From: Rebecca billardiae RCC1528 | Taxonomy: Eukaryota; Protista; Haptophyta | Direction of reading: 5' to 3' | Length of the DNA: 64,000 nucleotides | NCBI GenBank assembly: GCA_965240325.2 | Contig: OZ251235.1 | Coordinates: 1,674,001 to 1,738,000 of the forward strand | Shown here: piece after piece, positions 1-64,000 of the stretch | Position numbering within the stretch: position 1 is the stretch's first letter | Layout: each line of letters begins with the position of its first letter | The notes under the pieces: model-generated | Databases searched by the model: none | The model's input: only the letters and a program-made list of their open reading frames with translations | Told to the model about the DNA's origin: nothing | Program-made: the position numbers and the translations under genes

Positions 1-1215
1 GCGCACTCGCTCGTGCTCACCGCCAGCGGCGAAGTCTACTCCTTCGGCTGCGGCGAGAGCGGCATGCTCGGCCACGGCGATTGCCTCGAGCGCAGGCTGC
101 CGCAGCGCGTGGCGGCGCTGGGCAAGACTTCGTGCGCCTGTGTGAGCGCGGGCGCGGCGCACTCGCTCGTGGTCTCGCGCGCGGGCGCGGTCTACTCGTT
201 CGGCTGTGGGCGCGAGGGTGCGCTCGGCCACGCCGACGCCGCCGACCGCCTCGAGCCCGCGCGCATCGTCGGCCTGAGCGGCGCGCGCGCGCTCGGCGCG
301 TCGGCGGGCGGGTGTCACTCTCTTGTCGTGTGCGCGGCCGGTGCGGTCTACTCGTTCGGCCGCGGCGAGGATGGTGCGCTCGGGCACGGCGACAAGGCGA
401 GCCGGCGTACGCCTACGCGCATCGACGGCCTGCACGGCGTGCACGCCTCGAGCGTCTCGGCGGGCAACGCGCACTCGCTCGTGGCCACGCGGTGCGGCGC
501 GGTCTTTGCGTTTGGGCTCGGCTCATTTGGTCAGCTCGGGCTGAGCACGCTCACGGAGGGCCTGGCCCCCGGGCGGACGAGCGCGCGGCCGCTGCTGGAG
601 GAGGCGGCGATGGGCGCGCGTGGGACCGGCGCGGCTGCGGCGGCCTCGCTCGCTCGGCGCGCTAGCGCGCCCGGGCGCGTGCGGCCATCGACGGCTGGCG
701 CGGTGCGCGCTCCGCCGAGCTGCCCGCCGCCGCTGCACGCTGCCGTGCCGCGCCGGGTGGGCGCACTCGCGGGCGCGCACGCGGTGGGCGTGAGTGCGGG
801 CACCGACAGCCACAGCCTTGTGGTGCTCGCCAACGGCTTCGTCGTCTCGTTTGGTCGCGGCCGCGGTGGGCGGCTGGGGAACCTGGACAGCCTGAACAGC
901 GACGCGCCGCGCGGACCGAGTGCTGTGATCGTGCCTGCGAGTGCGACGCAGCGGCAGCGCGCGCTCACGCGCGCGGCTAATGGGGGCGCGGGCACGCAGG
1001 GTGCCGACGCGCGGCCATCGAGCGCGACTCCCCCCGCTCCTCCCAAGCTGTCTTACGCCCCGCTCACCCCGCTCTTGCTCAGCCTGCCTCTCGTGGACGG
1101 TCCAGCGGGTGTACCTGGCCGGCCACCGTCCTCGTCGTCCTTGACATTTGTGCCGCCGTGCCCGTTGCTGAACTTCCTCGGCAGTCAACAAGTACAGGAA
1201 CTGAGGCGGTCGTAG
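1..1215 (+). CDS. RCC1/BLIP-II repeat protein, 5'-partial
   Basis: Repeated VYSFGxGxxGxLGHGD ... VSAGxxHSL units in ORF 13..1215. The frame is open from the window edge. Confidence 0.85.
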   Translation, partial: AHSLVLTASGEVYSFGCGESGMLGHGDCLERRLPQRVAALGKTSCACVSAGAAHSLVVSRAGAVYSFGCGREGALGHADAADRLEPARIVGLSGARALGASAGGCHSLVVCAAGAVYSFGRGEDGALGHGDKASRRTPTRIDGLHGVHASSVSAGNAHSLVATRCGAVFAFGLGSFGQLGLSTLTEGLAPGRTSARPLLEEAAMGARGTGAAAAASLARRASAPGRVRPSTAGAVRAPPSCPPPLHAAVPRRVGALAGAHAVGVSAGTDSHSLVVLANGFVVSFGRGRGGRLGNLDSLNSDAPRGPSAVIVPASATQRQRALTRAANGGAGTQGADARPSSATPPAPPKLSYAPLTPLLLSLPLVDGPAGVPGRPPSSSSLTFVPPCPLLNFLGSQQVQELRRS

Positions 1216-2117
1216 CTGGCTTGGGCCTGGGGCGGGCGCTTGGATCGTCATGATGTAACGTCATAATTCATCACTCGCAGGCGGAGCCCGGCCCACCACA
1301 CTGACTGCGCTGAATAAGAGCTTAGTGTGCTCAGTTCACTCTGAGTAGTACCTGATAATGATTGGCAGGCTTCAGTGAATAAGATCGCATAGGCGTCATA
1401 CTCATAACGCTTAGTAACATCAAACATGCAGCTGTGCCTGTGTCTGTGACGCGCCGGCGCCGGCTGGGCCTGGGCGTGGTGCAAGGCGCGCGCCTCGCAC
1501 GCGCTACAGCGCCCGGTGAGGTGGACGCAAGTCTGTCGAGGCGCATCACATGTGTGCCCAAAGGTGCATGCCTGGCCCCTCCGCTCGTTTGCCGGCCGCT
1601 CCGCTGCCCATGCCTGGCCTGCACGCACCAAACGTAGCCGCGCCGAACGTGCCCCGCCACTGTGTCTGTGAGACGGCCGCGAACCGCGATGCACGGTGCC
1701 CTTCAGTGACGTGAGCAAGGTAGTCTACTACTGCAAGGGGACGCCAACCTGACGGTTGGCCATGCCATGGGAGGTAGTAGGGACGCCAGATACGCGCCAA
1801 GAGCCCATGGGAAGCTTGCTCTCCCCAGTTGGTGAGCTCTTCGGGCATGCGAACGCGGTTTGTCTCAAAGTGCCCTCCCCCCCCCAAAGTGAGACAAACT
1901 TGCTGGTGCTCATGCTCCTCAACGGCATGGAGCTAGCCCACGAGACTCGCGGCTTGAACTCTTCGTCTGATGCCCTCCACAACGACGTGCGCGAAGGGCG
2001 TGAGCGCCATCGTGGTGGAGCGCCAAACACGATCCGCGGTTTTTTATTTAATTGTAGTCTCATTCTGCCCTCGACGACCTGTGCAGCTGTGCTGCGGCGA
2101 GGGGCCGGCGGCGCACG

Positions 2118-2723
2118 ATGCCGGCCCTCGCGCTCAAGGATCCGGCTGCTGATGCCGGCAAGACGGCTGCGCTTGTCGCACAGTTCGCCATCACGACCGC
2201 GCAGTTCCTGAATACATTCGCAGCAAGCTGCGAGTCACGGCTGTGCGCGCTCGACGAGAAGCTGCACCGCCTCGACGTGATGCTAGCCATCATCGAGGCG
2301 AAGCTCAACTCCATCGACGGGCTGCCGGACGTGGCCCACGCCGGGGCCGCAGATCGCATCGCGACGGAGGCGGAGCCGCCGCGTGACGCGAATGCTGGTG
2401 AACTACGACCACATGACGACCCAGAGGAGGTGGATGCCCCTTCGCAGCCACCACCGATGTCGCAGGAAGTCGAGCATGCGCAGCCAGCACAGCCAGCAGA
2501 GCCACCGAGCGCGCCGCCTCTGCCGCCGCCAGTCGCTCAAGCCGACACCATATCCGCAAGACAACACCCAGAGTACGCAAGCTATTTCAGCATGGTGAAG
2601 TATGGCGTGCCGCTGCACAGCGTGCAGAACAAGCTGCGCCTTGAAGCCCCACATCTCGACCCAGCAGTGCTCGCTACACCGGACGCGCAAATCGGCCATG
2701 TGCCGAATGCCAACTTAACATGA
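2118..2723 (+). CDS. WASHC3: WASH complex subunit 3 (CCDC53) homolog
   Basis: N-terminal QFAITTAQFLNTFAASCESRL...IIEAKLNSI coiled coil, proline-rich linker, C-terminal HPEYASYFSMVKYGVP motif. Confidence 0.85.
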   Translation: MPALALKDPAADAGKTAALVAQFAITTAQFLNTFAASCESRLCALDEKLHRLDVMLAIIEAKLNSIDGLPDVAHAGAADRIATEAEPPRDANAGELRPHDDPEEVDAPSQPPPMSQEVEHAQPAQPAEPPSAPPLPPPVAQADTISARQHPEYASYFSMVKYGVPLHSVQNKLRLEAPHLDPAVLATPDAQIGHVPNANLT

Positions 2724-3404
2724 TGAATGAAGGCTGCGTTACGACCGTTGGTGAGGCGGTGGTGCCAGCAAACGCAATATATTAGTCGGATGAAACGTCA
2801 CCAAGCTGCGCGCAGTCCAAGCTAGCACTCCGTGAGGCGTGATCCGCCGTCCGGACTCCGGACTAGCGGCCGGCAGCTCCGACGCCGTCCGCGCCCGCGG
2901 GCCCGCGGCCCGGCACAGACAGACGAGCCGTCACACAATGGTAGTGGACCTGGTACGTTAATATAATAATATGGATCCAACTCCATGACGGTCCGGGCAT
3001 CGGATTCGGATTATTCGGCGCGGACTCTTACTCTTAGACACGGCCGCAGGCGCTCGCCCAGGCGGACGATCCTCATCCTGCCACTGCGCGGCCCTCGGCC
3101 AGCAGCCCAGTCACAGTGACTCACACTCACTAGTCACTGACAGTGCCAGTGCCTGATCAGCGGCCGTGGGGCTCGCGGATGGGGAGTCCACTCGCGGGCT
3201 GAGTGGGGCTGACTGGTATATTCGTGCCTACGACTGATCGACCGCAGTGACTACTGATGCCAGTGACTTGCGTCTTGCCGGACCGCGTCGTCACGGGCGC
3301 GTGAGTGAGACTGAGTCGGATTCCCGGTATGTAGTACATGTATGTGACACTCTCCGCTGGGCCTGGGGCCGCGCCCATGCTCGGACTACGCCGCCGCCGC
3401 GTGC

Positions 3405-4559
3405 TCATTGTTCATCAACTGTCCCGGGCGCATCAGTATAGCACCGCCCCCTTATCAACGCTCCGCCCCCCGCGCCGCCACCGCGCCGCTCGCGTGGCGG
3501 TGGCACGACCACTTCTCGCCCACGGCGCGCGGCGAGCACGAGCGCAGGGAGCAGCAGCTCAAAGGCGCGCTGCTCAGCACCGGACAGGCTGCCGGACGGG
3601 AGCAGCTTGGCGATGCCTCGCCGGCCGAGGAGCACGGGGCACGTCATGAAGAGCGGCTGCGCGCGTGCGCCGCGGCGCACGAGTGCGTACACCAGCACGT
3701 TCGGCTGCCCCTCGCGCGCGCCCTGCACCGCGTCCACCAGCCGAGAAACTCCGACCGCGACGGCGTGCACGGCGCCACCTGCGCCGCGCGTGGCAGAGAC
3801 GACCTCGTCGGCGCTGGTCTGCACACGGCGCGTGAGCGCGCTCACGTCCTCGGCGGAAAGCTGCTCCGACACCTCCACCCTGGAGAAGAGCGGCAGCGCC
3901 GTCTCGCCGTGCCCGCCGATCACCGGCACCTTGAGCAGCCGCGGCTCGACCTCGCAGCCGACGCGCTCCGCAAGGAACGTGTTGGCGCGCATGCCATCGG
4001 TCATAGTCGCGCCGAGGATGCGCTCCTCCGCCTTGCGCACGCCCGAGCGACGGAGCACCTCGTACACCAGCGGCACCATCGACGCCACCGGCTCCGTCGC
4101 GACGACGAGCACGGCTTCGGGGCAGTGCTCAACGCACGCCTCCGCGACCTTGCGCACGATGGCTGCGTTGATGTCGAAGCGCTCCTCGCTGCTCATGCCG
4201 GGGCCGCGTGCGACGCCGGCGGCGATGACGACGGTCTGAGCGTCCACCAGACAGTCGCTTAGCTCGGCGTACGCCGTCACTGCGCCGAGGACATCGATGT
4301 GCTGAAGGTCGCTCGCCAGGCCGGCCGCGATGCCGGCGTTCACGTCGTACAATCGCAGGTCATCGACGAGGACAGAGAGCCGAAGCAGCAGTGCGAGCGG
4401 CTGGCCGATCCCACCCGCCGCCCCCACTAGCGCGGCCGTGCGCTTCGCGCCGGCGGCCACCGCTGTCGCGAGCCATGCGATCAGGACGCACGCCTGGCGG
4501 CCGCAGCCGGGCGCCATCGCTAAGTCTTGAGTCAAGGTCAAGGACGGCAAAGGCGCCAT
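3405..4559 (-). CDS. Divergent malate dehydrogenase-family protein with N-terminal hydrophobic leader (start 4559 or 4517)
   Basis: GAAGGIGQPLALLL, LYDV, DLQHID, AGVARGPGM and VIGGHG motifs of the MDH/LDH fold. Confidence 0.85.
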   Translation of the reverse strand: MAPLPSLTLTQDLAMAPGCGRQACVLIAWLATAVAAGAKRTAALVGAAGGIGQPLALLLRLSVLVDDLRLYDVNAGIAAGLASDLQHIDVLGAVTAYAELSDCLVDAQTVVIAAGVARGPGMSSEERFDINAAIVRKVAEACVEHCPEAVLVVATEPVASMVPLVYEVLRRSGVRKAEERILGATMTDGMRANTFLAERVGCEVEPRLLKVPVIGGHGETALPLFSRVEVSEQLSAEDVSALTRRVQTSADEVVSATRGAGGAVHAVAVGVSRLVDAVQGAREGQPNVLVYALVRRGARAQPLFMTCPVLLGRRGIAKLLPSGSLSGAEQRAFELLLPALVLAARRGREVVVPPPRERRGGGAGGGALIRGRCYTDAPGTVDEQ

Positions 4560-4629
4560 CGTGAACTTTCACCAACGGCTTGGGCGTGGGTCGAGACGCG
4601 CGCAGTTGCCGCCGCCGCCCGCACACGGC

Positions 4630-6086
4630 ATGCCCAAGGGTACGCGCAGCGCGCGGGCTGGGGTGCTGGGCCCAAGCGCCGCCTGCTGAGCCGCTGGCAC
4701 GCAACCCACCCTGCGCGCGCGCGCCGTGCAGGCGTGGACTACTCCAAATGGGACTCGGTCGAGCTGTCGGACGACGACTCCGACTGCCATCCCAACATTG
4801 AGAAGGACTTCTGGCTGCGCATCAAGAAGGAGAAGCGCGAGAAGGAGAAGGAGGATCACGCGAAGGAGGTGGTGGCGCTGCAGCAGCAGGTCAAGGCCGA
4901 GCGTGAGCAGGCCAGCTCGCTCGACGAGCAGGCGCGGGCGGACGGCGTGGAAGACGCCGAGCGAGATCGGCTGCAGAAGCGCGCGGAAGCGGCGCGCACC
5001 AAGGCGAGCGAGCTCGAGGCGAAGGCGAACAAGATCATCGAGGAGGAGCGCAAGCGCGACTGGAACGTGCAGGACAAGTTCAACTACGCCGCCGTCAACG
5101 CCGCCACCAACGACATCTACTCCGAGATCAAGAAGAGCACGAAGGGCGGAGCGGCACATGGCGGGGGCGAGGGCGAGGGCGCGGGCGCGGCGGGCAGCGG
5201 GGCGGGCGGCTCGTCGTCGGGCGGGCAGTGGGAGGTGATCCACGCGGGCGCGCCGGCCGCCGCCGCCGCCGAGCCCGCGCCGCTGGCCGCGCCGGCGGCC
5301 GCGGAGCCCGAGGCCGAGGGCGAGGAGGAGGGCGAGGAGGAGGCTGCACTGAACGCTTACGTCGCGGCCATGGAGGAGCGTGCGCAGCAGCTCGGCGTAC
5401 TGGGCAACGACGAGGACTGCTTCGACAAGTCGTACGAGGTGATCAAGAAGTACCCGGAGATCGCCGTGAAGGAGACGACGGATTACCTGCTGCTCGTGGG
5501 GAACGACTTGGCACGCGCCGCGCGCGCGCGCGCGCGCGCGCGCGCGCGCGTCCCCGGCTGCCAGCGCTGCGCTGCGCTGCGAGTGCGCGCTCCGCCGCTG
5601 GCGCGCCGCCGCTCGCCGCGCGTGCCCACTGAGTGCACGCCGTCGCCGCGACCACGCGCGCGCGCGCAGGCGAAGAAGGGGGAGGAGAGGATGGGCCGCG
5701 CGTTCGTGCACCAGTCGCTGATGATGCAGTACTGCATGGACCTGAGCGTGGGCGGCGCGAACGGCGTGCTGCAGTTCTTCAGGCGGATGAGCGCGCCTGA
5801 GCCCAAGGTGCGCGAGCGCGCGCGCAAGCACTTTGAGGCCGAGTTCGAGGAGTACTGGGGCAAGGTCCTCGAGCGCGCGCGGGGCATCCGGAAGGAGAAC
5901 GAGCGGCAGGCGAAGCTGCAGGTGCGCGCGCCGCGTAGCAGCGGTGTGCGCCGCGCGCCCTGACGGACGGCTCACGCGCCGGCCACGCCGCCTGCCCGTC
6001 TTCCGCCTGTGCTCGGTGCGCTCGTGCGCGCGCAGGAGATGCAGGAAGCGCTCAAACCGCCGCAGGCCGCCGGGGCGGACGCGTGA
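4630..6086 (+). CDS. CDC37: Hsp90 co-chaperone Cdc37 (4 exons; introns ~4640-4731, 5511-5669 [GC-AG], 5922-6035)
   Basis: Spliced N-terminus MPKGVDYSKWDSVELSDDDSDCHPNIEK, later HQSLMMQYC...FFRRM. Splice sites restore the frame. Confidence 0.85.
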
Positions 6087-6746
6087 TGCGAGCGCAGGGC
6101 AGGGCGACGCGTTCGTGCCAAGGCGTTCGAGGCGCGCTTAGTGAGCGGCTGCCGTGTGCCCACCAGAAGGGCGCACGCCTTTCTCGTGCCAGCGCACCGG
6201 CGGCTGGCCACACGAGCATCATCATCATGCATCACAATACAGTGAGCTCTCGCGGCCACGTACGATGCGACATGTCTCGCGTGCTTGACCATTGGTCACT
6301 ACCGCAGAATTCAGATGGGCGGCATGCCGCCAGCGACCAGGCCGAACAGACTGTGCGGCCTGGGATGCCCGCGTCACGGCACACGAGTCCAGCACACTTG
6401 CGGCGGCGCCGAAATCCCGAATCCCGCGACGCAGCGCTCCGGAGCCACGGAGCCACGGGCACGGAGTCGTCGGAGTCGAAAGCGACGTGGGCCGCTGGGC
6501 CACTTCCCGTCATTCTGCCGTTCGTTGCCGTTGCCCGCCGCGGCCCGCCGCCGTTGATGCTGTTGCCGTTGGTACTATATATATATTATAATTGCTGCTG
6601 AATAAGTCATCACTTAGCTAGATTTATAAGTCTAATGGACCGTACGTAGTAATGTGAGATATCAGATGACAGCAGATAGCTATATAGTGTCAACTCAGTA
6701 TAGCAATATATAATATATAATATATAATATATATTTAATTAGAATG

Positions 6747-7500
6747 TACACGCGGCTGTGCCGTATCTTCAATTTACTATCATATATTCGCTGAGCCCGT
6801 CGCGCTACAGGGTGAGCGACGGCCGCAACGGTGCGGTTGCCACCGCGCGGAACTCGTCCCGCGCGAGCGGCGCAAGCAGCTGCAGCTCCTCGTCGACCGC
6901 GAGGTCTACGGCACGCTTGAGGGCCAGGTGGGCCCATACGAGGCGCGGCTCGACACCTTCCCCGCGATCGTCCCGATTGTCGTGGGGGCGTTCGGCGAAT
7001 GGAGCGCGGAGGTGGACCTCACCCTCAAGAAGATCGCCAAGATGGGGCGGGACACGTGGCGCGCGCGCCTCAGCGCGCCCTCGCGCCCCGCCGCCGAGCG
7101 CGCGCTGCTCGGCACCATGACCATGCGGCGCGAGCTGGGCATGCGCTGCCTGCGTGGCCAGGCCAAGATGCTCATCGCCCGCGCGCGCATGGCGCACGTG
7201 CGCCCGGGGGCACGCGCCCGCGGGGGCGCTGCATGCGACGACTACTTCGAGACGACGGCTGACGACGCGTGGCACCGCGACCACCGCGGTGGCGCGCGCG
7301 CGTCGACACCAGACGGTGCGTTGAGCTTCCGCTCGGCGATGGAGTGATGGGCGACTACGAGGGGGGGGGACGACGGCGAGGAGCGCTGACCCTGGTGTTT
7401 GTCTCTGCTGCTCGATCTGCTGCTACAGCTTGCTGACTCTGACGCCTGCCCGTTGCATACCACGTCGTTAATTATATATTTCAATTATAATAATAATTAA
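6747..7500 (+). mobile_element. 5'-truncated, degenerate remnant of an RLE-type (CRE-like) non-LTR retrotransposon
   Basis: Peptide GQVGPYEARLDTFPAIVPIVVGAFGEWS...RRELGMRCLRGQA resembles the C-terminal RLE region. TAA-rich tail near 7485-7500. Similar AT-rich direct repeats at ~6719-6746 and ~7501-7528. Confidence 0.55.
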
Positions 7501-7989
7501 AATATATAATATATATTAATTTAAAATGAATTATTTAGGCTAAGGCTCTTAGCCTTAGGACAATTCCCGCCCGACGCTCGCCGGGATCGCGCGGCGCCGA
7601 GTGCGCCCGCTCTGGACAACGCCATGCACCATGTTTCAACAGTCGGGCGCGCCAAGACAGCGTCGCGCAACCGGCACCGCGACTGCACTCTGCGGCCGCG
7701 GCCTGCGTCGAGGCGCCGGTATTGCCGGGGCGCGGTGCTGGATGGGCGAGGGCTGGGGCCGGTCGTCATGGCTTAGGTAGAGTGTGGGCGTCTCCGCCCA
7801 GCAGCCTTCGAGCGCGATGCGCGAGCGAGCGCGCAGCCTCCCCGGTCAGGTCAGCTCGCGGGCGCGCACGCGCCGCCGCCATGGCAGCGGCGGCGCGGCG
7901 CGCAGCAGCGTGAGGTGAGGAGGCTGCGCCTCGCCGGCGTTCGGGCCGACGCTGCCGGTGCGCCCGGCACGGAGCACTGGTGGTGCGGC

Positions 7990-10900
7990 TCAGTTGGCCT
8001 GCACGGTCCCCGCGGGGAATGGTCCCCGCTGCGACGGCAGCGGCGCCGCATCCCGGTACACAAGGTCGCGGTCGACCAGCTTGTACTCCTCCGGCGCAAA
8101 CTTGACCGACGGCCGGAAGCGCGCAAAGTCGTCCGCGTAGCCGGGGTCGCCTGGGCAGTAGTCGCAGAGCGGCAGCTTGAGCTCTGGCGGCAGGCCGGCG
8201 AAGAGCAGCTTCCGGAGGGGCCCGTGCGACTTGCGCTTGTTCCCGCGCCCCTTCTTCGACGAGCGCGTGAAGACGGGCAGGTTGCTCGTGTCGACGACCG
8301 GCTCGATGGTGATGGGCGGGCAGTAGCACGGCGGCGGCGGCGGCGAGGGCGGCGGCGGCGATGGTGGCGGCGGCGAGGGCGGCGGCGGCGAGGGCGGCGG
8401 CGGCGGGGGTGGCGAGGGCGGCGGCGAGGAGGGCGGCGGCGGCGATGGTGGCGGCGGCGGCGGCGAGGGCAGCGGCGGCGGCGGCGAGGGCGGCGGGCTC
8501 GGCGGCGGCGAGGGTGGCGGCGGCGGCGGCGGGGGCTTTGGCGGCGGCGAGGGCGGCGGGCTCGGTGGCGGGCTCGGCGGTGGCGGCTTCGGCAGCGGCG
8601 GCGGCAGCGGCGGCGGCGGCGAGGGCGGCGGGAGCGGCGGCGGGCTCGGCGGCGGGCTCGGCGGCGGCGGGCCGATCTCGCAGTACTTGCCGCTGAAGCT
8701 GTTCGGGCAGTCGCAGTCGTTGTTGATCGAGTTGCAGATCCCGCCGTTCTGGCAGACGCACTCGTCGCACGGGCCGACCGTCTGGTTTGTAGTGTACCAC
8801 CAGCGGCCGTACCCGCCAGGGCAGTGGCACGAGACGGTGTCGGTCATCGGGTCGCAGTAGCCCGCGCCCCAGTCCGACTTCCTCCCCTCGTTGATCAGCG
8901 TGCCGCGGATCGCCGCCCAGTCCGCGTTGCGCTGCGGGTACTGCCGGCCGAAGTCGGACGAGGTGTAGTTGTTGCCCTTGGCCCAGTAGTAAGAGCCGCA
9001 GTCGTACTCCCACGAGTTGGTCTTGGCCAGCACCTCCGTCTTGGGCGCGCAGAGCGAAGTGTCCGCGTCGACGGTGTAGCAGGACTCGCACGTGCACGAG
9101 CCGTCGCCGTCCACGCCGTCGTTGCAGTGCCCCATCGCGCCGCACGCGTCGCCCGAGCCGTCGTTCGTGTCGATGCCGGGGCAGGCGTTGGTGCAGTCCG
9201 AGCCGTACCAGCCGTCGCGGCACACGATCGCCGAGCCCGTGTGCGATCCCGTGCACTCCTGGTCGGAGGAGGGGAGCCTCAGCCCGACGGTGGTCGAGGC
9301 GTCGAGCTTGCAGAACGTGCTGTCCGTCACGGGCGAGCCCTGCGCCGTGCACGACGGCCCGTCGAACTGGTAGTTGCAGATGCACTCGCCCGCTGAGTTG
9401 AGCGCGCCGTTGCCGTTGCACGAGTCCGTGTTCTTGCACGCGTCTGTCTCCGACGCGCCGAGGCCGCCCGGGTAGAAGCCCGAGTCGCAGCTGCACGTGA
9501 AGGTGGCGTTCCAGTCGCACGTGCCCTGGGCGTTGCAGAAGGAGGTGACCGCCTGCGCACACGCACGCACGCGGATGGGCCGAGGCGAGGGGCGGGGGAT
9601 GGCGGTGAGCGGCGGCCGCGCAGTCTCTCTCTCTCTCTCTCTCGCGCGCGCGCTCGCCGCGGCCGCGCGTCCGCACGTGCGGGGGCGCGCGCGCGGCGCG
9701 CACGTCGGTCTTAGCGTCGACAGTGTTGCCGGTGCCGTCGACCGCGCCGGGGCAGTACTTGGCCGTGCCCGCGACCTCGTTGTAGAACTGCGCGTACGAC
9801 ACGCCGTCCACCTCGCACTCGCAGTCCGTGTCTGTGCACCACGTGGGGCCGTCCGAGCCGGAGATGCACTTGGCAGTTGAGTAGCACCAACCGCACGCGG
9901 GCTCGGCGACGCAGCTGTCCGCGTCGGTGTGGTCGGAGCAGACGGTGCACCGCCCGTTCGGCGGGGTGAGGTCGGTGCAGCCCGACGTCGTCGCCTGCGG
10001 CACGCACGAGCCGTCGCACCACGCGCACTCGTTGTCGCTGCCGCTCGCGCAGTCGCCGCACGTTGTGAACTGCTCGCAGTACTCGACGCACGTCATCGCG
10101 CAAATCTTGGTGCCCCACGCGGCGAGCGAGATGTCCTCGGTGCGGAAGCTCACGATCTGGTTGCCCAAATACTCGGCGAGCGCAAAGTTCGCGAGGCCGG
10201 CCACGTCTGCACGCGCGGGGGTGGCGCGCACGACGCGGTCAGTGTCGCGAGCGCGCGCATGGGCGCGCCCGACTCGCTCCGACTCTGGGGAGCGCGCGCC
10301 TGGGGCAAGCGCGCGCGCGCGCGCGAAAAGAGGGGGCGGGCGGGCGGGCGGGCGGGCGGGCGGGCGGGCGGGCTGCGCGCGGCGGGGCTGCGGCGCGCAC
10401 CGTGGATGTCAAAGTTCCAGCAGTACTCGGCGGGGAGGTAGCCGATCGCCAGCCCGTCCGACTTGCCCGGCGCATACACCCAGTTGGTGATGCCGTTGCC
10501 AACCTGCTTGATCAGCTCGTCCGTCATCCACTGGCCCTGCAGCTGCTTCGAGTTGTCAAAGTCGTTGGCGTCGTCCTTCACGACGATCTCGAGGTTGCCG
10601 TCGATGAGCGCCTCGACCGACGCCTCCTGCGACCAGTCGAACACGAAGTCGGTGAAGCCCTGGTTCTCCCAGCGCGAGAGCTGCCAGCGGCTCGACTCGG
10701 TGATCGTGTACAGCACGTCCTCGATCGTCTGCGAGTCGGAGTACTCGTACGTGAGCGAGTACGGGTCGGCGGAGGCGGTGGGCGAGTCGATCACGAGCGT
10801 GGCCGAGCCGCCGTCGTCGTTGCACGCCTCGCCGAACGCGTAGTTCGGCACGAGCTGCGGCTCGCTCACCGAGTTGCCCTCGAGGTCGACAAAGTTGCCG

Positions 10901-11565
10901 TCAGCGTCGCGGATGTAGTAGCAGAAGCCGTCCTCGACGTTGTCCATCGCCGAGGGCGTGGCGTCGAACTTGACGAGGTTGTCGTCGGCCTCGTCGAGGA
11001 TGAGCATGAAGTACGAGTTGTCGTCCGCGTCCGTCACGAAGAAGACGATCGCCGTGTTCGGCGCGAGGAAGCCGACGTTGGCCGCAAAGTTGACCGGCTG
11101 CTTGTACGCGTAGAACGCGTCGCCGCCGAGCGTCGTCCTGCAGTTCTTCTCCTCGTACCGTTTGGTGTTCCGGTCCCAGAGCTCGATGGCCTGGATCGTC
11201 AGGTTCGTGCGGTTCCCTTCGCCGCACGCGTCTTCCGTGAAGTACGGGTGCTGCGCGAGGAATTCGGTGAACGGGTGCACGACGCCATACGAGCGGTGCG
11301 GCAGGTCGCTCCCGAGCTGCACTTGGTAGCAGTTCTTAAAGGCCGGCAGCGGGGGCGAGGGCGGCGAGGGCGGGGACGCAGGCGGTGATGGCGACGGCGG
11401 TGGGGGCACGCTCGGCGGCGGCGGGGGCAAGCTCGGCGGCGGCGGCGGCGGCGGCGGCGAAGGCGGAGATGGCGGCGGGGTTGGCGGCGGGCTCGGCGGC
11501 GGGCTCGGCGGATTCACCGCGCCAGCGAGCGCCACGGAGAGAACCAGCAGCAGTCGCAACATCAT
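7990..11565 (-). CDS. Secreted proline-rich (SPPP) protein with PSI-like and EGF-like Cys repeats (introns 10207-10400, 9553-9703)
   Basis: Signal peptide MMLRLLLVLSVALAG, two SPPP tracts, CAWC/CGWC PSI-like units and CxCxxG[FW]xG EGF units. GT-AG introns join three ORF segments in frame. Confidence 0.8.
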
Positions 11566-12146
11566 CTTTGGCGGTCCCTGACGACCTGCACGCTCCGCGC
11601 TCTCCCCTCCGAGCAGCGAGCACGAGCAAGCGCGCCTGCTGCCAGTTGCTCTGCGCGGGGGCAACCTCCTCGCAACGCTCGCTTGGTAACTCCCGAGCGC
11701 CGCTGCGGCTCCCCACTGGCCAAAGCCACGGGAGCGAAACGCCGTTGAGCTGTCCGGGCGCTTTTTGAGGAGGCCCTGCCCGGCGCCAAGCCGCAAACTG
11801 GCCCTTTCCGAGGGGCTACCCCTCTTTTCAAGCCACTTACGGGCTTTCAGACTCCGACCTAGCTCGCTGCTTAGTAATGGGCACCAATGGCGCTAGTATT
11901 TGCATCGGAGAGTAACCGCCAAACGGGTACGGTTGGAGCTGTTCTGTGGTGCCTGGTCCGGGATCTGTCCAGCAGGACTCTTGGAAGCCGCGATGGCCGC
12001 TGGCCGCAAAGGTGTAACAACTCGCGCCGCCGTGCCAACTCCAGCAAGCAGTGGCAAGCGCCCCAAGCGTGGAGGCGTGAGCGTCCTCGCGGCCAGCACC
12101 GAGCTCCAACTGCTGCGGCGCACGCTCGCGCGCGCACCCGGCCACC

Positions 12147-13053
12147 ATGAACAATGGGCTCACCACGGAGCGCGCCATGCTCGGCGTCTTCAGCACCACA
12201 TCCTACAACACGATTGGCGACGCGTACGGCAAGAAGCCTAAGCCCGACCCGCGGCACACGGGCAAGCAGCTGACCCTCGAGCCACCGCACATGGGCACAA
12301 TGGGTGCGACGCCGCTGAACGCCTTGTTCGACCGCGAGTTCAAGTCGCTGCACAAGGGCGACAAGTACGAGGACAGGACCATGTACTACAAGACGCAGCC
12401 GAGGGACACGCGAAAGACGGTGCGCGCGGCGCGAGCGATCGCGCGCGGCCGCGGCCGCGGCCGCGGCCGAGGCGGCACGTGCGAGAGGTGGCGCGCCCGC
12501 CGCCGCTGACGATCGTCCCGGCCCCTCCCACCCGCCGCGCGCTCCGCAGGGCTTCCTCTCCTCGGACGCGTTCAAGTCGGACGAGTTCACGCAGCACTTC
12601 CCGACCGAGCAGTGGCGCGAGCGCATCAAGTCTGAGATGGTCCACGTCACGCGCACGCGCGAGACGCTGGAGAAGAAGGCGGCGGAGATGAGCGAGGAGG
12701 AGAAGGCGGCGGAGCAGGCGCTGCTCAACTCGCTCAAGGAGGAAGGCAAGCCGTGGGCCCACGGCCCCGAGTTCCTCTTCGACGTGGGCAAGCCCTCCCT
12801 CGGCGGCGAGACGCCCTACTCAATGTATGATGCGCGCGACACGTGGTACAGCAAGTCGCGGCAGCCGCTGCTGTCCAACCGCGTGGGCGAGACGAAGCGG
12901 ATGGGGCCGTACCGCACGTACAACCAGGTGTACGGCCAGGGCTCGGAGAACGTGCACCTCACGAAGCCCGCCTTCGCGCGCACGCCCTTCATCAAGGACA
13001 ACTTCTACCGCGCGTCGGGCATCCCCTTCAACACGCGCGCCCCCACCGTGTGA
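12147..13053 (+). CDS. Flagellar/cilia-associated protein, CFAP96-like (intron 12420-12549)
   Basis: LGVFSTTSYNTIGDAY...GKQ, then GFLSSDAFKSDEFTQHFPTEQWRE after splicing. Confidence 0.55.
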
Positions 13054-13612
13054 TCGATCGATGAGCGCGCGACGAACCTAGGTGCGCGGCGAGTGGCCAC
13101 GGCCCGGGTCGGCTATGCGCTCGCTCGAGGGCGCTGCGTCGCTTGACCTCGCGCGGGGGAGTCTTTCGCCATCGGATGCAGACTGACTGTGCTACTCCGT
13201 ACCGAGTTACTACGGTGACTTAGTGAGTAGTGCTGGGCCCGTCGTCGCCAGTCAATTAGTCACAGCGAGCCGCGGACTCTGCTTATGCTAAGCTGTGTCA
13301 CAGGCTGCCCACGAGCGGGCGGATGAATCAGTATCCTGAATCCGATGACGAGTAATCGTACGTCATCACGGCCCGTCGGTTCCCGGGAAAATCGAAATCC
13401 CGGCGCCTTCGGACCGCTTATTAGTATACATATATATATCCGGCCGTCGAGTCGTCCGTCCCGCCGACGTAACTTCCTTCCGTACGCGGTACTCGTCGGC
13501 CGTCCGTCAGGGACTGAGAGTGAGATTATTCGTCGGACTCTCGCCCTCGTCGGTCTCGTATCGGTCCTCAGTAACTCACTCGGTAACTACTGAGTGCCAG
13601 CTGTGTACTAAT

Positions 13613-13710
13613 TATTCTATGATTTTTAAAAGACACAGGCACGATGGCGCAGCTCTCCTGATTCGTCTGTCGAAGTACTGATTGGAGACAGAGGGTGTGA
13701 GCGCGTTGGC
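13613..13710 (-). mobile_element. Decayed copy of the LINE family-A 3' end
   Basis: ttctatgatttttaaaagacacaggcacgatggcgcagctctcctgattcgtctgt...gtgtgagcgcgttg matches the reverse complement of ~40465-40570. Confidence 0.75.
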
Positions 13711-14750
13711 CGCGGGTGAGGACCTAGTCGTCGCCGATGCTGATCACACGGAGGCAGTAGGTGCCCAGGGATGCCGCTGAAGAATTTGCAGTCGTCGCCA
13801 GCCCTTGGTCATCATGTACTTGTACGCGTCGACGTTCCGAGGCCGTGTTCGAGTTGCGGATGCAGTGGTGCAGATAGTGGATGGGGTCTACTGTCTATAC
13901 TTTAAAAGTAGCCTTATGTGATAAGTTGTGTAGAGACTAGAGTCTGAGGCGATTGACTCAACGGACGCGGACGATATGACGGTCATCAGCTCACAGCTGC
14001 CGCCAGCCGTAGTACAGAGTTGAGAGTACTCAGTACGGGCGACTGATCCCGCGGCGCCATCAGTTATAATTCATAATAATTCAAATTGATCGGTCTGCGT
14101 CTCGGTTCTGGGCGGGGCTTCGTCGGGCTGCATGTTGCTGCGACAGTCAGTCCGATTAGATGTCAATAACATATAGTTATACTGCTACTGCTGACTATGG
14201 CTAGCCGCTAGTCGATCTGAAGTGATGATGGCGGCGCGGACTAACGACGTATATAATAAGTGCTGCGCACTAGGCTAGCAGTGAGTGAGTCACGACTGAT
14301 GAGTCAGACTGTCATAAAGTAACGTAGTCCGTCTGAATAGTTATATTCACGCTAATAATTGCTCGGACCGTGAGACGACTCGGAAGTCTCGGACGGCGCG
14401 CCGTCGGGGTCACTGCGGCTAGTACCGTTCGGGTGCCGACGCAGTGTGGAGCCTGGAGCCTGTGGCCGACTGGACCCTATCATAATCCGATAACGTGCCT
14501 CAGGCTCACGCCGCGCTTGGGCGCGTCGGCCCGGGCGATCATCACGGTAGTGTACACGGCATACACTTCCTGTACATGCCACACGCAGTGCGGGCGGCAA
14601 GCTCTCGTCGCGCGGGAGCGAGGCGTGCATGGGCCGATCTCGCGCTGCGCGCGCGGGCGCGATGAGTGCGTGACTTTGTGTGAGTTGCGTGCCCCGGAAC
14701 GTACTGCTCCTGTACTGTAGTTGCCGGAGCCGCGGGCGCTTGAGCAGCCC

Positions 14751-16499
14751 TTAGAGTGTCGGCTGTGGCCCGGGCCGCGGAGCCGACGCGGGCGCCATGA
14801 GCGGCTGCCTCAGCGGCTGCGCGCTCGGCGCGGCCGACGGCTGCGCGCGCAGCCCGTTGTAGGGCGCCGGCAGCCCGGCCTGCTCGCACAGCAGCTGCTC
14901 AAAGCGGGAGAGCTCCGAGGCGACCAGCTCTGCATTCCGAGCCTCGTCCGCGCAGCGGTGCGCCAGCCGCTGCACGAGCTCGACGCGGCCGACGCCGGCA
15001 TGCCGCGCCTGCAGCACGCGCAGCGCGGCGAGCACGTGGGCGCACGTGAACGCGCCGCCGAGCCCGCCGGCGAGCGCGTCAGCGAGCTCGAGCTGGAGCG
15101 CGCTGCCCTGCACGCAGCCCACCAGCCGCGCAAACGGCTGCGGGCCGAGCTGCGCGGCGGCGGCCGCGCCGGCGTCGCGCTGCAGCTCGGCGCGCACGCC
15201 GGCGATCACGGCGGACTGGTCGACGGTGCACTCGAGCTGCTGCCGCAGCGACTCTGCGTACGACTCCCTGTACGCCGGCGGCGGCGGCATGGGCGGCGCC
15301 GACGGCGGCGGCGCGTCAGCCTCGGCCGGCAGCCCGTGCACCGGCCGCCCGCCGAGCGCCGCGCCGCTCATGGGCACGACCACGGGGGGGGTGGGCTCCG
15401 GGTAGCGCGGCGGCAGGCCGGTCGAGGCGTTGTCGAGCTCGGCCGCGTCGAGCTCGGGCGGCAGCAGGAGCACGGCCATCTCCGCCTCGGGGTCCGTCAC
15501 GCAGCAGCCGGGCGTGTGCACGCGCACCGCGAGCGAGTGCGCGCGCGTGAGCAGCGAGCCTTGGTAGGAAGGGCCCGCGCCGCGCGGCACGCTCAGGACG
15601 AGGGGGCGCTCGGCGTGGAGCTTCTCGAGCACGTCGCGGAGCACGACGTCGTGCTGCACGGCGCGTACGCGGCGCATCGACTCGAGCGAGCGCAGCCCGG
15701 CCGCCTCGCGCGCGTCCAGCTGGAGCTGCGCGACGCGGCTCCAGCCGCGCGCGCTGTGCGAGCCGGACTGCCAGCGCGTCTGCTCGGTCAGGACCAGCTC
15801 AATGTACTCGGCGCCCGCGGTGGAGTGGTTGTGCGCGGCGACGCTCACGCCGAGCTCCGCGCCCGCGCGCACGTGCGCGTCCGTCCGCGCGCCGAGCGTC
15901 ATCGCGCCGCGCGGGAAGCAGAAGCACTGCTTCACGCGGTGCGCCTTGGGCTCGGAGTACACGTGCCGAGGCGCGGCCGGGTGCGCGCCGCCGTACGCCT
16001 CGGGGTGGGCGACGAGGCGGAGCGTCGCCTGGGCGCTCTTGTCGAAGGAGAGCACGCCGCTGCGCGACAGCTTGGCGTGCACGCGGTACGCCACCTCGCA
16101 CTCGCTCCGCGCGTCGTTCGTCGACGTCACGTGCATCGAGCTCGGCAGGTGCAGCGGCATGTCGGCCGTGAACGGGAAGATGTGCTCGCCGCGCTCGACC
16201 TCGCCGGCGGCGAAGCTGGCGAGGAGCACGCGCACGCGCACGAGATCGCGCTTCGATCGCGCGAAGTGGTCCTCCTCCTCCGAGCGCGTGTTGCCCTCGC
16301 TGTCGCGCACGGTGTTGGTCGTAGTGTAGTGCACGACCGCGCTCTCCTCGCCGACCACCTCGAGGTGGAGGTCGGTGGCGTCGACGCGCTCCTTCGTCAC
16401 GCTGAGGTGGACGCCGCCTGAGAGCCGCCCGCCCGCGCGGATGGTCTCGCTGTGCAGCTCGATGCGCAGGGTGAGGCCGCTGGTGAACAGGCTTGCCAT
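14751..16499 (-). CDS. Alpha-arrestin (arrestin N/C domain) protein
   Basis: GGRLSGGVHL...GEE...GEHIFPFTADMPLHLPSS...VAYRVHAKL arrestin-N pattern, plus PPRY and PPAY (PY) motifs. Confidence 0.8.
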   Translation of the reverse strand: MASLFTSGLTLRIELHSETIRAGGRLSGGVHLSVTKERVDATDLHLEVVGEESAVVHYTTTNTVRDSEGNTRSEEEDHFARSKRDLVRVRVLLASFAAGEVERGEHIFPFTADMPLHLPSSMHVTSTNDARSECEVAYRVHAKLSRSGVLSFDKSAQATLRLVAHPEAYGGAHPAAPRHVYSEPKAHRVKQCFCFPRGAMTLGARTDAHVRAGAELGVSVAAHNHSTAGAEYIELVLTEQTRWQSGSHSARGWSRVAQLQLDAREAAGLRSLESMRRVRAVQHDVVLRDVLEKLHAERPLVLSVPRGAGPSYQGSLLTRAHSLAVRVHTPGCCVTDPEAEMAVLLLPPELDAAELDNASTGLPPRYPEPTPPVVVPMSGAALGGRPVHGLPAEADAPPPSAPPMPPPPAYRESYAESLRQQLECTVDQSAVIAGVRAELQRDAGAAAAAQLGPQPFARLVGCVQGSALQLELADALAGGLGGAFTCAHVLAALRVLQARHAGVGRVELVQRLAHRCADEARNAELVASELSRFEQLLCEQAGLPAPYNGLRAQPSAAPSAQPLRQPLMAPASAPRPGPQPTL

Positions 16500-16727
16500 G
16501 GTCGGGCGTCGGGCCGTCGGCGGGCGGACGACGCGCGGACGAGCAGATTCCGCAAGAAGGCGGTCGCTTCCGCTCGCTTGCAAGTTGCGGTGAGTTGGCC
16601 GCCGCCCAACCGTGCGTTGGCCACGCGGATACTCACATGGGACTTGTCCACTCTGTCTTGGCCCCTTGGTGTGATGTCAGTGCTCCGTTCGTAGTATTCA
16701 TTATTTGTAGTTGGAGCACGATGGTCA

Positions 16728-16845
16728 GCTACGGCCATAGGTGCACGAAAACACCGGATCCCATCCGAACTCCGAAGTTAAGCGTGTAACCGGGAAGGTA
16801 GTAGTCCGGTGGGGGACCACGGGCGAAGTCTTCCTGCTGTAGTTT
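16728..16845 (+). rRNA. 5S rRNA gene (single copy in window)
   Basis: gctacggccata...caccggatcccatccgaactccgaagttaagc...tagtagt...gggggaccacgggcgaa...tgctgtagt. The ends pair (helix I) and a TTTT Pol III terminator follows. Confidence 0.92.
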
Positions 16846-18142
16846 TGCCTCTTGCCGCAAGCTTGCTCCAGTGCGCTGCCCGTGTGTCCCATCGTGCCCC
16901 TTGCTGCTCTTTCCGCAAGCGTTGGCGCTCTTGCCACGCCTGGCCCCGGCCGTGTCCTGCGCCTGCTGGCGGTCAGGCAGCTGACTGCGCGGGCCCGTCA
17001 CGGACCCGGGCGGGCCTGCCCGAGCCGCGGCCGCCGGCCACTGCACGGAGCTGCCGCCACCGCCTCCCGGCTGCTCGGTCGGATCCGTCTACTATTCTAG
17101 TGATCCGCGGTGACGCGCGAACAAAGGCTGCCCGGCGCGAACTTGTGGCCGGCGGGGCCACAATTAGTGCTGCGCACTCCGCGCCATCGGAGGCGCGGCC
17201 GCCGGGGTATATTCGGCTCATACCGGCGGGCGGGCCAAATGGCGAGCGGTGATGCAGGAACGGCAGCTTGCCTGTCTTTGGGCCGTGTGACGCGATCGTG
17301 CTTCAGACCGCGCGCATTCGCGCATTCGCGAGGTGCCTTCACAGGTCGTCATGTTAGCCCACACGGCCTCATTTGAAGCGATCGCGCGATCACTTCTGCC
17401 TCCACCTCGGCCTTCGTTTTGGCAACAATATCCGCTCATCATGTGCGCTCCGCGCGGACCAATGCGCGCCCATCGCACTGTAACCACCGTACAACTCCGC
17501 TTAACAAGGCTGTGGCTGACTAAGCCGGTAGTGTGCCGCGTGCTGCTCTCTCCAGGAACGGCGGACGCTGTCGGGCGGCCATGCTGCCGATTGCATGCAA
17601 GCGCAGGAATTATGCCAGCATAATTTGACGCGACGATTTAGATTCTCGCAAAGATCCGCCCGCGAATTCGTCACGTTCGAGCCGCCGATATATGAACTCG
17701 TCAACGAGCCCATATGAGCTCCGAACCACATCTAATTGGTTGGGCTGAACCTCATCACGGTTTGACAGCCTCATCAAAGCAACGTCGGTATGCATTTCGT
17801 CGCGTGGCAATGAAAAAAAAGCCGTTCACGGCTGATTTGTAGGGCCCTTGATGGGCATCAGGCTCCTAATTGTTGTACGTCGAGTGCAATTGTGAGATTG
17901 CTTATGGTGATCACGTGTGGAGATAAGGGAGATAACGTGTAGGCCGTTAGGGCTTCGTTTCGTTCATCAGCGCACGTGGACCAATGGCGTGCCGTGCTTG
18001 CTCGTTGCTCGGCGGAAGCTTCCCTGCCATTGACAGAACCTAATCGAATGGCGAAGAATCGGGCGGCCATTAACACGTCACCTGGCGAGCACCTCTTGAG
18101 AACCACAAGCTGGTCATCCACCCGACGGGCGGCCACACCGCC

Positions 18143-19582
18143 TTGGATCCCAACCGCGTCCGCCCAGTCCACATGAACGAGGAGCCCGACGGCGAGCTGC
18201 CCTGCGCGCTCTACGTGCGCGCGCCCGACGCGAAGCGCAAGGCGTACCCCCACCTCCACCTCGGCCGCATCCTCTGGTCGTACAACCGCGACTTTGAGGT
18301 CGAGTGGGCCGTGTCGTACGGCTGGCCCGTGTTTGACGAGAGCGCAAAGGAGGACGGCGCCAGCCGCTTCACGGTGGCTTTCGTGGAGGAGGACGCGCTC
18401 GAGGACGAGGACTTCAAGCGGGGCATCTCCGCCGACGACCTGCTCGCGCACAAGCTCGTGTGGGTCGCCAAGGCGCACGAGCCCGCCCGCGTCGTGCCGG
18501 TGCGCGGCGAGGCCGCCTTCCTCGAGCGGCCGCTCTCGTACGAGCGCTTCTGCCAGGCGTGCGCGAAGCTGATGCTGCCGTCGGTGGAGCCGTACGCGGG
18601 GCGGTACGAGTACCACACCATCGACGTGCTCCAAGACATCTGGTGCGAGACCGAGGTCGCCGAGAGGCAAGCGCCGGTGCCGCGCGCAAAGTACACGCTC
18701 GACGACGTCCTCGACGCGTCGCGCACCGAGGCGCTGGTGATCACGCGGCGGACGCGGCCGTACACGCTGCTGCACGCGAACAAGGCGTTCTGGGAGAAGG
18801 TGCGCTGGTCGCCCGGCTCGGGCATCGGCAAGAACCTCAGCTTCCTCCAGGGCGAGGGCACACAGAAGGAGTCCCTCGAGAGGCTGCACAAGCTGCTCGA
18901 CTCCGAGCCGATGAAGGAGCGCTCGCAGGGCGACTGGTCGGAGACGCTGACGAACTACACGGAGAACGGCGAGCCGTTCCACAACCGCCTGCGCGTCACG
19001 CCATGCACCGACGCCTCGCTCTACGTCGGCATCGTCCGCGTCAGCGACCCCGCCGAGCCGATGCCGCTGAGCAGCGACGGCAACCCCGTCAAGAGCGAGC
19101 TCGAGGCGGCGAGGGACGAGGACGAAGGCGGCGCGTCGACGGCGGGCGCGGGCGCGCAGGACGAGGGGTTCGCCTCGCAGCTCGAGGCCGTGCTGCTCGA
19201 CACGTCCTCCAACATCGTCGTGACCAAGGCGACGCCGCCCTTTGCCATCGTGCACGTGAACGACGCGTGGTGCGAGCTGTGCGACATGAAGCGCGAGGAG
19301 GTGGTGGGCAAGCAGTCGCTCAACTGCATCCAGGGCCCGCTCACCGACGGCACGATCGTGCGCACGGCGATGGATCGGCTGCTCACGCAGAACGAGCCGG
19401 TCGAGATGATCCTCACCAACTACAAGAAGGGCGGCCACCCCTTCATCAACCGCGTCGAGATCGAGCCGCTCGCCGACTCGAGCGGCACGGCGCGCTACTT
19501 TGTCGGCCGGCTGAACGAGGTCGGCGCCATGCAGCCGGGCGCCGCCGGGCTCGCGGAGGGCATGTCGCAGGCCCTCGACTAG
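18143..19582 (+). CDS. Protein with two PAS/LOV-like domains (start uncertain; ATG at 18173)
   Basis: GKNLSFLQGEGT...LTNYTENGEPFHNRL and GKQSLNCIQGPLTD...LTNYKKGGHPFINRVEIEP. Confidence 0.8.
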   Translation: MDPNRVRPVHMNEEPDGELPCALYVRAPDAKRKAYPHLHLGRILWSYNRDFEVEWAVSYGWPVFDESAKEDGASRFTVAFVEEDALEDEDFKRGISADDLLAHKLVWVAKAHEPARVVPVRGEAAFLERPLSYERFCQACAKLMLPSVEPYAGRYEYHTIDVLQDIWCETEVAERQAPVPRAKYTLDDVLDASRTEALVITRRTRPYTLLHANKAFWEKVRWSPGSGIGKNLSFLQGEGTQKESLERLHKLLDSEPMKERSQGDWSETLTNYTENGEPFHNRLRVTPCTDASLYVGIVRVSDPAEPMPLSSDGNPVKSELEAARDEDEGGASTAGAGAQDEGFASQLEAVLLDTSSNIVVTKATPPFAIVHVNDAWCELCDMKREEVVGKQSLNCIQGPLTDGTIVRTAMDRLLTQNEPVEMILTNYKKGGHPFINRVEIEPLADSSGTARYFVGRLNEVGAMQPGAAGLAEGMSQALD

Positions 19583-20281
19583 GCGCGTGAACGCAGCACG
19601 CGGTGCTACCGATCGCTCAAGCCGCTAGGGCGTTCGAGGCGATCATCGCCATGAACTGACTTCACACGCGACACGCCGCACCCGACCGTCCCGAGTCCCG
19701 CCGACCTGATGGCTGATCCGGATCATCATCATCCGGCGGAGTTCGAGTGCTACTCATCTGACTGGCACCACCGACCGCAGCCACGACCCGCGTCTTCATA
19801 ATGTTGATAATGTGTGCGCTCGCGCACTCGCAGAGTCGCAGTCTCAGTCTGCTCGCTATGACATGTCGATCAGTATATATATATATGATTAATTAATTAC
19901 ATATATATATATATATATATACTATAGACGCTTCGGCTTATCTGCAGTGCTTAACTTATTGGCCGTTATAGCGGGCCAACTCCGCTATAAACAGCTAAAC
20001 TCGCCACTCGGGCGGTCGCCGCGGTCGGACTCGGACTGGAGTCGTCGGCCTCGTCGGGCGCGGCGCGGGCGGCTGCTGACAGTGACTAGTCCGCCACGGG
20101 GCAGTAGTCGGAGCCGCCGACGACTCTGTACTTGTAGTCTCTGGGCGTGATGAAGTAGACGCCACTAATAAGGAGCCTAGACGTAGCCTTGACTGCCGCG
20201 GACGGCCGAGCAGATGATCAACGGTGACGCACGTACTCCGCGCCGAACTGCCGAAGCTCCATTCCTCTCGGCTCTCACTTC

Positions 20282-22963
20282 TCAGCGGGTTCCCGGCCGG
20301 GCAGCGTCCGATTCCGCCTCGGCATCGTCGTCATCAAAGCGCGTGTGCGCGAAGAGCAGGCTGCTCGAGCGCAGCCCGCGCAGCTCGGCCAGCAGCGTGC
20401 GCGTGGCGCCCAGCCACTCGGCGCTCGCGTTGTGCGCGCGCGCCTCGCGCAGCCAGCTCGGCGCCCCCGCCGAGCCACTGCTCGGGGCCGGCTCGCGAGG
20501 CTCGCCTCCCAGCGCCACCTGCAGCCCCGCCTCGAGCGCGGGCGCGGACAGCCCCGAGGTGGCGGCCAGGCGGCGCGCCGCCTCGGCCGGCCGAGCGAGC
20601 GTCGCGCTGTGATCCATCACGATGACGCGCGCGCACAGCGCGCGCGAGCGCTGCCACTGCGCAAGCTGGCGGAGCTGCGCCTCGAGCTCGTGCGCGCCCG
20701 CCTTGAGCATACGCGCCTGCCGCGCCGCGTCGCCCCGGCCGAAGCGGCGGTGCAGCGTGGTTGAGACCATGCACTCGGCCGGGTGGCGCGCGATGGCGGC
20801 GACTCCGAGCGTCACGCGAGAGCGCGCGCGGCACGCCGCCCTGCCGAGCAGCCGGAGGTCGGGCATCGCCTCGGCCAGCCCGAAGGCCGGGTAGGACATC
20901 TGCCCCACGCTCGTCTTCAGCTTGCCGCCCTTGGACCAGTGCCACAGCTCCCACGGGACGTCGGCGCCAGGCTCGCACGGCAGCGGCGGCTTGGCGTATC
21001 CGGCGGGCGCGCCGTTCAGGAAGTAAGCATGGCTGCCGCTGCCGCTGCGCGCGCGCTCGGCGTCGGCCAGCCGGGCGAGGCGCGCGGCGAGGTAGTCCTC
21101 GCCCGCGCGGCGCAGCGTGGCGTTCGCGCTCACCGAGCTCGCCCAGAAGGCGTGCACGAGGCAGCGATCGGTCGAGTACGCGTGGCGCACGTCCTCTGCA
21201 GCCAGGGCGGCGCGCCACGGCCAGTGGTGGCCGCTGCCCTCCACGCCCGCGAAGAAGACGAGGGTGAGGCCGCGGGCCGGAGCCGCGCCGCCGGCGGGTG
21301 CGCAGTCGGGGGCGTCAACGGGCGCGGGCGCGCACCCGGAGCCGACGTCGCGCGCCACGGCCGCCACGGCCGAGGGCGGCTGCGGCGCCCGCGCGCCCGC
21401 GCCCGCGCCGACAGCCCGCGCGGCCGCGCGCGGGTGCTTCGCAGAGCGCTTGGCAGCGCGCTCCGTCAGCTCCGACTCGTTCCGGCATGTGCGGTAGATG
21501 CGCTCGATGGCGCGCAGCGGGCTGCTCGACGGCGGCGCGCACGCCGGCCGGCTCGGCAGCTCCTTCCCATCCTCGCCCGCGCCGGCGCGCGCCGCGCGCG
21601 CCGCGGCCACGTGCGCGCGCAGCGCCTGCGCCCACTGGCCATATCCGCCGCCGCCGACGCGCACCAGCGGAGCGGCGTGCGCGAGCACGAGCGCGTCGAC
21701 GAGCGCTCGGCCGATCGGCGTGCGCACCAGCGTCGCCGCGTCTGTCGGCGCCGACGCGCGCCTCCTGGCGTGTCGCGCGTCGAGCGTGCGCGCCGCGTGC
21801 TCGGCGGCGGCGCGGCCAAACACAGCCGCGGCGCTCGCGCGCCGAGTCCTTGCGCGGCCGGCGCGCAAGGGCTCGGCGCCGAGCGCGGAGACGAGCGCGG
21901 CGCGCGTCTGGGCGCAGCAGTCCGCGTGGTCCTGCTTGTACGTCGACGACACCTCGGCGTCCGCCGCGAAGATGAGCACAGGCAGCGCGGACGCCGAGCG
22001 GCTGGCACCGTCCTCCGCGCGGCCGGTCTCGGCGCGCGCGGCCGCGGCCGCGTGCGACACTCCGTCCGCCGTGCACGCGACGAGCGCCTTGCAGGCCTCG
22101 GCCGAGCGCAGGCCGTAGCACTGGCTCCGCTCGGAGCGCACGTGGATCGCGGCGTACGCCGGCGCGCGGCCGCCGCTGCCCTCGCGGCTGACGCCCGCGC
22201 CGAGGCTCGCGCCCGCGCGCGCGAGCGTCTCTGCTGCGGCGCCCATGGCCGCGGGCAGCAGCCAGCTGGCCGGCGCGAAGAGGGCGCGCGGGCACGCGGG
22301 GCCGCCGGGCGAGGGCATCGGCGGCGGCATGGAGGCGTACCGCCCGATATCGCCCGCGCTCGCGCCGAACGACAGCCGGTCCACGTGCATCAGCAGCACG
22401 GAGCGCGCGCCTGCCAGCAGCGACCGGACCTCCGCCTCGCCCGCCCGGTGCTCGACGCAGCGCATGCCGAGCCGCGGGGGCGGCGCGCCGGCGGGCAGGT
22501 TGAGGCGGAGCAGGCAGCCGTGCGTGAGCGACGTGTTCAGCTGCGCCTCGATGCCCGCGCACGTCTCGCCCGGCGAGGCGAAGCACAGGGCGAGGTCGAC
22601 GCGCGCGCGCGTCCGGTCCGCCCAGTCCGCGAAAGGCACCAGCCGCGGCGCCGGGGCGCCGGAGGGCGCTCGGCGCGTCATGCGCGAGCTGTAGAGCGCC
22701 GCTGTGTCAACGTCGAGCATGCCCCGCAGCGGCACGCTCATCTCGCCCTCCAGCGCGCCCATCGGCCGGACGAAGTGGCCGCTCGCGTTCGGGTAGAGCC
22801 ACGGCTCGACGACGTCGCGGCCGATGCGCGAACCAAACTCGAGGACCGTGGCGAAGCGGACGAGCACGCTCAGGAGCTGCACATTCGATTTGGTCAGCCC
22901 CATCAGTAGGTACCCGTGCGAGCCCGTGCCGGCCGGCGTGGGGCCCGTCGGCCGCGCGCGCAT
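20282..22963 (-). CDS. Putative O-fucosyltransferase-like plus sulfotransferase-like fusion protein (start uncertain)
   Basis: YAAIHVRSE...IFAAD...VDALVLAHA...GGGGY (GT-B, POFUT-like), followed by VFFAGVEGSGHH (P-loop sulfotransferase-like). Confidence 0.5.
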   Translation of the reverse strand: MRARPTGPTPAGTGSHGYLLMGLTKSNVQLLSVLVRFATVLEFGSRIGRDVVEPWLYPNASGHFVRPMGALEGEMSVPLRGMLDVDTAALYSSRMTRRAPSGAPAPRLVPFADWADRTRARVDLALCFASPGETCAGIEAQLNTSLTHGCLLRLNLPAGAPPPRLGMRCVEHRAGEAEVRSLLAGARSVLLMHVDRLSFGASAGDIGRYASMPPPMPSPGGPACPRALFAPASWLLPAAMGAAAETLARAGASLGAGVSREGSGGRAPAYAAIHVRSERSQCYGLRSAEACKALVACTADGVSHAAAAARAETGRAEDGASRSASALPVLIFAADAEVSSTYKQDHADCCAQTRAALVSALGAEPLRAGRARTRRASAAAVFGRAAAEHAARTLDARHARRRASAPTDAATLVRTPIGRALVDALVLAHAAPLVRVGGGGYGQWAQALRAHVAAARAARAGAGEDGKELPSRPACAPPSSSPLRAIERIYRTCRNESELTERAAKRSAKHPRAAARAVGAGAGARAPQPPSAVAAVARDVGSGCAPAPVDAPDCAPAGGAAPARGLTLVFFAGVEGSGHHWPWRAALAAEDVRHAYSTDRCLVHAFWASSVSANATLRRAGEDYLAARLARLADAERARSGSGSHAYFLNGAPAGYAKPPLPCEPGADVPWELWHWSKGGKLKTSVGQMSYPAFGLAEAMPDLRLLGRAACRARSRVTLGVAAIARHPAECMVSTTLHRRFGRGDAARQARMLKAGAHELEAQLRQLAQWQRSRALCARVIVMDHSATLARPAEAARRLAATSGLSAPALEAGLQVALGGEPREPAPSSGSAGAPSWLREARAHNASAEWLGATRTLLAELRGLRSSSLLFAHTRFDDDDAEAESDAARPGTR

Positions 22964-23393
22964 GACGCGCGCGCCCGCTCCTGCGCCCGAGCAGGGACGA
23001 TGTCGTGTCTTCTACTTGCACTTGTTCGAGCGAATGAATCTGTGCTCAGAATCACGCGCATTCTTTGGTCATCATGTTCGTGTCGGAATTCTGATGGATT
23101 CACGGTTCTTGGACTTGGTGGTTGACTCTGCCGTACCCCCACAGAGGTAGTACCCTGCAAGCGAGAATCATGTCACACGAGTGTCACGACGACGGCAGAT
23201 CAAGCGAGCCGTCGTCGTCGGCCGAGGCCATGGTAAACGTGAAGCGGCGCACGTGCGATGACGACGCCGCCGGCTGCGCGCGCGAAGGTGCCACATGCCG
23301 GGCGATGCCGGATGCGCGACCCAACGCCGATGCGCCGAGGGCAAGCTGGCCGGCATGGTGAACGTCTCGGTCGGCGTACTTCAAGGCAGCGCG

Positions 23394-24281
23394 TCACTCA
23401 GCGGTCACGTCGATCTCGATCGGCTTGTGCGCCTTGACGCGCTCCTTGAAGAGCCGGTGCGCCTCGTCCCAGCTCGCCTGCAGCTTGGCGCTCGCGGCTG
23501 CGTCGTGGCCCTCGAACACTGAGACATCGATGGCCGGGTCGCCGCGCAGCAGGCGCTCCCACCACACGGTCACGCCGGCTGGCGAGTCCTTGCGCACGGT
23601 GAGGCGCAGCAGCCGCGCCGCCGGCCCCACGCCGTCGGCGCCCTCGCCGCCCCCGAGCAGCTCCCAGTCGCCCTGGTCGTCCTCGTCCTCGGGTGGCGTG
23701 ATTGCGTGCGACCACTCACCGTGCACGAGCACGCGCGCGCCGCTCAGCTCGAGCCGGACGTGCTCGCGCGCCAGCGTGAGCTTGACCTGCTTCGCGCGCG
23801 TGTCCGCGGGCACGTAGAAGAACGCCGTGACCTCGCCCTTCGTCTGCGACCACAGGTAGCGCTCGGTCTGCCCACCGCGGCGCGTGCGCTCAGCGAGCGT
23901 GTCTGCAGCCGTGTGCTCGAGCCCTCCCTCCGGCACGGCCGGCGGTAGCCGAGGCGCGGGCGGCGGCGGCGGCGGACTTGCGTGCCCCTCCTCGCCTACC
24001 GCCTCCTCCGCCGCCTCCTCGCCGTCGTCCTCCGAGTCACTGAGCTCGCGTGCGAGTGCCTCCCACTTGGAGTAGTCGGCGTTCGGCTTCGGACCCGCAT
24101 TGGCGCGCTGGCTCGCTGCGAGCGACGCGGAGGCGCCGCCGCGCGGATCCGCTACGGGTGGGTGCTGGCCACCGATGCGCACCGTGGTCGGCCCCTCGAG
24201 CCGCGTGACCCTCGGCCGCGCCGGTCCGTCGGCCTCGTCGTCGCTCACGTCGATCGCCTCGAAGCGGCGATAGTCCACCAT
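23394..24281 (-). CDS. NudC-family CS-domain protein
   Basis: RYLWSQTKGEV...VPADTRAKQV...WWERLLRGDPAIDV. Confidence 0.75.
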   Translation of the reverse strand: MVDYRRFEAIDVSDDEADGPARPRVTRLEGPTTVRIGGQHPPVADPRGGASASLAASQRANAGPKPNADYSKWEALARELSDSEDDGEEAAEEAVGEEGHASPPPPPPAPRLPPAVPEGGLEHTAADTLAERTRRGGQTERYLWSQTKGEVTAFFYVPADTRAKQVKLTLAREHVRLELSGARVLVHGEWSHAITPPEDEDDQGDWELLGGGEGADGVGPAARLLRLTVRKDSPAGVTVWWERLLRGDPAIDVSVFEGHDAAASAKLQASWDEAHRLFKERVKAHKPIEIDVTAE

Positions 24282-24516
24282 CGTGCGTACGATTGTGCGC
24301 GTGAGCGCTCTTCAGCCTTCCGCGGTCTTTTCCCGCCTTCCGACCAGGCGGCCTTGAACGTGACGCTTCCCTGCCTCCCTGCGGCTGGGACGTTTCACCG
24401 CGCGGGGCGGCGGGGTGCGCCACCATCTTGCGAGCGCCGGCGGTGTTCTCCAGTGTCGTCGGCAAGCGCGCCCCTCATCACGCGCGCCCAGCGCGGCGGC
24501 GGCGCGCGGCGGCGGC

Positions 24517-27159
24517 ATGTCCGCCTCCATCCCGCTGCACGCGCTCGTGCACGAGCCGATCACCTTCAAGAACGTCGAGGACGTGGTGCACTCCATCGTC
24601 GTCGCCTTGTCCGAGCACGGCGCGGTCATCGCGCGCTCGCAGTCTGAGAAACGGCTCGAGAAGCTCGAGAAGGCGATCGCCGATCTGCAGTCCGCGAGCC
24701 CGTCGGCCGACGTGAAGCGGCTGCAGCAGAAGCACTCGGAGGAGCGCAGCATCTGGACCCACGAGCGCGCCGAGCTCAACGCAAAGGTTGCCGCCATGGC
24801 CGCGTCGATCGATCAGCTGAGCGCTCGGCTCGGCGCCATCGAATCGCTCGCGACCGCGCCCGGCTCACCCGGCTCACCCGGCTCGCCGGGGCTCGGCGTG
24901 GCGGACGAGGACGGGCTCGGCAGCCGCTCGACCGTCTCGGCGCGCGGCGAGAACGCCGAGCTCCTCGCCGCGATGAACGCGGGCATCGAGGCCGCGCGCC
25001 GCATGGCCGAGCGCGCGCGCTCCGAGCTCGAGTCGCACAAGGCGGCAGCGCGCGACGCGCACGACGAGCTGCACGGCGAGATGAGCCAGCTGCGCATGCA
25101 GATGGCGGGCTCGGAGGGCGGCGGCGCGGTGCGCGTCGCGCTCGACGCGCTCGGCGCGCGCTGCGAGGCGCTCTCAGATTCGCTCAAGCGGCTCAACACG
25201 CGCAAGGCTGAACGAGAGGAGCTGACGGCCGCGGTGCGGCAGCTGGAGACTCGGATCCAGGTGGGCGCGATCGAGGCGCGGCAGGCGGAGCTCGCCGCGT
25301 CGTCAGCGACAGCCGGCGGCGTGCGCGTCCCAGCCGGCGACGCCGCGCCGACCTCCGACGCCGCCACGGCCGCCGCCACCGCCGCCGCCCTTGAGGGCCC
25401 GACTCGCCGAGCCCTGCACGAGGTCGAGCTGCTCCGACAGGCGCAGGCGCAGGGCTCGGAGGCGGTGATCACGCTGCAGCGGCAGGTGCGCGCGCTCGAC
25501 GCCGCGGCCTGCGCGCGCGCGCGAGCCCACCGCCGCACCGGCTCACGCCCGCCGCGCGCAATCTCGCGCGCAATCTCGCGCGCAATCTCGCACACAATCT
25601 CGTGCAATCTCGCGCGCAATCTCCCGCACGATCTCGCGCGCAATCTCCCGCGCACGCAGGTCGCGGCCCTCGAGCGCGGCGTGAATCAGAAGATCGAGCG
25701 GTGGAAGCACGCCGCGGCCATGTCTGCGCAGCCCGCCGCGTCGGCGGCGCTCTCCGCCGAGCAGCTCGCCGAGCTCAGCGCCGCGCTCGGCCCGAAGCTG
25801 GAGGACCTTGAGCGGCGTGTGGTCGCGCTCGCGCACTCCAAGGCCGACGCGCACAAGGTCGAGGCGGCGCTGGTGAGCGCGCGGGCGCAGCCGCGCTGCG
25901 TGCCCACAGCTGCTGCGTGCCTGGGCGCAGCGCGCGCGGCGCCCCGGCGCGCACGCACACGGCGCACGCGCGCGCCGGCCGCGCTGACTGATACTCCCGG
26001 CCGCGCGCGCCGCCGCGCTCGGCGCCGCCCATCGCGCCCGCAGGAGGAGAAGGCGGACGCGGCGATGCTTCTGGACAAGGTGGACCGAGCGTTCTGCGAG
26101 ACGCTGATCGCGCGGCTCTCGACCGAGCTGGTGGGCAAGCTGGGCGCGGTGGAGACCTCGCAGACGACGCTGCGCGCGCAGCTTGAGACGGAGCTGGCAG
26201 AGGCAGTGCGGCGCAATGAGAGTGCGCTCGCACACGGGCAGGACGAGGCGCGGAGGCGCGCGGCGGCGGAGGCGCGCGACGGGCCGACGGTGCTGCAGGG
26301 GGACGAGCAGTTTGCAGTGCTCTGGGTCTCGAGGCTGGCGGGCGCGCCCAACAGGCCGCAGGGCGCCGTCAAGGCGGAGCCCCACTGGCGCAAGCCGGCG
26401 CGGCCGCAGTCAGCGCCGGGCACGCGCGGCGAGCCGCGCGCGCGCGCGTCGCCCGAGCGCGAGCGCGAGCGCGCGGCCACGGCGGTGGCGCAAGCGGTGA
26501 CGGAGGAGGAGGAGGCGTCCGCGGCCGGCGGCGGCGGCGCGCGGCCGCGCGCGCGGCCGCACTCCGCGCGGCCCGTCTCGGGCCGCGCGCCGCTCGGCGC
26601 GACCCTCTTCAACGACCGCGTGTCGGGCGGGAAGGGCGACGGCGCCGAGGCGGCGCTCACCGGCCAGATGGTCGGTCGCAAGCTCCGCGCGCACCAGACG
26701 GCGGGCGGTCACTTCAACGGCGCCGCGGGGCGCGACGCGAGCCCGCCGCACGAGCGGATCGCGCTGACCGAGCCCGCGCCGCCGCTGTCGCAGCAGCAGC
26801 CGCCGCAGCCGAGGAGGAGCGCGGGCGCGCACGGCGGCGCGGGCGCGGCAGAGGCGCACCTCACGGAGGCGGAGCGACTGCGCGCACGAGCGAGGGAGGC
26901 GCGCGAGCGCGCGCTGCGCGGCATGCAGCGCATGCAGCCGACGAACGGGCCGCCCGTGCGCACGGGCGGCGCGGAGCGCGCGCGGCTCGCCGCCTTCAGC
27001 TCGGCCGCCTCCGTGCGCAGCAGCAGCACGACAGTCTCGCAGCTGCTCGGCGCGGAGGGCGGCGGCGGCAGCGGGCCCAACCTGAACGTGCTCGGCAAGG
27101 ACGGCACCTTCTACACGTTCAGCGCGGGCGGCGAGCGCATCCTGCCCGCGCAGCGCTGA
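24517..27159 (+). CDS. Coiled-coil hypothetical protein (probable in-frame introns ~25486-25659, ~25873-26043)
   Basis: Long ORF with host codon usage and KAD/KVD coiled-coil repeats. GT...CAG low-complexity segments interrupt it. Confidence 0.6.
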   Translation: MSASIPLHALVHEPITFKNVEDVVHSIVVALSEHGAVIARSQSEKRLEKLEKAIADLQSASPSADVKRLQQKHSEERSIWTHERAELNAKVAAMAASIDQLSARLGAIESLATAPGSPGSPGSPGLGVADEDGLGSRSTVSARGENAELLAAMNAGIEAARRMAERARSELESHKAAARDAHDELHGEMSQLRMQMAGSEGGGAVRVALDALGARCEALSDSLKRLNTRKAEREELTAAVRQLETRIQVGAIEARQAELAASSATAGGVRVPAGDAAPTSDAATAAATAAALEGPTRRALHEVELLRQAQAQGSEAVITLQRQVRALDAAACARARAHRRTGSRPPRAISRAISRAISHTISCNLARNLPHDLARNLPRTQVAALERGVNQKIERWKHAAAMSAQPAASAALSAEQLAELSAALGPKLEDLERRVVALAHSKADAHKVEAALVSARAQPRCVPTAAACLGAARAAPRRARTRRTRAPAALTDTPGRARRRARRRPSRPQEEKADAAMLLDKVDRAFCETLIARLSTELVGKLGAVETSQTTLRAQLETELAEAVRRNESALAHGQDEARRRAAAEARDGPTVLQGDEQFAVLWVSRLAGAPNRPQGAVKAEPHWRKPARPQSAPGTRGEPRARASPERERERAATAVAQAVTEEEEASAAGGGGARPRARPHSARPVSGRAPLGATLFNDRVSGGKGDGAEAALTGQMVGRKLRAHQTAGGHFNGAAGRDASPPHERIALTEPAPPLSQQQPPQPRRSAGAHGGAGAAEAHLTEAERLRARAREARERALRGMQRMQPTNGPPVRTGGAERARLAAFSSAASVRSSSTTVSQLLGAEGGGGSGPNLNVLGKDGTFYTFSAGGERILPAQR

Positions 27160-27256
27160 CGACCGGCGACGAGGGCGCTAGAGAGAGGAGAGAGAGAGAG
27201 ATCGATAGCTACCGCGACTATACGACAGAATTACTCGCGATGATGATGATCGACTG

Positions 27257-28615
27257 CTACGATTCATCTTCGGACGACAGCAGATCGGAAGACAACACGA
27301 CGGTCCAACGGTCGTCGTCAGATTCCGCCGCCGTGTCTGTGATGACTGTGTCACCGCCGTGTGGTGGCAGCTCTGTCGCCACTGTTCGGCAGCCCGCACC
27401 GCCGTTGCCTCTCTCGTCGAGTCTCGTCGAGACTCCGGAGCTGTGACGCGCTTCTGTGCCGCCGCCAGCATCGACCTGACGGGCCCTGCTCGCCATCACG
27501 ACAGGCACGACCTGTGGCGGTTGCTGCCGTCCTGCTCGCGCCGCCATCGATGATGATGGTACAGGTAGTGCTGATGGCGCAGCGGTAGTGTTGATGCTTG
27601 CTGGTAGTCCCTGGTCGTAGATGCCAGGGGCAGTCCGGATTGCAGCACCGTCGTCATCACCTGCGTTGCCAAAGTGATGCAGATCGTCCAGGGCCCACGC
27701 ACCATCATTGACCACCGCGCCGTCAACCGAATGGAGCGTGCCATCTGGCGAGCGCCAGGGGACGATGCTGATTGCCTCCAGCGGCGGCGGTGGGGGCAGC
27801 TGCGGGGCGGCGTCCGACACAGCCGCAACGTGGCTGGTCTGTGTGTGCCGTCGCTTTGCTGCGCGCGTGCCCTGGTCGTCGGTGTCATGCTCCAGCCTGC
27901 GCTTGGGGAAGGCGAGTTGATTGCGTACCATGCCGGCCAGCTTGTGCACAGCGCACCGGCTGGCGCGTGCGTCGCCCGGCATGCCGAACGAAGGCACCTT
28001 GGTGCAGGTCGCGTGATCACACTTGGGGCTCCTCACGTCGACCATGCCAGCCAGCTTGTGCGCAGCGCACCGGCTGGCACGCGCGTCACCCGGCATGCCG
28101 AACGAAGGCCGCTTGGTGCAGCCTGCGTGATCACACTTGGGGCTCCTCACGTCGACCATTCCAGCCGACTTGTGCGCACCACACCGGCTGGCACGCGCGT
28201 CACCCGGCATGCCGAATGAAGGCTGCTTGGTGCAGGTCGCGTGATCACACTTGCGCCTCACCACGTCGACCATGCCGGCCAGCTTGTGCGCAGCGCACCG
28301 CCTGGGGCGCGCGTCGCCCGGCGTGCCGAACGAAGGCCGCTTGGTGCAGTCCGCGTGATCACACTTGCGGCTCACCACGTCGACCACGCCGGCCAGCTTG
28401 TGCGCAGCGCACCGGCTGGCGCGCGAGTCGCCCGGCATGCCGAAGAAAGGCTGCTTGGTGCAGGTCGCGTGATCACACTTGCGGTTCACCACGTCGACCA
28501 TGCCGGCCAGCTTGTGCGCAGTGCACCGGCTGGCGCGCGAGTCGCCCGGCATGCCGAAGAAAGGCTGCTTGGTGCAGGTCGCGTGATCACACTTGCGGTT
28601 CACCACGTTGACCAT
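27257..28615 (-). CDS. EsV-1-7-like cysteine-rich repeat protein (six 38-aa repeats), 5' end frameshifted
   Basis: CDHATCTKQPxFGMPGD.RASRCxxHKLAGMVDV repeated. 114-bp DNA tandem at ~27925-28670. Confidence 0.75.
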   Translation of the reverse strand: MVNVVNRKCDHATCTKQPFFGMPGDSRASRCTAHKLAGMVDVVNRKCDHATCTKQPFFGMPGDSRASRCAAHKLAGVVDVVSRKCDHADCTKRPSFGTPGDARPRRCAAHKLAGMVDVVRRKCDHATCTKQPSFGMPGDARASRCGAHKSAGMVDVRSPKCDHAGCTKRPSFGMPGDARASRCAAHKLAGMVDVRSPKCDHATCTKVPSFGMPGDARASRCAVHKLAGMVRNQLAFPKRRLEHDTDDQGTRAAKRRHTQTSHVAAVSDAAPQLPPPPPLEAISIVPWRSPDGTLHSVDGAVVNDGAWALDDLHHFGNAGDDDGAAIRTAPGIYDQGLPASINTTAAPSALPVPSSSMAARAGRQQPPQVVPVVMASRARQVDAGGGTEARHSSGVSTRLDERGNGGAGCRTVATELPPHGGDTVITDTAAESDDDRWTVVLSSDLLSSEDES

Positions 28616-28760
28616 GCCGGCCAGCTTGTGCGTGGCACACCGGCTGGCGCGCGGCGTCGCCCGGCGGCGGCCCGGCGGGCGTGCGCAGTGGACGTGGTAG
28701 GAAGAGTCGAGGCCGCGTCGCTGGCGAGTTGCGACGACGCCGCAACGCTTGGCGGGCGGT

Positions 28761-28922
28761 CCGGACCAATTCTATGATTTAAAGACACAGGCACGAGGGC
28801 GCAGCTCTCCTGATTCGTCTGTAGTGGTACAGTTTACTAAGAATAAGAGACGCACACAGCTCAGGCAGGCGAGATTGACGCCCGCCAACTGTCACCGCCC
28901 ATGAAGTACTGGTCGAAGCTTG
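28761..28922 (-). mobile_element. 83-bp 3' fragment of LINE family A, interrupted by a 75-bp family-B 3' fragment (28831-28905)
   Basis: 28761-28830 plus 28910-28922 equals the reverse complement of 40494-40576. The insert is identical to ~58524-58598 and is flanked by GTAC on both sides. Confidence 0.9.
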
Positions 28923-29266
28923 GTCTCTTTTGTTGCTGATCGCTCAAGCAGTTTTATCCCGCGCTGGGCAGCCGGACGACGATCGAGTTCTGATGACCAC
29001 TTCCAGCCGGACTCACCGAGTCTGTAGTCTGACAGTCGGATTATGGCGCGCTTCTGAGGTACGGTGCGGTGTCTGACGAGCTCGAGCGGTGCCGTGTCTG
29101 ATCTCGGGCGCAACCGGTGGCTCTGGCTTCGGTTGACCCCTGCCAGAGACGGGCACTGTGAGCTCCTTCATGAAGTCACTCGTGAAAACTGCACAGGAGG
29201 ACCTCAATGGATGCCTAGATGATGACTTATCAGAGCGATATTGGGCCAACAAGCACTTCCTCTATA

Positions 29267-29407
29267 GTTCAGACTCTATTTTTACTATGTATTTACCCAT
29301 TTCAGACTCTGATCAGAACACGGTCCGGGAGCGATCCGGATGCACCCGTAGCTATTGGAAATATGTCACCGGACTGGGTAAATAGCTATGAAAAATAGAG
29401 TCTGAAG
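29267..29407. mobile_element. Small MITE-like element with ~32-bp imperfect TIRs and TA flanks
   Basis: ttcagactctatttttactatgtatttaccca ... tgggtaaatagctatgaaaaatagagtctgaa. Confidence 0.6.
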
Positions 29408-29716
29408 TAGTCACAAACTGAGTTTCACACCCTGGGCACTTATTGGCCATCCATAGTAACCCTACTTGGAGCCCTGTGGGACACTTCGGGCGTTCATTCG
29501 GCCGCAGGAATGCGAAGATCATTTTCGGTACGCCCGGTTTCTATGACCGGACTGGCACAGGGGTCAACCGGAGCCAGAGCCCGCGGTGTAGTTCACGATG
29601 TCCGGTAATAACCGGTTGCGCCACTGCCGCCATTCGTCCGAACAAGACCGTGTACGCCAACTCGTCGTCAAAGTAGTAGCAGCGAGTGATACAAGTAGTT
29701 GTCAAGCAGCGCGTCT

Positions 29717-31463
29717 TCATCTGCGCCCCGCCCGCGCCTGCGCGGTGCCCGGCCGGACGAGCGGTGTCGGCGGCTTCACATGCAACTTGCGGTTCGAGCG
29801 CGCGTTCCACCGCGTGCGCGAGCACTCGAGCACGCCCATGCCCCCGTCGTCCGAGCCGTCCGCGCGCTCGAGCTTCTGGCGACCCTCGGCCGCGCGCACG
29901 AGGTGGTACGCGAGCGCCTCGCCCGCGCTCGGCTTGGCGTCGGCGCCCGGGATGCCGGGCACCTCGCCCGGCCGGTGGTACGTGAGCAGCCAGCGCGCGC
30001 GCTCGAGCTCCGCCTGCATCCTTCGCACCTCGTCCGGCCTCTGCGCCACCAGTGCCTCGAGCTTGGCCAGAGGGTTAGGGAACCTGGTCGGGTGGCGGTC
30101 GTGGTCCCAGAACTCGGAGTAGTTGAGCTTCAGGCTGAGCCGGTCCCAGTGGACGAGGTGCTGGAAGGGCAGGTACTCGAGAGGGAGCACAAAGACTGCA
30201 CGGCGCGCGCGTGCGCGGACGCGCGGAGCGGAGCGCCCCGGCGGTGAGCGCACGGCCGTGCGAGCGACGCGCCTCGGCTCGCCTCGGCGCGTGTCGCGCG
30301 CGTGTCGCGCGCACACCTGGGATGCAGAGCGCCGCGACGGTCGAGAAGATGCGCGTGGTGATCACGGAGTCGCCGGTGGGGATGATGCAGAAGACCGAGC
30401 GCTGGTACAGCGCGGCCTTGCTCCGCAGCAGCGCGAGCAGGTTCTCGTACTGCCGGTGCCCACGCTCGGTGAGCTGCGCGGCGGCCGCCAACACCTTCTG
30501 GCCGCCCGCGCGCAGCTGCTCGTTGCGGCGCGTGATCAGCTTGAACGAGATCTGGCGGACGATGCGGCCGAGCCGGAGCTCGTCGTCCAGGCAGCGCCAC
30601 CGGCCGGGCGTGGGCGGGTTGTCGAAGCGGTGGCACGCGGTGTTCTGCGGGCCGCTCACCGTGACCAGCTCGGGCTTGTACTGCGCGAGCTGCTCGAGCG
30701 GCGCGCCGTGCAAGAAGAAGGGAGGCGAGTAGTACGGCGCGGGCACAATGTGGCCGCAGCGCGCGGCGTCGATGCAGTCGTACCAGCGGTCCTCCGCCGT
30801 GACGACTAGCCCGCGCGCCATCCGCGCGTACAGCGAGCGCGCCTCGCCGTACGCGCGCACGTCGTGGAAGAGCGCGCCGCGCAGCAGGTGGGCAAGGACC
30901 ATTGTCCACACGTGCCGCTGCGGCGCCGCGCGCCACTGCGGCGTGGAGAAGACCCACGCGAGCACGCGCTCGTACGTCGGGCACGTGATCGTGTAGTTGG
31001 ACAGCCCATTCTCCAGCGCGAACTTCATCGAGACCCGAATGTTCGTCGGGATCGAGCCCTTGGGCTCGGTGAAGGGATTCACGCGGCCCCACGACGTGTT
31101 GGCATATTCTGCCGCCTTGCACAGGTGGTAGGGCGAGATCGGGAGGAGGAAGAGGACGTGCGGCTCGCGCCACACGCGCTCGTCCGACCAGTCCTGCGCC
31201 GACGGCGTCCACGCCGGCAGCACACGGGGCAGGTCGTGCACGACCGCGTGGTAGAGCCCGCCCTCGTCCATCGCCGGCGGCGGTGAGGACCGCATCATCT
31301 TCCAGTAGCGCAGCTCGGCGTCCTTCGAGATGTTGAGCTTGCGGAAGGGGACGCGATGCGTGTACAGGCGCCACCCGAGCTCGTCGAGCGCGGGCAGCCG
31401 TGCGGGCACCGGCGACGCCGCGAGGAGCAGCAGCAGCGCCGCGAGCGCGGAGCGCGTCTCCAT
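29717..31463 (-). CDS. Exostosin-family (GT47) glycosyltransferase (intron 30196-30316)
   Basis: N-terminal signal/anchor METRSALAALLLLL, and SVFCIIPTGDSVITTRIFSTVAALCIP|VFV...LPF...W. Confidence 0.8.
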
Positions 31464-31917
31464 GCTGGACCTGGATGTCGGCGTCATCACAATCTCAAAT
31501 CCGGAGTTTTCCGGTCGAGCTGGTCCCCAACCTCGGTCCTTTCCACGATGGAACACGCCTTCCCCAGGCTCTACGACGACGTCTCTCTCCAGCGGACCCT
31601 TAGGGGCCTCGCGTGGAACGCATCAAACAACGCACCACTTACGCAAACGCAGCGCATAATCCGCATCAATAGGGTGTTCACGCCCAGCGCGCATCTCTCG
31701 CGAAAACAAGCACGAGAACAGCACCGCTACCGCAACATGAAACGCACTTCGACAGCACCTCTTGGCCCTCGGGCGCAAGCGCACACATCGGCAACGAGAT
31801 CTCGGCAGAGAGGAGCGGTGAGACAGCATTACCAGAAGCACCCCCCCCTCCCAGCGAACAGCGCACCTCAACACACATGCGCCCTCCCAACAGGAGCAGC
31901 AACTCCAGACCAACCAC

Positions 31918-33117
31918 GTGCCCGACACCGACCCGCCGCCAGAGGACGACCTTCCAGGCGCAGAGGGAGAGCGATGGGTGCTAGTGCGCAGCGGCTCCCG
32001 GCACGACACGGTGCGTCGCACACACATACCCCCCGCGACATGCCCCGCCGTCTCTCCCATTGGGGACTTAGCCGCGCCGGGCGAGCGTAAATCGCGCGTG
32101 GGCGGCCGTTTCGCGCCATTAGCGGCTTTTGCGCCAGAAACGCTCACCGCTAACCCGGACGGGCCGGCGAAATGCGCGGACGAAAGTCCGGAGCACCGGG
32201 CGCGCGCGCCGGATTTGCCGGGCCGGGCGGAGGCGAGGCGTAAAAACCCACTGCCGGTCGCGGGCGTCGCCAGAACGACGATGGCTGCGACGCAACCGCG
32301 ACGCCCTGCGCCCGAGGCACTGGCCCGCGGAATGGCTGGCTCGACCGACGGGCCTACCGAGCAGGCGGGGACCGTGCGGCCGCGAGAGATGGGGATGGAG
32401 AGAGCGCAACCGCAGGCGCAGCGGCAGCGCGTAGACGGCCAGCACGCTGGCGGCTCGACGGAAGATGCGCCGCGCGGGGCGGTGAAGCTCGAGGACGCTG
32501 TGAACAGGAACAACCGCTCAAAGCCCCCCGGGACATGGCAGGCAGCTGCCCGGGGTCCCAGCTGTCTGAAAGTGCCGAACCGGCCCAGCAGTACCAGGAC
32601 AGCTGGGAACTACTGCCCTGGCTGGACGCAGCCCCGCAAACACACCCGTGCGCTCAGGTTCGTACTAATGTGCAGCACCAGAGCACGTTCACGCACCTGC
32701 CCTGCGCATCTGCGACGGGCCGGACGACTGCGAAAAGGCAGCACTAGTAGTAGTAGGAGGAAGAGTAGGAGGAAGACTAGCAGGCATCGAAATCGTCACA
32801 TCGCCCAAGCCCGGCCGGCACCAGGTGCATCGGTCGATCCATCAAGATTGCCCAGGCAGCGGCCTAAGGGCAACACAGCACCACCAACAGCAAGGCATGT
32901 GCCACTGCGCCGCACTATGTCCTACCACCGGACAGCACTGCCGGTAACCAGGCGTACAGTGCTGGCCTATGGGCGCAAGCTTCTGCAGCACACCGCCAGC
33001 AGGGTAGCAGTGCTCTCACAGCCCAGCAGACCAGGCCACGCGGACGCGCATTGCGCCCAGCCCCCATACCACAACAGTGATCGGCAGCAGCCCACACCCC
33101 GACCGGTGCCAAAATGA
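31918..33117 (+). CDS. Possible LINE ORF1 (no recognisable domain; may be frameshifted or 5'-truncated)
   Basis: Open frame whose TGA overlaps the ORF2 ATG (ATGA at 33114-33117). Confidence 0.35.
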   Translation: MPDTDPPPEDDLPGAEGERWVLVRSGSRHDTVRRTHIPPATCPAVSPIGDLAAPGERKSRVGGRFAPLAAFAPETLTANPDGPAKCADESPEHRARAPDLPGRAEARRKNPLPVAGVARTTMAATQPRRPAPEALARGMAGSTDGPTEQAGTVRPREMGMERAQPQAQRQRVDGQHAGGSTEDAPRGAVKLEDAVNRNNRSKPPGTWQAAARGPSCLKVPNRPSSTRTAGNYCPGWTQPRKHTRALRFVLMCSTRARSRTCPAHLRRAGRLRKGSTSSSRRKSRRKTSRHRNRHIAQARPAPGASVDPSRLPRQRPKGNTAPPTARHVPLRRTMSYHRTALPVTRRTVLAYGRKLLQHTASRVAVLSQPSRPGHADAHCAQPPYHNSDRQQPTPRPVPK

Positions 33118-36100
33118 TTCAGGGGCATCGCCAGGCTGGCACTGCCAGGCAGACAAGTGAGCAGGCTGCAGCGGGAAGGCCACAGGCGAGGGGCTCAGGC
33201 AACAGGGCTGAGGAACGTTCGCTCACAATCGCCTGTGGGAACGTAGGGGGCATGGCAGGCTTGACACGCAGGGCAAGACTGCAGAGCATCCTGGACACCA
33301 AGCGCTGGGACATCGTTCTGCTCCAAGAGACCGCACTCACTAGAGACAAAGCCACTCAGGACATCCTTAGTGGCTATACGACCTACCACGACCCAATGCC
33401 CCCCAACTCGTGCTCAGGCAGAGGAGTGGCAATAGCAGTGCGGAAGGATGGCAGGCTGCCTCTCTCCAGGCTGGAGGTGACCCGAAGCGGCACTGAAGGC
33501 GGCCAGGACACTGCCGGATACATGCTCCAGGGGCGCCTGGTCTTCACCACCGCCAGGGGTACCAGCTTTGTGGTGGAGGCCACATCCTTCTACATCCCCC
33601 CTCACAGTAACCGCAACAGAGCAACTATACTGCCATGGGTAACAGAAGTCCTCCGCACGGGCACCCCGCTACACACGGGCCGACAAGATCTCCTCAGGCT
33701 TGCAGGAGGGGACGCCAATGGCACTTGGGAGGTCGGCGAGGCACTTAGGCGGCTCGACACAACACGCGCGTTCACCGCTCACCGACCAGGGGATTTCAAA
33801 GCGGCCATGGAGACAGTGACTGACCTTCACAACATGAAACCAACCGGCAGTTTCAACCCTGCCACCGAATACACCCACTCGAGTGGCAACACCCTGGCCC
33901 GACTGGACTACATATTCACCAACATGGCAGAGCTAACGCAACACTTTTGGCACTCGGACCCTCTCCTGGAGGACGCATGCATCCCTGCGCTCCCCAACGG
34001 GGACGGGAGCACCCACCATTTTATCCAGGGTAGAATCCCACTGCACAAGCTGCGGGGGGCCACCAGGCCTGTGGTCCACGAGCTCTACAGGCCATACAGG
34101 TTCTACATAAACCTGGCACACGGAGAGACGGTCAAGGAACTCAAAGCCGCATTATCCGACCCCGTAGAGAGCGACATCAGGCGGCTGGACGACGTCCACA
34201 CCCATGCACACCTGTTCGCAGCCCCAGTTGCGACGATTACTGCAGCTCCGCCACAAGTGGTGAGCGACATGGAGGAAGCCCTCCCTGCCGTCCTGGAGTG
34301 GCTCGCCTCCGTAGCAACTGACAGAGTCACGTCTGCACTCGACTCCAGCCAGCAGCCACGGGAGACCACAGTAGCCCCTGGCAGGCGGGCCCCCAAAGCG
34401 ATCGCGCCGAATGCCCTCAGGGATTTCAAACTGGGGAATGCGTACCGCCGCCAGGTCGCAGTGATCACCAGGCTGCAGCAAATCCGCCCAGGTGCTAGCG
34501 AGCAGCACGGGGAAGTGCACACAGGCTTCAGGTACAGCAGCCACAGCAGGCATGGGCGACTTGCGGAGCCGGTGCGCCTGGCAAAAGCACTGGACAGTTA
34601 TGAATCGGCACTGACTACCGCAAACGCCCCCCCTGAGGGTATGCCCCAGCTGCTCGGCTTGCCTTTCCCCACCCTGGAGGCCATCTACCAGGCTGGGCCC
34701 GCCTCGACAGCACAGTGGCTGTCGGAACTGAAAGCACGACAAGCCTTGCACCAAAATGAATACGAGCTCCTGCAGCGCGAGCACGAGGACACTCTTGCCA
34801 AGGACAGGACGAGAAAAATCCAAGACGACATGCGGAGGAAATGCACCCGCCACTTTCGCAAAATGCTCTTCCCCAAATCAAACCATGCTGGATTCGAGAT
34901 GATGATGCTCAATGACCTGGACGCTGGCAGTGGGAAAATTACCTCCGACCCAAGCAAAATCAAACGATACGCAGAGGCGCACACGGCGAACAACGTGGGG
35001 ACAGCGCCGAGCTGCAGGCAGGGGCCTGCCATAGAGGATACAAATGAAGCAGTCTGGGAAGAGATCCAAAGCAGATGGACTCCGGCCCAGCGAGCGCTGG
35101 AAAGCTCCCTGCTGGACCTGGAAGGCCTGCGCTCCCTCCTGGCAAAAGCTGACTCGAACGCTGCCCCTGGTTTGGACGGGATCCAAGTATGCGCCTTGAA
35201 ACTCTTGATAAAGATCAACAAAGCCTTTGAAGGCATCTTGGTCAACATCGTCAACACAATCCTCCGCGCAGCGGCTGTACCAGCCCACCTCAAAGATGCA
35301 GAGCTTGCCTACTTCTACAAAGGCAAAGGGGACCCTCACGATCTGAACAATTATAGGGGAGTGGCACTCCAAAGCACTGTGTACAAACTGGCGGCAGCAC
35401 ACAGGGCAAGATGCATCCAGTCGATCTGTGACCAGCTGGGTCTGATCTCGCCGGAACAAGCAGCAGCGAGCAAGCACGGGCAGCCGGAGCTCCAAGTGGC
35501 GGCACTGGTGGCAGCCATGACCCATGCCAAGGCCAGTTCTGCCGAGATCCACGTCACTACATGTGATATAAGCAAGGCCTTTGACAGAGTGCCCCATGAG
35601 TCGCTGAGGAAGGCCCTTCTCCTGCACGGCTTCTCCGCCCAACTAATTGATGAACTTGACCGACTGGACGCTCACTCTGTGGCCACCACCAGGACCCCCT
35701 ATGGCCACACTGACAAAGTGCCGATACTGCGTGGGTGCAAGCAAGGCTGCCCGCTAAGTCCCATAAAATTCTGTCTCTTCATGAACATGTTCATTGCATC
35801 CTACTCAGCCAGCCACCCTGACCATGGATACTCGTTTCCAGCCGCCAGGCATGACGCTGGCGCAGGAGACTCCCTGAAGGTGCGCATCTTGGGGTACATG
35901 GACGACATAGCTTTCCTTGCAGAGTCAGAGACGGACAGCGCCGCCCAAGTGCGCGCACTGGGACTATTCCTCAGCGCTCACGGCATGGCACTCAACCCCT
36001 CGAAGTGTGTGCACGCAAAGAAAGGAAGGGGCAGAGGGGCGCACGGCGCGCCTCCTCTGCCCCCCCTCCGCGTTGAGATAGCCGGTGAGCAGGCCACTGT

Positions 36101-39100
36101 CCCCTCCATCGGACCAGACACCCACTTTGAGTACCTCGGATACGTCCTCACCCTCCACCTCGATTGGTCAAGGCACGCCGCAAAACTGGAGACAAAGCTG
36201 CGCGCGGCCTCCTGGAAAGTGGCAGTAGCGGCCAGGGACCCGGCCTGCCACACTGTGACCACAGGCACTCTCCTCCAGCATGATGTGGTCTCTGTGGCAG
36301 GCTACTACCTGGCTGCGAGCGATGTGCGCCGCTACGGCATCACAGACAAAATGCGCGCCATCGTGATGGACATCGTGTGGGGCAGAGCTGGTCTCCCGCC
36401 CTCCGCGGCCCGCATAGCAGGCAGTGGGCCAGCCCCCAGCATGGGGATAGGCCCGGAGGAGCCGAGCGCCCTGCAGGCCGGGGTGCAAGCGGCTGCCCTC
36501 CTTCGGACTGCCAACAGCCCCACACAAGTGGGCCTGCTCACCAGGACCTGCCTGGAGGCACACCGACAACAACCGGCCAACGGAACACTGGCGCCCCCTG
36601 CAGTGAGAGGCGGAATGGAGGCCCTGTCGCTCGCGCCCAGGGGCACAGAGCCATGGCTGCTGGCCTGCTCCGCAACACTGGCCAACCTGACCCTGCGAGA
36701 GGCCTGCAGGTCCCCCCTCATCCCTAGCAGGGCCTCTGATCAGGAGAGACTCGTGGAGCTGTTAGCGGACTGGGACGCGCGGGACTACGCAGCCCTGGGC
36801 GACACCCCCATGGGCACCCTGCTGCAGGCTGCAAGTGCAGGGGGAGACGGCCAGCCTAGCCTGATGGAGCGCAGCATCCTGAGCGATAATGGCACGTCCA
36901 TGGAACGCCTGCTCAACGCACAGGGCACCCCAGCTCTCAGCCATCTCACACACACTGGCAGCAGCATGGTGTGGACGGCTGTGCAGCACCACGCAGGAGC
37001 TGCGGAAGCAATGGCAGGCCTCATTGTCCGCACTGCGGTAAAACTGGCCACGAGCCCCGCAAATTTCCTGTACACCGCCCATCTGCAGGAAGCCAGAACG
37101 GCCGCCCATGAGGCAGATGTGCCCACTGCACCAGCAGACGTGACCCAGGCAGCAGCCACCGTCACAGCGGGGGTAGATGGGTCGTACAAGCCAGACACAG
37201 CCACAGGGGCCGCTGGGGCCGCCTACATTGTACATGCCCGTGGCGCAGGCCGGCTGCGAGACCAGGAGTGCGTGCGCCTGGCAAGTGCCACATACCACGG
37301 GCAGCAGACTGCAGCCAACTCGGAGGTGGCATCTGCCACACTCCTCACCAAACTCCTGGCTGGCCTACCAGGTAGCACCATTCATGTCAGCTGGGACTGC
37401 GACGATGCACTCAAGCACCTCCTCTGGGCCAGGCCAGCGTTGGACTCCGCAGCAGGGGGCCAGGCAGCCCAGCCAAATACCACCCGCCCCCCAGGCTGGG
37501 AGCCCAGACTGAGCAAGAATCAGGCCCACAACCCGCACATGTCCAGGCTCCTGCATGTGATTGACGAGTGCTCTCGCGGCACCACCTGGATGTACTACCC
37601 CCAAATGAGCGGCCACTCACGCGGAAGGGGTGGACCATCACTGGACGATATGGTGCGCGAAATTCTCCAGCCGGAACCGGACGCGTCGGGCGGCACCTAC
37701 ACAGTGCCCCCTCCCCAGCTGGCATCGCTGCGCAGAGCCACCAGGGCCTTCGTGGGCACCGAACCTTCCTCCGAAGACGTGGACCGCACTGTATGCAACC
37801 TGTGTGCGGACTGGGCAGCCAAGCGAGTGGCTGTAGATGGCATGGACCCATCACACATGCTAGGAAAGAACGTCTGGCTCCCTGCAGCATATGGGCTGGT
37901 GGACACTGCAGGGGCTCTCCTGCAGTCAGGGCCCCTCCCTGTCAGGAGGCTGGTAATAGAGCGCGCCCGCAGAGCAGCCCTGGAGGCGCGCCTGGATCCC
38001 ACCCCTGGCAACGACGAGTCCCCCGAACAGGCGGCAGAGAGGCAGCGCAGGAGCGCCAAGTACGCCATCAAGATGGGGGATGACTCCCTACACACCCAGG
38101 AATCCACCCTCTCGCTGCGGAACCAGTTCACCAAGCCAGAGCGCCTCACCAAGTTCGTCCTCAGGTGCTGCGTCGGGGCGCTGGAGTATAATCAAGATGC
38201 TGCAGGGGCCAACCCAGGATTGGATGCAGTCCCATATAGCCAGCAATGGCCGGACTGCACGCTGGGCACCGACTGTCTGTTCTGCCTCGAGGCAGGATCG
38301 GACGCCCCTGGGCCGGACTCTGCCACGCACGTCTTCTGTGACTGCCCCCACGCCGACGCCAGGAGCATGGCACAGCATAGCATCATCCGGATGCTTGACA
38401 AGCGCACTGGCGGCAGGATGCCGATGCAAGACAGGCAAGACCTGGCAGAGCAGGCTACAGCCCACCGGCACTACTATGCGGGCCAGATCCCCAAGGCAGT
38501 AGTGGCAGCCGCCCAGGAGAGCGCAAAACAGTACCCCTGGCGGACCGCGCGGGACGGGGGAGACAGTAACAGCGCCTCTGCCGATGCAGACCAGTCAGAC
38601 GAGCAGGATGGCCAGCCAGCCGGGCGGGACGGCAGCTACAAGGTGGGAAGCTTACACTCTACCATCGTCAGCGTCACCACCCACATCCACCACAAGCGCC
38701 TCGAGCTAGCTACAGCTGGGACGGAGGGCCGCCAGCGCCGGTACGACCTCGCGCACTTCCTCACCGCTCTCCGCCGCTGCCGCCTCACAGGGGGAGCGAG
38801 CCCCAGAGATGGGCAGACCCAGGGATCGTCCGCCAGCGGCCCAAGACTCACACCCTCCCCTGACCGAACACAGGGCCCCCGACCCCCATCAAGCAGCCAG
38901 GAGGGCCCAGCAGGGGGGCGCCAGCCCCCGGCCGGCAGCAGGGCCCCTCCACCCCCTGGCCCACTGGCCCAGCAGGAACCTGGCCAACAGGCCCTCAATG
39001 CCTACTATGCAGCAGCTGAACTGCAGGATGCTGACGTCGATGGCACTGGTGCCAACTGCGGGTTCCTTGCGGTACTGGGCGTCACCCGCGCAGGGGCCCG

Positions 39101-39593
39101 CGAAGACCCAGCAGGGGCAACCAGGAGCGCCCAGGCACTGAGGCAAGCCACCGTACAGCACGCCCTGTCCCTGAGTGCGCAGCACCAGGGGGTCCTGGCG
39201 GCCGCAGTGGCCCTCCAGCCGGCCCACCTCGAGCCAGATGGGAGCGCACAGAGGGCAGCAGCAGCGGCTGCCACCCTGGGCACGGTTCGAGAGGCTGGCA
39301 CCCCGTTGGCAGATGCACTCCTCCCCTGTGTGGCAGCAGGGGCGAACACCACAGTCGTCCTGGTCACCAGAGACCCTCACACAGGCGCCCCTCTTCGTAT
39401 GGTCCAGGTCTTCCACAGCCCAGGCTCCCCCCAGTACAACCGGCACGACCCGCTGCACATTGAGGTGCTACCCTGGCCCCAAGTGGCCACCAGGCTGGCA
39501 GCGGGCGCACTCGGACAGACCAGGGTCATCTCTCACTGGAGAGGCCATTACAGGACCACAGTCCCAAGGGCACTGCCAGGTCAGGCCCACTGA
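33114..39593 (+). CDS. LINE ORF2: APE endonuclease, reverse transcriptase, RNase H, CCHC finger and OTU-like protease
   Basis: GNVGG/LLQET/GGDAN/RLDYIF (APE); APGLDGI, DISKAFDRV, GCKQGCPLSP, YMDD, EYLG (RT); VDGS/NSEV/WDC/SGHS/CADWAAK (RNase H); CLFC..HVFCDC; VDGTGANCGF...GHY (OTU). Confidence 0.93.
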   Translation: MIQGHRQAGTARQTSEQAAAGRPQARGSGNRAEERSLTIACGNVGGMAGLTRRARLQSILDTKRWDIVLLQETALTRDKATQDILSGYTTYHDPMPPNSCSGRGVAIAVRKDGRLPLSRLEVTRSGTEGGQDTAGYMLQGRLVFTTARGTSFVVEATSFYIPPHSNRNRATILPWVTEVLRTGTPLHTGRQDLLRLAGGDANGTWEVGEALRRLDTTRAFTAHRPGDFKAAMETVTDLHNMKPTGSFNPATEYTHSSGNTLARLDYIFTNMAELTQHFWHSDPLLEDACIPALPNGDGSTHHFIQGRIPLHKLRGATRPVVHELYRPYRFYINLAHGETVKELKAALSDPVESDIRRLDDVHTHAHLFAAPVATITAAPPQVVSDMEEALPAVLEWLASVATDRVTSALDSSQQPRETTVAPGRRAPKAIAPNALRDFKLGNAYRRQVAVITRLQQIRPGASEQHGEVHTGFRYSSHSRHGRLAEPVRLAKALDSYESALTTANAPPEGMPQLLGLPFPTLEAIYQAGPASTAQWLSELKARQALHQNEYELLQREHEDTLAKDRTRKIQDDMRRKCTRHFRKMLFPKSNHAGFEMMMLNDLDAGSGKITSDPSKIKRYAEAHTANNVGTAPSCRQGPAIEDTNEAVWEEIQSRWTPAQRALESSLLDLEGLRSLLAKADSNAAPGLDGIQVCALKLLIKINKAFEGILVNIVNTILRAAAVPAHLKDAELAYFYKGKGDPHDLNNYRGVALQSTVYKLAAAHRARCIQSICDQLGLISPEQAAASKHGQPELQVAALVAAMTHAKASSAEIHVTTCDISKAFDRVPHESLRKALLLHGFSAQLIDELDRLDAHSVATTRTPYGHTDKVPILRGCKQGCPLSPIKFCLFMNMFIASYSASHPDHGYSFPAARHDAGAGDSLKVRILGYMDDIAFLAESETDSAAQVRALGLFLSAHGMALNPSKCVHAKKGRGRGAHGAPPLPPLRVEIAGEQATVPSIGPDTHFEYLGYVLTLHLDWSRHAAKLETKLRAASWKVAVAARDPACHTVTTGTLLQHDVVSVAGYYLAASDVRRYGITDKMRAIVMDIVWGRAGLPPSAARIAGSGPAPSMGIGPEEPSALQAGVQAAALLRTANSPTQVGLLTRTCLEAHRQQPANGTLAPPAVRGGMEALSLAPRGTEPWLLACSATLANLTLREACRSPLIPSRASDQERLVELLADWDARDYAALGDTPMGTLLQAASAGGDGQPSLMERSILSDNGTSMERLLNAQGTPALSHLTHTGSSMVWTAVQHHAGAAEAMAGLIVRTAVKLATSPANFLYTAHLQEARTAAHEADVPTAPADVTQAAATVTAGVDGSYKPDTATGAAGAAYIVHARGAGRLRDQECVRLASATYHGQQTAANSEVASATLLTKLLAGLPGSTIHVSWDCDDALKHLLWARPALDSAAGGQAAQPNTTRPPGWEPRLSKNQAHNPHMSRLLHVIDECSRGTTWMYYPQMSGHSRGRGGPSLDDMVREILQPEPDASGGTYTVPPPQLASLRRATRAFVGTEPSSEDVDRTVCNLCADWAAKRVAVDGMDPSHMLGKNVWLPAAYGLVDTAGALLQSGPLPVRRLVIERARRAALEARLDPTPGNDESPEQAAERQRRSAKYAIKMGDDSLHTQESTLSLRNQFTKPERLTKFVLRCCVGALEYNQDAAGANPGLDAVPYSQQWPDCTLGTDCLFCLEAGSDAPGPDSATHVFCDCPHADARSMAQHSIIRMLDKRTGGRMPMQDRQDLAEQATAHRHYYAGQIPKAVVAAAQESAKQYPWRTARDGGDSNSASADADQSDEQDGQPAGRDGSYKVGSLHSTIVSVTTHIHHKRLELATAGTEGRQRRYDLAHFLTALRRCRLTGGASPRDGQTQGSSASGPRLTPSPDRTQGPRPPSSSQEGPAGGRQPPAGSRAPPPPGPLAQQEPGQQALNAYYAAAELQDADVDGTGANCGFLAVLGVTRAGAREDPAGATRSAQALRQATVQHALSLSAQHQGVLAAAVALQPAHLEPDGSAQRAAAAAATLGTVREAGTPLADALLPCVAAGANTTVVLVTRDPHTGAPLRMVQVFHSPGSPQYNRHDPLHIEVLPWPQVATRLAAGALGQTRVISHWRGHYRTTVPRALPGQAH

Positions 39594-39771
39594 GGCCACG
39601 GGCCCGCAGGCAGAACTCAGGCTGGCCAGAGGCCCCTGCTGGGGAGGGTGGGGGAACTGCCCAAGCGCCGGGGGGGGGGGGGGGGGGGGGGGGGGAGGAC
39701 GAGCTCAACCAGAACCACCAGGCCCAGCAGAGACACGACCATCCCCCACAAGTACCGGAACCAGTCCCCGA

Positions 39772-40231
39772 CGGCGAGTCCAACTACTACTAACTTCGGC
39801 GAGTCCAACTACTACAAACTTCGGCGAGTCCAACTACTACTAACTTCGGCGAGTCCAACTACTACTAACTTCGGCGAGTCCAACTACTACTAACTTCGGC
39901 GAGTCCAACTACTACTAACCTCGGTGAGTCCAACTACTACTACTAACTTCGGCGAGTCCAACTACTACTAACTTCGGCGAGTCCAACTACTACTAACTTC
40001 GGCGAGTCCAACTACTACTAACTTCGGCGAGTCCAACTACGACTACTAACTTCGGCGAGTCCAACTACTACTAACTTCGGCGAGTCCAACTACTACTAAC
40101 TTCGGCGAGTCCAACTACTACTAACTCAGGCGAGTCCAACTACTACTAACTTCGGCGAGTCCAACTACTACCAACTTCGGCGAGTCCAACTACTACTAAC
40201 TCAGGCGAGTCCAACTACTATTAACTTCGGC
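39772..40231 (+). repeat. Tandem array, 18 x 25 bp (CGGCGAGTCCAACTACTACTAACTT), in the LINE 3' UTR
   Basis: Counted directly. Two units carry an extra trinucleotide and there are no unique spacers. Confidence 0.97.
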
Positions 40232-40693
40232 CACAACATCACCCACCAGCTGCTGACCAAGAACAGGCTACACCATCGTCCACCATGACCTGCCACTGAC
40301 CAAGTAGGCGACGACATCATCCGCACCAGCTGCTGACCAAGTAGGGGACGGCCTGGCCGACGCCAACATGCTCACTCGCCTTTGATTTCGTACCCATGCA
40401 CTTCCTGGTGGGCCTGACGACGTCCGGACGACGACAACAACGACGTCCGCCATGGGGACCAACATCAACGCGCTCACACCACTGCCACTGCTGCAAGCTT
40501 CGACCAGTACCACTACAGACGAATCAGGAGAGCTGCGCCCTCGTGCCTGTGTCTTTAAATCATAGAATTGGTCCGGGTTTTTCCGAACCTGTAACGACGG
40601 GAGCGAGTTTCCTGTAAGTCGTTATCGCGGCACCTCGCGTGCGCCGTGCCAGCTGCACGCTTGGCTGGTTCCCCTCATCGTCTGTTTCGCGGG

Positions 40694-41715
40694 ATGGCCG
40701 ACGCGGAGGGGGAAGGTGAGCCGCAGGCCGCGGCCTCCACCGACGAGGAGAAGGCCTCTGCGACCATTGTCGCCGCAGCCAAGGGTCGGCAGCAGCGTAA
40801 GGAAAACGCCGAGCGGCAGGCGGCCGCCGCAAAGATCGGCGCGCACGCCAAAGGGCGGCGCGTGCGCAGCAAGAAGAAGGGCGGTGACGGCGGCGACGGT
40901 GGCGGCGCAGGCGACGCAGCCGCGGGCCCCGCGGACGCGGGCGGTGGCGGCGGTGGGGACGAGGAGGCAGCCGCCGCGCAGAAGATCTCGGCCGTCGCCA
41001 AGGGCCGCCACCAACGGCGCGTTGATGCCGAGAGGCGAGCGGCGGCGGCAAAGATCGAAGCTGTGGCCAAGGGGCGGCGCGCGCGCAAGGAGTACAACGA
41101 CGAGGCGAAGAAGCGCGCGAAGGAGACTGCGCACAAGCCCGCCCCCGCGCCGCCCGCCGCCGGCGCATCGCCCGACACGTACGACGAGCCCGACGTGCCC
41201 GCCGCCCCGGGCGTGGTGGACCGCGGCGCCGAGCTGCCGATGACGTTTGCGCGCCCGCCCGTCATGTACAAATTCGTCGGGCTTGACAAGAGCAAGACGC
41301 GCAAGAACGCGCGCTCGTACTCGCAGACGTACTCCATCAACGTGGAGGGGTACCACCGCGCGCAGCAGACGAAGCTGATCATCACCATCGAGGTGCGCTC
41401 CGCGCCCCCCGCCAGCCGCGCTCAGTGTGCGCGTGCGCGCCGCGCCGCATGCGCCGACCGACCGACACTGATCGCGCTCGCGCTTCGTCCCGCCGTGCGC
41501 CCTGCGCCCGTCCTGCGCGGCAGGTGCAAGGAGCGCTGCAGGGCCTCGAGCACGTCGAGCCGCTCAACCCGAACCTCACGCCCGAGGACCTGGGCGAGAT
41601 CGCATACGCGCTTGTGAACGCCAACGTGACGAAGATGACGATCGCCGACTACGGCGCGCTCTTCCTGCTCTCGCAGTTCGTCTTCAGCAAGGTGCTGCCC
41701 GCGCACGCCGAGTAA
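40694..41715 (+). CDS. IQ-like motif hypothetical protein (intron 41393-41523)
   Basis: Four IxxxAKGRxxR motifs. A GT-AG intron joins ...IITIE|VQGALQ... Confidence 0.65.
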
Positions 41716-42733
41716 GACGCGGGGACGGGCGCGGGGACGGCGGCTGGCTCCGGGCAGAGCGCCGTCAAGGACGGCGCGGCGCCTGCACTGGGACTTCCCG
41801 CCAAGCGTATGTAGTGGCGCGGTGTCTGATCGTCCGAATGGGAGTCGTGCCGGGCTCAGCCCGGCGGGCCGGGACCGACTGCGACCCCGGAAGGCCGGAA
41901 CGCGCCACTGAGTCGCGCAGCAGCTACATGATGAGCCTCCGGTCGTCTGACTACTGCAGGATGAGTCTGACTGACGACTGATGACAGTCGACTGACAGCA
42001 GTGCCGCCATCAGTAATCAGTATATATATATACTAATATAGGACTTCGGGCCTGCTGAGAGCCAGAGCCAGAGGCACCGCGGTCTGTCCCGCGGAGAGTG
42101 GCCGCAAGTCGCTGTTGATTGTTGAACCCGTAGGCCGGCCGTATAGATGGCGTCCGGAGATATAGCAGACGGCGGATATGAGTTATGATTCGGCTCGCCG
42201 GGTCTCCTTCAGTGAGTCCTGAGACTGAGTGACTGTCTCCAGACTCCAGTGAGTCACTCGACGTTGTTATTACGCAGCGCGCGCCGCTGAGGTCTGTGAG
42301 GAGTCACCGAGGACGTCCGAGAGTGAGCAGCCGCGCAGAAGATCACAGTGCGCTTCGGGCTCGGCTTGTCGCAGTAGCTCGGAGCGTTACCGATATCAGT
42401 GTAGTCGCTACTTGATAAATTGCGCTAGTCAGACTCATCCTGCTCCTCGGCTCCTCCGCGACGAGCAGTCCGACGACCTGCTCGCCGCCAGACTTATCTG
42501 CCGGCGTAGACTGAATGAGCCTCAATAGCGCGGATATTGGGCTGCCGGCGCTGCGCGGTGCGCCCGGCGCTGCCGCCAGTCGCGTGACGGCTCCGAAGCG
42601 AGACCGTGGCAGCATTTGGCGTAGTAGCGACGATCACGATGATGTCGATGATCGATGGCGATGCCGCCGCACTCGATGGCATCCGCGATGACGGATGCAG
42701 TCTCAGGCACCTTCGCAGGATGCGCAGCAGCGC

Positions 42734-43921
42734 TCAACCTCGCAACCGGATGATCACGTACAGGAAGCCGTCCGGATGGCTCGACGCCGACGCGAGCCAG
42801 TCGATGGGCGCGTCGATCGGCGCGGGCACACCCTGGACGAGCACCTCGCTGACGTGCGGGCCTGGCACCGCTGCCGATGGGCCATCGGCTCGCGCCGTGC
42901 TGTCGCATGCTTCCGCCGCGGTCGCAGCTGCGGGGGGCGCTTCTGAGAAGAGGTCCGGCAGCGTCTCGCGCAGGACGGCGCCAAGCGTACGCGCCTCGCC
43001 GCTCGTGCCATCGGTCGACTCGATGACCGGCTGGACCCACGGCCGGCCGCCCACGAAGATGCGCACGGGCAGCCGCCGCCGACGACCGCCGCGCGCGGGC
43101 GATGTCCCGGCCGCGCCGCCGCGCGCGCCCTCCTCGACGGCTCGCGCGCTCGGCTCAAGGTGCGCCATCGCCTCGCGGTAGTCGGCGTACGCGCCGTGCT
43201 GCACCGCGCGCATCAGCTGCTGCTGCGCGCTCGTGCTGAGCGCCATCACCGCTTTCGCGCTGCCGGCGTGCAAGTAGGCCGCCTCTTTGAGCGTGTTGAG
43301 GAAGTGCGCGCCCACTGCGCTCAGCTCGGCCGTGCCGCCGCCGCGCAGCACGGACTCAGACGGGAAGTTGTGGAAATGGACGACAAGGCTCCATGGCTGG
43401 TGCTGCAGGGCGTCCCGGGCGCCGACGAGCGTGTCGAAGAGGACGCCCGTGGGGATGTGCCTGCGGCGCGGCGCCACGCAGGGGGAAAGGTCAGCTGCGC
43501 TCCGCCGTGCAGGCATGCGGTTGCAGGGGCGGCCACACGCGCACTCGGCAGCCTGGCTGCACCATTTGAGCGGAGTGCCGTTGAACTCGAGCCAAATCTC
43601 GTCAGAGCACGGGGGCGCGTAGGGTACGAAATGCTCGCGCACTCGCCGCGTCGCATGTGGAAGGTATGACTGTCGCGGCAGCATGAGCTGGCCGGGACGG
43701 GGCACAGCAGGCACACCGCGTGAGTACTGGGCTGCGCGCGCGCATGTGGTGTGCACGCAGCAGGCGGCCGGCAACGCGCATGCGCGCACGAAGAGGGGCT
43801 GAGGGCGTTCGACAGTTGTGAGCTCTTCTGGCGCGAGCGTGACCACGGCCGGTATGCGCCCCGCCCAGACCTCCTTGCGCACGTCGTGCATTTCGGATGC
43901 TGCAGCGTCATCCGCCGCCAT
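42734..43921 (-). CDS. ATG5: Autophagy protein 5 (introns 43688-43789, 43461-43562)
   Basis: VWAGRIP, PRQSYLP, PLKW|HIPTGVLFD, PWSLVVHF, FLNTLKEA, SHPDGFLY. Confidence 0.93.
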   Translation of the reverse strand: MAADDAAASEMHDVRKEVWAGRIPAVVTLAPEELTTVERPQPLFVRACALPAACCVHTTCARAAQYSRGVPAVPRPGQLMLPRQSYLPHATRRVREHFVPYAPPCSDEIWLEFNGTPLKWCSQAAECACGRPCNRMPARRSAADLSPCVAPRRRHIPTGVLFDTLVGARDALQHQPWSLVVHFHNFPSESVLRGGGTAELSAVGAHFLNTLKEAAYLHAGSAKAVMALSTSAQQQLMRAVQHGAYADYREAMAHLEPSARAVEEGARGGAAGTSPARGGRRRRLPVRIFVGGRPWVQPVIESTDGTSGEARTLGAVLRETLPDLFSEAPPAAATAAEACDSTARADGPSAAVPGPHVSEVLVQGVPAPIDAPIDWLASASSHPDGFLYVIIRLRG

Positions 43922-44309
43922 CGCTGGACGGGAGCGGGGTCACCGGTTCAGCTCAGGCGGTTTTGTTGAGCGAATGGCTGTTTTAGTATTTTTCGTCTGC
44001 TGCTGGTGCGTTAGCGCGCTCACTGCGCGCTGTCAGATCGAGTGGGCACGTTGACGTTGTCGTGCTGACCGTATGTACGTACGTCACAGTCTCTTAGTAC
44101 TCTGAGTAGCATCCTCGGGCTCAGATGCAGCAGCGTAGGCAACCAAGAGAGAGAGAGAGAGAGAGAGCAAGCGAGAGAGAGATGAAGGTCATTGTGCCGA
44201 CCGGTGTGCCCTTCCGCCTTCCGGGCCTTCGGGCCGCTGATGAGACAGTCATGAATCATGATGAGTGATGGGATTCAGGCTGATGGCAGATGGCCTGATG
44301 GGCACGTCA

Positions 44310-46331
44310 CTAGAGCGCATTGTCATTCCATCCAATCATGAGTAGTGCGTCCAATCTAGTCCAAGTGCGCGGCAACCCGCGCGAGGCGTGTGAGGTCGAA
44401 CGGCCCAGATCGCGTAGGTACGGGCCTAGCTCCAAGCGCGCCGGAACCCGCGAGACGCTTGAGGTCCCATGGCGGCCGCAGCGACAGACTGCGGCGATCA
44501 GCGCGGCGGCGCTGCCGAGGCCGGCGAGCAGCAGGATGGTATCCCACGCGCTGTGCCACGGCGTGACGTGCGCGGCATCGCAGTCAGCGGGCTGCGCCGT
44601 CGCACCGGCTGCCTGCGCGCGCTGGGACCCAGCCGCAGCCGCCTCGGCGGCAGGCCGTCCCGCGGCGCTCTCGTGCTCGCGCACCGCCGGGCTGCCGCCA
44701 GCCTGGCTCGGCTCGTCCGCTGGGGCGGCGCACAGCAGCGACAGGCCCAGATGAGTGAGCAGCCCACGCGGCGCGCCGCCCAGCTGCGCAGTGCCCGAGG
44801 GCCTGCCGCCGCACGGCTGCACCAAGCGCGAGCTGCGCGCGTGGTCTGCGCGCACGACGCGCACGCGCGGGAGCGACGGCACGCCCACAGGCTCGTAGTA
44901 GTCATCCCCAACGTCCCGCAGCAGCTGCATGCCGAGGCCAAGGGCGGCGCACGACTGGCCGCACACGTACACGCCACCGTCAGCGTCGACGAGCGCTGCG
45001 TATGAGCCTGCGCTCGAGGCGCTCACGATGTGCCTGGGCGAGTCCAAGCGCGCGGGCGTGTGGGCGTACCGATCGAACGTCCCGAGCTGCCCACACTCGC
45101 CGCGGCCCCACGAGAAGGCGAAGCCGTCGGCGCTGACCGCAAACGCGGTGCCTTCGCCCGCGCACGCGCGCACCACACACACGCCCTCCAGCGCGCCGCG
45201 CACGCGCGTGGGCCACGTCGCCTCCTCCACGCCGTGGCCCAGCCCGAGGGCCGCGGTCTCCTCGTTCGCGCCGAATGCGTACAGCGCGCCCAGCGCGTCG
45301 ACTGCCAGGCTGTACGAGCTCGCCGCGCTCACGTGCACGATGCGCACGCCCGCCAGCGCCTCGACTCGCGTGGGCACGCTCACGTGCGCACACGACGCGC
45401 CGAGCCCGAGGTGCGTGCCTGCGTGGCCGAACGAGTACAGCGCGCCCGCGGCCGAGAGGGCGAGGCTGTGGAAGTGGCCCGCCGCGAGGCCGACGACGCG
45501 CACGCCCTCGAGCGCCCTCACAGCGCGCGGCGAGGGGCAGCCACGCGTGCGCTCTGGGCCGAGCCCCAGCTGGCCTTCCCGCCTGCGGCCCCAGCCAAAG
45601 ACGTGTCCGCTCCGCGTGAGAGCGAGGGAGTGCAGCATGCCCGCCGCGACGCAGACGACGTGCACCTTGGCGAGTCCGGCCACGCGTGTCAGCTCGGGCA
45701 GCCAGAGCGAGCTGTTCGCCGAGCCCACGCCCAGCACGCCCGATCGGTTCAGCCCGGTCACGTACACGCCGCCCGCCTCACAAGTGGCGAGCAGGTGGTG
45801 CACGCTGGCGGAGACGGAGAAGATGCGCACGCCCGGGGGCAGCGGCACCGGCCGCGGCACGCGTAGCTCGTGCCCATCCAGCTCCTCCGCGGTGCCCAGA
45901 TGCGACGGCTGGGAGATCGTCGGGAGGGCGTCGATCGCCTCGGGGTACGTCCTCACCGCGCCGCACGTGCGCAGCGCGCCATCGGCGCACACGAACGCGC
46001 TCAGGGCCCACGTGACGCCGGGCAAGCCCTCGCGTGGGCCCTGGCTCGCCGTCGCAACCACGCTCGCGTGTGCGCACGCGCCGCGCCACACGCGCTCACG
46101 CCCGAGCAGGACCTCCGTCCACGTCGAAGCGCCTCTCGGGAGCACCGCGGTGTGCAGGCCATGCCCGCGCGCGTGCTGCCGCACGCGCAGCGCGCGCTCG
46201 ACGGGCGAGGGCTCGCCTGCTCCGCCCCGAAAGATGCGCGACGCCGCGTTGGCGCACGCGACGTCCTCAACGTCGTCGAGAGTGCAAAGGATGTGCTCGA
46301 TCAGCACCGACGGCAGGTCGGTGAGCGCCAT
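44310..46331 (-). CDS. F-box-like plus RCC1-repeat protein
   Basis: LTDLPSVLIEHILCTL N-terminus; repeated VAAGxxHSLAL...[WF]GxxxxGQLG. Confidence 0.75.
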   Translation of the reverse strand: MALTDLPSVLIEHILCTLDDVEDVACANAASRIFRGGAGEPSPVERALRVRQHARGHGLHTAVLPRGASTWTEVLLGRERVWRGACAHASVVATASQGPREGLPGVTWALSAFVCADGALRTCGAVRTYPEAIDALPTISQPSHLGTAEELDGHELRVPRPVPLPPGVRIFSVSASVHHLLATCEAGGVYVTGLNRSGVLGVGSANSSLWLPELTRVAGLAKVHVVCVAAGMLHSLALTRSGHVFGWGRRREGQLGLGPERTRGCPSPRAVRALEGVRVVGLAAGHFHSLALSAAGALYSFGHAGTHLGLGASCAHVSVPTRVEALAGVRIVHVSAASSYSLAVDALGALYAFGANEETAALGLGHGVEEATWPTRVRGALEGVCVVRACAGEGTAFAVSADGFAFSWGRGECGQLGTFDRYAHTPARLDSPRHIVSASSAGSYAALVDADGGVYVCGQSCAALGLGMQLLRDVGDDYYEPVGVPSLPRVRVVRADHARSSRLVQPCGGRPSGTAQLGGAPRGLLTHLGLSLLCAAPADEPSQAGGSPAVREHESAAGRPAAEAAAAGSQRAQAAGATAQPADCDAAHVTPWHSAWDTILLLAGLGSAAALIAAVCRCGRHGTSSVSRVPARLELGPYLRDLGRSTSHASRGLPRTWTRLDALLMIGWNDNAL

Positions 46332-49300
46332 GAGTTCGAAGTTGAAAGTGCAGGCCGTTCGACTGCTCACCGTCGTCGCGACTCTTTGTCGCGACCAACA
46401 GGGGTGCCTCAAACCAAGGGAGTCAAGGGTGCCCGCGCCCCAGTGGCGCGCTCGCCGGATGTGAGGATACACCTTTTTGCCCGCGGCCTGCGGCGGGCGG
46501 CGGCGAGGGCGTGCTCCGCTGGCGGGGCGAGCGCACGGGGCACGGCGCTGCGGGCGCGGATGTGCCCGCGAAGCCGGCGCGTGCAGACGGGCTGTTGCGG
46601 GAGAGTATTCGGCGCCGCGCGACTTGCGCCACGCCTCTTTCGCCTCGGCTCAGAGCAGCGCGCACGCACGCGCCGCCTCAAGGCCAGCCTTGCCGCGCCG
46701 CAGCCGGCCGCGCGCGCGCCGTGCGCGGCGCGGTCGGGAAGGAACGGGCGCTGCTGCCGGGCGAGATGGCAAAGGCATGTGCGCACGCCATGCCGCCCCG
46801 CGGCGCCTTGATGAGCGTGTCGTCGGTCTGTTTGCATGCCTCTTCGACTTGTCACAAATGGTGTGCACGGCTGCGCGGTCGTGACCCTTGTTGGGACGAT
46901 CATTGAGACACAGAATAGTGCCAGACGGGCACGCGGGCTACTCTTACATGCATGTTCATCACCGCGTGTTCATGTAGAAGTGCTGGGTGCGACGCTTTCC
47001 TCGCGCTGATGCTCTTTCATCATCTTCTGCGAGCTCAGGTCTGGCTTCGTGCACGACAAGTGATCAGCACTCGTCAACAGCTGTGCGGATCCGTTCTCGT
47101 GCTCTTTCGCGGCGCCGCGGGGCGGCATGGCGTGCGCACATGCGTTTGCCATCTCGCCCGGCAGCAGCGCCCGTTCCTTCCCGACCGCGCCGCGCACGGC
47201 GCGCGCGCGGCCGGCTGCGGCGCGGCAAGGCTGGCCTTGAGGCGGCGCGAGCGTGCGCGCTGCTCTGAGCCGAGGCGAAAGAGGCGTGGCGCAAGTCGCG
47301 CGGCGCAGGAGGGCGCCGAATACTCTCCCGCAACAGCCCGTCTGCACGCGCCGGCTTCGCGGGCACATCCGCGCCCGCAGCGCCGTGCCCCGTGCGCTCG
47401 CCCCGCCAGCGGAGCACGCCCTCGCCGCCGCCCGCCGCAGGCCGCGGGCAAAAAGGTGTATCCTCACAAGCGGTCCTTGTTCCTTGTTCGCCGCATGATT
47501 GTAGTATGTTATGCCCACTGCTACGCAGTCACCAGATCGGCGACGTCGTCGACAGTTGGGATACCTCCAAGTGGAGGCCCGAGTGGTTGCAGCCCACTGT
47601 GCCACCAGGGTACTTGCGGCTGCGACGTGTTTGCCGCGCTGACGTTCCCCGCACACAGTAACCGCCCACCCGGGCGCGGACGCACTGCCCACAGTGCCGC
47701 CCGCGAGCCAGGGGCCCGCCGTCTCGGACCGCCAGCCGAAGCGCATGCGCCGGACCGGAGCTGCAACTACGCAGGGCCCTGCGCAGAGCCCCAGCCGGCC
47801 ACCTTGTACAGCAGAGGTGGTAGGAGCACATCCTGCACAATGCAGGGAATTCCGGCTCGGGCAGACTGCCCCTTCTGCATGCTGCTGCAGGAAACCGTGC
47901 GCCGACTGCCGCACGGGCGACTGCCGCACGTCCAGCATTGCAGGAAAGCAGCGGCTCCAGCCAAGCCGGGCAGCTGCCCCGTGACCTGCAGCAGGAAACC
48001 GCGCGTGCCGGTGTAACGAGCAGGCTCTGCTGCATGCTGCAGCGACCTCGGTCTGCAGAGGGCTTGCTGGGCTCTTGACACGAGGCACGAGGCACGATGC
48101 TCTCCAGCTGGCGTCTTGGCCAGCAGCATCTGCACCTGCTGCGGCCTGGCGGGCCGCTGGGGGAGGGTCGTAGCAGAACCCCCTTCCTGTGCCAGCTCCG
48201 AGAGCCTCAGGTCTGTCGTTCAGTGCGAGTGCACGACCCTGCACGGGCTCCAGCGGCCTGCGGGCCGGGTTCCGCGCCGGCTGGGCTGCTGCCCCTTCTG
48301 CACGCTGCAGGAAAGTCGCTCGGGCTGGGCTGCTGCCCGTCTGCATGAGCAGGAAGGCAGCTCGGGTTGACCGCCCCTTCTGCATACTGCTGCAGGAAAT
48401 CACATATGCCTGTGTTGCCTGGCCGCTGCCTGCGGGTAGTGGCGCCTGCTGCGTGTTAGCCCCGGCAAGGCGAGTGCGATGTGCCGCGCCGTCTAGGCTG
48501 CGGCCCCTTGTGCATGCTGCAGGAAAGCAGCTCGGGCTGGCAGCTGCCTGCGGGCAGCGGCGCCTGCGGAGTGCTAAACCCTTACACTGCGAACGCGATG
48601 TTCCGCGCCGGCTGGGATGTGGCCCCTTCTGCATGCTGCAGGAAAGCCGCTCAGGCTGGGCTGCTGCCCCCTCTGCATGCTGCAGGAAAGCCGCTCGCGG
48701 GCTGGCAGCTGCCTGCGGGCAGCGGCGCCTGCGGAGTGCGAAGCCTTTGACACGCCGAACGCTATGTTCCGCGCCGGCTGGGCTGCGGCCCCTTCTGCAT
48801 GCTGCAGGAAAGCCGCCCGGGCTGTACACGGCTACACGCCCACGGCGAGCGCGAGTTCCGCTCTGGCTGGGATGCTGCCCCTTCTGCATGCTGCAGGAAA
48901 GCCGCTCGGGCTGGCAGCTGCCGGCGGGCAGCGGCGCCTGCAGAGTGCTAAGCTCTTGACACTGCAAGCGCGATGTTCCGCGCTGGCTGGGCGGCTGCCC
49001 CTTCTGCATACTGCAGGAAAGCCGCTCGGGCTGGCTGCCCTTCTGCATGCTGCTGCAGGAAATCGCATCACAATGATGCCTGTTTTGTAAGGCTGCTGCC
49101 TGCTGGCAGTCGCGCTTGCGGCTGCGGTTTGCTGAGCCAGGGGCTCGACACTGCCAGCGCGATGTGCAGCGCCGGCTGGGCAGCTGCCCCTTCTGCATGC
49201 TGCAGGAAAGCCGCTCGGGCTGGCGGCTGCCTGCGGGCAGCGGCGCCTGCGAAGTGCTAAGCCCTCGACACTGCGAGCGCGTGTTCGGCGCCGGCTGGGC

Positions 49301-49784
49301 TGCTGCCCCTTCTGCATGCTGCAGGAAAGCCGCTCTGGCTGGGCTGCTGCCCCTTCTGCATGCTGCAGGAAAGCCGCTCTGGCTGGGCTGGGGCCCCTTT
49401 GCATGCCTCAGTGCTGCAGGAAATCACACATGCATGCCTGTGTTGCCTGGCAGCTGCCTGCTGGAAGCGGCGCCTGCGGAGTGCTAAGCCCTTGACACTG
49501 CGAACGCGATGTTCAGCACCAGCTGGGCTGCGGCCCCTTCTGCATGCTGCAGGAAAGCAGCTTGGGCTGTACACTGCAAGCGCGAGTTCCGCGCCGGCTG
49601 GGCTGCTGCCCCTTCGCCTGCTGAAGGACAGCCGCTCCGGCTGGGCTGCTGCCCCTTCAGCATGCTGCAGGAAAGCCTCTCTCGGGCTGGCAGCTGCCCG
49701 CGGGCAGCGGCGCCTGCAGAGTGCTAAGCTCTTGACACGGCGAGCGCGAGTTCCGCGCCGGCTGGGCTGCTGCCCCTTCTGCAT

Positions 49785-52700
49785 TGTCGAAGGGAATGAA
49801 GAGCCCGAAACGACTGAGCTAAATCGGTTCGCGCCAACCGATTTAGCTCAGTCGTTTCGGGCTCTTCATTCCCTTCGACATAACCGTAAGTCTCCTGTGG
49901 GACACCCCGCGAGGGGCTGTAGTCCCGTCCAGTGTTCTGACGGATTTGTTGTCGAGGTTTTTCTCTCCCCGCCTGGTCTTTCCCAGGTGTTCCACCCTGC
50001 GTGCTCGTCTGCTCTGTGGCTTCGTAGAGACTCCGTCTTTTGTGGGCGGTGAGCCCTTCTTTGCTGCTGTGGCTTTGTGAGGCTCTTTTTGTGTCTTTGT
50101 TGTTCACCCGGGCGACTGTACCCGGAGGTTGCGCGTCGCGGACCGTGCTCGTTTTTTCTGTCGTCGTCTTTCTTTGTCGGTCATCTTCTTCGTGCTCCCC
50201 TCTTTCGTTCGTCTTTTTGCCGACTCCTCGCTTTTCATTCCCCCCCGGAGCCGCGAGGCTCTCGCGAGGTCGAAAGCGCTTCGCGTGAAAGGCCAAGAGT
50301 TGCCCGCGTCGGTCGGTCGCTGGATTCGAACAGGTGACTTTACGGTTGACAATGCTGGGAGAACTTGGGCAAGGATGGAGACGACGAGAACAGCGGCAAG
50401 GACGTGAACGGCCATCAGCCCGCCCCAGTTGCTCCCCTCATTGGGTTGAAGCCAGGCGTGGCAGAGCGCGCGGCATTGCCGCGCTGCTCATCGGCGATCG
50501 CGCGCAAGCGCACGCCAGACTACCTCGCCGCTGCCCTGAGGGGCATGCAGGCTGAGAAGAACCGGCAAGGCGAGAAGCTCACGCTTCTCCGCAAGCCCAT
50601 CTCCAGCGCCTCCGGGCCTGGCAACATCGCTGACCTGAACTCAGGCAGCATCGTGTCGTATGCGCGCAATGCTGCATCGCACGCAAGGCCTCGAGCCGAC
50701 ATCAAGGATCACCTTGAGGAGGAGGTTCGCGCACAGCGCGGTGAGGAGGAGCGTTGCCGCTCGCATCCCCCGCCATCGCGCCACTCCATCCGCACGCACG
50801 TCGTTGCGCAGGGGATCTCAACAACTACCGCCCGGGACTCTGCGCCCGCGAGCGCGGTTCAAGAGCGCGCGGCTGAGAGCCCGCAGCTCAAGGAGTGCCT
50901 TGCGGCCTCCGAGTCATCGAACGAGGTCACCGAGCGTTCCGGGGCAGATGTAGCGCTCGACGCTGCTGCCGCTGATGCCGCTCCGACCGTCGAGGCCCTC
51001 GAGCCTGCCAACGCTGCTCGGCGTGCTGGCCTTCTGGCCGCCGCCAATGACAGCGCGGTCGTGACCGCAGTCAGTCTGCAGCCTCGCTCGCACGACTCTG
51101 TGTCTGAGTCTGACCGATCGAACGATGACATTAACACCGATGAGTGCGACGCAAACGACCTGTATGGTCTGGCAGAGCAAACTATGCTCCAAGATGCTAC
51201 GACACGTGACTCTGTCACAGCGAGCTCAAGCATCAAGTCAGCGGCCGCATTTATTATTGATGCGCCTGACCCAAACAAATACGTTTACCCCAAAATTACC
51301 AGCCTCACGATGGCTTCCGAAGCCGAGCTGCTCGCCACGAGCGACACAAGCAGCCGCGAGATGACCGCCGCAGAGACGGCAGAGTCCTCGTCTGGCACGT
51401 ATCGACTCGCGTCGAACGTAGGAAGCGCATGCGATGCAGGGGGGGCATCATACACCTGCTTGACGGCAAAGCCGCAGCAAAACCAAGTTGGCGAGCGCGA
51501 CGCGCGTGCGCATGCATCAGCTGCGTCAGCCATCACAACGCCACACTCTTGCAAGGAAGAGTATTCCGCCGAAGCTGCCGCGGATGCACATGCATCACCG
51601 CTGGACAGAACGAGCGTGAAGAAGCCCAAAGAAGGCACCACAGCCTCGACGAGGGTCACTCCTCGCTCGAAGGTAGAGCGCGAATCGCCACAGAGCGCGC
51701 GCGACACATCGACCAATGCACTTGAGTCGAAGAAACGTGACTGGATAGTCATCGAAGGAGGAGTCACAGACTCTAATCCAACCAAGAAGGAACGTGTGTT
51801 CATGGCACGCGAATCCTCGGCAGGAGTGGATACACCCGCCACACACAAGCTGACACAGTCGGCTCTGAAATCCAAGCGCGCGGTACACAGCGCGATACGG
51901 GATGCACTCGCAGAAGTGAGCACCTACTACAAGGGCAAATCCTCAGATGTCACACCGGACATAATGGAGCCCAAGGATAGCAAGCTATCCGGCTTTCAAC
52001 TCATTGCCAAAGACAAATGGGTGAAAGACGCAGCCAAAATCGATCCATACAAGGCTGACAACGCTGACGCCAACAAGATCGGATCGGTCTACGATCGATC
52101 TGCGGCAGCGATATTCAAGCAGCTGAAGGACTCTATCGAGCCTCAGTTATTCGCCTATCTGGAATCGAAGCTGCACATCAGCGATCCGAACAAGAACTAC
52201 TTGGATCTGGCGCTGCTGCTACAGATATTTGAGCGCGAGCTCAAGATCACAACTATGTCCGAACTCAGGGATGAATTCCTGAAGTTATACCCGACAAAGG
52301 TGTCGCCCATTGGCGCATCGGACATTATCAAGAAATCCGTCGAGCAAGTCCGCTCATCTCGATATGGGAATCTGGACGATGCTACGATGTTGGTCTTCAA
52401 GCTGTATAACAGCATGCACGACCATCCCCAAGTCTACGAGTCAGTTATCTCGCACTTCGGAGCGCTCACGCCCGAGCAATGTGTGGATAACACTGACCAG
52501 ATAATGGCCCAGATGGAAGATGCCTACAAACGGCACGGCTCAATGAAGCTACTCCATCAGAACAATACCAAGGGGAGAGAGACCGAAAATTATTCCAAGA
52601 TACGCCAAAATGCTGATTATCAGCAAGGCACGCGGCGACGCGGTGACTTTGAGGGCGCCGAAGTCTTCGCCGCTCAGGCCCAAAAGGCTCCAGCCAATGG

Positions 52701-53869
52701 CGAGAGCGGGCCGAATATCTCGGACACCGGCAAACGGTGCACTCACTGTGGTCTCAAGAACCATACTGCCCAGCAGTGTTGGAAGCTCCACCCAGAGCTA
52801 CGCCCCAAGGCCAACAATTACAACAAAGGCAAAAACAAGGGAGCCAACAAATTTCCCAAGGAGCGTATCCATTTCCTGGATATTCCTGCTCCGGATGCCT
52901 ATGATTGACTATCAAGGCAGGGCATGACCCAATAACAAGGTCCAAAATCAAGGCCAAAGAGTGAACACATGGTGCAAATAAGCCCAGGACTGACTCGGGT
53001 TACCCAAAACCGTCACACGGAAGTCCCAGCAAATGACCCGTATCCTGGCATTGGCAACCATTACTGACTCCAATTCACTCATGCACACAGATGCACAAAC
53101 AATACCATGCCCAAAATCACTCATAATCCAAGCTTAGTCCTCACAGACGAGCGCATATTGGATTGAGGGGGGGGGGGGGGGGGGTGTCAAAGGAATCGCC
53201 AATCTACAGTGATTTCCAATTTCCAATCCAACATTTTACTCGCAGTCACACAGTGGCGGCGCGACCGCTGCGGCGGCGCTCGCACAAAATCCTCCAAAAT
53301 CGACACAACCGTAAAGTCACCTGTTCGAATCCAGCGACCGACCGACGCGGGCAACTCTTGGCCTTTCACGCGAAGCGCTTTCGACCTCGCGAGAGCCTCG
53401 CGGCTCCGGGGGGGAATGAAAAGCGAGGAGTCGGCAAAAAGACGAACGAAAGAGGGGAGCACGAAGAAGATGACCGACAAAGAAAGACGACGACAGAAAA
53501 AACGAGCACGGTCCGCGACGCGCAACCTCCGGGTACAGTCGCCCGGGTGAACAACAAAGACACAAAAAGAGCCTCACAAAGCCACAGCAGCAAAGAAGGG
53601 CTCACCGCCCACAAAAGACGGAGTCTCTACGAAGCCACAGAGCAGACGAGCACGCAGGGTGGAACACCTGGGAAAGACCAGGCGGGGAGAGAAAAACCTC
53701 GACAACAAATCCGTCAGAACACTGGACGGGACTACAGCCCCTCGCGGGGTGTCCCACAGGAGACTTACGGTTATGTCGAAGGGAATGAAGAGCCCGAAAC
53801 GACTGAGCTAAATCGGTTGGCGCGAACCGATTTAGCTCAGTCGTTTCGGGCTCTTCATTCCCTTCGACA
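49785..53869 (+). mobile_element. Gag-only copia-like element with 564-bp inverted terminal repeats; TSD TGCAT
   Basis: TGT...ACA ends. 49785-50348 is the reverse complement of 53306-53869. A PPT (TTGAG+poly-G) precedes a 3' LTR at 53185-53869. Confidence 0.9.
50350..52908 (+). CDS. Ty1/copia-type Gag-like protein, 5'-truncated
   Basis: C-terminal CTHCGLKNHTAQQCWKLHPELRPK zinc knuckle. The frame is open up to the inverted-LTR junction and no pol follows. Confidence 0.8.
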   Translation, partial: QCWENLGKDGDDENSGKDVNGHQPAPVAPLIGLKPGVAERAALPRCSSAIARKRTPDYLAAALRGMQAEKNRQGEKLTLLRKPISSASGPGNIADLNSGSIVSYARNAASHARPRADIKDHLEEEVRAQRGEEERCRSHPPPSRHSIRTHVVAQGISTTTARDSAPASAVQERAAESPQLKECLAASESSNEVTERSGADVALDAAAADAAPTVEALEPANAARRAGLLAAANDSAVVTAVSLQPRSHDSVSESDRSNDDINTDECDANDLYGLAEQTMLQDATTRDSVTASSSIKSAAAFIIDAPDPNKYVYPKITSLTMASEAELLATSDTSSREMTAAETAESSSGTYRLASNVGSACDAGGASYTCLTAKPQQNQVGERDARAHASAASAITTPHSCKEEYSAEAAADAHASPLDRTSVKKPKEGTTASTRVTPRSKVERESPQSARDTSTNALESKKRDWIVIEGGVTDSNPTKKERVFMARESSAGVDTPATHKLTQSALKSKRAVHSAIRDALAEVSTYYKGKSSDVTPDIMEPKDSKLSGFQLIAKDKWVKDAAKIDPYKADNADANKIGSVYDRSAAAIFKQLKDSIEPQLFAYLESKLHISDPNKNYLDLALLLQIFERELKITTMSELRDEFLKLYPTKVSPIGASDIIKKSVEQVRSSRYGNLDDATMLVFKLYNSMHDHPQVYESVISHFGALTPEQCVDNTDQIMAQMEDAYKRHGSMKLLHQNNTKGRETENYSKIRQNADYQQGTRRRGDFEGAEVFAAQAQKAPANGESGPNISDTGKRCTHCGLKNHTAQQCWKLHPELRPKANNYNKGKNKGANKFPKERIHFLDIPAPDAYD

Positions 53870-55975
53870 TGCATACTGCACGAAGGCCGCTCGGGCTGGC
53901 TGCCCCTTCTGCATGCTGCTGCAGGAAATCGCACCACATGCCTGTTTTGCCAGGCTGCTGCCTGCAGGCAGCCGCGCTTGCGGCTGTGGTTTGCTGAGCC
54001 AGGGGCTCGACACTGCGAGCGCAATATGCCGTGCCGGCTGGGCAGCTGCCCCTTTCTGCATGCTGCAGGAAAGCAGCTCGGGCTGGCAGCTGCCTGCGGG
54101 CAGCGGCGCCTGCGGAGTGCTAAGCCCTCGACACTGTGAGCGCGTTGTTCGGCACCGGCTGGGCTGCTGCCCCTTCTGCATGCTGCAGGAAAGCCGCTCT
54201 GGCTGGGCTGGCGGGGCCCCTTCTGCATGCCTCAGTGCTGCAGGAAATCACACATGCATGCCTGTGTTGCCTGGCAGCTGCCTGCGGGCATCGGCGCCTG
54301 CGGAGTGCTAAGCCCTTGACACTGCGAACGCGATGTTCAGCACCAGCTGGGCTGCGGCCCCTTCTGCATGCTGCAGAAAAGCAGCTCGGGCTGTACACGG
54401 CAAGCGCAAGTTCCGCGCCGGCTGGGCTGCTGCCCCTTCGCCTGCTGAAGGACAGCCGCTCTGGCTGGGCTGCTGCCCCTTCTGCATGCTGCAGGAAAGC
54501 CTCTCTCTGGCTGGCAGCTGCCGGCGGGCAGCGGCGCCTGCAGAGTGCTGAGCTCTTGACACGGCGAACGCGAGTTCCGCGCCGGCTGGGCTGCTGCCCC
54601 TTCTTCATACTGCAGGAAGGCCGCTCGGGCTGGCTGCCCCTTCTGCATGCTGCTGCAGGAAATCGCATCACAATGATGCCTGTTTTGTAAGGCTGCTGCC
54701 TGCTGGCAGTCGCGCTTGCGGCTGCGGTTTGCTGAGCCAGGGGCTCGACACTGCCAGCGCGATGTGCAGCGCCGGCTGGGCAGCTGCCCCTTCTGCATGC
54801 TGCAGGAAAGCCGCTCGGGCTGGCGGCTGCCTGCGGGCAGCGGCGCCTGCGAAGTGCTAAGCCCTCGACACTGCGAGCGCGTGTTCGGCGCCGGCTGGGC
54901 TGCTGCCCCTTCTGCATGCTGCAGGAAAGCCGCTCTGGCTGGGCTGCTGCCCCTTCTGCATGCTGCAGGAAAGCCGCTTGGGCTGGCAGCTGCCTGCTGG
55001 CAGCGGCGCCTGCGGAGTGCTAAGCCCTTGACACTGTGAACGAGATGTGCCGCGCCGGCTGGGCTGCTGCCCCTTCACCGCGCCGGCTGGGCTGCTGCCC
55101 CTTCACCTGCTGAAGGAAAGCCGCTCGGGCTGGGCTGCTGCCCCTTCTGCCTGCTGCAGGAAAGCCGCTCGTGGGCTGGCAGCTGCCTGCGGGCAGCGGC
55201 GCCTGCGGAGTGCTAAGCCCTTGACACTGCAAGCGCGTTGTTCGGCGCCGGCTGGGCTGCTGCCCCTTCTGCATGCTGCAGGAAAGCCGCTCTGGCTGGG
55301 CTGCTGCCCCTTCTGCCTGCTGCAGGAAAGCCGCTCGTGGGCTGGCAGCTGCCTGCTGGCAGCGGTGCGTGCTGAGTGCTAAGCTCTTGACACGGCGAGC
55401 GCGATGTTCCGCGCCGGCTGGGCTGCTGCCCCTTCTGCATACTGCAGGAAAGCCGCTCGGGCCGGCTGCCCTTCTGCATGCTGCTGCAGGAAATCGCATC
55501 GCCTGCGGCTGCGGTTTGCTTAGCCAGGGGCTTGACACTGCACGTGCAATGTGCCGCGCCGGCTGGGCCGCTGCCCCTTCTTCCGCATGATGATGCAGGG
55601 AAGCCGCTCGGGCTGACTGCACTTTCTGCATGCTGCTGCAGTAAATAAGGCACGCCTGTGTTGCTTGGCAGCTGCCTGCTGGCAGCTGCGCCTGTGGTGT
55701 GCTGAGCCCTTGGCACTGTGAGCGCGATGTTCCGTGCCATTGCAGGGCAGCTGCCCCTTCCTCTGCATGATCGATGATGCAGGAAATTAGCTCGGGCTGG
55801 CTGCCCCTTCTGCCTCCTGCTGCAGGCGATCACGCATGCCTGTGTTGCCCTGCAGGCAGCTGCCTGTGGGCAGCGGCGCCTGCAGCTTGCAGGGCCCTCG
55901 AAACTGCGATCGCAGTGGTTCCTTGCCTGATTAGCGGCTTTGCACAGCCGAATGCCAGCGTCGGTTGCAACTTGT

Positions 55976-56165
55976 GACTCCGACCCGTCATCGCTCCGAC
56001 CCGTCATCGCTCCTCCGACCAGTCATCGCCTTGCCACTCTCCGACCTCAAACCCCCACCTTCGACCTGGAAGACTCGCCCTGCCTCCGACCCGTCATCGC
56101 GCTCCGACCCGCCATTGCGCCTCCAACCAGTCATCGCCTCACCACTCTCCGACCTGCCTCCGATG
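55976..56165 (+). repeat. Short degenerate repeats (CTCCGACCCGTCATCGC)
   Basis: Several imperfect copies visible. Confidence 0.75.
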
Positions 56166-57598
56166 CGCCAACGTCGTCATCTCCTTCGTCAGCAAAGACA
56201 ATATGAGGCCCTCAGGCCATGCTCAAGCACACACTCGCGCCATCGGCATCTTGGAGTGAGCTGCTCGCTGGCGCCCAACCAGTGCCCTGTGTCGACTGCC
56301 TGCTGGCAGTGAGAGAGCCACCCTTGCGGTGGTAGTGCATAGCCAGCACTGGTGTCAGCTCCTGCTGGGGCCAGTGGTGAGCACCCTCAGCTGCTTGCCT
56401 GGTAGTCAGGGTGGGTGGGTGGGAGGATTTGCCACAATGAATGCCCTTTGCTGCTGCGGCGCTGCGTGCCGCCATTTGCGGCAACCTCGTGCCTGCTGCT
56501 TGGGGCGATAATCGCTGAGCTCTGGGCTCTGAGTCCTGCTGCTCCGGATTCTGCGGCTGGATTTGCACAGCGCTTGCGTCTCCAGTACATTGCGGACCCC
56601 TTGTGAGCTTCGCGCCAGACCCACCAAACCAACTGCACAACACAAGCGGTCCTTGTTCCTTGTTCGCCGCATGATTGTAGTATGTTATGCCCACTGCTAC
56701 GCAGTCACCAGATCGGCGACGTCGTCGACAGTTGGGATACCTCCAAGTGGAGGCCCGAGTGGCTGCAGCCCACTGTGCCACCAGGGTACTTGCGGCTGCG
56801 ACGTGTTTGCCGCGCTGACGTTCCCAATCGTTCCACAGGGGCGTCGGGTGGCTGTGCTTGTAGGGTCGGGGACCGTAATCCGTATCCCAACTGCATGATG
56901 CGCACGGTGGCGGTGTTCGTTTTTCGATTGCTTTGCTGCCTTTGGCTTTGACGACGACGAGGCAGGCGTTGAGCGGCCTCTCGGCTGCTGCAAGGGCCTT
57001 GGCTGCGGCCTACCGGCACTGCCTGTGCTGCCTGGCAGGCCAGTGCGCTGATAGCAACGTAGCGGCCCTGCTGTATACCCAGGTTCCAGCAAGTAAGCGG
57101 CGGTGCAGGCCTGCTGGTCTCCAGCGGCCTGCTCAGGCCTAATTAGCAAGGCAGGCTCTGCCGGCCTTGCCCGTATGCTGCAGTGCCAAGTGGATCTGCC
57201 TGCTGCAGCCAGCGGGCTTGCGCCTTGCTGCTCGGCGGAGCTGCCTCACTGCACGGCGAGCGCCGGACGGACAGCCATGGTCCGCACCGGCTGGGCATCC
57301 ACCCCTTCTGCATGACGATATGCAGGAAATCCGCGTATGCCTTATTGGGCGGCTGATGAATGCACCTTTCGCGTAGTACTGCTAGTGCAAGTACTATTGA
57401 TGCTTAGCAGGAAGTCACACATGCCTGTGTTAGGTGTTGCCTGGCTGCTGCCTGCGGGCACAAGCGGCACCTGCAGCGTGCTAAGCCCTTGCCTCGACGG
57501 CCTGCGGGCCGGAGGACGGTGGAGGACGCTTGCGAGTCCTGGGCAAGGCTCAGGCGGAGCTCTTGCGGGCCGGGTTCTAGGGCCCGGCGGGCCGCAAA

Positions 57599-58036
57599 GA
57601 GCAGCCTCGACGGCCGCAGGCCGGAGGACGGTGGAGCAGAGCAGCCTCGACGGCCGCGGGCCGGAGGACGGTGGAGCAGAGCAGCCTCGACGGCCGCGGG
57701 CCGGAGGACGGTGGAGCAGAGCAGCCTCGACGGCCGCTGGCCGGAGGACGGTGGAGCAGAGCAGCCTCGACGGCCGCTGGCCGGAGGACGGTGGAGCAGA
57801 GCAGCCTCGACGGCCGCGGGCCGGAGGACGGTGGAGCAGAGCAGCCTCGACGGCCGCTGGCCGGAGGACGGTGGAGCAGAGCAGCCTCGACGGCCGCGGG
57901 CCGGAGGACGGTGGAGCAGAGCAGCCTCGCCGGCCACTGGCCGGAGGACGGTGGAGCCGAGCAGCCTCGACGGCCGCGGGCCGGAGGACGGTGGAGCAGA
58001 GCAGCCTCGACGGCCGCTGGCCGGAGGACGATGGAG
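57599..58036 (+). repeat. Tandem array, 11 x 40 bp (GAGCAGCCTCGACGGCCGC[GT]GGCCGGAGGACGGTGGAGCA)
   Basis: Counted directly. It lies between A2 and B2. Confidence 0.95.
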
Positions 58037-58522
58037 GACGTTTGCGAGTCCTGGGCAAGGCTCAAGCGGAGCTCTTGACACGTGCGCGATGACGAAGGCC
58101 TGCGGGCCTTTGGGAGCCTCCCTCGCCGCGCGAGAGGGTCTGAGCAATGCACGAGCGCCTGGCAGCGCTCGGTGCGGCGGCCGTGGGCCGAGAGAGCTGT
58201 TGAGGGGGGGGGCTGCTGCGGGCTGGGCTGCAGCCCCTTCTGCCTGCTGCAGGAAGCCGTGCGGGCTGGGCTGCGGCCCCTTCTGCATGCTGCAGGAAAG
58301 CCGCTCGGGCTGACTGGGCACCTGCCACTTCTGCACGCTGCTGCAGGAAATCACGCATGCCTCAGGATTTGCCACAATGAATGCCCTTTGCTGCTGCGGC
58401 GCTGCGTGCCGCCATTTGCGGCAACCTCGTGCCTGCTGCTTGGGGCGATAATCGCTGAGCTCTGGGCTCTGAGTCCTGCTGCTCCGGATTCTGCGGCTGG
58501 ATTTGCACAGCGCTTGCGTCTC

Positions 58523-58951
58523 CAGTTTACTAAGAATAAGAGACGCACACAGCTCAGGCAGGCGAGATTGACGCCCGCCAACTGTCACCGCCCATGAAGC
58601 CGTCGCCGATGGTAGCGCCGCCGGAAAAATTCGTTCAGCCGTCCGCCTGCGAGGCCTGGATGAGGGCTGCGGCCGCCTCGCGGCGCGCCAGCGCCCGTCG
58701 TCCTCGCCCCACCGTCGTCCACAAAACGTCGTCGTCCGAACTCGCCGACTGGGCGCCGATGCGACAGCGCGCCGACAGGATGAGGATGTAGTAGGGAATG
58801 TAGAGCCCCACTGTCAGTTGGGGAAGGTGTGTATCAAGCGGCATGACTGGGGTAGCTTATCACACAGAAGGCCCGGCCCTCAGGTGATATGTGCCCCAGT
58901 GTGGCGTGTCGGCCTCAAAGCCGGCGGCAGGGTTCTGTGGCCCGGAGCAGG
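58523..58951 (-). mobile_element. ~430-bp 3' fragment of a second LINE-like family (B) inserted in repeat B2
   Basis: Absent from B1 (tccagtacattg). Its terminal ~76 bp are identical to 28830-28906. Confidence 0.8.
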
Positions 58952-59327
58952 GTACATTGCGGACCCCTTGTGAGCTTCGCGCCAGACCCACCAAACCAAC
59001 TGCACAACACATCCGGCGAGCGCGCCACTGGGGCGCGGGCACCCTTGACTCCCTTGCTCAAACCGTCGTCGTCGTGCCGGGCTGCAGCCGCCGCGGCGAA
59101 GCCTCGCATTTGAATTTATTGACGAAATGATTCGCAATAATAACGACAATCGTCGGAAGGCGCGGCGCATCATCGTGATCGGCGCACAACGGGCATGCGC
59201 GGTGTCATCCCAGGAGTGATGACACTAGGGCTCTGTGCGATGACGGACAGATCCACAGATGACCGGCTAGCACGCGGACAAGCTGACGGCCCCGGCTCGC
59301 CGCAGGCCGGCCAAAGGGGCGGTTCGG

Positions 59328-62300
59328 TCACATTGGTGGCGAGGGCCGACGCGGGCCGCCCGACCCCACGCGTCCCGAGCCCGGGCGTCGAGCGCCCGAG
59401 GCTGGCCGGCTGCCTGGCCGGCTGCTGCCGCCGGATGGCTGGCGCTCGACGAGCGGCAGACCGCCCGAGTTCTGCCGCTCGAGCAACTGGCCGGTGTTCT
59501 GCCGCGAGAGCGGGGATGACGGCGTGTAGGTGCTCCCGCGCCGACTCGGCGCCATCGACTGGCGGCGCGACGAGTAGTTGCTGCCGCCCGGCGAGCCGCC
59601 GCTCGCCGCGATGTCGTGCAGCGTGCGCACGGACCGCACGGACTGCCTGCGCGAGGGCGCGGCGGACTGCATCGGCGTCTCGCGCGGCGTCTTGAGCTCG
59701 AACGCCGCGTTCGAGGTGTCGAGCATCGGCGAGCGCGGCCGCGGCGCCGGCCGTGGGGGCGGCGCGGTCGCGAGCTGGCGCGCGCGGTCGAGCAGCGCGT
59801 ACACGCGCCGCCAGTAGCGCTCCGACTGAGGCAGCTCAGAGTACTTGAGGATGTCGTTGTGCGCGCGGTACTTGCGCGCGGGCAGGTGCACGAGCTCGCC
59901 CGTCAGCGCGCGGAACAGCCACCGCCCGAGCCGCGCGCACGTCGGCTGCGCGAACGCGACCTTCTGCGAGGGCGCGGCGTCGTCGCCGGCCGCCGACTCG
60001 CGCTCGGCGTCGCTGGCCGTGTTGGCAAGCGCTTCCGATCGGCGCAGCACGCGAAGCACCTCGTGCCTGCGCAGCTGCAGCATCGGCGGCAGATACGCGA
60101 GCTGCGGCGGCGCCGTGCCCGAGCCCGCCGCCTGCGCCTCCGCGGTCGACCATCGGAAGAGCAGCCGCTCCTCCAGCTGCAGCCGCGCCGTCACGTTCTC
60201 GCGGTAGAGCTTGAGTTGGTTGCGCAGCGCGTTCTCCGACGCGATGCGCTTCGCGCGCGCCTTGAGCCACTGGTTCCGCCTGCGCGCCCACTGCGACTCG
60301 AGCCTCGGCATCACGAAGCGGTGCTTCCACGCGTCCAGGATGGCTGCCTGCTGCCGCAGCGAGTACACCGTCTTGTACACGCGGTACGCGTCCTCGCCCT
60401 GCGCGCCCGCGAAGACGGACAGGCAGATGGCAAGCGTGCGCAGCCGGCGCCACGCCGACCACGCCGCTTGGATCTCGCGCTTCGAGATGCGCCCCTGCGT
60501 GTACTCGAGCCAGCGCGCGAAGATGGCGTGCGGGGACTCGGGGCGCACGCCGTACCGCAGCAGCTCGGAGAAGGCCGAGTAGAGCTTGCGGCGCCTGCGC
60601 GGCGGCGGGCGGCGGAGGCGCGCGAGGGCGAGGGCGAGGGCACGCGGCGTGAGCGGCGGCGGCGCTCCACCAGGCACACCGCGGATCCACCCGCCTTGGG
60701 TGACTGCCGATGGCTTGCTCGGGCGACTGCCGCGCGCGGCGCGCGCGCTCGGCACCTCGGCAGCATGTGCGCGTAGTGCGGCGGGATGAGCTGGTACCGC
60801 TCGTCGATGAAGTAGAGCCACTTGGTGAAGCACTTCCAGCGCAGCTTCATGCGGTAGTAGAGGTGCATGCCGCGGTACAGGTACATCAGCCGGTGGCAGA
60901 TTGTGAGCCAGCGGCGGATGCGGCGCTTGACTGCGAACCGGTGCGCGAGCCGCAGCCGCTGGGTGAGCGCGAGCGCGTCGAAGCACTCGCGCGCAGACTT
61001 CCACACGCGCTGCTCCTCCAGTGCCTGCGCGCGCGCCGTCGCGAAGGGCGAGGGCGCCGCCGCGGCGGCTCAGGCGTCACGCGCGCACAACAGCCCGCGC
61101 GCGCGCGCACGCCCGGGCGCGCCCCCGCCTCTGCCGCTGCACGCGCTGCTGCGCAGTCGCGCGTGGACGTGGCGGGCGCTCGCGCGCACACGCGCCGCGC
61201 CGCTTGCGCACGGGCGCACCCGCGCACGCGTCGCACGCGCACGCCGCGCACGCGCGCCCACCTCGTCCACGCGCCTGTACGTCTCCTTGAGGTACAGGTG
61301 CCGCTCGTCGCGCAGCCGGCGCACACGCTCGCGTTGCTCCCAGATGAGGTCGGAGTCGCCCTCGCGCGCCCACAGCAGAGCGGTCGCCACGTCTCGCTCG
61401 CGCTGCGCGCGGTCCTGCTGCGCGCCCCACGCGCTCTGCTGCCGCTCCGTCGCCTGCGCCGCAAGCAACACGCGCTTGGCGATCACGAGCTGCTTCTCCG
61501 CCACCGCCGCCGCCTTGAGCCGGTCGATTCTGTCGAGGTACGCGTCCGCCACCTGCTCCTTTGAGCGGTCGCCGACGCCCTCGACCGACGAGTCCGAGTC
61601 CGAGTCGGAGGCGTTGGCCGCGTCGGCGGACGCGCCCCCGGGCTCCGCGCCGGACGACGTGTCAGGCTGCGCACCGGCGCCGCCGCCCGCGCCGCCGCCG
61701 CCGCCGCCGAGGCCGCCGCCGCCGCCGCCCGCATTTTCATCGATCATCATCTCGAGCATGGCCATCCGCGCGGCGCGCCGTCGGACGAGGTCGCGCCGCA
61801 TCGTCGCTCGGCGCCGCAGGTGCCGCTGCAGCTCGAGCGACTCCTCGTCGTCGGCCGAGACCGACGCCATCGCGGCGGAGACGGCGGCGGTCAGCTGCTG
61901 CGCCGCGAGTCGGCTCTGCCGCCGCTCCTCCGGCGGCCGGCCGAGCGCATAGGGGTCCTCGCTGTCGGTGCCCACCGCCGCGGCCGCGGCGAGCGCGAGC
62001 TCAGCGTCCTCGGCAGCGGGCGCGCCGGCGGGCGCGTCGGCGTCGGCGTCGGCGGCGGGCGCGTCGGCGTCGGCTCCGGCGGGCGCGCCGTCCGCGTCCG
62101 CGCCGGGCGCCGCCGCGGGCGCGCCCGCCGCCGCGGGCGCGCCCGCCGCGGGCGCGCCACCGTGTGCGCCCTCCTCGCCGTCGCCGCCTTCGGAGGTCGG
62201 GCGCGGCTCGGCGGCGCTTGCCTCGAGGCTGGCCGCCTGCCGCGCGGCGCGCAGCTGCCGCGCGTGCCTGCGCTTGAGGAAGTACCCCTGCGAGGTGATG

Positions 62301-64000
62301 CTCGTCCGGGAGGGCAGCTCGCCATCGCGCACGGCGATGCCTTCGACGACGAACATCGTCCATTGCCGCAGCCGATCCCGGAGCACGCGTCGGAATCCCT
62401 TGCGCGTCGCCCACCGATCCATGCGACACCACTCCGTGTGTGCGCGCATCAGCGCGAGCAGCAGCGGCGCGAGCCGGCGGCGGCGGAGCAGGTTCGCCGC
62501 GCGCTCGTGCTCGCCGCGGAGCAGCTGCGCCTCCACCATCGCCACCGCCCACGACGGCAGCTCGGCCGGCGGCGGCACGCCCGCGGGGCGCGGCAGCTGC
62601 GCCCGCGGGCCGAGTGCCAGGTCTTGCACGGCGCGCTCGCGGCCGGAGGCGCGCGCCAAGGCGTACAGGCGGAGGGCGTCGAAGGGCCACGCGATGCGCG
62701 TGTTGCGCATGCGCACGGCGCGCGGCGTGTCCCACGCCCTGCGCAGCCACGCGCGCTGCGCCGCGTACCACTGCCAGCCGTGCAGCAGCTGCCGAGCAAT
62801 CATGTCCTGCCGACCACGCACCAGCACGCGAGCGAGCCGCTGCGCGTATGCGGAGCCGACGACGGCGGTGCGCCAGCCGCGCACGATGCGGATGAGGAGC
62901 AGCGCGTGCCAGATCGAGCGGAGGTACCGCGCCTTGTCCCGCCGGAACCGCCGCCCGCGCGTGTACCGCCGCCACACGTGGTACGGCCAGAAAACAATTC
63001 GATAATATTCCATCCGCGCGTGGTAGCCGGGTCCCTCGTGTCTCTCGTCGACCGCGTTGGCAATCACCTCGGGGCGCGCGCGGCGGCGGAACATGGCGAG
63101 CTCGCGCTCGCGCGCGGCGGCGCGCGCCTCGGCCTCGGCGGCGGCGGCGCGCTCGGCCTCGAGCGCCGCCGCGCGCTCCGCCGCCGCCGCGCGCTCCGCC
63201 TCCGCGGCCGCGGCCGCGGCCGACGCTTCGGCGTCGTCGCCCTCCTCTGTCGCTGCGGCCGGTGGGCCAGAGGCTCTGGGCGGCGTGCCGGGCGCGTGCG
63301 GCGGCGGCCACGCGGGCGCGGCGTGCGCGTCGGACGCGCCGCTGGCTCTGCGCGCGTCCGCGTCGGCGAGCGCGTCGGGCGGCGCGTGCGCGTGCTCGCC
63401 GCCCGCCGCCCACAGCCGGGAGGCCCCAGAGCCGCCGCCGCGCTCGGCACGCGCGGCCAGGCCCGGCGCGGCGCGCATGCCGCTCACCAGACCTGGCGCC
63501 GCGCCGGCGCTCGCGCCGCGCTCGGCGTGCTGCGCGTGCGGCGGGAAGGCAGGCAGCCGCGCGGGCGGCGCGCCGCTCCCGCCCGCCGCCGCCCCGTCCG
63601 CCCCGCCCGCGCCGTCGGCGAACTGCAGACGCGTCGGCGCTGCGCGGCCGCGCGCGCGCGCGCTGCCGTCGGCCGCGCTCGCAGCGGAGAGCTGAATCGT
63701 CACGTGCGGCCGCACGGGCACGGTGGAGGGGCGCGCGCGCGGCGGCGGCTCGTGCGGCGGCATGCCGAGCGCGGGCGACGCGGCGATCTGCCGCTCGCAC
63801 GTGCGCGCGAGCTCGGGCCACGCCGCGCGCTCGGCGTTGCCGAGCTGGGCGGGCGGCGGCGACGGCGCGCGCGACGGCTGCAGCGAGCCGAGCCGCAGGC
63901 GCGCCGCGTCCTGGGTCACCGGGCGCGGCGGCAGCGGGAGGACGTCGAGCGTGCCCGCGCGCCTGTACTGCGCGATCGGCGTGTTGCGCCCGTCCGCGAC
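59328..64000 (-). CDS. Large multi-exon hypothetical protein with Sfi1-like Trp-spaced helical repeats, 5'-partial
   Basis: Consecutive long ORFs (61070-63919, 60311-61006, 59328-61004) are separated by GC-rich intron-like segments and contain recurring xxWxxY/WR motifs. Confidence 0.55.

What the first reader, a model, noticed from the sequence alone, without database searches (positions are those of the whole stretch)
33114..39593. Intact LINE ORF2 with RNase H and a C-terminal OTU-like cysteine protease
Seen: one 2159-aa ORF with APE, RT, a full D-E-D-H-D RNase H and a CCHC finger. After a proline-rich linker come DVDGTGANCGFLAV (~39033-39075) and HWRGHYRT (~39534-39557), which match the OTU Cys and His boxes. 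Protease domains are known in some non-LTR elements (e.g. Ulp1 in NeSL), but a C-terminal OTU on an APE+RNase H element is unusual. Inference: a deubiquitinase that protects ORF2p or counters ubiquitin-dependent silencing, or a self-processing protease.
Basis: partly seen in the sequence, partly recalled or inferred. Interest (0 to 1): 0.8.

Follow-up and report, generated by a model that had tools for sequence, protein, structure and literature searches.

The report
LINE retrotransposon carrying an OTU deubiquitinase
A young, multi-copy jumping gene (a LINE) encodes one giant protein that ends in a very divergent OTU-type ubiquitin-cleaving protease domain, a rare accessory module for this class of element that probably shields the element's machinery from ubiquitin-dependent destruction.

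Summary
Window 33114-39593 (+) is an intact 2159-aa ORF inside a 9.0-kb non-LTR retrotransposon (about 31535-40574). The 72-Mb genome holds at least six full-length copies with intact ORFs and many 5'-truncated ones. Pfam confirms APE and RT. The CCHC knuckle is conserved in relatives. The RNase H is probable but supported only indirectly.

The C-terminal 200 aa match no Pfam or PDB sequence. AlphaFold2 models them well (pLDDT 78, pTM 0.78), and every strong structural match is an OTU deubiquitinase: OTUD3 Z 12.3, with the top 32 of 48,161 chains all OTU-type. Josephin scores Z 2.5. Cys1982 and His2145 are invariant in the only two relatives found among 1.84 billion protein representatives, both 40% identical with the same architecture.

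A complex prediction with the genome's own ubiquitin passes its controls (0.68 against 0.02). It puts the ubiquitin tail on Cys1982/His2145.

No restriction-like endonuclease is recognisable, so this is not a Dualen by definition. Deubiquitinase domains on LINE proteins are already reported: Josephin-like in Dualen, and an N-terminal OTU in a dinoflagellate ORF2p. I therefore call it a new variant of a known kind. The biological role is inferred, not shown. This scan had already flagged the same family on another piece of this genome (s1-371932).

The parts
31535..40574 (+). Whole non-LTR retrotransposon copy (about 9.0 kb)
   Evidence: Comparison with five other full-length copies: similarity starts at 31533-31545 and ends at 40573-40575.
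31535..33113 (+). 5' region, either UTR or an unverified ORF1. It holds a 399-codon open frame (31918-33117) whose stop overlaps the ORF2 start (ATGA).
   Evidence: No Pfam hit and no similarity to the N-terminal parts of sister families.
33114..39593 (+). ORF2, 2159 aa, intact
   Evidence: Six copies have intact 2159-2160-aa ORFs, and overall dN/dS is about 0.38.
33240..33923 (+). APE-type endonuclease (aa 43-270)
   Evidence: Pfam PF03372, E 5.6e-6, above the cut-off.
35343..36146 (+). Reverse transcriptase (aa 744-1011; YMDD at aa 928-931)
   Evidence: Pfam PF00078, E 1.9e-23. PDB: R2 proteins E 1.3e-10, L1 ORF2p E 2e-3.
37167..37829 (+). Probable divergent RNase H with long insertions (aa 1352-1572; D1355, E1404, D1428, H1501, D1566)
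   Evidence: Atlas features: 24 of 30 hits PF00075 at 0.92. hhalign E 6e-4 over the first three catalytic residues. No Pfam or PDB hit. The AF2 model failed.
38274..38351 (+). CCHC zinc knuckle (aa 1721-1746)
   Evidence: Conserved in P0002 and P0003.
38352..38798 (+). Conserved region after the knuckle (aa 1747-1895), predicted helical at low confidence. No restriction-like endonuclease motif. Ends in RLTGG (aa 1890-1894).
   Evidence: Alignments, low-confidence model, no PDB hit.
38799..38975 (+). Pro/Gly/Gln/Ser-rich linker (aa 1896-1954)
   Evidence: Composition. Low-complexity linkers sit at the same place in L047 and L048.
38976..39572 (+). OTU-fold cysteine protease / deubiquitinase domain (aa 1955-2153)
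   Evidence: AF2 pLDDT 78.4, pTM 0.78. Foldseek top 50 are all OTU. VIA-align Z 12.3 to OTUD3. The nearest Atlas models are OTU proteins. Ubiquitin complex scores 0.68 against 0.02 for the best control.
39057..39059 (+). Codon of the proposed catalytic Cys1982 (model residue 32, N-terminus of helix 32-38)
   Evidence: Invariant in relatives and in every genomic copy that covers it. Contacts the ubiquitin tail in the predicted complex.
39546..39548 (+). Codon of the proposed catalytic His2145 (model residue 195, start of strand 195-201)
39594..40574 (+). 3' UTR: G26 run (39670-39695), 25-bp tandem array of 18 copies (39772-40231), fixed terminus without poly(A)

Best explanation
The element is a young, probably still active APE-type LINE. 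Its single giant protein reads APE, RT, probable RNase H, CCHC knuckle, flexible Pro-rich linker, then a highly divergent but catalytically equipped OTU-fold ubiquitin isopeptidase. Shown in silico: the OTU fold, the conserved Cys1982/His2145 pair at the canonical structural positions, and a predicted S1-type ubiquitin complex with the ubiquitin C-terminal tail on that pair. Inferred: the domain is an active deubiquitinase. It stays tethered to ORF2p by the linker and works in cis on the element's own translating or assembling RNP. There it would strip ubiquitin from ORF2p itself and/or from the ribosome that makes it, so the very long protein and its RNA escape ubiquitin-dependent degradation or quality control long enough to retrotranspose.
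For: The ORF is intact in six copies and overall dN/dS is about 0.38, so the coding capacity is under selection. The AF2 model has pLDDT 78.4 and pTM 0.78. Foldseek's top 50 PDB hits are all OTU deubiquitinases. An unbiased VIA-align search of 48,161 chains gives OTU-type chains as its top 32; the best is OTUD3 with Z 12.3, rmsd 3.7 and 138 of 141 residues aligned, and Josephin scores only Z 2.5. The nearest Atlas shapes are OTU proteins, several from Chlorophyta, and the language-model feature search puts an OTU cluster first at 0.93. Cys and His are invariant in two 40%-identical relatives that share the RNase H motif, CCHC, linker, OTU and stop architecture. In the complex prediction with the genome's own ubiquitin the score is 0.68 and the best of 3 controls is 0.02. 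That mark was reached by 51 of 78 solved complexes and 2 of 108 mismatched pairs. The runs agree in at least 95% of contacts and the partner's pLDDT is at least 89. Ubiquitin residues 70-76 touch OTU residues 29-33 and 191-196. The best structural neighbours (OTUD3, Otu2 on the Ub-40S, OTUD1) are, from my own knowledge, ribosome-directed deubiquitinases.
Against: There is no sequence-level membership in OTU. Pfam PF02338 gives no hit, the PDB profile search gives none, and hhalign against host OTU domains gives E 0.12. The usual acidic or Asn third catalytic residue at His+2 is an invariant Arg here, so the catalytic geometry is unproven. All fold evidence comes from predictors trained on known OTU-ubiquitin structures, so the complex pass may reflect memory of those. 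Within-family dN/dS for the OTU part alone is uninformative (3 synonymous, 6 non-synonymous changes). No RNA run holding the element was found, so expression is unshown. Nothing identifies the substrate.
Confidence: 0.6

Rival explanations
1. Self-processing protease. Like the OTU-type proteases of tymoviruses and arteriviruses, the domain would cut the ORF2 polyprotein at an LxGG-like site and release itself or other modules.
For: Viral OTU-like processing proteases appear among the weaker structural matches: TYMV proteinase Z 4.5 and PRRSV PLP2 Z 2.4. An RLTGG|A site lies at aa 1890-1895 just before the linker, and VRGG|M lies at aa 1164-1168. A sister family carries a ubiquitin-like domain ending RLRGG directly before its APE, so ubiquitin-type cleavage is used in this clade.
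Against: The RLTGG site is absent at the aligned position in both OTU-bearing relatives. The window element has no ubiquitin-like domain. The best structural matches are cellular deubiquitinases, not the viral processing enzymes.
Confidence: 0.12
2. A deubiquitinase aimed at host factors rather than at the element's own RNP. It would remove ubiquitin from chromatin, PCNA or DNA-repair proteins at the integration nick, or from components of a ubiquitin-dependent silencing pathway.
For: The fold and ubiquitin-binding evidence is the same as for the best explanation. The authors who described OTU and Ulp1 domains in Helitron and Ginger1 DNA transposons proposed action on DNA-repair signalling (PMC2836005). 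The domain is tethered to the enzyme that sits on the target DNA.
Against: There is no evidence for any particular target. Nothing distinguishes this reading from cis-protection with the present data.
Confidence: 0.15
3. A catalytically dead OTU-like module kept as a ubiquitin-binding or scaffolding domain.
For: The residue at His+2 is an invariant Arg rather than Asp or Asn. The Cys loop is three residues longer than the canonical DGNC. Sequence divergence from all known OTUs is extreme.
Against: Cys and His are strictly retained in three lineages at 40% identity, which is not expected for a pseudo-enzyme. The predicted ubiquitin tail runs into the Cys/His pair. Cys-His dyads suffice in many papain-like enzymes (own knowledge).
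Confidence: 0.08
4. Not a real OTU. Structure predictors would have produced the fold from two short motifs in an Ala-rich sequence.
For: The alignment behind the AF2 model has only three sequences. No sequence method reaches significance.
Against: Two predictors agree: AF2 at pLDDT 78 and ESMFold2 without any alignment at pLDDT 85-86. 138 of 141 OTUD3 residues align. The feature search, which uses no structure, also ranks OTU first. The longer region folded with the same shallow depth got only pLDDT 38.6, so low depth does not automatically give confident folds.
Confidence: 0.05

Closest known systems
Dualen/RandI LINEs of Chlamydomonas (Kojima & Fujiwara 2005, as cited in PMC8557442 and PMC9977147)
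   Same: A GC-rich-genome LINE with APE, RT, RNase H, a CCHC knuckle and an added deubiquitinase-class cysteine protease. It has no poly(A) tail. Its RT is nearer to R2-type than to L1-type RTs in PDB, which fits an early-branching APE lineage.
   Different: No restriction-like endonuclease is recognisable after the knuckle. The protease is OTU-fold (Z 12.3), not Josephin-like (Z 2.5). The 3' end is a fixed sequence rather than an (ATT)n-type repeat (PMC3747384). I could not obtain Dualen sequences, so direct homology was not tested.
ORF2p-deubiquitinase fusions reported in a 2026 preprint (PMC13405545): N-terminal Josephin in Haematococcus lacustris ORF2p, N-terminal OTU in a Symbiodinium necroappetens ORF2p
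   Same: A LINE ORF2 protein fused to a deubiquitinase domain, including an OTU.
   Different: Here the OTU is C-terminal, after RNase H, the CCHC knuckle and a Pro-rich linker. No 2A-like peptide is present in this family. The sequence is unrelated at the detectable level: only two relatives in 1.84 billion representatives.
OTU domains of Helitron and Ginger1 DNA transposons (PMC2836005)
   Same: An OTU cysteine protease as a C-terminal accessory domain of a transposable-element enzyme.
   Different: Those are DNA transposons and their OTUs are recognisable with pfam02338. This one is on a retrotransposon and escapes Pfam.
Ulp1-like protease of NeSL and Utopia-1_TSP LINEs (PMC4640811)
   Same: A ubiquitin-like-modifier protease fused to a LINE protein.
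   Different: Ulp1 is a SUMO-protease fold and sits N-terminally on RLE-type elements. Here it is an OTU fold, C-terminal, on an APE-type element.
Cellular OTUD3 / OTUD1 / yeast Otu2 and the nairovirus OTU proteases (PDB 4bou, 4bop, 8c83, 3phw)
   Same: They share the fold, the Cys at a helix N-terminus, the His at a strand start and the predicted ubiquitin S1 binding mode.
   Different: Only 8-17% identity. There is a helical insertion with a disordered loop (model residues 86-99), a longer Cys loop, and Arg at His+2.

Membership tests
OTU deubiquitinase superfamily | OTU fold (papain-like alpha/beta core) | tested here: met
   Foldseek's top 50 are all OTU. VIA-align gives Z 12.3 to OTUD3 with 138 of 141 residues aligned. 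The top 32 of 48,161 chains are OTU-type. The nearest Atlas shapes are OTU proteins.
OTU deubiquitinase superfamily | Catalytic Cys at the N-terminus of a helix, in an (D/N)-G-N-C-like box | tested here: met
   N1981-C1982 is invariant in three lineages. Cys is model residue 32 at the start of helix 32-38. The only hhalign segment against host OTUs aligns it to the DGxC Cys, though at E 0.12. The loop is three residues longer than the canonical one.
OTU deubiquitinase superfamily | Catalytic His in a C-terminal beta-strand ('HY' box) | tested here: met
   H2145-Y2146 is invariant. It is model residue 195 at the start of strand 195-201. It contacts ubiquitin residues 73-74 in the predicted complex.
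OTU deubiquitinase superfamily | Third catalytic residue (Asp/Asn, usually His+2) | tested here: not met
   His+2 is an invariant Arg.
OTU deubiquitinase superfamily | Sequence membership in Pfam PF02338 | tested here: not met
   No hit at E up to 10. PF02338 finds 14 host genes in this genome but none of the LINE copies.
OTU deubiquitinase superfamily | Binds ubiquitin with its C-terminal tail in the active-site cleft | tested here: met
   This is a prediction only. The score is 0.68 and the best of 3 controls is 0.02; the mark was reached by 51 of 78 solved complexes and 2 of 108 mismatched pairs.
OTU deubiquitinase superfamily | Isopeptidase activity | not testable with these tools
   Needs an enzyme assay.
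Non-LTR (LINE) retrotransposon, APE type | APE endonuclease N-terminal to a LINE-type RT in one ORF | tested here: met
   Pfam PF03372 and PF00078. The RT matches R2 and L1 ORF2p structures.
Non-LTR (LINE) retrotransposon, APE type | Multi-copy with a 3'-biased copy number (5' truncation) and no LTRs | tested here: met
   31 matches to the OTU end against 7 loci with this family's APE. The copies share one 3' terminus.
Dualen/RandI | Second, restriction-like endonuclease (PD-(D/E)xK) after the CCHC knuckle | tested here: not met
   No conserved PD or (D/E)xK motif appears among three aligned lineages. The region is predicted helical, at low confidence. No PDB hit.
Dualen/RandI | Josephin-like cysteine protease | tested here: not met
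   Josephin 3o65 scores Z 2.5 against OTU Z 12.3.
Dualen/RandI | Position in the RT phylogeny | not testable with these tools
   No reference RT set (Repbase) was available. The only hint is that R2 RTs score better than L1.
RNase H (type 1) | D-E-D-(H)-D catalytic residues in an RNase H fold | tested here: inconclusive
   The first three residues align by hhalign (E 6e-4, probability 29%). The feature search favours PF00075. There is no Pfam or PDB hit. The AF2 model is unusable at pLDDT 38.6.

The most novel reading that the evidence does not exclude
This LINE clade may systematically exploit the ubiquitin and co-translational machinery. At the same boundary in front of the APE domain, one sister lineage has a ubiquitin-like domain ending RLRGG, another has an NPGP 2A-like motif, and the window family has a stop/restart. 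The window family, and perhaps the 2A-bearing one, adds its own OTU. The OTU's nearest structural neighbours are the ribosome-directed deubiquitinases OTUD3, Otu2 and OTUD1. The most novel reading still open is that the tethered OTU erases ubiquitin marks from stalled or collided ribosomes, evading ribosome-associated quality control while the 6.5-kb ORF is translated. That would be a retrotransposon-encoded antagonist of translational quality control.
Probability: 0.15. Interest if true: 0.8.

Novelty: new variant of a known kind. Interest (0 to 1): 0.55.

Why it matters
LINE proteins are normally thought of as endonuclease plus reverse transcriptase. Accessory enzymatic domains show which host pathways limit retrotransposition. 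Here a self-encoded deubiquitinase sits on a young family with six intact copies. That makes an experimentally tractable case for asking whether ubiquitin-dependent degradation, ribosome quality control or repair signalling restricts LINEs. The domain can be mutated at one Cys and the element's mobility or protein stability scored. It also adds an extremely divergent branch to the OTU superfamily, visible only by structure prediction. This suggests such domains are under-counted in transposable-element annotation.

Tried and rejected
**Sequence searches on the C-terminal domain, all negative**
- Pfam on the whole ORF and on sub-regions found nothing beyond APE and RT.
- PDB profile or sequence searches found nothing for the OTU domain, the RNase H region or the region after the CCHC knuckle.
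- The word-index protein search on aa 1330-2159 found nothing. With the OTU profile it found only P0001 again.
- One metagenome-contig scan found no relative.

**Structure and profile attempts**
- The AF2 model of aa 1335-1905 (RNase H to the pre-linker region) failed at pLDDT 38.6, so neither the RNase H fold nor the absence of a restriction-like endonuclease could be settled structurally.
- Josephin, which the literature reports for Dualen, is rejected for this domain: Z 2.5 against 12.3.
- hhalign of the LINE OTU profile against host OTU domains was not significant (E 0.12). Against the C-terminal domain of sister family B it was E 0.16.

**Tests of the self-processing idea**
- No ubiquitin-like domain or homologue of the sister families' N-terminal regions exists in the window element.
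- The LxGG-like sites are not conserved in relatives.

**Selection and expression**
- dN/dS on the OTU part alone is underpowered, with 9 substitutions.
- No public run on record as RNA held the stretch. The contigs laid were short near-identical fragments from four studies and say nothing about expression.

**Literature**
- The original Dualen paper (PMC1182223) is not held in the library, so its domain order and protease assignment are quoted second-hand.
Full report
**What is in the sequence**

The window holds one open reading frame from 33114 to 39593 on the + strand, 2159 codons from an ATG. The Cys-box motif is at aa 1974-1987 (nt 39033-39074). The His-box motif is at aa 2141-2148 (nt 39534-39557). 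They are preceded by a stretch (aa 1900-1960) that is 24% proline.

Pfam recognises two domains:
- An AP-type endonuclease at aa 43-270 (E 5.6e-6, above the curated cut-off).
- A reverse transcriptase at aa 744-1011 (E 1.9e-23).

Nothing else in the protein reaches Pfam, even at E 10 on sub-regions.

**The element**

Comparison with other copies in the same 72-Mb, roughly 67% GC assembly puts the element at about 31535-40574, or 9.0 kb. Its layout is:
- A 1.6-kb 5' region with no convincing ORF1. It holds a 399-codon frame ending in an ATGA overlap with ORF2 and has no family match.
- ORF2.
- A 1-kb 3' UTR with a G26 run and an 18-copy 25-bp tandem array.
- A fixed terminus without poly(A).

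Six full-length copies all carry intact 2159-2160-aa ORFs at 99.2-99.8% identity. Across them there are 40 synonymous and 45 non-synonymous differences, giving dN/dS of about 0.38. The 3' (OTU) end is found at 31 places, but the APE of this family at only 7. That is the usual 5'-truncation signature of LINEs. This is a young, probably active LINE family.

**The C-terminal domain**

By sequence it is almost an orphan:
- An exhaustive HMMER search of 1.84 billion representatives found only two relatives, both metagenomic and both about 40% identical.
- A profile search of the word-indexed 5.8-billion set added none.
- The PDB profile search gave nothing.

Reading the two metagenome contigs shows the open frame running to the contig start. 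Both have the same order: RNase H C-terminal motif, CCHC knuckle, conserved region, low-complexity Pro-rich linker, this domain, stop. In the three-way alignment the Asn-Cys of the Cys box and the His-Tyr-Arg-Thr-Thr of the His box are invariant.

AlphaFold2 on that three-sequence alignment gave pLDDT 78.4 and pTM 0.78. Four of the five models scored above 72. The Cys is at the N-terminus of a helix and the His at the start of a beta-strand. The structural searches agree:
- Foldseek against PDB returned only OTU deubiquitinases in its top 50 (OTUD3 E 2.9e-4, target TM 0.67).
- VIA-align on those hits gave Z 12.3 to OTUD3 (rmsd 3.7, 138 of 141 residues aligned) and 108 chains at Z of 8 or more.
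- A search independent of Foldseek, against 48,161 representative chains, put OTU-type proteins in the first 32 ranks (Z 12.3 down to 4.3). The Josephin domain was at Z 2.5.
- The ESM Atlas shape search returned OTU-domain proteins, several from Chlorophyta.
- The structure-free feature search ranked an OTU cluster first at 0.93.

I then took ubiquitin from the same genome, a 76-residue unit of a polyubiquitin gene ending LRLRGG, and asked for a complex. The score was 0.68 against a best control of 0.02. That mark was reached by 51 of 78 solved complexes and 2 of 108 mismatched pairs. The runs agreed in at least 95% of contacts and the partner's pLDDT was at least 89. The interface uses the Ile44 patch and the beta1-beta2 loop of ubiquitin. 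It lays ubiquitin residues 70-76 against OTU residues 29-33 (including Cys32 = Cys1982) and 191-196 (including His195 = His2145). This is the canonical S1 binding mode. Because OTU-ubiquitin complexes are well represented in PDB, the pass shows likeness rather than proving binding.

**Caveats on the OTU call**
- Pfam PF02338 finds 14 host OTU genes in this genome but none of the LINE copies.
- hhalign of the LINE profile against three host OTU domains is not significant (E 0.12), although its single segment aligns the Cys boxes in register.
- The residue two positions after the His, usually Asp or Asn in OTUs (own knowledge), is an invariant Arg.
- Within-family substitutions in the OTU part are too few to measure selection (3 synonymous, 6 non-synonymous). 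The argument for constraint rests on the 40%-identity relatives.
- All genomic copies that cover them keep Cys and His. In so young a family this says little.

**The other claimed domains**

The CCHC knuckle (C1721, C1724, H1739, C1743) is conserved in P0002 and in a more distant relative, P0003.

The RNase H is probable but not proven:
- There are no Pfam or PDB sequence hits.
- The AF2 model of aa 1335-1905 was unusable at pLDDT 38.6.
- 24 of the 30 nearest named Atlas clusters are PF00075 at 0.92.
- hhalign against RNase H domains from this genome aligns D1355, E1404 and D1428 in register (E 6e-4, probability 29%).
- H1501 and D1566, in an N-x-x-A-D-W-x-A-K motif shared with P0003, are separated by an insertion of about 60 residues.

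**Classification**

In PDB the RT scores much better against R2 proteins (E 1.3e-10) than against human L1 ORF2p (E 2e-3). That fits an early-branching APE lineage.

The closest described architecture is Dualen/RandI of Chlamydomonas. It has APE, RT, RNase H, a restriction-like endonuclease and a 'Josephin-related' cysteine protease (PMC9977147 figure legend; PMC8557442). Two defining features were tested here and not met. No PD-(D/E)xK motif is conserved after the knuckle. The protease is OTU, not Josephin. I therefore do not file it as a Dualen. A Dualen derivative that lost the second endonuclease is not excluded, because no reference RT set or Dualen sequence was available to me.

**Relatives that inform the mechanism**

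P0003 is a 3110-aa ORF on a 10.7-kb ENA contig, 33% identical over APE and RT. It ends at a true stop without any OTU. It carries a ubiquitin-like domain ending RLRGG 21 residues before its APE. The alignment covers the whole of ubiquitin, but the single-domain E-value is only about 0.06.

A second family in the same genome has ORFs of 2903-3371 aa and is 39% identical over aa 24-1888. It has an NPGP 2A-like motif seven residues before its APE. After an Ala/Pro-rich linker it has a C-terminal region with HGDC and GHYEPV motifs that resemble OTU boxes. That region stays unverified: no Pfam hit, no PDB hit, hhalign E 0.16.

The window family instead starts ORF2 afresh at that boundary. It has no ubiquitin-like domain.

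**How it most likely works**

Shown in silico:
- A LINE ORF2 protein.
- An OTU-fold domain on a flexible linker.
- A conserved Cys/His pair.
- A ubiquitin-compatible cleft.

Inferred: an active deubiquitinase that travels with ORF2p and removes ubiquitin from nearby targets. I favour cis-protection of the element's own translating or assembling RNP, meaning ORF2p and/or ribosomal proteins. The domain is covalently tethered to a cis-acting protein. Its best structural neighbours, OTUD3, Otu2 on the ubiquitinated 40S and OTUD1, are ribosome-directed enzymes by my own knowledge.

The rivals are self-processing, action on host chromatin, repair or silencing factors, and a dead ubiquitin-binding module. 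Self-processing is weakened because the RLTGG site is not conserved. None of them is excluded.

**Novelty**

In the searchable literature I found no LINE with a C-terminal OTU. Deubiquitinase-class proteases on transposable-element proteins are nevertheless established:
- Josephin-like in Dualen.
- Ulp1 in NeSL and Utopia (PMC4640811).
- OTU in Helitrons and Ginger1 (PMC2836005).
- ORF2p with N-terminal Josephin (Haematococcus) or N-terminal OTU (Symbiodinium necroappetens), in a 2026 preprint (PMC13405545).

This is therefore a new variant of a known kind. It is of moderate interest and is made attractive by the intact young copies.

An earlier follow-up in this scan reached the same reading on a 5'-truncated copy elsewhere in this genome (s1-371932). 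My tests were done independently of it.

Noticed in passing
L041:3904-4143 (protein P0003 aa 976-1055): A sister LINE family on a metagenome contig, 33% identical over APE and RT, has a ubiquitin-like domain ending RLRGG only 21 residues before its APE domain and lacks the OTU. This suggests the upstream polypeptide is released by host deubiquitinases.
   Followed up: partly
L055:4643-4654 and L056:730-1593 (G000:C12:1138000-1153000); also L057/L058 (G000:C17): A second LINE family in the same genome has ORFs of 2903-3371 aa, 39% identical to window ORF2 aa 24-1888. It has an NPGP 2A-like motif 7 aa before its APE. After a linker it has a C-terminal region with HGDC and GHYEPV motifs that look like OTU Cys/His boxes. 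Pfam, PDB and hhalign (E 0.16) do not confirm this.
   Followed up: partly
window 33114-33117: The stop of a 399-codon upstream frame (31918-33117, Arg/Pro/Ser-rich, no family match) overlaps the ORF2 start as ATGA. Whether this frame is a real ORF1 is unresolved.
   Followed up: partly
window 40545-40574 and 31520-31545: The element ends in a fixed sequence (…CATAGAATT + N + GTCC) without poly(A) or a microsatellite. Three of five copies have GGTCC just outside the 5' junction, suggesting a short target microhomology or duplication.
   Followed up: partly
window 28758-28830 (-): A fragment of about 70 bp, 97-100% identical to the element's extreme 3' end, lies in inverted orientation 2.7 kb upstream. 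It is an extremely 5'-truncated copy or a footprint.
   Followed up: no
window 39670-39695 and 39772-40231: The 3' UTR holds a G26 homopolymer and an 18-copy 25-bp tandem array. The blastn alignments to the other copies break and overlap within this array.
   Followed up: no
window 38369-39599: Short, near-identical contig fragments of this stretch occur in four public runs from four studies, one labelled as a riverine metagenome. None is on record as RNA.
   Followed up: partly
window 35343-36146: The RT carries YMDD rather than the F/YADD usual in LINEs (own knowledge). It matches R2 structures far better than L1 ORF2p (E 1.3e-10 against 2e-3).
   Followed up: partly

Follow-up and report, generated by a model that had tools for sequence, protein, structure and literature searches.

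The DNA between positions 47465 and 59011 of the 64,000-nucleotide stretch of Rebecca billardiae RCC1528 that we analyzed (the window) is best explained as a non-autonomous tyrosine recombinase (YR) retroelement with split direct repeats. It would belong to the DIRS order, with the layout of the PAT, Toc, Ngaro and VIPER elements and a TOC1-like way of working, and we place the probability of this interpretation at roughly 0.7. The element is a clean instance of a type known since TOC1, and not a new class. Within the DIRS order, the arrangement A1...B1A2...B2 of split direct repeats is diagnostic of YR retroelements, and this is the arrangement observed here, with B1 abutting A2.

The split layout proposed in an earlier note on this DNA was borne out base for base; we place A1 at 47469–47649, B1|A2 at 56424–56825 and B2 at 58364–59007, with all of the element's own parts lying on the forward strand. 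A1, the 5′ terminal repeat (a short-A variant), is preceded by a CACA at 47465–47468 that could belong either to the element or to its target; counted with these bases, A1 (47465–47649) matches A2 (56641–56825) over 185 nt with 1 mismatch. The body of the element, X, follows A1 in two parts, at 47650–49784 (a unique head, 47650–48260, and then a satellite) and at 53870–56423 (satellite to ~55600, and then a unique tail), the satellite having a basic unit of 44 bp and higher orders of ~120–209 bp. B1 (56424–56644) ends in ...cacaa-CACA and is directly followed by A2 (56645–56825), which has one private C at 56763, where T is present in every other copy and in the public run. A spacer, Y, of ~1.5 kb (56826–58363) separates A2 from B2 and is composed of a unique head, an array of 11 units of 40 bp (57598–58036) and 2–3 units of the 44-bp motif of X. 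The canonical Ngaro layout, B1A2B2, has no such spacer, an observation that counts against the preferred reading. B2 is likewise in two parts. The first (58364–58526) is 100% identical to B1 (56424–56586) across 163 nt, and the second (58952–59007) ends in ...ctgcacaa and is followed by the CACA of the right junction (59008–59011), with the match to B1 here pairing 56585–56649 with 58952–59016.

The canonical element is ~7.03 kb in length, and the present copy is longer by two later insertions. That within X (49785–53869; no strand assigned) is 4,085 bp long, foreign to the family and absent from all other copies; its ends are TG...CA and perfectly inverted over 564 bp, and it shows a 5-bp duplication, TGCAT. 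That within B2 (58527–58951, reverse strand) is a fragment of 425 bp from a tail-less retroelement family, inserted at a GTAC site with a duplication of GT.

The three junctions, which were read directly, have exactly the letters reported in the earlier note: atcct-CACA-agcgg on the left, cacaa-CACA-agcgg between B1 and A2 (CACA at 56641–56644) and cacaa-CACA-tccgg on the right. The B1|A2 junction did not differ between any copies. The element was inserted into a MITE-like transposon of ~1.1 kb with terminal inverted repeats (TIRs), of which the genome has at least 40 copies. Its left arm (46415–46807) holds the empty counterpart of the target site (~46455–46468), its right arm extends from 47111 to the insertion point at 47464, and the remainder of that arm (59012–59056) is followed by a 7-bp host duplication, CTCAAAC; none of these parts was assigned a strand. 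The right arm matches the left arm over 47111–47473, and the match resumes at 59008–59056. In reverse complement, the left arm reads atcct-CACA-tccgg, that is, the empty site, as had been claimed, and the same sequence is present in an intact paralogous copy of the host (L069) whose right arm is uninterrupted. In at least 38 paralogous copies of the host the insertion site carries no insert, and contigs from a public low-depth run confirmed paralogous empty host sites. Based on the empty site and the junctions, the insertion added exactly the element and one CACA, without a target-site duplication, and the two products are those of a junction recombined with a target. One locus therefore displays the donor junction alongside the unoccupied target and the two products, as the earlier note had proposed.

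The proposal that CACA is a general core did not hold, as CACA is present on both sides only in the present copy. The flanking 4-mers of other copies were CCCG/CAGA, CACA/CAAA and CTCA/CAGA. No matching flank 4-mers were found around the other copies, so there is no sign there of a target duplication, and a 4-bp CACA duplication was rejected both on this basis and because the internal junction itself bears CACA. The 3′ end of the family does not vary (14/14), and the 5′ end varies slightly (ACA in 10/13). The constant bases, ACA|AGCGG on the left and ...CACAAC-A on the right, are the element's own, and the sequence common to element and target shrinks to about one A. Given the base composition, the probability of a CACA target by chance is ~0.003; in the present copy, the target in the TIR would by coincidence have agreed with the junction at all four bases. 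As a single empty site has been verified (on the other arm of the host, together with L069), the crossover rule is derived from flank statistics, a point against the preferred reading. Further empty sites were sought among the available loci and none was usable; the copy on C13 lies within a short-motif repeat and its flanks do not fix the exact insertion site. A Helitron was also considered and rejected, as the ends of the element, ACAAGCGG ... CACAACA, and its verified target, C|ACA, do not resemble the 5′-TC...CTRR-3′ ends of those transposons and their insertion between A and T.

Genome-wide analyses revealed that the element is a young mobile unit. Four full copies (the present locus and those on C32, C13 and C5) are 99.4–99.8% identical and have unrelated flanks; a fifth, older full copy is on C7, and the other members of the family are three 5′-truncated copies, solo AB units and deletion derivatives. 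A search that had been suggested for the order A1-X-B1A2-Y-B2 at other sites found it as a unit at five or more other loci. That the copies are immobile, and result from segmental duplication or assembly artefacts, has no specific support and next to no likelihood, as all of the copies end at the same two bases, in unrelated flanks and on different contigs; the junction data refute it, and the more than 38 paralogous host copies that have no insert also speak against it.

Solo AB units, which have been reported to be left by Ngaro elements (PMC8547959) and are expected from recombination, were found at C8:507023-507455 and C7:2194166-2194649, with the joint between A and B falling precisely on the borders of the repeats, and an A|B joint is also carried by a contig of the public run, X1. 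At ~430–480 bp these units resemble solo LTRs, and the element could be imagined as a degenerate LTR retrotransposon (LARD- or TRIM-like) in which AB is the LTR and an integrase carried out the insertion. We consider this highly improbable. The verified site has no 4–6-bp duplication, and the idea is contradicted by the empty site; the ends are ACA...ACA and not TG...CA, the left end consists of A alone, and B1 precedes A2. The nested 4,085-bp insert provides a contrast, as it does have TG...CA ends and a 5-bp duplication. Membership of the LARD or TRIM groups was rejected, as identical LTRs, TG...CA termini and a 4–6-bp duplication were all lacking in the element.

The 5′-truncated copies are pertinent to another alternative, that the family is moved by target-primed reverse transcription driven by a LINE and owes its split-repeat appearance to a tandem duplication that subsequently spread. 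Target-primed reverse transcription would also account for these three copies and for a 3′ end that is precise where the 5′ end is slightly ragged, and to that extent these features count against the preferred reading; moreover, tail-less LINE families are active in the genome. However, A and B had no similarity to the LINE termini within the window, the verified insertion has neither a target duplication nor a target deletion, and solo AB units and an exact B1|A2 abutment would be unexpected, so that we regard the LINE alternative as very unlikely.

The two A repeats of each copy have evolved in concert. Every copy of the short subfamily shows a 23–25-bp indel of A in A1 as well as in A2, and the copy on C7 shows it in neither, as is expected if one template rebuilds both repeats in each cycle. 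This has bearing on whether the element moves as DNA, with a YR excising and reinserting it in the manner of a Crypton, or amplifying a circle, and with A-X-B|A-Y-B representing two units, each bounded by A and B, that were placed head to tail by integration of one circle at another's end. The structure can indeed be read as two units with identical ends, C34 carries a derivative with one unit only, A-(X tail)-B, and insertion without a target-site duplication at a short base in common is compatible with such movement, as is the failure to find an RT partner with these ends. Yet neither A-X-B nor A-Y-B was found intact as a separate unit, and every Y is preceded by B1A2; the indel common to A1 and A2 points to regeneration of the repeats; 5′-truncated copies exist; and the layout is that of YR retroelements, of which there are RT-coding examples in the same genome. 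Movement as DNA is therefore, in our opinion, unlikely.

As the earlier note had stated, the element has no RT or recombinase of its own. Pfam searches of 57 stop-free frames and of the long ORFs identified no RT, RNase H or YR, tblastn of the element with four resident element proteins found nothing, and no Rfam families or tRNAs were detected in the region. Because these genes are absent, the element can be filed only as a non-autonomous derivative. Such a derivative would be expected to have a coding partner with the same ends, and it had been suggested that a partner with RT, RNase H and YR be sought. Mapping of A-starts with a 20-mer pattern (3 mismatches allowed) identified 26 in the assembly; all 26 were accounted for, and none lay close to any of the 55 best RT hits or any of the 5 YR hits. 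Similarly, when A, B, the head and tail of X and the head of Y were compared with the genome by BLAST, no master with these ends was found, and no relatives of X or Y outside the family. The exact A-start pattern had no match in metagenome contigs, and A and B had no similarity to the ends of two coding split-repeat families, so that ends homologous to those of a coding element were not found in the assembly. That no autonomous element with A or B was found counts against the preferred reading.

The genome does hold coding split-repeat families with the layout A1-ORF-B1A2-spacer-B2 and short junction bases in common with their targets. Two of these, the C33-type (with a YR) and the C16-type (RT only), resemble the present element in layout, including an A2–B2 spacer (435 nt and 61 nt, respectively), in their internal short tandem arrays and in their duplication-free insertion. 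They differ from it in having no sequence similarity to its A, B, X or Y, and in their junctions and targets (TA/AC repeats). One YR family was found in the genome, in 5 copies. That the junction sequence of this sole family is different, and that its copies are located in TA/AC microsatellites, is a further observation against the preferred reading.

Under the preferred reading, a YR retroelement served by enzymes in trans, replication would begin with transcription from A1 to B2 by a host polymerase, and a resident coding split-repeat element would provide the RT that copies the RNA. The direct joint of B1 and A2 within the element would then be used to rebuild and join the ends, producing a circle with the junction ...cacaa-CACA-agcgg.... 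Finally, a YR supplied in trans would catalyze strand exchange between the circle junction and a chromosomal site with one to a few bases in common, and the outcome would be insertion without a target-site duplication. The RNA intermediate, the circle and the identity of the acting enzymes are inferred; the indel common to A1 and A2 offers indirect support for the RNA and circle steps. The element was found in no RNA run, which counts against the preferred reading. A more tentative possibility is that the family is an orphan, which moved very recently (99.4–99.8% identity) through cross-mobilization by unrelated RT-only split-repeat elements and the single YR family, with all of its cis signals in the ~430-bp AB unit and one base in common with the target being enough. 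If so, the element would represent a minimal, marked-up substrate for the cis needs of YR retroelements.

YR retroelements are the least understood class of retrotransposons, and their circle and integration steps are largely a model. The value of this locus is that the donor junction and the empty target, the latter backed by dozens of paralogous controls, occur together with the two products. The rules can also be read from the family's full copies, its solo AB units and its deletion derivatives. The family-wide data correct the idea of a CACA core to approximately one base in common with the target, and the concerted evolution of the repeats agrees with what the replication model predicts.

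In comparison to DIRS-1, for which a rule of a junction trinucleotide has been described (PMC7192593), the present family usually has one base (A) in common with its target, and this copy four; its repeats are direct and not inverted, and it has no internal complementary region. In the VIPER/SIRE pair of Trypanosoma cruzi, the short non-coding SIRE corresponds to the A2-B2 region of VIPER (PMC6681497), and its counterpart here is the solo AB unit, although SIRE has a sequence-related autonomous parent in VIPER and none was found for the present element. The Ngaro elements of Cafeteria burkhardae (PMC8547959) have the arrangement A1-[body]-B1A2..B2, scattered solo AB units and insertions into other mobile elements, as does the present family, but they have genes for RT, RNase H and YR, with A2 directly next to B2, whereas the present element has no genes and has a spacer. 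A further close parallel is TOC1 of Chlamydomonas reinhardtii (Day et al. 1988, Day and Rochaix 1991, cited in PMC9940879 and PMC3623635), which is described in PMC9940879 as a non-autonomous DIRS element. The present element is in a different alga, has the 1.5-kb A2–B2 spacer, and has no related coding master that was found in the assembly; its array unit is 44 bp compared to the 76 bp given in the title on TOC1. The likeness is architectural only. As far as TOC1 is described in those sources, both elements are gene-less and mobile, have an unusual split arrangement of terminal repeats and an internal tandem array, and are believed to rely on DIRS relatives that do encode proteins.

Repeat scanning and direct reading of the window sequence bore out every part of the A1-body-B1A2-spacer-B2 order that an earlier note had proposed for the split-repeat element at 47465-59011. 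A1 (47465-47649) and A2 (56641-56825) are 185 nt repeats with one mismatch, B1 (56424-56649) runs into A2 without a gap, and B2 is the same repeat as B1 in two pieces (58364-58526 and 58952-59016). The junctions read identically to those in the note: atcct-CACA-agcgg on the left, cacaa-CACA-agcgg internally and cacaa-CACA-tccgg on the right. The window copy is 11.5 kb long, rather than the ~7.03 kb of the canonical element, because of two later insertions. The first (49785-53869; 4,085 bp), missing from all other copies, begins with TG, ends with CA and is bordered by a duplication of 5 bp, TGCAT. Its inverted ends match perfectly over 564 bp, each opening with a palindrome of ~96 nt, and it carries an 847-aa ORF at 50365-52908 for which Pfam gave no match; the extracted loci contained no further copy. 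The second (58527-58951; 425 bp), at a GTAC site inside B2 with duplication of GT, is a piece of a tail-less retroelement, and the first 73 nt of this insert are common to a terminus at 28834-28906. That terminus recurs at several further loci (L016, L017, L022, L060 and L062), and in L016, L017 and L022 it contains a fragment of A (~172 nt, then a few B-end bases), which, being present at three loci, was probably carried along by the spread of the retroelement family. Both the window copy and the C31 copy adjoin long ORFs free of introns (44310-46472 beside the former, L060:5537-7051 and L060:7415-9058 beside the latter, all minus strand) that contain RCC1-like repeats and, in some cases, match the F-box weakly.

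The split-repeat element interrupts the right arm (47111-47473 and 59008-59056) of a MITE-like TIR transposon, which occupies 46415-47464 and 59012-59056 and has its left arm at 46415-46807. This host is ~1.1 kb long, has arms of ~390 bp and comes with a duplication of 7 bp, which in the window reads CTCAAAC; it has at least 40 near-full copies of 94-99% identity that fall into two bands (98-99% and 94%). The empty site that the note had read on the opposite arm was confirmed: the unoccupied left arm, reverse-complemented, is atcct-CACA-tccgg. The right arm of an intact host copy (L069) is likewise uninterrupted through tatcct-CACA-tccgg, and at least 38 host paralogs have no break at this position. 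What was added is thus exactly the element and four further bases, with nothing duplicated and nothing lost. Derivation from an integrase-type LTR element is contradicted both by this empty site and by the end sequences, and we regard it as very improbable. One of ~80 equivalent host sites is occupied, and thus the extended host sequence is no strong target signal.

A failure of A and B to occur together elsewhere would, according to the note, have refuted its proposal; they clearly do occur together, and further full copies exist. Three of these (C32:923647-930757, C13:2048938-2055981 and C5:3091727-3098796) match the window copy at 99.4-99.8% and have unrelated flanks; simple duplication of non-mobile DNA is the least probable of the readings considered. 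An older full copy (C7:3065410-3077791) carries a longer variant of A, with a 4.4-kb insertion in A1 (C7:3065444-3069877; L025:1534 onward and L015 up to 1500) that is probably a DNA transposon; its ends are inverted (GTGTGCTTGGGCAA...), and a short sequence, TAGTA, is duplicated. Shorter members include solo AB units (C8:507023-507455 and C7:2194166-2194649), joined exactly at the repeat borders, and deletion derivatives on C34, C21 (514719), C18 (1095613), C3 (2782291) and C10 (1653618). The A-B joint was also found in a contig of the one public sequencing run that holds the element. Copies on C11, C1 and C31 are 5'-truncated. These three copies, together with an invariant 3' end and a slightly ragged 5' end, are what copying driven by a LINE might produce, but such copying is contradicted by how exact the insertion is, by the solo AB units and by the absence of a LINE-like 3' end, and we consider it highly unlikely. 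The starts of the independent C1 and C31 copies are at most 7 nt apart and lie ~200 bp upstream of B1 (L034:1296 and, in reverse, L060 ~6620; window equivalent 56221-56228); this near-coincidence could mark an internal transcript start. In the C11 copy, B2 (L047:1501-2574; C11:2747389-2748462) is interrupted by an insertion of ~840 bp, with B positions 110-120 (11 bp) duplicated at its borders.

The proposal of a CACA recombination core did not prove general. Paired flanks of the other full copies (CCCG/CAGA, CACA/CAAA and CTCA/CAGA) are unequal and never have CACA on both sides, which rules out both a strict CACA core and a 4-bp target duplication. Among 13 independent left junctions, 12 have CA directly before AGCGG; 10 of the 13 have A as the next base outward (p = 3e-6 given 17% A), and five have C one base beyond, with no enrichment (p = 0.46). 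At the right, CA follows ...CACAA in 14/14 junctions with variable bases beyond, a second CA coming next in only two. The constant bases are the element's own: its left end reads ACA-AGCGG and its right end ...CACAAC-A. Since these constant ends total five bases and the internal junction and verified insertion only four, one base, an A, must usually be shared with the target. In the window, the match of four bases represents the upper end of a range of microhomology. With one empty site verified, the exact crossover point is our inference.

The body, X, comprises a unique head (0.6 kb), a satellite of ~3.3 kb (44-bp unit, higher orders of ~120-209 bp) and a unique tail (0.8 kb). The spacer, Y (56826-58363), has a unique head, an array of 11 40-bp units and then 2-3 units of the 44-bp motif of X. 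The element is non-coding, as had been proposed: neither 57 stop-free frames of its non-satellite parts nor the long ORFs yielded a domain of RT, RNase H or a recombinase, four proteins from resident split-repeat elements used as tblastn queries gave no match over 46000-59500 or at any A/B-bearing locus, and no Rfam family or tRNA was detected in it.

The assembly (72 Mb, 41 contigs, G+C ~67%), whose contig C18 includes the window at 1674001-1738000, is that of a photosynthetic, intron-poor eukaryote, judging from its light-harvesting-protein loci, which number at least 50 and in many cases have a single exon. It holds coding split-repeat elements of the same layout, which are possible helpers. 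The C33-type, the only YR family detected, has five copies with flanks in TA/AC microsatellites and the order A1-ORF-tandem array-B1A2-435 nt-B2, its 1,286-aa ORF ending in the YR. The only Pfam match of this ORF (L066:4220-8080, minus strand) is an integrase model, and its RT is visible only through 28% identity to that of the C16-type and so is very divergent. The C16-type (4 kb) encodes RT only and has a 61-nt spacer. Separation of A2 from B2 by a spacer is thus a habit of this genome's families, not a peculiarity of the element studied here. None of A, B, X and Y has sequence in common with these families. The lack of any YR retroelement with the same ends, which the note had said would refute its proposal, holds as far as this assembly goes: all 26 starts of A belong to the listed copies or fragments, and none has an RT or YR match beside it. 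Metagenome contigs searched for the start of A gave no match.

Evidence on replication comes from a 23-25-bp segment of A that a short-A subfamily (window, C32, C13, C5 and C11) lacks and that is found in the solo units and in the copies on C7, C1 and C31. Wherever both are readable, A1 and A2 agree: the segment is missing from both in four full short copies and present in both in the C7 copy. Within the window copy B1 and B2 are identical, and the sole A1/A2 difference, a C at 56763, is private to it. Such concerted change is what the retroelement model leads one to expect, since there a single template serves to regenerate the repeats in every cycle. It is less expected under DNA copy-and-paste, and movement at the DNA level driven by a recombinase is unlikely; gene conversion may also produce concerted change. 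The 25-nt segment of long A contains a (TA)n tract, expanded to >100 nt in L022 (C7:600884-601131, reverse); other split-repeat families of this genome target TA tracts.

Overall, our data support a non-autonomous split-direct-repeat retroelement working like TOC1 (probability about 0.72). The locus is an unusually complete natural record, and corrects the idea of a CACA core. Also worth keeping are the concerted indel in A1 and A2 and the absence of a sequence-related master despite very recent activity. The element is a further example of an already known type. Its layout is the one by which PAT/Toc/kangaroo, Ngaro and VIPER elements are conventionally recognised (PMC4157794), solo AB units have been reported for Ngaro elements (PMC8547959), and SIRE is the counterpart of A2B2 of VIPER (PMC6681497). 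Compared with the junction trinucleotide of DIRS-1 (summarised in PMC7192593), the motif common to element and target has shrunk to ~1 base. TOC1 itself is an accepted non-autonomous DIRS element (PMC9940879) and, going by a title cited in PMC3623635, likewise has an internal tandem array.

Follow-up and report, generated by a model that had tools for sequence, protein, structure and literature searches.

We describe a retroelement-derived unit that is bounded by inverted, and not by direct, repeats, and in which sequence from two families has been joined. It occupies positions 49785–53869 of a 64,000-nt stretch (the window) of the genome of Rebecca billardiae RCC1528 (Haptophyta; GCA_965240325.2, contig OZ251235.1, 1,674,001–1,738,000). 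In structure the unit is an inverted dimer of a family that we term P/X, in which sequence from a gag-carrying LTR retrotransposon stands in place of the central palindrome, P; it exists as a single copy. The most likely explanation – in essence that offered by a first-pass annotation made from the sequence alone – is that an aberrant cDNA with two U5-type (P) ends arose by template switching or fold-back and was then integrated.

The unit is framed by two arms of 564 nt each (49785–50348 and 53306–53869), spaced 2957 nt apart and 100% complementary; the 564-bp inverted copy on the left that the first-pass annotation had recognized is thus real. The outer end of each arm is a near-perfect palindrome of 96 nt, P. 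The left terminal P (49785–49880; TGTCGAAGGG...CCCTTCGACA) has the loop CGCGCC and mirrors the right terminal P (53774–53869), which has the loop GGCGCG and a predicted hairpin of a 45-bp stem and a 6-nt loop (–60.7 kcal/mol). Inward of P the left arm continues as X′, an inverted X of 468 nt (49881–50348, minus strand) that is 100% identical to the X of the young P/X copies L002–L006 and whose inner end holds no remnant of P. The right X (53306–53773, plus strand) is likewise 468 nt long, non-coding, and purine-rich on this strand.

Evidence that all this was inserted in one piece comes from the flanks. TGCAT stands on either side (49780–49784 and 53870–53874) and the termini read TGTCG...CGACA, which bears out the duplication and the TGT...ACA ends originally proposed. 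When the flanks are joined with one TGCAT, the rebuilt empty site matches paralogous satellite units, agreeing at 114 of 117 aligned positions with the unit at 54551–54667. The precise ends, the duplication and the restored satellite unit together indicate a clean single insertion and no assembly inversion. The purine tract, TG...CA ends and 5-bp duplication are those of a copia-type LTR element; there is no long repeat in the unit except the inverted one, and the direct LTRs that define Ty1/copia elements are absent.

Between the arms lies the internal region of a gag-only LTR retrotransposon (50353–53184, plus strand), 97–99% identical throughout its length to some 40 further copies, each of which starts to match at 50353. 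It starts right after the 11-nt presumed PBS and ends in an 18-G purine tract (53167–53184), followed at 53185 by TGTCAAAGG. This is the start of the family's LTR, of which 117 nt are left, on the right side only (nt 1–117 of 313; 53185–53301, plus strand; TGTCAAAGGAAT...CCAAAATC). The final TC is common to the end of P: TCGACA (53300–53305, plus strand), the point where right-arm sequence begins, is the final 6 nt of a 5′ P, the same as the 5′ P–X junction TCGACACAACCG in L002 and L003. At the opposite border X′ is joined to the gag element through four nucleotides, ACAA (50349–50352), which are absent before TGCTGGGAG in all other copies and form a junction unique in the genome; they are either untemplated filler or the ACA with which the 5′ LTR of the gag element ends, followed by a single A.

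The gag-element family comprises 43 normal copies of a 3.46-kb element with direct 313-bp LTRs. Direct LTRs were present in every other copy examined, and a perfect 5-bp duplication in 10 of 11. These copies are young. In all 43, the 16-mer ACATGCTAGCACGGTG bridges the LTR end (ACA) and the next 11 nt, TGCTAGCACGG, presumably the PBS. These 11 nt are missing from the window copy, and the left border of the gag part lies within 0–11 nt of the LTR/PBS border. Lost, too, is the native gag ATG, which normal copies carry across the border between LTR and PBS; in the window copy the first ATG still available in frame comes at about 50545. The unit holds one frame, of 847 codons with a CCHC knuckle (50365–52908, plus strand), and no pol domain within it, so that PBS, gag start and pol are all missing, as had been reported; the normal copies likewise lack pol.

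The gag frame is similar to copia gag-pol frames. Across 350 aa it shares 51–52% identity with the gag portion of 1965-aa frames (C15:409619–410677), and further along the same frame (C15:406117–407518) lies a reverse transcriptase of the RVT_2 type; on this basis the gag is copia-type, as the earlier label of copia-like implied. A Pfam search of the frame matched no family and a PDB sequence search gave no meaningful match. An Atlas comparison gave weak leads to Retrotran_gag_2 and nothing stronger. Of the candidate partners, Copia-B (around C15:404–413 kb, C18:520–528 kb and C20:1630–1637 kb) and Copia-C have related gags (50–52% identical to that of the window), whereas Copia-A, which its P-like U5 end might have made the evident partner, has an unrelated gag. 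A PBS common to Copia-B was also considered and rejected, the 16-mer being confined to gag-element copies.

The arms derive from a different family, P/X, which is non-coding, consists of X (468 nt) and P (96 nt), and has more than 180 matches genome-wide, many at loci without any gag element. The genome of the host alga is GC-rich. The family takes the form of P-X-P monomers and of head-to-head inverted dimers, P-X′-P-X-P, in which the central P is common to both halves. Clear 5-bp duplications were seen in 12 P-bounded units examined outside the window, among them the monomers L002 (AGTAT), L005 (ATTAA) and L025 (CGACT), the inverted dimers L013 (ATAAG), L019 (CCAGC), L003 (CGAAT), L006 (TTTTT) and L004 (TCTTC), the direct dimer L014 (TCTAT) and the complex unit L011 (ACTGA); these duplications are perfect, although the units vary in content. 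The polarity of the family is uniform: in each of the 11 simple inverted pairs the halves lie head-to-head, X starts towards the centre and X end plus P outward.

The palindromes are no less distinctive. Both loop states, GGCGCG and CGCGCC, adjoin the X end among copies whose X is 100% identical, and arms that are mirror-identical even in the asymmetric loop of P occur in the window, L003, L006 and L013. In the young, independent insertions L002 and L005 the 5′ P has the loop CGCGCC and the 3′ P the loop GGCGCG; they are mirror images, which excludes ordinary LTR-type regeneration. A TRIM-like reading of P as a miniature LTR was ruled out for the same reason, the two copies of P not being direct repeats. 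Nor is P-X-P the LTR of a larger element: only one direct pair (C18:813654 and 816932) has a spacing of 3.3 kb, and it represents a segmental duplication with 98.3% identity. P resembles the copia U5 end (CTCTTCA..CCCTT.GACA), and the family appears to rely on a retroviral-type integrase. A tRNA scan of a P/X dimer gave no match, Rfam returned sub-threshold miRNA-like matches that reflect the hairpin, and a metagenome scan with a 32-nt core of P gave 0 matches.

How, then, do the two families come together? Both junctions of the window unit are unique in the assembly, and a genome-wide comparison of copies yielded no other gag-element copy with inverted LTRs among those examined. Given these unique junctions and the direct LTRs of the other copies, the gag-carrying unit is, by the criterion of the first-pass annotation itself, a one-off. 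The suggestion of a multi-copy family bounded by inverted repeats therefore holds for P/X, with its many loci and distinct duplications, but not for the gag-carrying unit. The latter, present once and devoid of native gag start, PBS and 5′ LTR, is probably a dead end. A second cargo-carrying unit with inverted arms exists on C36, where, flanked by CATTA, the arms enclose one half, that with RT and RNase H, of a copia present in few copies; the gag of this source family is the closest relative of the window gag. The independent junction in L006 falls at the same LTR position (nt 117–121, with AACC) as that of the window (nt 115–117, with TC microhomology). Judged from the two junctions only, these points may indicate where R and the poly(A) site lie in the gag-element LTR. 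Of 10 junctions at which retroelement sequence adjoins the start of X, 9 are collinear with X; not all of the 10 are independent (two represent one C14 locus). A 290-nt insert inside the X of L006 was considered as a captured cellular mRNA; it is a very high-copy repeat and hence uninformative on this point.

To template switching between co-packaged RNAs in reverse transcription, giving a cDNA with two P ends that was inserted by a copia-type integrase, we assign about an even chance. A single particle would package P/X RNA together with gag-element RNA, and the unit would arise in one round of reverse transcription. Minus-strand synthesis would set out from the outer terminus of the 3′ P and run through X. 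Where X starts, at the foot of the next P hairpin, it would switch to the 3′-terminal part of the gag-element RNA, at LTR nt ~115–121, and proceed to the edge of the primer-occupied PBS. There 4 extra nt would be added and a second, inverted X and P gained, whether from the molecule's own 5′ end, from another P/X minus strand, or from a dimer RNA to which synthesis returned beyond the central hairpin. With P at both termini, the product would be inserted by a copia-type integrase into the satellite repeat, leaving the TGCAT duplication. Against this it must be said that no primer site from which the minus strand could start was identified at the outer P end, and that a palindrome broken at its centre and then shortened by deletion would likewise keep its outer ends intact while its inner ends varied.

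That observation lies at the heart of an alternative in which the unit was patched in situ: a P-X′-P-X-P dimer inserted (with TGCAT), the 96-nt palindrome at its centre, folded into a hairpin or cruciform, was later broken and resected, and repair followed either by end joining with an incomplete gag-element cDNA or by break-primed reverse transcription. In yeast, chromosome breaks are known to capture retrotransposon cDNA. Inverted dimers with a central P and their own 5-bp duplications are common; breakpoints in rearranged copies fall at or near the centre of P (L006, 51; L011, 53; L024, 55; L008, 50); exactly one hairpin arm has been lost from one copy of a duplicated locus; and the 2-nt microhomology and 4-nt filler at the window junctions are typical of end joining. 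However, capture by end joining is expected in either orientation, which sits poorly with the collinearity of nine junctions in ten, and the ends of the captured piece coincide with landmarks of reverse transcription (the edge of the PBS, and the LTR position shared with L006), while a full-length RNA copied at a nuclear break should have brought R-U5, which is absent. We consider this account, the main rival, rather unlikely.

Less probable still is that P/X is a cut-and-paste DNA transposon served by an integrase-like transposase of the Ginger/TDD type, and that two opposed P/X copies were mobilized together with an intervening gag-element fragment through their outer P ends. The inverted repeats, TGTNR...YNACA ends and 5-bp duplications are those of TDD-4/5, and the preference for AT-rich targets is that of Ginger2 (PMC2836005); the mirrored 5′ P of monomers L002 and L005, incompatible with ordinary LTR-type regeneration, also speaks for it. 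Yet an rve search of the genome recovered a single copia family, with integrase followed by SH3 and RVT_2, and one weak match, although the integrases of the remaining copia families escaped it too, and a DNA route leaves unexplained both the head-to-head polarity (11 of 11) and the collinear retroelement cargo. In addition, both inner copies of P are missing from the window unit, which would require two extra deletions.

A very improbable alternative, and the one put forward in the first-pass annotation, is that one copia-like element, possessing a 685-bp LTR of the ordinary kind, gave rise to a fold-back cDNA with an inverted distal part of that same LTR. The purine tract and the LTR-like start at 53185 are genuine, and so is the exact match, in inverse orientation, between the arm and the distal 564 nt. 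The supposed 685-bp LTR does not stand up: its only full-length match is the window itself, the normal LTR measures 313 bp and departs from the window sequence after nt 117, and the distal 568 nt are P/X, an independent family found at many loci without the gag element. That a segment was mis-joined or inverted during assembly of this repeat-rich satellite region, as identical arms in a repetitive region might suggest, is scarcely credible given the precise ends, the perfect 5-bp duplication, the restored empty site and the like architecture, with different duplications, at many other loci.

The unit shares features with several known systems. In its cargo family it recalls non-autonomous LTR elements of the BARE-2-like, LARD and TRIM kinds, the family having kept a copia-type CCHC gag without pol, direct 313-bp LTRs, a purine tract and 5-bp duplications; the window copy differs from BARE-2-like elements in lacking direct LTRs, PBS and native start, and in having inverted ends from another family. 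A retroelement bounded by inverted long terminal repeats also calls to mind DIRS1-type elements, and our literature search for integrase-type elements with inverted LTRs found DIRS-type cases only. DIRS elements rely on a tyrosine recombinase, are not known to duplicate their target site and possess an internal complementary region. Neither a recombinase of this type nor such a region is found in the window unit, and 5-bp duplications flank it and 12 other P-bounded units, with TG...CA ends. Single-stranded linear cDNA intermediates are among the features mentioned for DIRS1-type elements (PMC7192593).

With the Ginger/TDD elements (PMC2836005) the unit shares terminal inverted repeats, TGTNR termini and a duplication in the 4–5-bp range, but it encodes no integrase-like transposase, its cargo is retroelement sequence bordered by landmarks of reverse transcription, and the strand polarity of P/X suggests an RNA stage. 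The palindromes point in another direction. Parvoviruses, including AAV, have hairpin termini with flip and flop states, and adenoviruses provide a model of panhandle repair. P/X shows the marks of a rolling hairpin: 96-nt terminal palindromes forming 45-bp hairpins, a 6-nt loop in both orientations, mirror-image ends and head-to-head dimers with palindromic junctions. Unlike those viruses, it is found as chromosomal insertions with integrase-type duplications, and the non-coding P/X units contain no Rep/HUH or other site-specific nickase, telomere resolvase or viral gene. Finally, the reverse transcriptases of retroviruses and Ty1 generate non-homologous recombinants and capture foreign sequence. 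The window unit has the hallmarks of such recombinants – microhomology or short filler of 2–4 nt, switches near template ends, foreign sequence between two switches – but we know of no described recombinant that acquired a second, inverted U5-type end and integrated via two such ends.

A broader proposal, possible but held tentatively, is that P/X is an undescribed type of non-autonomous element. Its X-sense RNA would be copied by a copia reverse transcriptase into linear DNA with 96-nt palindromes at its termini that behave as hairpins; fold-back priming would account for loop flip/flop and head-to-head dimers; insertion would proceed through two U5-like ends by a copia integrase; and the window and C36 units would show the pick-up of retroelement genes by template switching.

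There is a practical consequence for annotation: LTR finders will miss or misjoin units of this sort, as illustrated by a "685-bp LTR" that proved to be two families fused. The biological implications are wider. LTR retrotransposons are defined by direct repeats, and how integrase-bearing elements such as Ginger/TDD and Polinton came to be bounded by inverted ones is an open question; an origin of the terminal repeats of Ginger-type elements from inverted LTRs has been proposed (PMC2836005). The window unit shows how retroviral-type elements can become bounded in this way. P/X is a young and active-looking family whose ends mimic the copia U5, form perfect hairpins and tolerate any internal content, and which on at least two occasions has taken up retroelement genes between its inverted arms, the insertion leaving a normal integrase footprint. 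Through it, the origin of inverted-repeat bounding becomes testable in a living system. If our proposal for P/X is true, it would provide a natural path from LTR-bounded to inverted-repeat-bounded integrase substrates, a step postulated for the origin of Ginger-type transposons.

The unit at 49785–53869 has arms of 564 nt (49785–50348 and 53306–53869) that are 100% complementary to one another; TGCAT is present outside each end; and the flanks, rejoined with one TGCAT, align at 114 of 117 positions to a paralogous satellite unit at 54551–54667 and align also to 48949–49067. Given these three observations, the unit is a single clean insertion in a satellite array and not an inverted assembly segment. 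The inverted arms and 5-bp target-site duplication reported in the first-pass annotation are thus real. The target (48500–49784 and 53875–55000) is a GC-rich satellite of variable units, approximately 120 or 190 nt long, with a common core (CCCCTTCTGCATGCTGCAGGAAAGCC); long blocks on either side of the insertion are 95–100% identical (49038–49337 corresponds to 54638–54937).

The same annotation took the right end for an ordinary 685-bp LTR and the whole for a single element produced by fold-back, a view that did not survive a search of the genome (72 Mb in 41 contigs, ~67% GC). More than 180 matches to the right-hand repeat came up, the only full-length one being the window itself; nearly all others span just the distal ~570 nt. 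Searched with the internal 2957 nt, the genome showed about 40 copies at 93–99% identity (most at 95–99%), in all of which the match starts at 50353 and stops at ~53301–53304. Normal copies of this gag element are 3.46 kb long and have direct 313-bp LTRs (LTRn; TGTCAAAGGAAT...TTCCCTGACA), a presumed primer binding site (PBS) of 11 nt directly after the 5′ LTR (TGCTAGCACGG), a gag ATG that spans the border between LTR end and PBS (ACA/TG), and a purine tract. Their 5-bp duplications are perfect in 10 of 11 copies checked, and a 16-mer across LTR end and PBS occurs 43 times, always in a normal copy. This gag-only element is a non-autonomous copia derivative of an ordinary kind. Of LTRn the window retains nt 1–117 only (53185–53301), joined via TCGACA to X, a 468-nt non-coding segment, and then to P, a 96-nt terminal palindrome. 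The supposed LTR is therefore drawn from two families, and this origin contradicts single-element fold-back. Native gag start, PBS and 5′ LTR are all gone from the window unit, which exists in one copy. The G-run of the purine tract differs in length among copies (18 nt at window 53167–53184, 7 nt in the normal copy at L033:4321–4327, 10 nt or more in L037).

The genome contains at least three copia families, of which the rve profile picked up only Copia-A (~19 copies found via the integrase search, 6.7 kb, with a 330-nt LTR at L063:5797–6126 on C11 and TGGCGGAGCC directly after the 5′ LTR, at the expected place of a PBS). Copia-B has three copies and a gag-pol frame of 1965 codons; Copia-C has ~25 copies and frames of ~2227 codons. 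Over their whole length the C-terminal 350 aa of the window Gag are 51–52% identical to the gag part of Copia-B frames (for example C15:409619–410677, in a 1965-codon frame with reverse transcriptase at C15:406117–407518), and they share ~50% identity with that of Copia-C over approximately the first 227 aa plus a zinc-knuckle stretch. Copia-A gag shows no relation. Judged by these sequence similarities the window gag is copia-type and points to Copia-B/C. The U5 end of Copia-A (CTCTTCACCCTTTGACA) is similar to the end of P (CTCTTCATTCCCTTCGACA).

The P/X family that supplies the arms is more unusual than the chimera: it combines hairpin ends, loop flip/flop, head-to-head dimers and 5-bp duplications. 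At both outer ends of the window unit P is a near-perfect palindrome (TGTCGAAGGG...CCCTTCGACA), whose single-stranded DNA form makes a hairpin (45-bp stem, 6-nt loop; −60.7 kcal/mol, z = −16.9). P, X, LTRn and the internal region of the gag element (I) were mapped onto 30 fetched loci and the unit ends then inspected. Monomers (P-X-P, 660 nt) occur in L002, L005 and L025, flanked by AGTAT, ATTAA and CGACT. Inverted dimers (P-X′-P-X-P, X′ being inverted X), 1.24 kb and head-to-head, occur in L013 (1501–2736, on C38; ATAAG), L019 (CCAGC), L003 (CGAAT), L006 (TTTTT), L016, L024 (inside a TA repeat) and about five further loci; in L004 (TCTTC) the central P is lost. Each monomer and inverted dimer has its own 5-bp duplication. 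Complex multi-unit blocks are found in L011 (ACTGA) and in an array on C14. A direct dimer, P-X-P joined to P-X-P (L014:743–2069, C27), retains an intact end-to-end junction (CAGACA/TGTCGA) within one duplication (TCTAT); the junction resembles that of a 2-LTR circle and suggests that ligation of linear monomers preceded integration. P-bounded units of widely differing content thus bear one integrase-type footprint.

Palindromy of P is retained in diverged subfamilies by compensatory changes – GGCGTTG with CAACGCC in L024, TGTCTGAGG with CCTCAGACA in L014 – with zero hairpin mismatches in each. The loop is found as GGCGCG, CGCGCC or CGCGCG, and both asymmetric states adjoin an X end among copies with 100% identical X (window and L003 on one side, L006 on the other), so the loop must flip within a short time. 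In L002 and L005, which are independent monomers, the 5′ P mirrors the 3′ P rather than repeating it directly; its regeneration in the ordinary manner of LTRs is thereby ruled out. Simple inverted pairs in the match table are all (11/11) oriented (−,+), that is head-to-head, with X starts central and X end plus P outward; the opposite centre is found only in the complex C14 array.

Several further features of the family deserve record. X is broken near nt 205–219 in both L006:2350–2632 and L003:2383–2549, the insert in L006 being a ~290-nt repeat with very many copies at 99–100% identity (718 first-look candidates). A 3.28-kb tandem segmental duplication (C18:812154–818998; copies 98.3% identical; L028, L025) holds a P/X monomer; one copy has a deletion that removes precisely one arm of its outer hairpin (P nt 5–47). 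The 3′ half of P carries TAGCTCAGT (window 53833–53842) and X carries GTTCGAATCC at nt 17–26 (53322–53331). These motifs, present in all P/X copies, resemble Pol III A and B boxes at tRNA-like spacing; as candidate boxes they would have transcription begin close to the P centre. In a P/X dimer ARAGORN found no tRNA.

The window unit is an inverted P/X dimer with gag-element sequence in place of the central P. At its left junction (...CTTTACGGTTG, ACAA, TGCTGGGAG...), which has no second occurrence in the genome, the arm stops at the first base of X and is followed by 4 nt and then by the gag element from just past the 11-nt PBS. The right junction (...CCTCCAAAATC/GACA/CAACCG...) comprises LTRn nt 115–117, the last 4–6 nt of a P, and X. 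An independent junction in L006 (...CCAAAATC/AACCGTAAAG) falls at nearly the same LTR position and uses AACC, common to LTRn nt 118–121 and the X start; here the LTRn insert is just 30 nt and its far side is joined to the centre of P. The LTR position shared by two independent events and the left border at the edge of the PBS both resemble landmarks left by reverse transcription: the former may mark the 3′ end of genomic RNA, the latter the primer-occupied PBS.

A second cargo unit lies at C36:619816–622892 (L015 and L029 merged; duplication CATTA). It reads P-X′-P-X(1–6), 1.9 kb of cargo, X(~36–468)-P, the cargo taking the place of X nt 7–35 in the right arm; its arms are 95.5% alike. The cargo – a C-terminal piece of an RVT_2 reverse transcriptase (116.8 bits), the remaining pol frame and 3′ untranslated sequence – comes from low-copy Copia-B, three other copies of which are 99–100% identical, and which is only distantly related to Copia-A.

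Where retroelement sequence adjoins the X-start side of an arm it is collinear with X in nine of ten junctions (window right, L006, L011, two in the C14 array, L022, L018, one in L030, and C36); the sole exception is the second arm of the window unit. The other, anti-parallel junction of L030 adjoins the X-end side. That locus (L030:1130–2420, C30) is a fold-back in the gag element: I(1–380), a centre-to-centre P/X unit, reverse-complement I(80–380), and I(363–...). Both its junctions carry a 9-nt homology (GGTTCGCGC/GCGCGAACC) common to gag-element sequence and the centre of P; some "centre" breakpoints are therefore homology-driven. At C14:1164431–1169556 (L008–L010, L020) a gag element retains both 313-bp LTRs; part of its interior has given way to a palindromic array (2.7 kb) of P and X units, after which come an inverted and then a direct gag piece. 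The left junction lies 36 nt past the LTR and is joined to a P centre.

Random end joining is expected to yield both orientations; copy-choice between co-packaged plus-sense RNAs keeps orientation. The nine collinear junctions of ten and the head-to-head rule for dimers together suggest a route from the outer P end. DNA synthesis would begin there on an X-sense template and proceed toward the X start, where the nascent strand could complete a monomer, fold back at its palindromic 3′ end to give a head-to-head dimer, or switch to another packaged RNA and so acquire cargo. L003 has precisely the loop states that fold-back from an L002-type monomer predicts. We favour, at about even odds, the proposal that the window unit was a chimeric cDNA with two P ends, made in a single cycle and inserted whole by a copia-type integrase. 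The main rival, possible but rather doubtful, is insertion of an ordinary dimer at the site, followed later by breakage at the central palindrome and patching of the break with gag-element cDNA: patching accounts for breakpoints near P centres and for the hairpin-arm deletion in the duplicated C18 locus, but leaves both the orientation bias and the reverse-transcription landmarks unexplained. A Ginger/TDD-type composite transposon moving by cut and paste, although consistent with the ends and duplications of the unit (PMC2836005), is improbable: the rve search, which picked up Copia-A alone among the copia families, gave no transposase candidate, and polarity is left unexplained. An assembly artefact is unlikely, the restored empty site counting against it.

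No published account of integrase-type elements with inverted LTR-like arms came to light in a literature search; the only inverted-LTR retroelements it returned were DIRS. The window unit is most likely an inert by-product, and its worth is as a record of the behaviour of the P/X family.
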